DNA of 30,748 nucleotides from a virus (taxonomy: Duplodnaviria > Caudoviricetes), in the IMG/VR virus record IMGVR_UViG_3300027813_003349, positions 1-30,748 of that record. One strand, 5' to 3'. A program made the position numbers and the translations under genes. The notes under the pieces are model-generated. The model made no database searches. It saw nothing but the letters and a program-made list of their open reading frames with translations, and was not told where the DNA came from. Position 1 is the stretch's first letter, and every line of letters begins with the position of its first letter. Positions 1 to 30,748 of the stretch are shown here, piece by piece.

Positions 1-45
1 TGATTTTTTTATAGATTTTAATTTTGGTAATTTTAGTTCTGACAT
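1..45 (-). CDS. 5' end of a gene running off the window (MSELKLPKLKSIKKS...), function unknown
   Basis: ATG at 45-43 preceded by AAAGGTT, with an open frame to the window edge; not in the ORF track. Confidence 0.6.
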   Translation of the reverse strand, partial: MSELKLPKLKSIKKS

Positions 46-67
46 TTATAACCTTTATTGTTTTTAT

Positions 68-262
68 TTAAAATTTGCTACCACTTTGATGAAGATTGTC
101 GTGTTCAAGAATTTTCTTTCGCACTTCCTCATCGTAAACAAATAAATCAAGAGTCCTATTCACTAATTTTTGTAATGAAAATTCACTCTCAATTGTTTCG
201 TTTTTAAATTTCTTGTATAACTCCGATATAACTTTAACCGAAGTCAGTTTTATTTCACTCAT
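68..262 (-). CDS. small protein, possible ribbon-helix-helix DNA-binding protein
   Basis: GAGGA RBS; alternating beta-strand pattern (KLTSVKV) followed by two amphipathic helices. Confidence 0.5.
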   Translation of the reverse strand: MSEIKLTSVKVISELYKKFKNETIESEFSLQKLVNRTLDLFVYDEEVRKKILEHDNLHQSGSKF

Positions 263-305
263 AACTTTTCCTCATGATTGTATATATGTATATATAAATA
301 TTAAA

Positions 306-713
306 TCAATCAATAATAATGTACTTTTTTAATAACTTTTTTGCGTGGCCAAGTGTATCCATTGTTCCTTTAGAGTCAACTCCATTGGGTATAAATGCTA
401 CAACTTTATCACTATATTCTGCTATTTCTTTATTTCTTTTAAAGTAATTCCATACTGCATATGGTTTACCATAATTGAAACTCTCCCTAACACAATGTAT
501 ATTGTGAGAATAATGTTGTGGTGGAAATTCTACATATTTCATATCAAACTCTAATGCATATTTCTTAGCCAATCCATCAGCTCCATCCTTTTGGCCACCA
601 CTAACTATTTCTAATTCATTTCCAAACTTTTCTTTAAGTTTAAAAATAAAATCTTTTATCTTCTTTGTATTTGTATAACCTCGGCTACCGACTATTGCTA
701 TCTTAATAATCAT
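306..713 (-). CDS. SLOG-superfamily protein (YspA/cpYpsA-like, DUF2493-like)
   Basis: IAIVGSR, IVSGGxxxGAD, RNxxIA, VVAF and SKGT motifs. Confidence 0.8.
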   Translation of the reverse strand: MIIKIAIVGSRGYTNTKKIKDFIFKLKEKFGNELEIVSGGQKDGADGLAKKYALEFDMKYVEFPPQHYSHNIHCVRESFNYGKPYAVWNYFKRNKEIAEYSDKVVAFIPNGVDSKGTMDTLGHAKKLLKKYIIID

Positions 714-1131
714 TCCTCTTTTGTATCCGTTTGGGTGGTTTTTCTGATATTGTGAAATCCCATGTTGATTTAAAACTATCTAATCCTTCGAGTACACCAT
801 CCGCCCCATTTGTATATCTGTAAGCAAATCTTGTATACTGTGTCGTGTTGGCAATCGCTATTTGTTTTGGTATAACATCATACCAAATAAAATCTCTAAA
901 CAAATCAAAATATTGTGGTCGAATTATAGTTTTAAAATTATGATGTGGTATTCTATCCCACTTCTTAACAAACCCAGCCGTATCAACTTTATCTTTCCTT
1001 TGGTCGAACCAAAAATATAATTTCATATTATTGACCTCATTACCATATTCGGTTATTTTCTCTATAACTTCAGATTCCTTATCTGTACCTATAAAATCTG
1101 TTAAATACACTCTTAATGTTGGATTAATCAT
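703..1131 (-). CDS. hypothetical protein
   Basis: 142-aa ORF overlapping both neighbours; no recognisable motif. Confidence 0.7.
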   Translation of the reverse strand: MINPTLRVYLTDFIGTDKESEVIEKITEYGNEVNNMKLYFWFDQRKDKVDTAGFVKKWDRIPHHNFKTIIRPQYFDLFRDFIWYDVIPKQIAIANTTQYTRFAYRYTNGADGVLEGLDSFKSTWDFTISEKPPKRIQKRNDY

Positions 1132-1994
1132 ATCCGTTTCCTATCACATATATCTGGTTTAGTTTTAAACTCACACCACTTACAATTCTTTGTTGATGGT
1201 TCTTTACGATATTCTTTTATATAGTGATTTCCATCATCATCAAAACAATCACTAATAAACTCATCTAATCTTCCTATAACCCTATTGATACTTGGTTTAC
1301 CATTTGCTGGTATAAATGTCTGTATTCTCTTTTGTGGGAAATCCATATTTTCATATAATTTTCTCTTCAGTATTAAATATTCAATATCTATTTTATCCAT
1401 CGGAATATCATTCTGTTTAGAGAAGAATTGTTTATACAATAATAACTGATTGGTTTTTGTTTTATCTGCCTTTTGCCATTTGTTCCAACCCATTGTGGCA
1501 GTTTTTATGTCAATAATTTTAATACGGCCTGTTACCTTATGATGAATCACCACATCCATATAACCAACAAACTTTATATTATTTGGTAAATCATAATCTA
1601 CACCCATCTCAATACCAACTAACTCTGTATTTTTCTTTGGAAAATAACTACTCTTTCTTTTCTTAAATTCAGTTATTATATTCACCCCATCTTGATAAAA
1701 CTCTTTCATATCTTGTAGTGTTATTGATAACTCATCTTTTGAATCTGATTTAGCAGTTTTGTAATTTTCTTCCATACGATATTTTAAAATATCTTCTAAT
1801 GGTAGTGCATCTGCTTCTTTAATTGTTCGTCCATAATAACAAACTAAATAGGCTTGAATGACTTCATGTACTGAAGTACCAAAGATAGTATAGATATTAT
1901 CAGTAAATGTACGAAGTTTATCTATATAATTGGATTTCCACATATGTGGACATTTATCCCATTGTGAAAACTGACTATAACTTATTTTACCCAT
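1128..1994 (-). CDS. PD-(D/E)XK nuclease, Cas4/AddB-like, with probable Fe-S cluster
   Basis: SYSQ...CP, GTxVH, GYMD...IIDIKT, QLLLY and C-terminal CKWC...C (1+3 Cys staple). Confidence 0.85.
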   Translation of the reverse strand: MGKISYSQFSQWDKCPHMWKSNYIDKLRTFTDNIYTIFGTSVHEVIQAYLVCYYGRTIKEADALPLEDILKYRMEENYKTAKSDSKDELSITLQDMKEFYQDGVNIITEFKKRKSSYFPKKNTELVGIEMGVDYDLPNNIKFVGYMDVVIHHKVTGRIKIIDIKTATMGWNKWQKADKTKTNQLLLYKQFFSKQNDIPMDKIDIEYLILKRKLYENMDFPQKRIQTFIPANGKPSINRVIGRLDEFISDCFDDDGNHYIKEYRKEPSTKNCKWCEFKTKPDICDRKRI

Positions 1995-2868
1995 TTACTA
2001 CGGCTCTCCCTTTCATTTTTTCCCAATCTCTATCTTTTCTCACTTTATCATTTGTCTCTATAACTGATTCCAATACTTCTGGTACTACCCCAAGTTCATG
2101 TGCAACACATATTAGTGCATTTATATCCTTTGGTAAACAATGTCCACCAAATCCCATATCCCCATCTGGTCCTGGTACAGCCCAATGGGATTTACCTAAT
2201 CGTTCATCATATGTTGCATACTCTACAACCTTATCATAATCAATATCTATCTTATCACATATTTGTTTCATCTCATTTGCAAATGATATTTTTGTTCCAA
2301 GAAATGAATTGATAAAATATTTAACCATCTCGGCAGTCTTACTACCAGTCTTAACTATAGTTGCATTTGGAAAAACACTACTATAAATCTGTCTCAATGT
2401 AGTAGTTCCTTGTCTTGTACCACCCAATATAATACGAGTTTGGTTTTTAAAATCCTCAATAAAGTTAGCCTCAGTAAGAAACTCTGGATTAAATATAACA
2501 TTTATATTCTTAAATTTTTGGTTCAATCTATCTGTAGTTCCTGGTGGTACTGTAGATTTAATAACCACTATCTTATTCGTATCCCAACCTACATAATTGT
2601 AATCACGAAACCCTACCATATTATCTATATCACCAACTACTTCCTCAACTATATCTGAATGACAACTTCCATCTTTATTCATTGGTGTTGGAACACACAC
2701 GAATATAATATCTGACGTATTTACTAATTCTGATAATATCAAACAAGTACTTTTTGACTTATCAAATTTATCAAATGTTCCTACAGAATAATGTTTTTCA
2801 AAACCACTTTTAATTGCAGTTCCTACATATCCAAGTCCTACAATACCTATACGATGTTTTCTATTCAT
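1987..2868 (-). CDS. ugd: UDP-glucose/GDP-mannose 6-dehydrogenase family protein (short form)
   Basis: GLGYVG Rossmann motif, CVPTP, KSTVPPGTT, NPEFL and GFGGHCLPKD (catalytic Cys). Confidence 0.88.
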   Translation of the reverse strand: MNRKHRIGIVGLGYVGTAIKSGFEKHYSVGTFDKFDKSKSTCLILSELVNTSDIIFVCVPTPMNKDGSCHSDIVEEVVGDIDNMVGFRDYNYVGWDTNKIVVIKSTVPPGTTDRLNQKFKNINVIFNPEFLTEANFIEDFKNQTRIILGGTRQGTTTLRQIYSSVFPNATIVKTGSKTAEMVKYFINSFLGTKISFANEMKQICDKIDIDYDKVVEYATYDERLGKSHWAVPGPDGDMGFGGHCLPKDINALICVAHELGVVPEVLESVIETNDKVRKDRDWEKMKGRAVVNG

Positions 2869-2967
2869 CTATTTATCTCTTATTCTTTTAATGTTCCAAT
2901 ATGGGATAGATAGTACTAATACAAATAATGATATAACCAGTACAATAGTAACAATAGATTCAACCAT
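2869..2967 (-). CDS. 32-aa single-pass membrane peptide (MVESIVTIVLVISLFVLVLSIPYWNIKRIRDK)
   Basis: Fills the gap exactly: its ATG overlaps the upstream TAA (TAATG) and its TAG abuts the ugd ATG; hydrophobic stretch plus basic tail. Confidence 0.7.
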   Translation of the reverse strand: MVESIVTIVLVISLFVLVLSIPYWNIKRIRDK

Positions 2968-3359
2968 TATTTTCCCCATTTACCATTCTTTACAATTGTT
3001 GCCATAATTCCATAATTAGAAATGTCAAGATATGCATCTTCTAAGGGTTCATCTACAGCTGATTTTCTACCACCCATCAACATCGTTTTTAATCTCTGGC
3101 ATTTGTCATTAATTCTGAACCACAAACCTGTTAATGATAGATTAATTTCTTCAGGTGTTTGTAACTGTGTACCAACACTAATATTGCCAGGGCCGTAATC
3201 GTGTTGCTTATGTAAGAACAATTCGTATTGTTCTCTTTGAATCTTTTTAAACTCTTGTGTCATTAAAGGCCACTCCAATTCCATTTGTTCTACTATTGAT
3301 AGATTAAGATCATCTTTAGTATACTTTTTAACTGTCGTAGAATCTGTTATAACTTTCAT
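2967..3359 (-). CDS. nucleotide modification associated domain 1 (DUF1599-like) all-alpha protein
   Basis: KQHDYG, RINDKxxRL and EPLEDAYLDISNY motifs; GGAG RBS. Confidence 0.75.
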   Translation of the reverse strand: MKVITDSTTVKKYTKDDLNLSIVEQMELEWPLMTQEFKKIQREQYELFLHKQHDYGPGNISVGTQLQTPEEINLSLTGLWFRINDKCQRLKTMLMGGRKSAVDEPLEDAYLDISNYGIMATIVKNGKWGK

Positions 3360-3386
3360 TTATTTTACTCCCGTTTTCCATACTTG

Positions 3387-3419
3387 AATATACAACATAA
3401 AACCTATATAAGTCAAGCT
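3387..3419 (-). promoter_or_regulatory. sigma70-like phage promoter, copy 1
   Basis: TTGACT-18 nt-TATATT on the minus strand; closely similar copy at 19678-19710. Confidence 0.7.
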
Positions 3420-3979
3420 ATTTTATTTATTATTCCATAATCTAAACACATCGGTGCCGTTAAATAGGTATCATTTCTTTGAATCTTTTCCCAAAAAGAT
3501 GCATTTTTATTTGATACTTTACCTAAAATATTATTAATGTTTTTCTGTAAATCTTTTAAGTGATCAACACCTTTCATCACATCAGTAGTTTTACCTACTT
3601 CAAATGCAGAACCTTCATGAACCATAACCGTTGAGTTTTCACTCATTGACCTTACTCCTGTACCACACGCTAATAATACAGAAGCTGCACTCATACAAGT
3701 TCCAATACAATGTGTATTTACTTTAACTGGTAATCCTCTTATATAATCTACCAACCCTAACATAGCATAAACATCACCACCATATGAAGTAATATTCATA
3801 TTGATATCTTTAGTTGGATTACTTCGTACTAAATAATCTAATTTAACTTGTACTGAATATACACTATCAATTTCAAACTCGTGGTTCATCCAAGTGGTAT
3901 TGGTATCCGAATTGACACCCCACTCAATTTCTTTCATATAAAATAGTTGTTCTTTTTTATAATCCATTACTTGCTCCAT
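3413..3979 (-). CDS. clpP: ClpP-family serine protease (start may be 3967)
   Basis: ITSYGGDV, CMSAAS (Ser), VMVHE (His) and RNDTY (Asp) match the ClpP triad context. Confidence 0.85.
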   Translation of the reverse strand: MEQVMDYKKEQLFYMKEIEWGVNSDTNTTWMNHEFEIDSVYSVQVKLDYLVRSNPTKDINMNITSYGGDVYAMLGLVDYIRGLPVKVNTHCIGTCMSAASVLLACGTGVRSMSENSTVMVHEGSAFEVGKTTDVMKGVDHLKDLQKNINNILGKVSNKNASFWEKIQRNDTYLTAPMCLDYGIINKIA

Positions 3980-4395
3980 ATTTTTTTTAATTGTTTATCA
4001 TCAACACCATACTTCATTATGATTGTTGTAACTTGTTCTTTGGTTAACATCTCTAAGTATTGCTCCACCTCTCTTGTACTACATTCAAAATAATCCACTA
4101 AGTGTTCCATTGCCCACTTCTCTACTTTAGATTTCTTTTTTGATTTCGTGTATTTCAAAAAGGTTCTGCCTCTTGGTAACACATCTATATAAAACTGATA
4201 AAGATTCTTTGGTTTTATTTCCCAATGCTTTTGAATCTCATTTACAACTTGTATCCATTCTGACTTCATACTAAGGAATCTATGAACCATGTAGTTGCTC
4301 CAAGATTTTTTATCACCATCGGTGATTGAATCCCAATATAATGTGTTTTGCACATTTGTAATTTGTTTTATGTGGTCGAATAATGATTTAGACAT
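3967..4395 (-). CDS. clamp loader small subunit, T4 gp62-like
   Basis: YMVHRFLS, VNE, YQFY...FLKYTK and YFECS..E...YL pattern; gp44-like and gp45-like genes upstream. Confidence 0.65.
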   Translation of the reverse strand: MSKSLFDHIKQITNVQNTLYWDSITDGDKKSWSNYMVHRFLSMKSEWIQVVNEIQKHWEIKPKNLYQFYIDVLPRGRTFLKYTKSKKKSKVEKWAMEHLVDYFECSTREVEQYLEMLTKEQVTTIIMKYGVDDKQLKKIWSK

Positions 4396-4477
4396 AAATA
4401 ACCTTTAGATGTATATAAATAGTTTAAAATAAGTTGAAAGTGTAAATAAATTTTAATAACTAATCAATTACTTTTCA

Positions 4478-5179
4478 TTATAATAAATATTCGGGTAATC
4501 TTTCAAAATCAAAACTTTGTGCGTAAATATCAAAATCCCTTTTCCAAAAAACTTCTAATAAATTTTTAATTAAAATTCTATCTTCTTCTAAATATTTTAT
4601 TGATTGATTTTCTACTGGTAAATGTCTTATATGACTTTCGTTTCCAATAAAATTAAAATCATTGATTTCAAAATTTCTCCATTGTAAAAAGTCATAATAA
4701 GATTGTGAATCGTGTTCATCTTTTTTTCTATCATTAAAATAAACAAACCATTCTAAAAAACTTCGCTCTCTACCACCGATAAAAAATTCTTTCTTTAATT
4801 CTTTCTCGAAATCATATACACTTCCGTCTGGTTGGTGTATTATAGGAAATTCTCTATGGCCAATTGCACCCATTCTTCTAAAATTGTATAACGATATTAT
4901 TCTATCAACGGGGTTTCTTAATATAGTATGATACTCCACATTTCTATTAGGAAAATATTCTTCTATTCCATTATAAACTGCATGACCAAAAACTATCTTA
5001 ACCTTAGATAAATCTAACGATTCTAAGTAATTCTTAACTCTTAAAGAATCTATTACCAAATCTTTTGGAATCTTTTTAGTGTATAATTCTAAATATTCTT
5101 CCTTTTTATATTTAGATTTAATATATTCTCCAACTGAAGTACCACCACATTTTTGTATATGTAAAAGAACTTTTACCAA
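4478..5179 (-). CDS. sulfotransferase (Sulfotransfer_2-like)
   Basis: HIQKCGGTS (5'-PSB loop) and LRNPVDRIISLY (3'-PB motif); likely TTG start at 5179 overlapping the upstream stop, with GGAG RBS. Confidence 0.82.
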   Translation of the reverse strand: MVKVLLHIQKCGGTSVGEYIKSKYKKEEYLELYTKKIPKDLVIDSLRVKNYLESLDLSKVKIVFGHAVYNGIEEYFPNRNVEYHTILRNPVDRIISLYNFRRMGAIGHREFPIIHQPDGSVYDFEKELKKEFFIGGRERSFLEWFVYFNDRKKDEHDSQSYYDFLQWRNFEINDFNFIGNESHIRHLPVENQSIKYLEEDRILIKNLLEVFWKRDFDIYAQSFDFERLPEYLL

Positions 5180-5733
5180 TTTAAAGATTCTCCAGTATAC
5201 CAAGTCAATAATTGTTTTCTAACACCAACTGTAATTGGCGTAAGTCTATGTAATAATGGTAATGGGAATTGTACCATTTGTCCTACTTTTAATTTTACAT
5301 CTACTATTTTAAAATTATCTTTTCCAGTATCCATATTAAGTTTCCAACTTGGAAATTGTAAAACTCCACCTTCATACTCATCATTTAAACTTATAGAAAC
5401 TGCCACTCTCCTTACACCAAAAGCATCATCAAAATGCATTCCAATCTCATCACCCACTTGATACTCTTTAAAAAGTAATGGCCATAATCCACCATCACAA
5501 GTTGCATAATTTCCTATGTCCTTATTTTCTATTAGTCTATCATACACCCAATCTTCAGCATTTATTACCCTATCTAAAATATTATCTTCTGGTTGTCTAA
5601 GTATTCCGTTTAGCCATGTTTTATTAAATGATGAATTAACATGATAAAATCTATTAACAAAACTTGTATCCATTTCAAGAATTTTATCACATTCCTTTTT
5701 GGTAAAGATTGTTTTTACTATATAATTATTCAT
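5173..5733 (-). CDS. 2OG-Fe(II) dioxygenase (prolyl-4-hydroxylase/PiuC-like)
   Basis: HxD (MHFD), SISLNDEYEGG, distal His (LHRLTP) and Arg (GVR...W). Confidence 0.87.
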   Translation of the reverse strand: MNNYIVKTIFTKKECDKILEMDTSFVNRFYHVNSSFNKTWLNGILRQPEDNILDRVINAEDWVYDRLIENKDIGNYATCDGGLWPLLFKEYQVGDEIGMHFDDAFGVRRVAVSISLNDEYEGGVLQFPSWKLNMDTGKDNFKIVDVKLKVGQMVQFPLPLLHRLTPITVGVRKQLLTWYTGESLNW

Positions 5734-6910
5734 CCAAATACCTTATTAAAATTAATCCAGGAATCGCAATTAATGTACAGAATATAAAATAATATTCCCA
5801 ACCTATTGACTCTACTAAAAATCCTGTTTGTGATGTAAATATAGTTCTTGGTATTGCTACAAAACTTGACAACAAAGCATATTGTGTTCCTGTAAACTTT
5901 ACATTAGTAAGTAGTGCAATGTATGTTATAAATACTGCAGTTCCTAACCCAGAACAAAAACTCTCAAATAATCCTACTGAACAAAGTAGAATTAAATTTG
6001 GTTCTACCCAACTCAATATAACATATCCAAAAGTAGATACCATTTGTAATATTCCAAAATAAAATAATCCCTTCATTATATTATTATACCTTACTAACAG
6101 AATTCCACCAATAAAACTTCCAAGAAGTGTCATCCAAGTACCTATAAACTTCATATATCCAATTTGAGATTTAGTATATTCTAAATCCAAATAATAAGGT
6201 ACACTCATAAAGAAAGCCAACATATCGCCAATTTTATACATAAAAATAAATAATAATATAACCAATGCCTTATTTTTACGAAAATAATCTAATAATGGTT
6301 CTATAATTGATTCTCGCGTTTTAACTACATAATCATTCTCATCACACATCAACGTAGTAAGAATACCAACACACATAAAACTTGATAAATATAAAAATAC
6401 AAAATTAAATGTCATGTAATCTGATAAAATAAATCCCAATGAACCAATAACTGACATTGCCACTCTATAACCAATTACATATAAAGAAGATGCTAATGGT
6501 AGATGTTTCTCGGATACATTTTCTCGTCTATACGAGTCCACTAATATATCTTGTGTTGCAGAAAAGAATGATAGCATTAAACATAATATTCCCAACGGAA
6601 TTAATTGAGTGGAAATGTCAATCGAATATATCCCAACCATAGTTAAGATTATCAAGATTTGACTTATCAATAACCAACCTCTTCTTCTACCTAAAAATGG
6701 TAATGAGAATCTATCCAAGAATGGTGCCCAAGTAAATTTCAAAGAATAGGGTAATCCAACTAACCCAAGTATACCAATCATGGACAAGTCAATTCCAAAA
6801 TCTTTCATCCAGGCCTGGAGAATAGAAAGTGTCATCAACAATGGAACTCCCGCTGAAAATCCCATTAGTAAACTTACTATACAATCCTTATTTATATAAT
6901 CTCTAATCAT
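5726..6910 (-). CDS. ampG: AmpG-family MFS permease
   Basis: GFSAGVP, LKFTWAPFLDR, GRRRGW, SATQDILVDSYR, YKIGD and TQYALLSS motifs; about 12 hydrophobic segments. Confidence 0.85.
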   Translation of the reverse strand: MIRDYINKDCIVSLLMGFSAGVPLLMTLSILQAWMKDFGIDLSMIGILGLVGLPYSLKFTWAPFLDRFSLPFLGRRRGWLLISQILIILTMVGIYSIDISTQLIPLGILCLMLSFFSATQDILVDSYRRENVSEKHLPLASSLYVIGYRVAMSVIGSLGFILSDYMTFNFVFLYLSSFMCVGILTTLMCDENDYVVKTRESIIEPLLDYFRKNKALVILLFIFMYKIGDMLAFFMSVPYYLDLEYTKSQIGYMKFIGTWMTLLGSFIGGILLVRYNNIMKGLFYFGILQMVSTFGYVILSWVEPNLILLCSVGLFESFCSGLGTAVFITYIALLTNVKFTGTQYALLSSFVAIPRTIFTSQTGFLVESIGWEYYFIFCTLIAIPGLILIRYLDE

Positions 6911-7706
6911 TTAATATATCGTTATAATTATTTTTTCTATTAAGAATTTCAAATTCTTCACCTTTATAATATTTTACAACACCAGCATTAGAATCAACAT
7001 ACTCATAATGACAACACTTAATCATTTCATCATCATACTCTACTACTCCACCACAAACATCTCCATTTGGTTTCGGCCATCTACAGGACCAAGTATTTTC
7101 AAGTATGTTTGTAAACCCATATTTTTTAGATTCTCTAACCATATCCATTCTCCAAGTTTCGAACAATGGAAGATGTAATTTTTTTAAAATTTCCAACTCA
7201 GGAATTTTATCCGCTGATACTGTAAAATCTTTTGTTAGATTTTCTTTTAATAATTTTGCTGACGGATTATAACCTACTTCTTCTCCGAGATTCATACCAT
7301 CTTCAATTGAATATTCAAATATCTTATTCGAGTGTAATGAATACTGTATCATATATAGTATTTGATCCACCAATCTCCACCTATACTGATATTTCTCATG
7401 TAAAAATCTTAACTTTTTATAGACTTCTTTATTTATTGGAAATTCTTCCACTAATATTGTAGGTGGAAACAAACTTTCTGTATAAGGGAATTGTTTAATT
7501 ATCATTTCCCTTAACTTTACCATAACCTTTACTTCCACCTCTCTACTATCTCTACCTAATGGATATGGTGGATAATAACCATCACACGGAAAGTTCAAAT
7601 AATAAGTTTGTATAGGTTTTTTGTCTACAATTACTGCCCTACAGACCGAATAAGTGGAATCTATACCACCGCACCAAAAAATATTATGTTCTTTTTCCGA
7701 ATACAT
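6903..7706 (-). CDS. QueC-like PP-loop (adenine nucleotide alpha hydrolase) ATPase
   Basis: WCGGIDST PP-loop; TWSC...CG with a degenerate C-terminal Zn motif. Confidence 0.7.
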   Translation of the reverse strand: MYSEKEHNIFWCGGIDSTYSVCRAVIVDKKPIQTYYLNFPCDGYYPPYPLGRDSREVEVKVMVKLREMIIKQFPYTESLFPPTILVEEFPINKEVYKKLRFLHEKYQYRWRLVDQILYMIQYSLHSNKIFEYSIEDGMNLGEEVGYNPSAKLLKENLTKDFTVSADKIPELEILKKLHLPLFETWRMDMVRESKKYGFTNILENTWSCRWPKPNGDVCGGVVEYDDEMIKCCHYEYVDSNAGVVKYYKGEEFEILNRKNNYNDILND

Positions 7707-8634
7707 TTTTATCTAAAACCTTTTCTCTACTTTCTATTGATCCAGGACACATATTACATATATGTTCTTCCTCTAACCTCATCCATTTTATCATATCTTC
7801 TACTGAAATAGGAGCTTCTATTGGTTTATAACTTAAATAAGGTTTCCAATCTGCATCATCCAATAAATCAAATTTACTCAATACACTATTTAAATAAGCT
7901 ATAGGTGGACATTTCCATAATTTATTTTCATATAATTGTTGTATTGCTATACCACCATTAGCCCATGTACATTGACAAATCGACCAGGCACCCCTCGGAT
8001 TGTGATCCTTATATGGTTTCATTGTTCTACCATAACCTGTATATTGCTTATGCCATATTTGATCACCCATTGATTGTCCATGATGACCTTTATTATATAT
8101 TCCACCTCCACCTTCTGTAGTAATCGTATCAATTGAAACATCATACGACCTATAATCCAACCCATCATCTGACCACTGCAATAATTTTTCTCTAATTGGT
8201 TTTAATTTTTCTTGATATTTTAATTCATCACTATGATAAGAAACTTTAAATACAATTTTATTATCTATTAAAGTTTCTTTTAAAGTAGGATGATTATCAA
8301 TAAAAAACCCATTACTTAAAACACATATATTATTCTTTGGTATATACTTTCTACTAATTTTAAGTATTTCTTCTAAATCTTTATGTAAAGTTGGTTCTCC
8401 ACCTAATAACCGTAATTCCAAACTTAAAGCATTAAAATTATCTGCCCAAGTTTCCATATATTCTGTAAATCTTTCTACACTCAAAAAACCATCTAATTTA
8501 TAATTAGAATAATGAGAACATCCCGTACAAAATAAATTGCACATATTTGTAAGATGTATACCTATACAATATTCATATTTACCTTTGTATGTGAATGGGG
8601 TATCCCTATTATCCTGCACATAAGTTCGTTCCAT
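7684..8634 (-). CDS. radical SAM protein with C-terminal auxiliary Cys motifs
   Basis: CNLFCTGC, LLGGEPTLH, SNG; C-terminal C/KCP/CNMCP. Confidence 0.9.
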   Translation of the reverse strand: MERTYVQDNRDTPFTYKGKYEYCIGIHLTNMCNLFCTGCSHYSNYKLDGFLSVERFTEYMETWADNFNALSLELRLLGGEPTLHKDLEEILKISRKYIPKNNICVLSNGFFIDNHPTLKETLIDNKIVFKVSYHSDELKYQEKLKPIREKLLQWSDDGLDYRSYDVSIDTITTEGGGGIYNKGHHGQSMGDQIWHKQYTGYGRTMKPYKDHNPRGAWSICQCTWANGGIAIQQLYENKLWKCPPIAYLNSVLSKFDLLDDADWKPYLSYKPIEAPISVEDMIKWMRLEEEHICNMCPGSIESREKVLDKNVFGKRT

Positions 8635-8654
8635 TATAACCTCTTATTTTTATA

Positions 8655-10220
8655 CTACCAATCCCAAACCGAAGAACTATAAACATTACCTAACTGGTCA
8701 AGAATATTTTTTGAATAGTTATACACACTACTACTATAGTCTGAATAATTAAACCTGACACCATTGGTTATATTATGTGAGAGTAAATTCATTTCCTGAG
8801 TAAAACAATCACTTCCAGATAACGAACTTGAAATATGTGAAGCTTGAGGCTCATTTAGTGTATACAAATGATTTTCACTCAATACTAATTTATCATCACA
8901 AAATAATGATCGTTGATACGGTAAGTCTGATTGTGGCTGTGGGTAGACAAGAACTTGATCAGTAGTTGTGGATACACTACTAATTGTAGCATCACTTAAA
9001 TTTGAATTTAGATAAACATCTCCATTTTGAACTGTACTAACTTTCTTAATCTCCCAACTACTACCACTTTTTATAGGCATTAATGTATTTCCATGTAAAA
9101 CCGTACCATCTACATCATAACAATTATCACAATATTTTGGTATTAGTGTATAATTGTTACTACCAGAGACAAAATTGAAACTCCCAGTATAAGATGTATA
9201 ATATCCTAATCTGGAGTCAACTGTGTTGTATGCATGTGAATTTAAATCTAAACTGTCGATTTTTACAGTTTTTACATCTACTAAATCTAAATTACTACTT
9301 GAAATGTGAATTTGAATTGGAGTATTAGTAGAATTGTCTGCTAATTTAATGTTAGTATTTTCACCACATAATCCAAACGAAACTATTTTACTTTTTAATT
9401 TTAAATCTTTATTACTATAATCACTAAAACTTTTTCGACTAAAACTACTACATACAAACGGGTTATCCGAATTGATGGATAATGGTAGTACAGTGCCATC
9501 TTCCATCAAAGCTACAATATAATGTATCTCATTAAAATATCCCCACTTATCATTATCTGGAGTATAATACTTTTCTATAAATGATGTTGCCATATGTTGT
9601 CTATTTCCACTCGGTAATAGTGAATTATCAATCGAAGAACTATAACTACTCGATTCATAAAATGCAATACCTAAATGTTGATCTCGTGTTGAGATTTTCC
9701 AAAGATAGTCTGGTATTCCACTTGAATTATGAGACTGTATTTGTTCCGAACCTGTCTCTGCCATTAAACTACCACTACCAATTTGATTTATGAATTCTCG
9801 TAAATTATCTTTCTTAATTGCCATATAATCTAATTTACTATTACCAGAAGTGCCGACTCTTAAATCTAAAATATCATCTGTTCCTACTTCAGTCATTCCA
9901 TATGGATAACTTTTTACATCTATATAAAGTGAAGAAGATATATTATGTATCGCCAAACTGGAAGACACTTTAGATTGTACTTCTTGAGAAATTGATTCAA
10001 TTGGATTTCCATGAAAATCGTAACCATGCCATGAACCGTAATTATGGTGTAATTTTACTTCTGATATTTCATTGGAATTACAGTAAGTTGCTAATCCATC
10101 GAAGCTTAAAAAATTTTCTATTTGATGCATTCCACCCAACAAAACATTAGTATTTATTTCAAGTAATTTTAAGGATCCACTTGATGGTATCCAATCAAAA
10201 CTACAAATTATGCCTTTCAA
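8655..10220 (-). CDS. circularly permuted ATP-grasp-like protein fused to a degenerate Hint-like domain
   Basis: N-terminal D...LKLLEINTN, later YLWK and FIEKY; GLCGENTNIKLADNS, VQNGD and LFCDDKLVLSEN resemble Hint blocks; TTG start with AGGAG RBS. Confidence 0.55.
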   Translation of the reverse strand: MKGIICSFDWIPSSGSLKLLEINTNVLLGGMHQIENFLSFDGLATYCNSNEISEVKLHHNYGSWHGYDFHGNPIESISQEVQSKVSSSLAIHNISSSLYIDVKSYPYGMTEVGTDDILDLRVGTSGNSKLDYMAIKKDNLREFINQIGSGSLMAETGSEQIQSHNSSGIPDYLWKISTRDQHLGIAFYESSSYSSSIDNSLLPSGNRQHMATSFIEKYYTPDNDKWGYFNEIHYIVALMEDGTVLPLSINSDNPFVCSSFSRKSFSDYSNKDLKLKSKIVSFGLCGENTNIKLADNSTNTPIQIHISSSNLDLVDVKTVKIDSLDLNSHAYNTVDSRLGYYTSYTGSFNFVSGSNNYTLIPKYCDNCYDVDGTVLHGNTLMPIKSGSSWEIKKVSTVQNGDVYLNSNLSDATISSVSTTTDQVLVYPQPQSDLPYQRSLFCDDKLVLSENHLYTLNEPQASHISSSLSGSDCFTQEMNLLSHNITNGVRFNYSDYSSSVYNYSKNILDQLGNVYSSSVWDW

Positions 10221-10266
10221 TGTATTTCTCCTATTATAGTAATAACTTTAAGTCTATTAATAAATA

Positions 10267-10800
10267 TCAAATATATTTAATTAAGTGTTCATTATAAAAA
10301 TAATTTTCTAACATGGGTAAATATATTAATCCCAACTCTTTCATTTGACTCTTATAATAATTTAATAATTTTAATTTTTCTTTAACCTCTTTCAAACTTA
10401 AATCATCACCTTTATTATCAAAACAATATAAATTATTCAAATCGGGAATTTCATTCTTCACACACTCAAAAACTTGCCTATGGTGTGGATGATGATATCC
10501 AGTATCACCAACTTCGTTGTGAGTCAACACCATATCCCAATTCACTTCCCTCAATACCTTATTCAATTTCTTTCTAATGCCCACTATATCTAAATCTACT
10601 TTCCATTCATCATGAAAATCCCATATCTCATAATCTACTTTTACTCTTTTCATTACCCTTTGAAATTCAGATTTTCTTATCTCATCTTTACCATTTGTTA
10701 CACAAATCACCTTATCAATATAATTATGTAACAATAACAAACTACCAGCAAAAATTACTTCATCATCAGGATGTGCTACAATTAATAAATTATTGTTCAT
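10267..10800 (-). CDS. PIG-L/LmbE-family N-deacetylase
   Basis: IVAHPDDE, RxxE, VLTH, HPHH and YKSQ motifs; likely start at 10800 overlapping the upstream stop. Confidence 0.88.
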   Translation of the reverse strand: MNNNLLIVAHPDDEVIFAGSLLLLHNYIDKVICVTNGKDEIRKSEFQRVMKRVKVDYEIWDFHDEWKVDLDIVGIRKKLNKVLREVNWDMVLTHNEVGDTGYHHPHHRQVFECVKNEIPDLNNLYCFDNKGDDLSLKEVKEKLKLLNYYKSQMKELGLIYLPMLENYFYNEHLIKYI

Positions 10801-11383
10801 ATGGAAACTCCACATTTGGAACTGATTTATCTAAAAAAGAACACAATTCTTTCCAACCATCACCATTATCACATATATTCATATCTAAATAATCTATATT
10901 TTTTTTATTTAAAAATCTTACATTACTGTCATGTTTAAATTGAGCCCGACCTTTAACCCACTCTTTTTGATATTCTGGGTAATTTCTAAATACTTCTTCA
11001 TCACCAACACCTAACCAATTCCAATTATCAAAATATCCTTGTCGTATTCTTTTAATTTTATCCCGCAAAACACTATCTACATAACCATCTAAATTTTTTG
11101 TTAAACTGATATATTTTGAGTCTGGATATTCATCTACAATATGACTAAAAACCGTAGGTTCATAAATAGGATAGTCTATATAACAATCATACATATCCAT
11201 ACCACTTAATATATCTCTTTGCATATGTAAATTATTTCCAATTTTATCTAAAAACCCTATAAAATCATCGGATTCACCCGTGTGTAATACATTATATCCT
11301 AAAATTTCTAAAGCCTTAGCTAAACTCTTAGTACCTGTTTTATTATATCCCAATACAAATATTTTACTCAAGAAATTCTCCAC
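10790..11383 (-). CDS. P-loop sulfotransferase-family protein (Sulfotransfer_4-like)
   Basis: KIFVLGYNKTGTKSLAKALEILGY, YPDSKYI and DGWKELCSFL...FP motifs. Confidence 0.78.
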   Translation of the reverse strand: MENFLSKIFVLGYNKTGTKSLAKALEILGYNVLHTGESDDFIGFLDKIGNNLHMQRDILSGMDMYDCYIDYPIYEPTVFSHIVDEYPDSKYISLTKNLDGYVDSVLRDKIKRIRQGYFDNWNWLGVGDEEVFRNYPEYQKEWVKGRAQFKHDSNVRFLNKKNIDYLDMNICDNGDGWKELCSFLDKSVPNVEFPYEQ

Positions 11384-12767
11384 TCGTCATCCAATCAAAC
11401 CCTATATATCCCATTTTTTTATGTATTGTTATTGCCCTACGATTCCATCCATCTACATATGCTAAATCATATTCAATATTTTTATTAATTAGGTAGTTTG
11501 TAATATATGTAAAGAAACTTTCAATTAACTTACCATGTTTTCTACTTGTTCTGTATTCAGGAAGGCATCCCCAATATCCACCATACGAATAATTTTTTGG
11601 TAACCTCATATTAATATCCCACTTATGATCATAAAATGTAAACTCATCAAAAAACCACCAATTCCATTGTATCAATTTTCCATTATGAAACATAGCACAT
11701 AAATTATGACCATTCTTTATTCTTTCTTTTGCTAAATCATAATCCCATAACCAAGTTTTAGTTGATATTTCATTTACATATTCCGAATTAATTAGTTTCC
11801 ATTCCTTTACCCCGTTAGTAATTTCATCTCTTCTATTTTCTAACGCTTCAAGTGTATCAATATCTTCATAAACCACTCCTCCAATATCTGGTGTGTGTAT
11901 TTTATATTCGTGTATAGATTTTCTACTAAACCAATAAGTTTCCTTATCATCATAAATCCAACCAGGTCCGTCAATTACATTCATTCTACTATGTGGTAAA
12001 ATCCCAATAGGTTCTACAAAGGATGTATCAAAATTCATATTTAATTTTTGTTTAATACATAAATCAACAAATCTCTCTAATCCCCAACCGAAACAGGCCG
12101 TATATTGTGCACCATCTATATTAAACTTTTCTACAAATTTCTTTCCATGTAAATTAAAAGAACCAAGTGCAATAGTTCTACTTTCATTTGGAACTTCGGC
12201 CCGTATTTCTATCTTAGAGCCTGAATTTAATTGAACCTTTCCTTTTAATTCTGATTTATCACCGAAGAATGGATCTGATGCTATCTCAAAATAATAATCC
12301 AACCCAAGTTGACTTAACATTTGTTCAGTATAAATCATTGCCCTATTGAGACTCTCTTCACAATATTCTTTCGTTCCTACGAAAACAATCTCTGATATCG
12401 TAAAGTTAAACATTCGTTCTAATGTTTCACCCTCTTCTTCGATTCGTGTACACTTACCAGTCATCATATAAGATTTATTTTCAGGATGGTGAGTATCACT
12501 TAACATACTATAACAATGATAACATACCGTAGGTGAACACATTCCCTTTTCATGACCATCTAAATCGTGGATTAAACTTGCTTGATTAGAAAAGGAATCT
12601 AAATAACCTGTCTTTTTTGCGTTATCAATTGATAAATGTGAAGGTGTCCAAATTCTTTCCGAATTAAACAACTCTCCCATTTTATAAGTTAATTTTTCTA
12701 ATTCATCTAAATAACGAACTATCTTTCCCTGTAAGACAAATAATCCATCACCTATTTTATTAATCAT
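11364..12767 (-). CDS. class II aaRS-like (atypical SerRS-type amino acid:carrier protein ligase) domain fused to a C-terminal GNAT domain
   Basis: PTVCYHCY, CTRIE, ERMFNFTISE, ASDPFF, SFNLH and TACFGWGLER; no tRNA-binding arm; C-terminal LPEYR..G and NRRAITIHKKMGY; likely start at 12767 (MINKIG) overlapping the upstream stop. Confidence 0.8.
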   Translation of the reverse strand: MINKIGDGLFVLQGKIVRYLDELEKLTYKMGELFNSERIWTPSHLSIDNAKKTGYLDSFSNQASLIHDLDGHEKGMCSPTVCYHCYSMLSDTHHPENKSYMMTGKCTRIEEEGETLERMFNFTISEIVFVGTKEYCEESLNRAMIYTEQMLSQLGLDYYFEIASDPFFGDKSELKGKVQLNSGSKIEIRAEVPNESRTIALGSFNLHGKKFVEKFNIDGAQYTACFGWGLERFVDLCIKQKLNMNFDTSFVEPIGILPHSRMNVIDGPGWIYDDKETYWFSRKSIHEYKIHTPDIGGVVYEDIDTLEALENRRDEITNGVKEWKLINSEYVNEISTKTWLWDYDLAKERIKNGHNLCAMFHNGKLIQWNWWFFDEFTFYDHKWDINMRLPKNYSYGGYWGCLPEYRTSRKHGKLIESFFTYITNYLINKNIEYDLAYVDGWNRRAITIHKKMGYIGFDWMTSGEFLE

Positions 12768-13026
12768 CAAGTGATATTCCTGTACCAGCCAACATTGTCT
12801 TTGGAACTTTTCCACAATTTCCACAACTATAAACATCTATCGGAACTAATGCTTCTTTTCCTGTTGGTGATACAATTGCTGATAATCTTTTTATTATCGT
12901 GGATTGTATAAACAACACATTATTACATTCAGGATCATCACATCTTACGGTATCTGCTTTCGATAAATCTACCTGTTGTTGTGGTTGCTGTGGTTGCTGG
13001 AACTGCCTTTGTGGTTTTGTACTCAT
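12760..13026 (-). CDS. small zinc-ribbon protein with Q/P-rich N-terminus
   Basis: CDDPEC and CGNC Cys pairs; AGGAG RBS. Confidence 0.75.
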   Translation of the reverse strand: MSTKPQRQFQQPQQPQQQVDLSKADTVRCDDPECNNVLFIQSTIIKRLSAIVSPTGKEALVPIDVYSCGNCGKVPKTMLAGTGISLDD

Positions 13027-13036
13027 TGTAACTCCT

Positions 13037-14194
13037 TTATACGTTTGTATGTATTTCTAAATTTTTATATTTTTCTCGTAAAGATTTTACATTTTTAAGT
13101 TCATTTATAAAATCTTTATACTTTGGATGATTTTTATTATTTATATTCTTTATTTTCCAAACATCATCGGTAAATGTTCCCCAATTATTTATATGAATAA
13201 AGTTCACTTCAGTTCTCATATTATTTAATTTTTGAAAATAATTTGACATTGTTATGAAACCTACCATTTCTTTATAATTATTATCTTGTACTACAAAAGT
13301 CATTCGTACAAAATCTAAATTTGGTATTTCTGTAAATATAAAATGTAAATTCTTTTGTAATGTTTTCCAATTACCACCAACTCTAATTTTATTATAAGTT
13401 TCTTCAGTACACGCATCAATACTAATTTCAGCAGTTATTCGTGGAATATCATGTAAATTACTTAAACTATTCCACATCTTCTTAGTCCATCCATTAGCAT
13501 TTGTATGTAAATGTAAATTTTGTGTATTGGGATATTTTTCCATATTAATAGACTTTAAAAGATTTCTCCAAAATTCTCCACCAAATCCATCACCACTCGC
13601 AGTAACATACAATTCGTGTGCATCATCCATAGAATCACACAAGATAACCTTTTGTATCTTCTCTGAATTCTCTCTTTCTTTACCAGTTGTCTGTATATAA
13701 TCTAACCTACAACTTGGACATTTCAAATTACAACTCCTATCATGTGAAAATATAACACATTCTGGACCCCATGGCAATTTAACTATCTTTTCAGATATAA
13801 TCTTCTTCCACTTCTCTTCGCCATTTGGATTTATTTCTTTTGCATTCCATAACTTATGAAAAGTACTCTCATCATAAATCGGAAAGTAACCATTATCATA
13901 AATGGTTTCATCTACATCCTCATTATACCACCTATTTAAAAATCCACATTCGGTTGAATCACAATATTTAAAATCACCATCGTGCATAGATTGTCTAAGT
14001 TTTTGAGCAACTTCCCCGTTCCAAATATCATCCCACTTATCTTCTAATGCATTACCAGAAGGGCCACAGGTTATCCAAGCATTAACCCATCGTTTTTCCT
14101 CTTCACTCCATCCACCTGAAACACATTGCCATACTTTTCCATCATGAAAGAATTCTGCATTTCTGAATGGAGCTACACAAAATCCCTTTCTCAC
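13037..14194 (-). CDS. radical SAM protein with N-terminal SPASM/twitch-like segment
   Basis: CNLKCPSC; N-terminal FCVAPF..GKVWQC..GN..IWNG..LR..YC..C; TNANG and ISIDA. Confidence 0.88.
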   Translation of the reverse strand: MRKGFCVAPFRNAEFFHDGKVWQCVSGGWSEEEKRWVNAWITCGPSGNALEDKWDDIWNGEVAQKLRQSMHDGDFKYCDSTECGFLNRWYNEDVDETIYDNGYFPIYDESTFHKLWNAKEINPNGEEKWKKIISEKIVKLPWGPECVIFSHDRSCNLKCPSCRLDYIQTTGKERENSEKIQKVILCDSMDDAHELYVTASGDGFGGEFWRNLLKSINMEKYPNTQNLHLHTNANGWTKKMWNSLSNLHDIPRITAEISIDACTEETYNKIRVGGNWKTLQKNLHFIFTEIPNLDFVRMTFVVQDNNYKEMVGFITMSNYFQKLNNMRTEVNFIHINNWGTFTDDVWKIKNINNKNHPKYKDFINELKNVKSLREKYKNLEIHTNV

Positions 14195-15114
14195 TTTACA
14201 ATTCCAATTATCTCCACAAACATAGCCATAACATTAATTTCTTTATCCACAACTACTGCATCACTTTGTTGATATTGACTTAATGCTAAAATACACTCTG
14301 CAACATGGCCTTTACCCCAATCATCTACGGTATCAAATAGTAACCTAAATAAATCACTAAAGTCTGTTACTTTTGAATCTGCTAATACTTGTCTAATGTT
14401 TTTAAACGAATTCTTTTTATCTTGTGTTTTTAAAATATCTAATACTTTTAACTTATAGTCATTTTGTATTGCCATCCCCTCATCAATAACAAGTTTACCA
14501 TTTATTACTTGTCTTTGAGTAGAATTTATTACTCTTCTAAGGTCTGGAAATCCACCATTAACTATAGTTACAATATCATCTACTGTTGCACCCACCTTTT
14601 CATTCTGTAAAATATTTGAAACATGAAGTGCAACTTCTTTTCTATCTGGTGGAATAATCTGAAAAGATTGACAACGACTTTGTATCGGATCTATAATTCT
14701 CTCTACAAAATTACACGTTAAGATGAACCTACAATGTCTACTGAATGTTTCCATTAAATTACGAAGTGCCGCTTGAGCATTAGGTGTGATATAATCACAC
14801 TCATCTAAAATGATAATCTTCATCTCAGCAAATCCAAGTGTTGAGGCAAAGTTCTTTACTTTATCTCTAACTACCTCTACACTATTCTCATCTGATGCAT
14901 TAATATACAAATAATCACAATCTATATTATTAACGAGTAATTTTGCGAGAGTGGTCTTGCCCGTGCCGGCTCTTCCGTACAGTAAAAGATGTGGCAAGTC
15001 TCCACTCTCCAGATAAACCTTAACCTTACTCTTTAGATGTTCATTTCCAATGTAAGTGTCAAGGTTTGAAGGCCGATACTTTTCAGTCCATAAACTATTT
15101 TTAATTTCTTCCAT
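14191..15114 (-). CDS. clamp loader large subunit (gp44/RFC-small-like AAA+ ATPase)
   Basis: WTEKYRP, GRAGTGKTT, INASD, ILDECD and SRC motifs; likely start at 15114 (TAATG overlap). Confidence 0.93.
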   Translation of the reverse strand: MEEIKNSLWTEKYRPSNLDTYIGNEHLKSKVKVYLESGDLPHLLLYGRAGTGKTTLAKLLVNNIDCDYLYINASDENSVEVVRDKVKNFASTLGFAEMKIIILDECDYITPNAQAALRNLMETFSRHCRFILTCNFVERIIDPIQSRCQSFQIIPPDRKEVALHVSNILQNEKVGATVDDIVTIVNGGFPDLRRVINSTQRQVINGKLVIDEGMAIQNDYKLKVLDILKTQDKKNSFKNIRQVLADSKVTDFSDLFRLLFDTVDDWGKGHVAECILALSQYQQSDAVVVDKEINVMAMFVEIIGIVK

Positions 15115-16343
15115 TATAACTTTTTCCATATCCAAATTGGTTCACAAAATCTTTTATCTTTAGTATCTTCTGCCCGTTGGATTGTTTCTTTATGAAATCT
15201 CTCATCACTTGCCTTTGCCATCCCTGCTCCACCACTATTTGGTCGTTTAGCCATTTCCATACCAATACAACCTTGATATTCTGAATCACTAAATGTTGAT
15301 AAGAAGTCATTCATAGGATTACAAATCTCTACCATATTTCTTTGTGATCCAGTTCTAGCAAATACATCAGCAATATTCACTAATAAATATCCACCACTCT
15401 TAATAGAAACCCATAAATTTTCAATAGTTTTCTGTAAAAAGTTTTTATTCCAATCATCTATTTCTTTATATCGCACCCAACTTTGAGTGTCTTCATAACT
15501 ATATCGCTCTACTGAAAAATATGGTGGCGATGTAAATACGGTATCAAACATATTTTCATACTCTTTAAAGTCCACATCCTCTGCGGGGGATTCAATAAAT
15601 TCACAATCCTTATCGACTTCAAAAAACATATTTCTATGTTTTTCATAGAACTCTTTTTGTTCTCTGTAGATAGGATGGTTTTCTTTTCGTGGGTCTATTC
15701 CAAGATAATACTTACCACTTTCACTACCATAGAATCCTGCTAATCTATCTCCCCAACCTGCACTAAAATCAAGTATATTTTGACTACCTAACTTATCGTA
15801 TAGTACTTTTGCCACATTTGGTTTAAATTGAGAACAAATATACTTTCTCAAACTTATCATAACTCTAAGAGCACCCTTATTTATTTTGGGAAGTTTTAAA
15901 GTATATGCGGCACCCATCAATGTAGTCATAAACTTATAACTATCCCAAGTTCTAATTGGTCCTGGTGCGATTGTTCCATCCACACTCCATCGATTTTCTT
16001 GTTGAAAGTAATTACTTGAAGCGTTACCTGTATTGATTCTTCTGAAGTATTGTTGTTTACCTTCGAATGTTAAATCATAACGATACTTTGTACCCTCTCG
16101 TGCAAACCACTCACCATCTACCAATAAATCATTATGTCTCATACCTTTAAGTTTCTGTAACTCTTTGTATGCTCCATTTTCTGAAATGTTCATGTATGGT
16201 GGTGGATATGTCATTGCAACTTTTGCAAGACTTTCTCGTACATCTTGTTTTTCAAATGTTTCTTTAATATAACTCCATTCTCCCTCTTCAATAGAGAGAT
16301 ATGGTTTCATATTTAAAAATTTATCGAAATATTCTAAGTACAT
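15114..16343 (-). CDS. DNA amino-methyltransferase (N4-C/N6-A), copy 2
   Basis: LDFSAGWGDRL (motif I) before FTSPPYF (motif IV). Confidence 0.83.
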   Translation of the reverse strand: MYLEYFDKFLNMKPYLSIEEGEWSYIKETFEKQDVRESLAKVAMTYPPPYMNISENGAYKELQKLKGMRHNDLLVDGEWFAREGTKYRYDLTFEGKQQYFRRINTGNASSNYFQQENRWSVDGTIAPGPIRTWDSYKFMTTLMGAAYTLKLPKINKGALRVMISLRKYICSQFKPNVAKVLYDKLGSQNILDFSAGWGDRLAGFYGSESGKYYLGIDPRKENHPIYREQKEFYEKHRNMFFEVDKDCEFIESPAEDVDFKEYENMFDTVFTSPPYFSVERYSYEDTQSWVRYKEIDDWNKNFLQKTIENLWVSIKSGGYLLVNIADVFARTGSQRNMVEICNPMNDFLSTFSDSEYQGCIGMEMAKRPNSGGAGMAKASDERFHKETIQRAEDTKDKRFCEPIWIWKKL

Positions 16344-17074
16344 TAGCTAACTTGTTGTGTTGCTACTAAATAATATTCTGATTTATATTGATCCACATCA
16401 AAGTTTATTTTACTCAAACCTGATTTACTAATCTTTAGAGTAGCACCTGTGCACTCTTTATTTGCACTCAATATATTTGAAAACATATTAGCATTAAATG
16501 AGATTGGTTCAAGTTCTTTATATTCTTCAACTTCAACTGGAATTGTAATACGATTACTTGCAACATTACTATAACCTATAACAACACTAACCTTTCCATC
16601 TTTAGTTATTATTGTAAATGATTCACTATCTGTAAGAGCACCCTTACCCATAATGAATGTATTTATAAAGTAAGAATTTACTTTAATATCTAAATCAAAT
16701 TCACTTGGTAAGTTTTTCAACGCTGGTGGTGTTGGTATTACACTTAAATCACTTAACATATACTTTGAAGTAGTATTATATTTAGTGTCTTTCATGTCAA
16801 TACTAATAAACTTATCACCTGCAGATGTTAATTTAAACTCAACATCATCACTCAAAACTGATAATAATGCTAAAAGTTGTGGTGTATTATAGACACCTAA
16901 TTCTGATGCATCTACTCCATCAAATTTATCTACTACTACCGAACCTACTACTGATTTATCACCTGAGATAAACCTTGTTGATAGTTTTTTTCCATCACTA
17001 ACCCACTTAACCGATTTTATTTCTCCGCCAAGTGCATATTTGTTAATATACCTAATTAGTTGTGTTTTATTCAT
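16343..17074 (-). CDS. sliding clamp, T4 gp45-like
   Basis: 243 aa; GVYNTPQLL and C-terminal ISKSGLSKINF...EYYLV pattern; lies between the polymerase and clamp loader genes. Confidence 0.75.
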   Translation of the reverse strand: MNKTQLIRYINKYALGGEIKSVKWVSDGKKLSTRFISGDKSVVGSVVVDKFDGVDASELGVYNTPQLLALLSVLSDDVEFKLTSAGDKFISIDMKDTKYNTTSKYMLSDLSVIPTPPALKNLPSEFDLDIKVNSYFINTFIMGKGALTDSESFTIITKDGKVSVVIGYSNVASNRITIPVEVEEYKELEPISFNANMFSNILSANKECTGATLKISKSGLSKINFDVDQYKSEYYLVATQQVS

Positions 17075-17149
17075 AACCTTATTGTCCTTTGTTAATAGTT
17101 ATTACTTATTTCTTCCTGTATATATACATATATACCAGAACTTCCAAAA

Positions 17150-19648
17150 TCAAAAAAATCTTTCAATACTCTGTTGTTTATCCACTACGGCTTCCCAACC
17201 CATGCTTTCATAGAACATACCAAGTTTTTTAGACATTGCCTGCTCGAACATTCTACTACTATCTATCTTATTTTTGATTAAATCTAAAATTTCTTTTGGG
17301 TCTTCATACCCTTTATAAGCTATGGTATCAAATCCAAACTCATTATCTTTTAAATAAACCCACCGTATCTTTGTTCCGTTGGATATCTTTTCATATTTTC
17401 TACCCTCATACCAATAATCCAATAATGAATTATAATTTATAGCCGATTTCACATGAACTGGTGCACCTTTCTTGTATTTAGCAAATGATGTTTCTTCATC
17501 TTTAGAAATATACTTACCAATACCCTTTACACCGATAGGATTTGCCAGTACATCATAAGATAGATTGTGCATATTTCTTTTGAATATTGATATTCTCTCA
17601 TCAATTTTTTCTTTTGGTACTTTTGCCAATATATCTTCTAAAACTTTACTTAATAAGTCTTTCATAGCAATAGCAAAGTTACTACGAACCGTATCCAATC
17701 CTTTAACTTGTATCTTATTTACTTTTCTACCAGCATCATTAATAATATGTAAACCATATCGTTTTTTCACAATAAACAATGCTGTTTTAGCAATAACTTC
17801 TTGTTTGATATCAAACTCATGTTTATCAACATTAAGAAACTTCTTAGAAAAGAAATCATAACTTTGATTCAAATAGTCTTGAACTTCTTGACAAATTTCC
17901 ATAATTCGTTGTGTCATCATTGTTTCAGATAGTTTCTCATTTGGAAATCTATGTTCAATCAATGGTACTGCGGATGCGAAAATAGAATCTGTATCAATAT
18001 AGATAACATAATCCTTATCTGTACCTAACTCTTTATTATAAAAGTGATTGGTAATCTTCTTACTGAACTTAATCAAGGATTGACCTGTTAGTGTGGTTGC
18101 TTCAGCATTATCAATATCATAAAATCTAAATACTGGTAAACCCAATACACCATATAAAGAGTTTAATAGAATCTTCTGTAGATATTGTCGTCTATCAAAG
18201 TATTCTTGTTTTTTAGTATCACCTTGTTCATGAAACTTCTTTACAAGTTTTCTCATCTCTACTCGTTCATTAAACCACTTTGTTAATAGTGCTGGAATCA
18301 ACCCCTGTCTATCGGTACGATACATTATACCATTACTTGATATACTTATTTTTTGACTTTCTAAATAATCTTTTAATTCTACTTCAGATAATTTACCAAT
18401 ACTCTTCCCATTCCTATTGTTAACTTGATATGTTTGTTTATGAGTTGTTTTTACATATTCATTTGCATTCCAATTTTCAACCTTACCAATCTTGGTTTCG
18501 GGTGAAATGTTTAAACTACGAATAACACTTGGATACATTGATGTAATATCTAAATCAAATACCCACTCATGTCTTCCTCGTTGTGGTGATTGTACATAAG
18601 CACCTGCAAATTTATCTTCAATCTTTTTAGGTCTTGGTGGTTTATTAGGTGCCACCACACCAATCTTTTTTAAATAAACTAATATAGCTCCTTCAAGATA
18701 TCTTGAACTCATAAACACATCTTCATATGGTACATGCCCAATGTGAGCTATACCACGAGCAATATCAATAAAATCTAACTTATCATCTAATTCCACGAGT
18801 ATTTGAACATCTCGAATATTATAATTTACAAACTTCTGTAAATCTTTCTCATACAAATCATTAAGTGTTCCCTCATACTCAATCTTTTTCATCCCAACTT
18901 CGACTTCACCAATATAATCTAAACGATAACTTGATTGTTGGATTGGTGAGAACTTTCTATATAAATGTAAATAGTCCATTTGATTAACACCAGCAATAGT
19001 ATATTTTTTCTTGTATTCACTATAATAAATTTGTCCAATTGGTGATAACATACTTGCTACATCTTTACCCAATACTCTTACTGAACGATTATATAAATAA
19101 GGAATATCAAAACTATCACTATTCCACCCACTTAATATTGTTGGTTGTATTTCCGAATATTTTCTATAAAATGAAGTTAACATTTCATACTCTGTAATAT
19201 AAAACTCAACTATCTGATTATCTTTTGTATAATTCTGAATTTGTTTTTTCTCATCCAATACATACGCAAAATATGTATTAGTTATCTCGTCATATAATGA
19301 AATTGAAGTTATTTTATTTGGGGCTTTCATTGGATCAGGAAATCCCTCTGTAACCTCTACCTCTATATCAAAAAATATTTTTCTATTTCCAATGGATGGT
19401 TCATCTGAATCCATATATTGGTCAACTAAAAATCTTGTAGTTTGTGGTACATCACTTTCGTGTAAGCCAGGAGTGTTATCTTCCCAATGGAAAATCTTTT
19501 TAACTTTATCACCATCAAGAGTATAATGTTGGCCTGTTGAATTTTTTATATAAGCGTATTTTTTATATGGGATTATGAGATATCCCTTTTTATCATCCCA
19601 CAGATGAATTTTCTGCTTTCTCATTTCAAAATATATCGATTGATACAA
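17150..19648 (-). CDS. family B DNA polymerase (gp43-like)
   Basis: Exonuclease motifs FDIE, WNSDSFD, YNIRD; polymerase motifs DITSMYPS, KILLNSLYG, YIDTDS; TTG start; no intein. Confidence 0.97.
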   Translation of the reverse strand: MYQSIYFEMRKQKIHLWDDKKGYLIIPYKKYAYIKNSTGQHYTLDGDKVKKIFHWEDNTPGLHESDVPQTTRFLVDQYMDSDEPSIGNRKIFFDIEVEVTEGFPDPMKAPNKITSISLYDEITNTYFAYVLDEKKQIQNYTKDNQIVEFYITEYEMLTSFYRKYSEIQPTILSGWNSDSFDIPYLYNRSVRVLGKDVASMLSPIGQIYYSEYKKKYTIAGVNQMDYLHLYRKFSPIQQSSYRLDYIGEVEVGMKKIEYEGTLNDLYEKDLQKFVNYNIRDVQILVELDDKLDFIDIARGIAHIGHVPYEDVFMSSRYLEGAILVYLKKIGVVAPNKPPRPKKIEDKFAGAYVQSPQRGRHEWVFDLDITSMYPSVIRSLNISPETKIGKVENWNANEYVKTTHKQTYQVNNRNGKSIGKLSEVELKDYLESQKISISSNGIMYRTDRQGLIPALLTKWFNERVEMRKLVKKFHEQGDTKKQEYFDRRQYLQKILLNSLYGVLGLPVFRFYDIDNAEATTLTGQSLIKFSKKITNHFYNKELGTDKDYVIYIDTDSIFASAVPLIEHRFPNEKLSETMMTQRIMEICQEVQDYLNQSYDFFSKKFLNVDKHEFDIKQEVIAKTALFIVKKRYGLHIINDAGRKVNKIQVKGLDTVRSNFAIAMKDLLSKVLEDILAKVPKEKIDERISIFKRNMHNLSYDVLANPIGVKGIGKYISKDEETSFAKYKKGAPVHVKSAINYNSLLDYWYEGRKYEKISNGTKIRWVYLKDNEFGFDTIAYKGYEDPKEILDLIKNKIDSSRMFEQAMSKKLGMFYESMGWEAVVDKQQSIERFF

Positions 19649-19677
19649 CTATGTAATTCTCCTATTTAATGTGTCTA

Positions 19678-19710
19678 AATATAACAACAAAACCCTATAC
19701 GAGTCAAGCT
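19678..19710 (-). promoter_or_regulatory. sigma70-like phage promoter, copy 2 (upstream of the polymerase)
   Basis: TTGACT-18 nt-TATATT, sharing AGCTTGACT..TATAGG.TTT with 3387-3419. Confidence 0.7.
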
Positions 19711-19723
19711 TTTTTTAAGTATA

Positions 19724-19748
19724 GGGGGATAATATTGAACTATCCCCC
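19724..19748 (-). terminator. GC-rich hairpin just after the TonB receptor gene (terminator or 3' stability hairpin)
   Basis: GGGGGATA/TATCCCCC 8-bp inverted repeat; the U-tract is weak. Confidence 0.55.
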
Positions 19749-19761
19749 CAAACTCTACTTT

Positions 19762-22584
19762 TTAGAAATTAACACTTAACCCTAAGTTAAAGTATCTTGG
19801 TGTACCAAGAAATACTTCAGCATTATGTGCTGCGTGAGTTTTATCTCCATAGCTATTGTACTGACTATGATCTACTGCATCTTGAACATATGTTTCGTCT
19901 AATGCGTTAAACACATGAGCAAATAAAGATATGTCATATCCACTAACTGGTAGTAAATATGAAGCATGTAAGTCCACCTTTGAATAAGATGGTGCTTCCC
20001 ATACTTGTTCTCTATCTGCATCTTCATCTGAACCATCATATTCACGAGAATCAGGACTCCAATCACTATAGTTCTTATCATAAGAATTCCATAGTGCTGA
20101 AAGTACTAATCCCTTTACAGGAAAAATGGTTGCACCAAGTGCATATGATGTTTGTGGCATATCACCAACATACAATCCGTTAAGAGCATATTGATAATCT
20201 GTAGTGGTTAAACCAGTTACATTACCTTGTTCATCATATTCATTTGATTGATACTTTCCATTAGCATCACCATCAAACTTCCAAGTACCAAGACTTACAG
20301 CTGCTGTTATACTAACCATTTTATGTAGTTGTGTAGAAGCTTCAATCTCAAGTCCTTGATGTTTTTGATTAATACCTGTTAAGAAAATGACATCAGTATC
20401 ACCTGAATCACCTTGACCTGTAGTTACTGATTTAGTAAGGTTTCTATCTTTCCAATCTGTATTGTATACATTTGCCTTGACAGCGAATCTATCAGATTTG
20501 AAATTAACACCAGCTTCTGAACTGATGAAAGTTTCATTATTTGGATCAGAAGCAACCGTACCATCATAGTAAATTACATTGTCCATGATTGGTGGTTTCT
20601 GAACATATCCAATATTACCAAAAAGGCTAACATTATCGTCTATGTCGTACATTGCTCCACCTTTGAACTGAGCAGTATAAATAGCATCAGCTTTTATTAC
20701 TTCATCAGCAACTGAAAAGTGGTCTTGGTAAGAATACTTAATACTTGATAATCCACCCATACCATATAGATTTAAATTATCTTTTGTATAATTACCTTGT
20801 ACAAATCCACCCAACCAATCAACGGTAGTTTCATTGTGATAGGCGATTATATCACCTAACTCAACTCTTTTACCATCTGGTGAGTTTTTATCAGCATAAT
20901 CCATGTAATAATCACCACCGAGTAAATCACGAACTTCTCGTGCGTGTTCTATACCTGCGGTTCTCCAATCAATACCTACTTGTACTTTAAACTCATCACT
21001 AATATCGTAATTAAGTTTAGAAATTACACCGTAAGTATCTTGACGATTGATACTATTACGAAGAATACCAACTGATTGGTTATTACCTTCGCCATGTGTT
21101 CGTGTAAGAGCTGACTTATCTACATATACTGTATCAGAATTACCTGAGTTATATGCTATAAGACTATTCCAATCACGAGTCCAGGGACCACGACCATAAT
21201 AAAATTTATAGTCATCATCGCCAAGATTACCATCAGCATCAAATGTAGGAATCTTACCATAAGTTCCTGTTCCACCACCTGAACCACCAGACCAATAAAA
21301 GACTGAACTTAAACTTGTCTTATCATCTATTGTCCAAAAATGATTTAGATTTACTAATGGTTTGTGAAAGTAGTTTTCTCTTTCGTTTAGATAATCACTT
21401 GCGTGTCTATCTTGTAGTCCACTATCAAAAAGTCCACCTACTCCATACATATACCAGTATTGTTTACCTTTATATGATGGGTCAACTGGTGACCAGTTTT
21501 GATTAAATAACCTACCGACATCCTTGAACTTACCATCATCTTGTGGAACTCCTTCTACCTCTGTTGGGAGTGCTTCAGTATCATATCCATCTATACTCGC
21601 AGCAAAATCAGCGTCATAAGCACCGATATTCTGTTTGTATAGATTCTGTCCATGTCTCTGTGGAGCACCGATTGCATATAATTCCAATCGATGGTCAGCA
21701 TTTACTTGATAACTTGAACCAAAATAATAAGCCCAAGCATCTGTCCATGTTTTGTCAATGATACCATTACCTGTTTTACGAACTACAGTTCCACTTAAAG
21801 CGAATTTATCACTAATAAGTCCTGAATTGTAATTCAAAGTAGTTTTCAATAAACCACCTGCACCACTTTCCTGTTTAAACTTACCACCTTTTGAAGCGGC
21901 AGCAGGATTTGTGATTATGTTCATCGTTCCCCCTATCGATGGGGCAGCTAAATTAACGGCACTTAATCCACGCTGCATCTGAATAGATTGAGCTGCATCT
22001 GCAACTCCATCCCAATTAGACCAATAGACCCAACCGTTTTCCATATCGTTTTGTGGAACTCCGTTTATCATTACTGCGATGTTTCGTTGGTTAAAACCAC
22101 GAATGTTGATGCGAGCATCTCCCGCACCACCACCTTGTTGTGTTGCATATACACTTGGGGTCTGGTTAAGAGCCATTGGAAGGTCTTGTGAACCAAGACG
22201 AAATTCCAATTCTTCTTTACTAACCGTAGTGTAAGCAACAGGTGTTTTTTCATCTGCTCTTGAAGCCAAAACCTCAAGTGCTGACATAGTTAAAACATCT
22301 TCTTCTAAATTGAAGTTGAGTGTTCCAACTATATCACCCACTATAACATCAGATGTTACAGGTGAGTATCCAATGAATGAAGCAGTTAATGTAAATGTCC
22401 CTTCAGCTCCGACATCAATAGTGTATTTACCAGATTCATCTGTTACACCACCTCTATCAGTTCCTTCGACAGCTACATTTGCCCCAATCAATGGTTCATT
22501 ACCACTATTGACTACACCGACAATAGATTGTGCAAACAATCCTGTCATCATCATTAGTGATATTATTAGATTATTTTTTCTCAT
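19762..22584 (-). CDS. TonB-dependent outer membrane receptor
   Basis: Signal peptide (..GLFA-QS), carboxypeptidase-regulatory-like domain (EPLIGANV...TDESGKY), plug (RINIRGF, VMINGVP, IQMQRG, GGTMNIIT), beta-barrel and terminal Phe (YFNLGLSVNF). Confidence 0.93.
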   Translation of the reverse strand: MRKNNLIISLMMMTGLFAQSIVGVVNSGNEPLIGANVAVEGTDRGGVTDESGKYTIDVGAEGTFTLTASFIGYSPVTSDVIVGDIVGTLNFNLEEDVLTMSALEVLASRADEKTPVAYTTVSKEELEFRLGSQDLPMALNQTPSVYATQQGGGAGDARINIRGFNQRNIAVMINGVPQNDMENGWVYWSNWDGVADAAQSIQMQRGLSAVNLAAPSIGGTMNIITNPAAASKGGKFKQESGAGGLLKTTLNYNSGLISDKFALSGTVVRKTGNGIIDKTWTDAWAYYFGSSYQVNADHRLELYAIGAPQRHGQNLYKQNIGAYDADFAASIDGYDTEALPTEVEGVPQDDGKFKDVGRLFNQNWSPVDPSYKGKQYWYMYGVGGLFDSGLQDRHASDYLNERENYFHKPLVNLNHFWTIDDKTSLSSVFYWSGGSGGGTGTYGKIPTFDADGNLGDDDYKFYYGRGPWTRDWNSLIAYNSGNSDTVYVDKSALTRTHGEGNNQSVGILRNSINRQDTYGVISKLNYDISDEFKVQVGIDWRTAGIEHAREVRDLLGGDYYMDYADKNSPDGKRVELGDIIAYHNETTVDWLGGFVQGNYTKDNLNLYGMGGLSSIKYSYQDHFSVADEVIKADAIYTAQFKGGAMYDIDDNVSLFGNIGYVQKPPIMDNVIYYDGTVASDPNNETFISSEAGVNFKSDRFAVKANVYNTDWKDRNLTKSVTTGQGDSGDTDVIFLTGINQKHQGLEIEASTQLHKMVSITAAVSLGTWKFDGDANGKYQSNEYDEQGNVTGLTTTDYQYALNGLYVGDMPQTSYALGATIFPVKGLVLSALWNSYDKNYSDWSPDSREYDGSDEDADREQVWEAPSYSKVDLHASYLLPVSGYDISLFAHVFNALDETYVQDAVDHSQYNSYGDKTHAAHNAEVFLGTPRYFNLGLSVNF

Positions 22585-22612
22585 TTATAATCTCCTCTGT
22601 TTGTTTGTTTAA

Positions 22613-22645
22613 GACGCATTTTTTAGTAGGTGCGTCAACTGCCTA
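22613..22645 (-). promoter_or_regulatory. predicted H-type pseudoknot in the TonB receptor leader
   Basis: RNA UAGG-CAGUU-GACGCA-CCUA-CUAAAAAA-UGCGUC with interleaved stems UAGG/CCUA and GACGCA/UGCGUC. Confidence 0.45.
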
Positions 22646-22662
22646 TTTGGGTATGTGAAATC

Positions 22663-24672
22663 TTAGTTTGCATAATCTTGATCATCATTATCACCACTCA
22701 TTGGTGGTATCTCACATGAATCATTATTACAAAATTTATCTACTTCGGCCTCTTCATTTTTAATTACACCAAATGAAAGAGTTTTTAATTTTTTTAATTG
22801 TTTATTATAAGTTTTCTCATCAATCGCTTCATAAGGCATTTGTTTATAAGCTCCTAATGGATGTCTTGGTAATAATGATATACCTTTTAATCTATATTGA
22901 AAATAATTTAAAACGTGTGGGAGTTCATCTGCTTCTGTTTCAGGATTGAATGTTGCTGTACAACTAACTTGGTTGTCTGCCCAATGCCGTTGTAGAAAAG
23001 CTGCTAAACTGAATTGTTCCCAAATGGATAATTCGGCCGCAGTTCTAATACCCTCACCGACATCTACGGGCACCTCTACAACTAATGTTGTATTTTCTGA
23101 ACCATATGCTGGTTCTATTTTATAACCTGCTTTTGTTAATGGTTCTATCAATTCTGATTGTTTTGATATTCTAACCCTTCTAATATAAAATCTTGACTCT
23201 GGATAATGTAATCCTGGTGTTGCTCCTGCTAATAATGATACAGTTCCGCTTGGTTTTACACTTGTGGTCTTGATTGACTTTGGAACTGCAAACCAATCAG
23301 AATATTCTTTATCCCATTCTTGTATTGTATCGTATCCCTCTTCTAACCAATGTCGTAAAGTATCTAATCCATTATTAGTAATGAATTGTGCAACTCCACT
23401 AACACTACACCCAATTCTACGATTTCTTAACATCACTCTGTTAGTATCACTCCAATGAGTTCTACCAAGTGTTACAGTTTTGGCGTACAAATATGCATAT
23501 TTTAATGTTCTTTTATAGTCCTCTAATGAATCATGATTGTCTGGAAATGTTTCCACTAAACAACATAACTCATATGATTCAAGTGATTGTTCTAAACAAG
23601 GATTACCACCCATTACTCTATGGTCTTTATCATCTCCACCATTTTTCATTCTTGAGTAATGTCTCATATTATCCAACCACGCTAAACCAGGTTCTCCATT
23701 ATCCACAATCCTCTTACATATATCAGTATAATCCATACCAAGTTCTGCAAATACTGAATTGTTTGAAGTCCAACCAAATTGATCTCTATCTGGATTAACT
23801 TTATAATTCTTTAAATTTAAATATTCTTCATCATGTGGATCACCAAACACAATCTCTGCAGTTCGTCTTACGTTCCCTGCTACGACACATTTACCAATAA
23901 GGTTCATTATATCAACAATAGTAGTTACTGTAATTGGTTCTCCACTATTCGTTTCTAATACTTTTCTGATATCTTCGTGGACTTCTTCTAATGGGTCTGG
24001 ACCACTTGATACACCACCAAAGCCTTTGATTGGTGCACCTTCAGGTCTGATTATTGTATAATCAAATTCTACTGGTTGTGAACCATGAAAATAACTTTCT
24101 AACAATAACCTTAACGAATCTACCCAACCTTCTCGTGTATCTGGAATCTGAAATATTGTTGAATCCCTATCTTTATCTATACCCTTAACAACTATTTCAC
24201 CAGCACCTTTTACATCAAACCCCACACCAACACCTAACATACTTGCATCCATAAGGAAACAAAATGGTTTTGAATAATCTTCTTTAATTGTTTTTGTAGA
24301 CACGAAAGCACAGTTATTTAGTGCTGCATACAATTTCTTTTCTTCTGTGATTGCTGTTCCCATAGCCCATAAACCACGACCTGGTGGTAAGAATTTCATG
24401 TTGAATATTCTATCATACATATCTTGTGCGGACTTTTGTGCTTGCCAAGGATTCCAACCTAACTGATGAGAATCTATCCATGTCATTTGCATAGAATAAG
24501 TTCCCTCTACAACTCTTTTGACGGTTTCCCACCATCTCTCATTTTTTCCATCTTCTTTAATACGAGAATAGGTTCTCATATAAACTAACTCACCTAAACC
24601 ATTAAAACCAAAAGGAGGTTTCTTTCTTTTATACTTATTAATAAAATTTTCCGATAACTTAAATTTTTCCAC
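22663..24672 (-). CDS. nrdJ: class II (adenosylcobalamin-dependent) monomeric-type ribonucleotide reductase
   Basis: PPGRGLW, LNNC, GNVRRTA, NPCLEQ, TTSVKPSGT, C-terminal FCNNDSC; GTG start with AGGAG RBS; no beta subunit gene nearby. Confidence 0.93.
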   Translation of the reverse strand: MEKFKLSENFINKYKRKKPPFGFNGLGELVYMRTYSRIKEDGKNERWWETVKRVVEGTYSMQMTWIDSHQLGWNPWQAQKSAQDMYDRIFNMKFLPPGRGLWAMGTAITEEKKLYAALNNCAFVSTKTIKEDYSKPFCFLMDASMLGVGVGFDVKGAGEIVVKGIDKDRDSTIFQIPDTREGWVDSLRLLLESYFHGSQPVEFDYTIIRPEGAPIKGFGGVSSGPDPLEEVHEDIRKVLETNSGEPITVTTIVDIMNLIGKCVVAGNVRRTAEIVFGDPHDEEYLNLKNYKVNPDRDQFGWTSNNSVFAELGMDYTDICKRIVDNGEPGLAWLDNMRHYSRMKNGGDDKDHRVMGGNPCLEQSLESYELCCLVETFPDNHDSLEDYKRTLKYAYLYAKTVTLGRTHWSDTNRVMLRNRRIGCSVSGVAQFITNNGLDTLRHWLEEGYDTIQEWDKEYSDWFAVPKSIKTTSVKPSGTVSLLAGATPGLHYPESRFYIRRVRISKQSELIEPLTKAGYKIEPAYGSENTTLVVEVPVDVGEGIRTAAELSIWEQFSLAAFLQRHWADNQVSCTATFNPETEADELPHVLNYFQYRLKGISLLPRHPLGAYKQMPYEAIDEKTYNKQLKKLKTLSFGVIKNEEAEVDKFCNNDSCEIPPMSGDNDDQDYAN

Positions 24673-24826
24673 TACAACTCCTATTTTTGCATGTTAACAA
24701 CTGTTTTCTACTTCCTAATATACCTATAATATATATAATATTTTAAACACTATATTTACATTTTTTTAGAAGTTTAAAAAACTTTTTCTTTGAAGTTTTA
24801 AAAAAGGAACACTTGGTGTGTACTTT

Positions 24827-26188
24827 TTATTCAAATCCTTCTCCGTCAAAGTCTTTCTTCTTCTGTGCTAATGTCTTACGAAGGTATTCATCAGCATTAT
24901 TCATCTTTCCTTGTACTTCTTTACCACCTTGTGTGTTAGTTTCATAGATTTGTATGTAACCTGTATTCGTATTGATTGTTGCTGGAAATGTAATTCCATC
25001 TGGACCAAATCTATTTTTAATCACATGGAATCTACCTGTGTTTGCTATTTTATCCTCTACTTTTCTACTCATACTCATAACAAAATCTGCAGTCATAACC
25101 TTAGAGTAATCTTCTGATACTTTACTTGCATCTATCACATCCTCATCTAATGCAGAACGATTTGCTTGTGAAGCTGTCCATATCGGTATATCAAACTCAC
25201 CTGCCATACCTCTTAACTCTTCATATACATGCCCAATTTGGTGTCTTTTTTCTGTAAAGTTAGATGTTGATTTCATAATATCTGCATAATCCACAATAAC
25301 CAAATCTGGTTTTATTCCTTGTAATTCACATTGTTGTAAATGTGCGAATATTGTAGTTACACTTGCCGTTCTCGTTGGATAATATTTGATAATCAAATTA
25401 CCCTTTAATTTGTCAATTGCTCTCTGTACATCATCCTTGTAGTACTGAAGATTTCCTGTTGGTTGTCCACTCACAATACAATCATATCGTAACCCAACAT
25501 AAGCCGCATTTAACTCCAATGTATAATGAACTACCGTTAATCCCTTTTTCATAGCATGTGTACCGATTGCCTGGAGTGTCCATGATTTACCAATCCCAGC
25601 TGGAGCAACTATAACACCAAGTTCTCCACCTGCAAGTCCACCATCCATTAAATCATTAACACTATCCCAACCCGTAGGTTGAGTATTTCGTGCTTGTTTT
25701 GTCATTCGTTCTTCAAAACTTGTTATATACTCATGCCCGATATCTCGTTCCATACCAGCAGTCATTGCTTTATCAATTATACCTTTAATTTCATCATATC
25801 GATGAGATTCTAATAATTCAACTGATTGCATAATCGCACCCTTAACAACTTGATTCTTACAAAACTCTAATGTTTTTTCCTTTACAAATTCTAAATCTGG
25901 GTCTTCTCTATGACTCCAAGCCCCTCTTAAACTATCTACAATTGCACCTTTTAATACATCATTTTCTACATCATCAACCATTATTTTTATTGCTTCCATC
26001 GTTGGTTGTGTTTTATATTTAACAAAATAATCTTTAATTGATTTGATTAAAAACTTATTTGAATCTGTATCGAAATAACTTATTTCAAGTATATCAATAA
26101 TCTGTTTTACAAATTTAACATCTGTTAATAAACTTGAAAGTATTTTACTTTGAAAAGAAGTTCCATATTTTATTAATGATTCACTCAT
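24827..26188 (-). CDS. replicative DnaB-like helicase (gp41-like)
   Basis: APAGIGKS, TLE, IVDYAD, TASQANR and KNRFG motifs; likely start at 26188 (ATGA overlap). Confidence 0.93.
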   Translation of the reverse strand: MSESLIKYGTSFQSKILSSLLTDVKFVKQIIDILEISYFDTDSNKFLIKSIKDYFVKYKTQPTMEAIKIMVDDVENDVLKGAIVDSLRGAWSHREDPDLEFVKEKTLEFCKNQVVKGAIMQSVELLESHRYDEIKGIIDKAMTAGMERDIGHEYITSFEERMTKQARNTQPTGWDSVNDLMDGGLAGGELGVIVAPAGIGKSWTLQAIGTHAMKKGLTVVHYTLELNAAYVGLRYDCIVSGQPTGNLQYYKDDVQRAIDKLKGNLIIKYYPTRTASVTTIFAHLQQCELQGIKPDLVIVDYADIMKSTSNFTEKRHQIGHVYEELRGMAGEFDIPIWTASQANRSALDEDVIDASKVSEDYSKVMTADFVMSMSRKVEDKIANTGRFHVIKNRFGPDGITFPATINTNTGYIQIYETNTQGGKEVQGKMNNADEYLRKTLAQKKKDFDGEGFE

Positions 26189-27318
26189 GGTGTTGCCCAC
26201 CCATCATCTCCATATGGATTTGGAACATTACTCTCAATATGTTTTTCCTTTTTGAATACAAAGATAGGTTCATACTTTGTACCTGAACCATCACCAGCTC
26301 GGGCCATGGTAGATAAATTTAATCTAAGTGTGTTGATATGACTATAACCTATTTTTTCTGCTATTTCTAAAGTACCGTTTTCAATATTTTTCCCACTCGA
26401 AGTGTTCGCTATATTCAATAATAAGTATCCATTTACTTTCGTAGAATCAAAAGTATTTTGTAAAGTTTGAAATAAAAATCCATTTATCCATTCTTGTTCT
26501 GTTGGAAATTTAATATAACTTTGAGTTGGTTCATCTGCATACTTTTCAGTATTAAAATATGGTGGTGAAGTGAAACATAAATCCACTTTTTCCTTTGGTC
26601 TAAATACTTCACTGCCAAGACAATGTAATTCTACTTCCTTACCAAGATAACTAAACTCATCTTTAATCTTATTCAATCCCTCAAATGTTTTTGTTGAAGG
26701 TTCTGTACCAATATACTTTTTAATTCTTTTAGATGAAAGTGCGCCTAACAATCTTCCACCCCAACCACAACTCATATCCCAAGTTACACCATCTCCACCA
26801 TAAGTTTCATAAATATATTTTGCAGCAGTAGGACGAAAGTTAGATACAGTTTGTGTTCCACCATATATCTTTATGTTCTGTCTGAATCTATTCCCTGTCC
26901 AATGTGGTTTATCACTATGATTGTAATGCCATTTAATTGTCTTCTTTATAACCTCTTTCAACTTGTCATCATTGTGGAAATTTTCCATTGGTGTGGTTTT
27001 TGCATTACCACAAGGAACTTCCCAAAATTGTGGAAAATAACTCCAAGCCAATCTCAACCCATTCATAGTTTGAGTTATCTCATCACCTTCAAGAATTTGT
27101 TCGTGTTTAAAATTCTGTAATTTTCTTATCTGTTCGTGTTTCTCTTCTTCACGAATTGTGTAATGTGGGAATCCATTCTTTCTATAATACTTAAAGATAA
27201 TATCAACTGCATCTTCTATTTCAAGTTTCTCTAAACTACTACATACCTTATGATAATCTAAAGATAACTTATCTTCATCAAGAAATTTACTCAATACATT
27301 ATAGTCTACAGAACTCAC
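26185..27318 (-). CDS. DNA amino-methyltransferase (N4-C/N6-A), copy 1
   Basis: WDMSCGWGGRL (motif I) before FTSPPYF (motif IV). Confidence 0.83.
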   Translation of the reverse strand: MSSVDYNVLSKFLDEDKLSLDYHKVCSSLEKLEIEDAVDIIFKYYRKNGFPHYTIREEEKHEQIRKLQNFKHEQILEGDEITQTMNGLRLAWSYFPQFWEVPCGNAKTTPMENFHNDDKLKEVIKKTIKWHYNHSDKPHWTGNRFRQNIKIYGGTQTVSNFRPTAAKYIYETYGGDGVTWDMSCGWGGRLLGALSSKRIKKYIGTEPSTKTFEGLNKIKDEFSYLGKEVELHCLGSEVFRPKEKVDLCFTSPPYFNTEKYADEPTQSYIKFPTEQEWINGFLFQTLQNTFDSTKVNGYLLLNIANTSSGKNIENGTLEIAEKIGYSHINTLRLNLSTMARAGDGSGTKYEPIFVFKKEKHIESNVPNPYGDDGWATP

Positions 27319-27500
27319 CCCAAGTTCTCATACATATCATGTACCTTTTTATCATAAAATTCTTTTCTTTTCGTTTCACGATATCGTGCACGAGCTTTGG
27401 ATTTTATCTTATCAGCATTTCGTATATAATGTTCCATTTGCCATCTTTTTTGGGCTTCTTGTTTTTCTTTTTTTGTTTTATATTTAATTTTTCTACCCAT
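27315..27500 (-). CDS. small basic helical protein
   Basis: 61 aa, K/R-rich, overlapping both neighbours. Confidence 0.65.
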   Translation of the reverse strand: MGRKIKYKTKKEKQEAQKRWQMEHYIRNADKIKSKARARYRETKRKEFYDKKVHDMYENLG

Positions 27501-28551
27501 GTGATTTCTCCGCCATGAAGTTTAATCTATTAAATGTTGTTGTTATCCAACTATTTAAATTAGGTAGTGCTGTGTATAACTTATCTTCCAAAAACATTTT
27601 TTGAAATTTATGTTTAATAATTCTTTGGATTGGTTGTTCTAATTGATTCTTAACTCTTAACTTTGAACTACCAGACATAATACCATCTGTTAAATCCATA
27701 AGTTTTTTATTTAAATGTAATTGTTCTTCTGAATCACTTATTATTTCACATACTTTATATTTGTCTTTATTTACTTGAGAACTCTTCAATATATCTTCTA
27801 TTGTAATTTCATGTGGTGATTCAAGAAATGGAAACACTTTCAATAATGTTTTTAATCCTGCCCCTTTTATTCCTGGTATACCATCTGATTTATCACCATC
27901 CAATATTCTATACAATAAAAAGTTTTTAGAATTGACTCCATATTCATTTAAGATTCTCTCTTCATCATACATTAATTTTTTTGTAGGTGAATAGACTTTG
28001 ATATTTTCATCAACTAATTGTAGAAAATCTTTATCAGTTGACATTATAGTAGATTTTGAATCTTTGAATAAATGTTTAGCACAATATCCAATCACATCAT
28101 CTGCTTCTATGTTTTCTATAGTGGTAATGGTTAAAGGTAAACACTCAAGATATTCAATTACTCTATTTAATTGAGCAATCATCATCTTGTGTTCATCTCC
28201 ACGAGTAAGAGAAACTCCAGTAGTTCTATTTAAACGGATTGACATTTTCCTACCCATTTTATACTCTGGAAATATTTTCCTACGGCGGCTAGACCCGCCC
28301 TTACCATCAAATACTATGATGACACGGGTGGGTCTTACCATATTAATAGTATAACCAATTGACCTTAAAAAACCAACTATTCCACCAATGTGGATCCCGT
28401 CCTCATTAGTAGTCGGTATAGCGGAAAAAACTCTAATAAAAGTGTTTAATCCATCAATCAATAAAACCGAGTCATTTGGTTCACCACTATCAACCTTTCC
28501 GCCAGATTTTTTTATCTCTTCAAGTATAGATAAGTGTTTCTGATTAATCAC
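27493..28551 (-). CDS. 5'-3' exonuclease / flap endonuclease (T4 RNase H-like)
   Basis: LIDGLN, VFDG, EYK, EADD, STDKDF and GDKSDGIPGIKGAG motifs; likely GTG start at 28551. Confidence 0.92.
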   Translation of the reverse strand: MINQKHLSILEEIKKSGGKVDSGEPNDSVLLIDGLNTFIRVFSAIPTTNEDGIHIGGIVGFLRSIGYTINMVRPTRVIIVFDGKGGSSRRRKIFPEYKMGRKMSIRLNRTTGVSLTRGDEHKMMIAQLNRVIEYLECLPLTITTIENIEADDVIGYCAKHLFKDSKSTIMSTDKDFLQLVDENIKVYSPTKKLMYDEERILNEYGVNSKNFLLYRILDGDKSDGIPGIKGAGLKTLLKVFPFLESPHEITIEDILKSSQVNKDKYKVCEIISDSEEQLHLNKKLMDLTDGIMSGSSKLRVKNQLEQPIQRIIKHKFQKMFLEDKLYTALPNLNSWITTTFNRLNFMAEKSHG

Positions 28552-29644
28552 CGATGACCTCATCTGTGAATTCTACATCATCAATACCAAGTTTTTCTTG
28601 ATATTTTAATATAACCTTATCACAAATGATTTGATACACATATTCTTTTATTTCATCGTTACTCGTAATTAACTCTTCCCAATCTTTAGATAAGAATTTA
28701 TGTTCTTTACCTTTTGCATCTGTGAGAGTGTACCATGCACCACCTGATTTAACTAACTTATGTTCTTTAAGTACAGTTAACCATGCACCATAATTATCTA
28801 TTCCTCTATCGAAGTACATATCATAATCGGCATGTCTTAATGGTGGCCCTAATCTATTCTTGACAATCTGAGCTCTACACTTCATTCCCAATACATTTTT
28901 ATCTGTATCTTTGATTTGCCCCATATTCTTTAAACGAATACGAGTTGAAGCGTGAAATGGTAATGCTTTTCCACCACTTGTAGTCCACGGGTCTCCGAAC
29001 ATTACTCCGAGTTTTTGTCTTAATTGGTTGGTAAATATTAAAGCAATTTTCTCTCTACCAATCATTTGGGTAATCTTCCTCATAGCCTTCGAGATGATAA
29101 TTGCTTTGGCTGTTGCCCAACCATCTTTATTAAAGTCCGCTTCCAACTCTACTTTCGTAGTAGCTCCTGCAAGTGAATCAACCATAATTGTTACCAATCT
29201 ATTTTTATCTGATTCACGAACTTTTGTTACGATTTCTTCAATCGCTTCAAAGATATCTTCTACGGTTTCTAAATGTAAATATAACATCTTACTCATATCA
29301 ACACCTATTACTTCCAAAAACTCTTGTGAAACTGAAGTCTCTGTATCTATATAGACAGCGATTCCATCTTTCTTTTGAGTTTCTGATAATATGTGGGCAC
29401 CAAGTAGAGATTTTCCACTTGATTCTAATCCATTGATTTCTGTAATTCTACCAACTGCAATTCCACCATCTGGTCTATTTGATATAGCCAAATCTAACAT
29501 GGAACTACCAGTAGAAATAAAATCTTTGATATCGGTAGGTGTTGTATCCGTACCATCAAGAAAGTATGCTACTTTAGTATCTTTGAATTTTTTATTTAGT
29601 GAGTCGGCTAATGTTCTAGCCAACACATCATGTACTGATGACAT
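28544..29644 (-). CDS. uvsX: RecA/UvsX-like recombinase
   Basis: GRITEINGLESSGKS, YIDTE, VDSLA, NQLR, GGKALPF and KNR motifs. Confidence 0.92.
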   Translation of the reverse strand: MSSVHDVLARTLADSLNKKFKDTKVAYFLDGTDTTPTDIKDFISTGSSMLDLAISNRPDGGIAVGRITEINGLESSGKSLLGAHILSETQKKDGIAVYIDTETSVSQEFLEVIGVDMSKMLYLHLETVEDIFEAIEEIVTKVRESDKNRLVTIMVDSLAGATTKVELEADFNKDGWATAKAIIISKAMRKITQMIGREKIALIFTNQLRQKLGVMFGDPWTTSGGKALPFHASTRIRLKNMGQIKDTDKNVLGMKCRAQIVKNRLGPPLRHADYDMYFDRGIDNYGAWLTVLKEHKLVKSGGAWYTLTDAKGKEHKFLSKDWEELITSNDEIKEYVYQIICDKVILKYQEKLGIDDVEFTDEVIGD

Positions 29645-29664
29645 TTATTTCTCCTATCAATAAT

Positions 29665-29734
29665 GTAATTGGGTGGTTAGGCGTACAATAACAGCCAACT
29701 CTGGTCTTCAATCTGTAGACTGCCACCCAAGTAC
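29665..29734 (-). other. structured intergenic element (predicted three-way junction RNA)
   Basis: Outer stem GUAC-UUGGGUGG/CCACCCAA-UUAC enclosing two inner hairpins. Confidence 0.5.
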
Positions 29735-29745
29735 GGGGTTCTTAT

Positions 29746-30507
29746 TTATGAATTAAATAGATCATCGAAAGCATCTGATGTATTAGATACTTTAGACTTT
29801 TCCAATTCGGATGAAACAACAGTATCTACTTTAGTAGTAGATTCCTCTTCTTTTGCATCTTCTTTTGGATTCAACCATTCATTCAAAATCTCTGTCATAT
29901 CATCATATGACAATTCTTGATAGATTTCTGTAATGTCCTGTTGTTTCTTTACGACCTCTAAGACTGCTGGATCATCAGAAATAGGTGTTTGATTTGGTTT
30001 AACCCTAATATTTGTTTTAGGGAAACTTGCACCTGTTTCTTCAGCTGATAGGAATTCTACCACGACATCACGACCATTTACTGAGTCTGTGATATCACCA
30101 TAATCTGGGTCAGCAATAATGGAAAGCAACTCTTGATAAACCGTTTTACCAAAACCCCAAAACTTCACACCTTGTTTTTCCTCACCTCTAACTATTACTG
30201 GAGCAAAAGTTCTCATTTTAGCTTCCAACTTTCGAGAAAGTTGATAGTCTTCTTTACTACCACTTCCTCTTAGTTTTTGAGCAAACTCTTCAATAGGGTC
30301 TGGTCTACCAAAAGAAATTGGTGAAAGATAAGAACGGTTGTTCAAATTGTAGTGAAAGAATAACTCGATAAAAGGATTATCTTTATTAAAAGCGTAAGGT
30401 ACGATTCTAATTTGTGTTTTTCCTGGTTGTGGTTTCCAAAGACTGGAAGTTCGAGTGTTTGTGGTTTGTAACTGATTTAAGCGTTTTTTAATTGCATTTA
30501 AGTCCAT
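29746..30507 (-). CDS. single-stranded DNA-binding protein, T4 gp32-like
   Basis: LWKP..GK..IRIVP, PF, DPI, VKFWGFGK.VY, DITD...GRD and acidic tail ending FDDLFNS. Confidence 0.88.
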   Translation of the reverse strand: MDLNAIKKRLNQLQTTNTRTSSLWKPQPGKTQIRIVPYAFNKDNPFIELFFHYNLNNRSYLSPISFGRPDPIEEFAQKLRGSGSKEDYQLSRKLEAKMRTFAPVIVRGEEKQGVKFWGFGKTVYQELLSIIADPDYGDITDSVNGRDVVVEFLSAEETGASFPKTNIRVKPNQTPISDDPAVLEVVKKQQDITEIYQELSYDDMTEILNEWLNPKEDAKEEESTTKVDTVVSSELEKSKVSNTSDAFDDLFNS

Positions 30508-30623
30508 TGTTTAACTCCTTATGTATTATTTATTATTTTTCATTTGTTAATCAAGTGTAACCTTGATACAATAATAAGTATCATATCAATAGCTTAAAAT
30601 GTGATCTATTTTAATTAGATCAA

Positions 30624-30694
30624 AAAAAAAAGGTTCATTTCGTTTTTAAGTCTATCATAAGTGGAAACTAAAAATCGGTGAGAACCTTTTTTTT
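30624..30694. terminator. long imperfect hairpin flanked by A- and T-tracts (possible bidirectional terminator)
   Basis: A8GGTTC...GAACCT8 outer stem with additional inner pairing. Confidence 0.5.
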
Positions 30695-30748
30695 AAATTT
30701 TGGAAATTTTAGGGAATGTAGGATTTGCATACCTACAACTTTCTGCTC

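Follow-up and report, generated by a model that had tools for sequence, protein, structure and literature searches.

A tRNA-synthetase-like ligase fused to a GNAT domain in T4-like marine phages: a candidate tRNA-independent aminoacyl transferase

Described systems and the fused phage protein

Ligases of the amino acid:[carrier protein] type (aa:CP ligases), such as Bll0957 and Atu2573 (PDB 3mey, 3pzc and 4h2s; NCBIfam NF005479) are truncated cores of methanogen-type seryl-tRNA synthetase (SerRS), which lack the tRNA-binding domain and have a Cys/Glu/Cys zinc site, motif 2 and 3 arginines and a characteristic segment after DPFFG. These ligases load free CoA with Gly and Ala (PMC5370406), and a 2022 review describes their biological role as unknown (PMC9437257). 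In altemicidin biosynthesis, SbzL, SbzG and SbzI form a chain in which an adenylating enzyme, by way of a pantetheine thioester, supplies a GNAT whose P-loop is substituted; the loss of the CoA loop in SbzI goes with a carrier-bound donor, and an alanyl-carrier is accepted at low efficiency (PMC11685415). GNAT-fold proteins of the Fem, MprF, VlmA and Sba18-Sbb17 types, as well as fusions of aminoacyl-tRNA synthetases (aaRS) with MprF, transfer amino acids to amines or hydroxyls and are fused to or paired with a dedicated aaRS paralogue (PMC2922099). Phage Mu encodes a GNAT of its own, Mom, by which adenine in DNA receives glycine from Gly-tRNA (PMC13219725).

The window analysed here, which is the whole stretch of 30,748 nucleotides, is part of the genome of a T4-like marine phage and encodes the fused protein P0001 (Table 1). 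Its N-terminal half has the core, the predicted zinc site, the arginines and the segment after DPFFG of Bll0957 and Atu2573, and differs from them by its fusion to a GNAT domain, its phage setting, the lack of an adjoining carrier gene, a score of 97 bits against a cut-off of 357 and pocket residues that vary by clade among the fused ligases. Its likeness to the Sbz chain is by description, and the Sbz enzymes differ in being separate proteins with ANL-type adenylation and a dedicated carrier. While the Fem and MprF types use aminoacyl-tRNA and tandem GNAT domains, P0001 has an aaRS paralogue that probably cannot bind tRNA and one GNAT with a short N-terminal strand element. By analogy, P0001 would function as an aa:CP ligase with an attached GNAT of the SbzI type. 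Both parts are known already; the fusion, its phage setting and the exchange of donor modules were not found in the literature listings searched, which cover main texts and few subscription journals.

Table 1. Features of the fused gene and its island, in window positions
Feature	Position	Strand	Remark
Fused gene P0001, class II aaRS-like ligase and GNAT	11364..12767	-	467 aa
Ligase domain	12048..12767	-	residues 1-240; catalytic core of the Bll0957 type, lacking the tRNA-binding domain
Linker zone	11883..12041	-	about residues 243-295; exchange site of ligase and GNAT halves between lineages
GNAT domain	11388..11960	-	about residues 270-460
Zinc ligands C82, E126, C225	12522-12524, 12390-12392, 12093-12095	-	predicted from sequence
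Motif 2 R108; motif 3 R232		-	in ligase domain of P0001
Zn-ribbon gene	12760..13026	-	conserved upstream marker of island; 8-nt overlap with fusion start
Sulfotransferase (PF17784)	10790..11383	-	variable island gene; overlaps fusion end
PIG-L family de-N-acetylase	10267..10815	-	
Permuted ATP-grasp-like and Hint-like protein	8655..10220	-	island resident
Clamp-loader large subunit	14191..15135	-	upstream island boundary
Clamp-loader small subunit (phrog_225)	3967..4395	-	downstream island boundary

The fusion is real. P0001 has 11 full-length homologues (42-79% identity) among 15 hits, a profile search of longer proteins gave 19 matches, every one of 450-474 aa, and contigs from other studies span the gene (11303-12831, with 0 differences) or its junction (11717-12820); locus L013, which is identical to the window, was left out as support. 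An assembly artefact is ruled out by these homologues and contigs. In a close relative the slot is exchanged: one contig of run X8 links both flanks with 1717 other letters, which replace window positions 11370-12736.

The sequence-only reading had described a class II aaRS-like ligase with candidate zinc ligands and no tRNA-binding arm, followed by a GNAT domain, and these features were borne out. The class II core is closest to Bll0957 and begins at residue 1, and the catalytic set, consisting of the candidate Cys/Glu/Cys ligands and the motif 2 and 3 arginines, is kept in 91/91 full-length fused proteins, which include many near-copies. The basic segment after DPFFG, at the place of the carrier-recognition helix of Bll0957, is conserved, with K175 and Q179 invariant and a model pLDDT below 50 at residues 166-182. 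Since no cognate carrier gene was found near the fusion and the ligase halves score 94-97 bits with NF005479, below the curated cut-off of 357, the protein should not be filed in the aa:CP ligase family proper.

That the ligase is a degenerate or a tRNA-charging SerRS is hardly credible. It is homologous to methanogen-type SerRS, and one clade, that of P0101, scores slightly higher with the SerRS model; against this, the N-terminal tRNA-binding domain is absent, the window has no tRNA gene, and Ile124 occupies the position of an Arg of Methanopyrus kandleri SerRS that presumably specifies serine. The invariance of the catalytic residues shows that the ligase is not decayed. The amino-acid pocket has Tyr83 and Gly227 in the window, His and Ala in P0010-P0012 and other strand residues in P0100 and P0101. 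Because Gly227 stands where Bll0957 has Ala281 and the serine-specifying Arg is missing, the ligase of the window should, by analogy with the A281G rule for Bll0957, accept Ala and Gly, perhaps also Ser.

Twenty fused ligase halves form one clade (100/100), nested among stand-alone ligases of Patescibacteria and Marinimicrobia MAGs. The closest relatives of the phage ligase half are sister ligases of 258-310 aa (P0219-P0230; 37-43% identical), whose named members, where a name exists, are from these same two groups of MAGs. The GNAT halves also form one clade (100/99), which includes the GNAT fused to an AMP-binding ligase in the P0102 cluster (631-638 aa). The ligase and GNAT trees are in conflict. 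Similarity between P0003 and P0006 is 92% for the ligase but 38% for the GNAT, between P0007 and P0100 it is 33% for the ligase and 67% for the GNAT, and the switch falls at about residues 243-295. Ligase and GNAT halves have thus been swapped between lineages in the linker zone.

The GNAT half and the proposed thioester route

The GNAT fold of the C-terminal half is confirmed. It has one unit only, which matches the C-terminal one of tandem GNATs together with the strand before it, and its best match is the glucosamine N-acetyltransferase GlmA (PDB 5kf1; 12% identity), which differs in being a tandem GNAT that uses acetyl-CoA. The three best fold matches differ by no more than about 1 Z, and protein acetyltransferases are among them, so the fold names neither donor nor acceptor. 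The domain has an invariant D439-G-W-N442 motif and an invariant H381/W383 hairpin, and the motif B Asn (N442) and the acidic D439 at the end of the fifth strand are invariant in 18/18 sequences. From an end-anchored offset, D439 probably falls on GlmA D287, the catalytic residue of that enzyme, for which a D287N mutant is on record. The position of the general-acid tyrosine of GlmA, Y297, is occupied by His, Cys, Ser, Thr, Gly, Val or Asn in the fused proteins.

The motif A loop is degenerate and basic (R406 TSRKHGKL). The CoA pyrophosphate loop, R/Q-x-x-G-x-G/A, is found in 0/91 fused ligase-GNATs and 0/8 AMP-binding fusions, and in 20 of the 26 distinct stand-alone GNATs of the islands; several stand-alone bacterial relatives deviate too, the canonical loop being present in 2 of the 13 matched. 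With its P-loop degenerate, the domain seems better suited to a donor bound to a carrier than to free CoA, yet side chains of the basic R/K loop may still hold CoA. Two mechanisms had been offered on first reading, N-acylation of the activated amino acid and its transfer from a carrier to an amine. The second fits better, since the CoA P-loop is lost in the fused GNAT and kept in its stand-alone relatives and since the same GNAT is also fused to a second, unrelated activating enzyme.

The carrier in that proposal found no support in the genomic context, covering 40 sequences and 7 partial viral records. A motif scan found a carrier gene in 0/40 sequences, with two spurious matches on the opposite strand, and a PF00550 carrier occurs in 0/7 viral records, each only 13-42% complete, so that a distant gene is possible. 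The canonical pair, a ligase gene followed by an 86-aa carrier-like ORF, is present in L130 (7731-9226; GenBank MT835751), which is labelled bacteriophage and looks bacterial.

With a probability of roughly 55%, P0001 is a two-step, tRNA-independent aminoacyl transferase that acts through a thioester. In the first step, strongly backed by homology, the zinc-dependent ligase half would bind a small amino acid and ATP and form an aminoacyl-AMP. In the second, of moderate confidence, the aminoacyl group would pass to a pantetheine thiol, either free CoA or pantetheine or a host carrier protein, which are proposed because no dedicated carrier gene is seen. In the third, also of moderate confidence, the GNAT half would use the aminoacyl thioester as donor and form an amide on an amine acceptor, with Asp439 as the probable base. 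The acceptor, the weakest step, may lie within the island pathway and could be a peptide, protein or amino sugar handled or made by the ATP-grasp-Hint protein.

Direct hand-over of the aminoacyl-AMP to the GNAT, with no thiol shuttle, is quite unlikely, although neither a carrier gene nor a CoA loop was found and this GNAT has two unrelated adenylate-forming domains as fusion partners. The conserved K175 and Q179 segment speaks against it, even with a low-confidence model there, and a tuned channel is hard to reconcile with halves that are swapped freely. We know of no GNAT with an adenylate donor.

The island between the clamp-loader genes

The replication genes of the window encode polymerase B, clamp loader, recombinase, helicase and ssDNA-binding protein. 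Among cultured records, Microcystis phage Mel-JY01 is nearest (polymerase 44%); its genes follow the same order, with nothing between the Zn-ribbon and the small clamp-loader genes. Genome sizes of about 180-250 kb follow from the CheckV estimates for relatives. The single GTDB match for the fusion is a phage-like contig in a Flavobacteriales MAG. Wherever the flanks are long enough, the fusion lies in an island between the clamp-loader genes, and it is accessory, being present in 1 of 38 whole slots when loci are picked by the clamp loader.

This position among replication genes, together with the glycine transfer by phage Mu Mom, would suit a Mom-like DNA hypermodification enzyme that makes its own activated glycine. 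Such a role is very unlikely: Mom belongs to another family, the C-terminal half has no Mom Pfam match at E up to 0.5, profile comparison with a true Mom of a related phage gives a probability of 0.1%, and the GNAT half lacks a basic character (pI 5.6; median 5.9). In a related phage, a Mom-family gene (L084:426-1196; PF25680, E 8.7e-48) lies between polymerase and clamp, outside the island.

Among 58 islands with both boundaries, 40 remained after dereplication, 16 with and 24 without the fusion; the two sets were sampled by different queries. A stand-alone GNAT of 145-165 aa occurs in 16/24 fusion-lacking islands and 0/16 fusion islands, and of the remaining eight fusion-lacking islands, six are empty slots. 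The fused GNAT domain is a homologue of this stand-alone protein (probability 94.6%), whose gene directly precedes the ATP-grasp-Hint gene in 29 of 42 cases. The L117 slot has an AMP-binding gene and a related GNAT, and these loci together describe one GNAT lineage with three donor arrangements, in which the activating module is none, an AMP-binding ligase or an aaRS-derived ligase. The fusion would have exchanged the acyl donor of a GNAT whose counterparts in related phages are acetyltransferases. Second GNAT-like genes and truncated AMP-binding genes (L004:6645-7773, L008:12147-13274) are separate in some loci and fused in others.

The ATP-grasp label of the neighbouring protein is putative and comes from the D..E-x-N motif of ATP-grasp enzymes and a weak Atlas lead; the Hint label comes from Pfam matches of homologues. 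The gene is present in 16/16 fusion islands and 18/24 others, occurs without the fusion in 31 of 38 whole slots and is separated from it by two genes in the window. Since it resides in the slot whether the fusion is there or not, its adjacency alone is not specific. In one clade, a short ATP-grasp-like paralogue of 185-235 aa lies directly before the fusion (L012:9185-9745, L006:236-916).

In fusion-lacking loci, the Hint unit ends in His-Asn and a short cargo in 35/35 distinct ATP-grasp-Hint proteins, and the cargo nearly always begins with a Pro-containing peptide such as LPPRK. Some of these proteins (L113:1980-3776, L074:2590-5268, L053:5982-7529 and others) have one to four Hint units with very short peptides between them, including IPPK, LPPRK, IPPGK, KF, SSF and LPPKGGGGA, which self-cleavage would release. 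Pro/Lys cargo occurs in 0/23 ATP-grasp-Hint proteins of fusion loci, where one subtype stops at ILVHS and that of the window (8655-8770) ends in a conserved Asn and a 38-aa Ser/aromatic tail, kept in seven distinct homologues and possibly a different cargo. These correlations are not to be over-read, because they are clustered and the loci come from different queries: on quick trees of 28 and 34 rows, the context labels need two changes on the ATP-grasp tree and four on the clamp-loader tree, where starred branches force only one. Genes for 2OG oxygenases cluster beside the ATP-grasp-Hint gene in 18/24 fusion-lacking and 5/16 fusion islands.

Possible acceptors of the proposed transfer and meaning of the fusion

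An amino sugar in a surface glycan of phage or host, with no link to the ATP-grasp-Hint protein, is a live alternative to a peptide or protein acceptor within the thioester reading; it shares the first three steps and can be held only tentatively. GlmA as top fold match is consistent with it, as are the sulfotransferase, PIG-L de-N-acetylase, glycosyltransferases and UDP-glucose dehydrogenase nearby, and bacterial aa:CP ligase operons are predicted to aminoacylate the amine of a surface sugar (PMC2922099). The de-N-acetylase could expose a sugar amine and is found in 0/24 other islands, but also in only 4/16 fusion islands, and the smallest islands (L001 and L003) lack any sugar enzyme and consist of the fusion, the ATP-grasp-Hint gene, another GNAT-like gene and no more than one additional small ORF.

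The reverse order of reactions is unlikely. Here the GNAT would use acyl-CoA to N-acylate the amino acid activated or loaded by the ligase, so that the ATP-grasp protein would receive a capped N-acyl-aminoacyl unit, and the acceptor of the GNAT might stay an alpha-amine, as perhaps for the released Leu/Ile-Pro-Pro-Lys cargo of fusion-lacking islands. The Pro/Lys cargo is distributed as if an amino acid supplied by the ligase had replaced the peptide substrate, and the motif B Asn is retained. On the other side, it is precisely the fused forms that have lost the CoA P-loop, the same GNAT, with this loop type, is also found fused to an AMP-binding ligase, an enzyme that produces acyl donors, and any acetylation could be done by the additional GNAT-like protein of 6/16 fusion islands (weak Pfam matches), whose 163-aa form has a canonical RTKGWG loop.

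Within the thioester reading, it may be speculated that large marine phages have a modular peptide-tagging system, in which the donor of one GNAT is switched by a swapped activating module, alongside an altered cargo of a self-cleaving ATP-grasp-Hint protein, and in which the fusion acts free of carrier and tRNA through aminoacyl-CoA as a real metabolic intermediate. If so, the aa:CP ligase family would have, in GNAT transfer, a downstream step defined for the first time, and if CoA is the shuttle, a known in vitro side reaction, aminoacyl-CoA formation, would gain a biological use. The natural fusion puts the missing next step on one chain, so that the question of donor and acceptor can be tested with one soluble protein, for which the natural chimeras and pocket variants are ready-made specificity controls. 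The island suggests that phages diversify a chemical decoration by donor-module swaps, as would be expected if they served to evade host defence or to alter the virion surface.

Transport-related genes are also found at these loci. An MFS transporter with an Acatn (acetyl-CoA transporter) match lies inside the island (window 5726-6910) and in 4/16 fusion islands, the island of one clade contains a pair of DUF5020 and Vut_1 putative vitamin uptake transporter genes (L028:11774-13070), and a phage gene for a TonB-dependent-receptor-like protein of 940 aa (window 19762-22584) is conserved in 11 loci.
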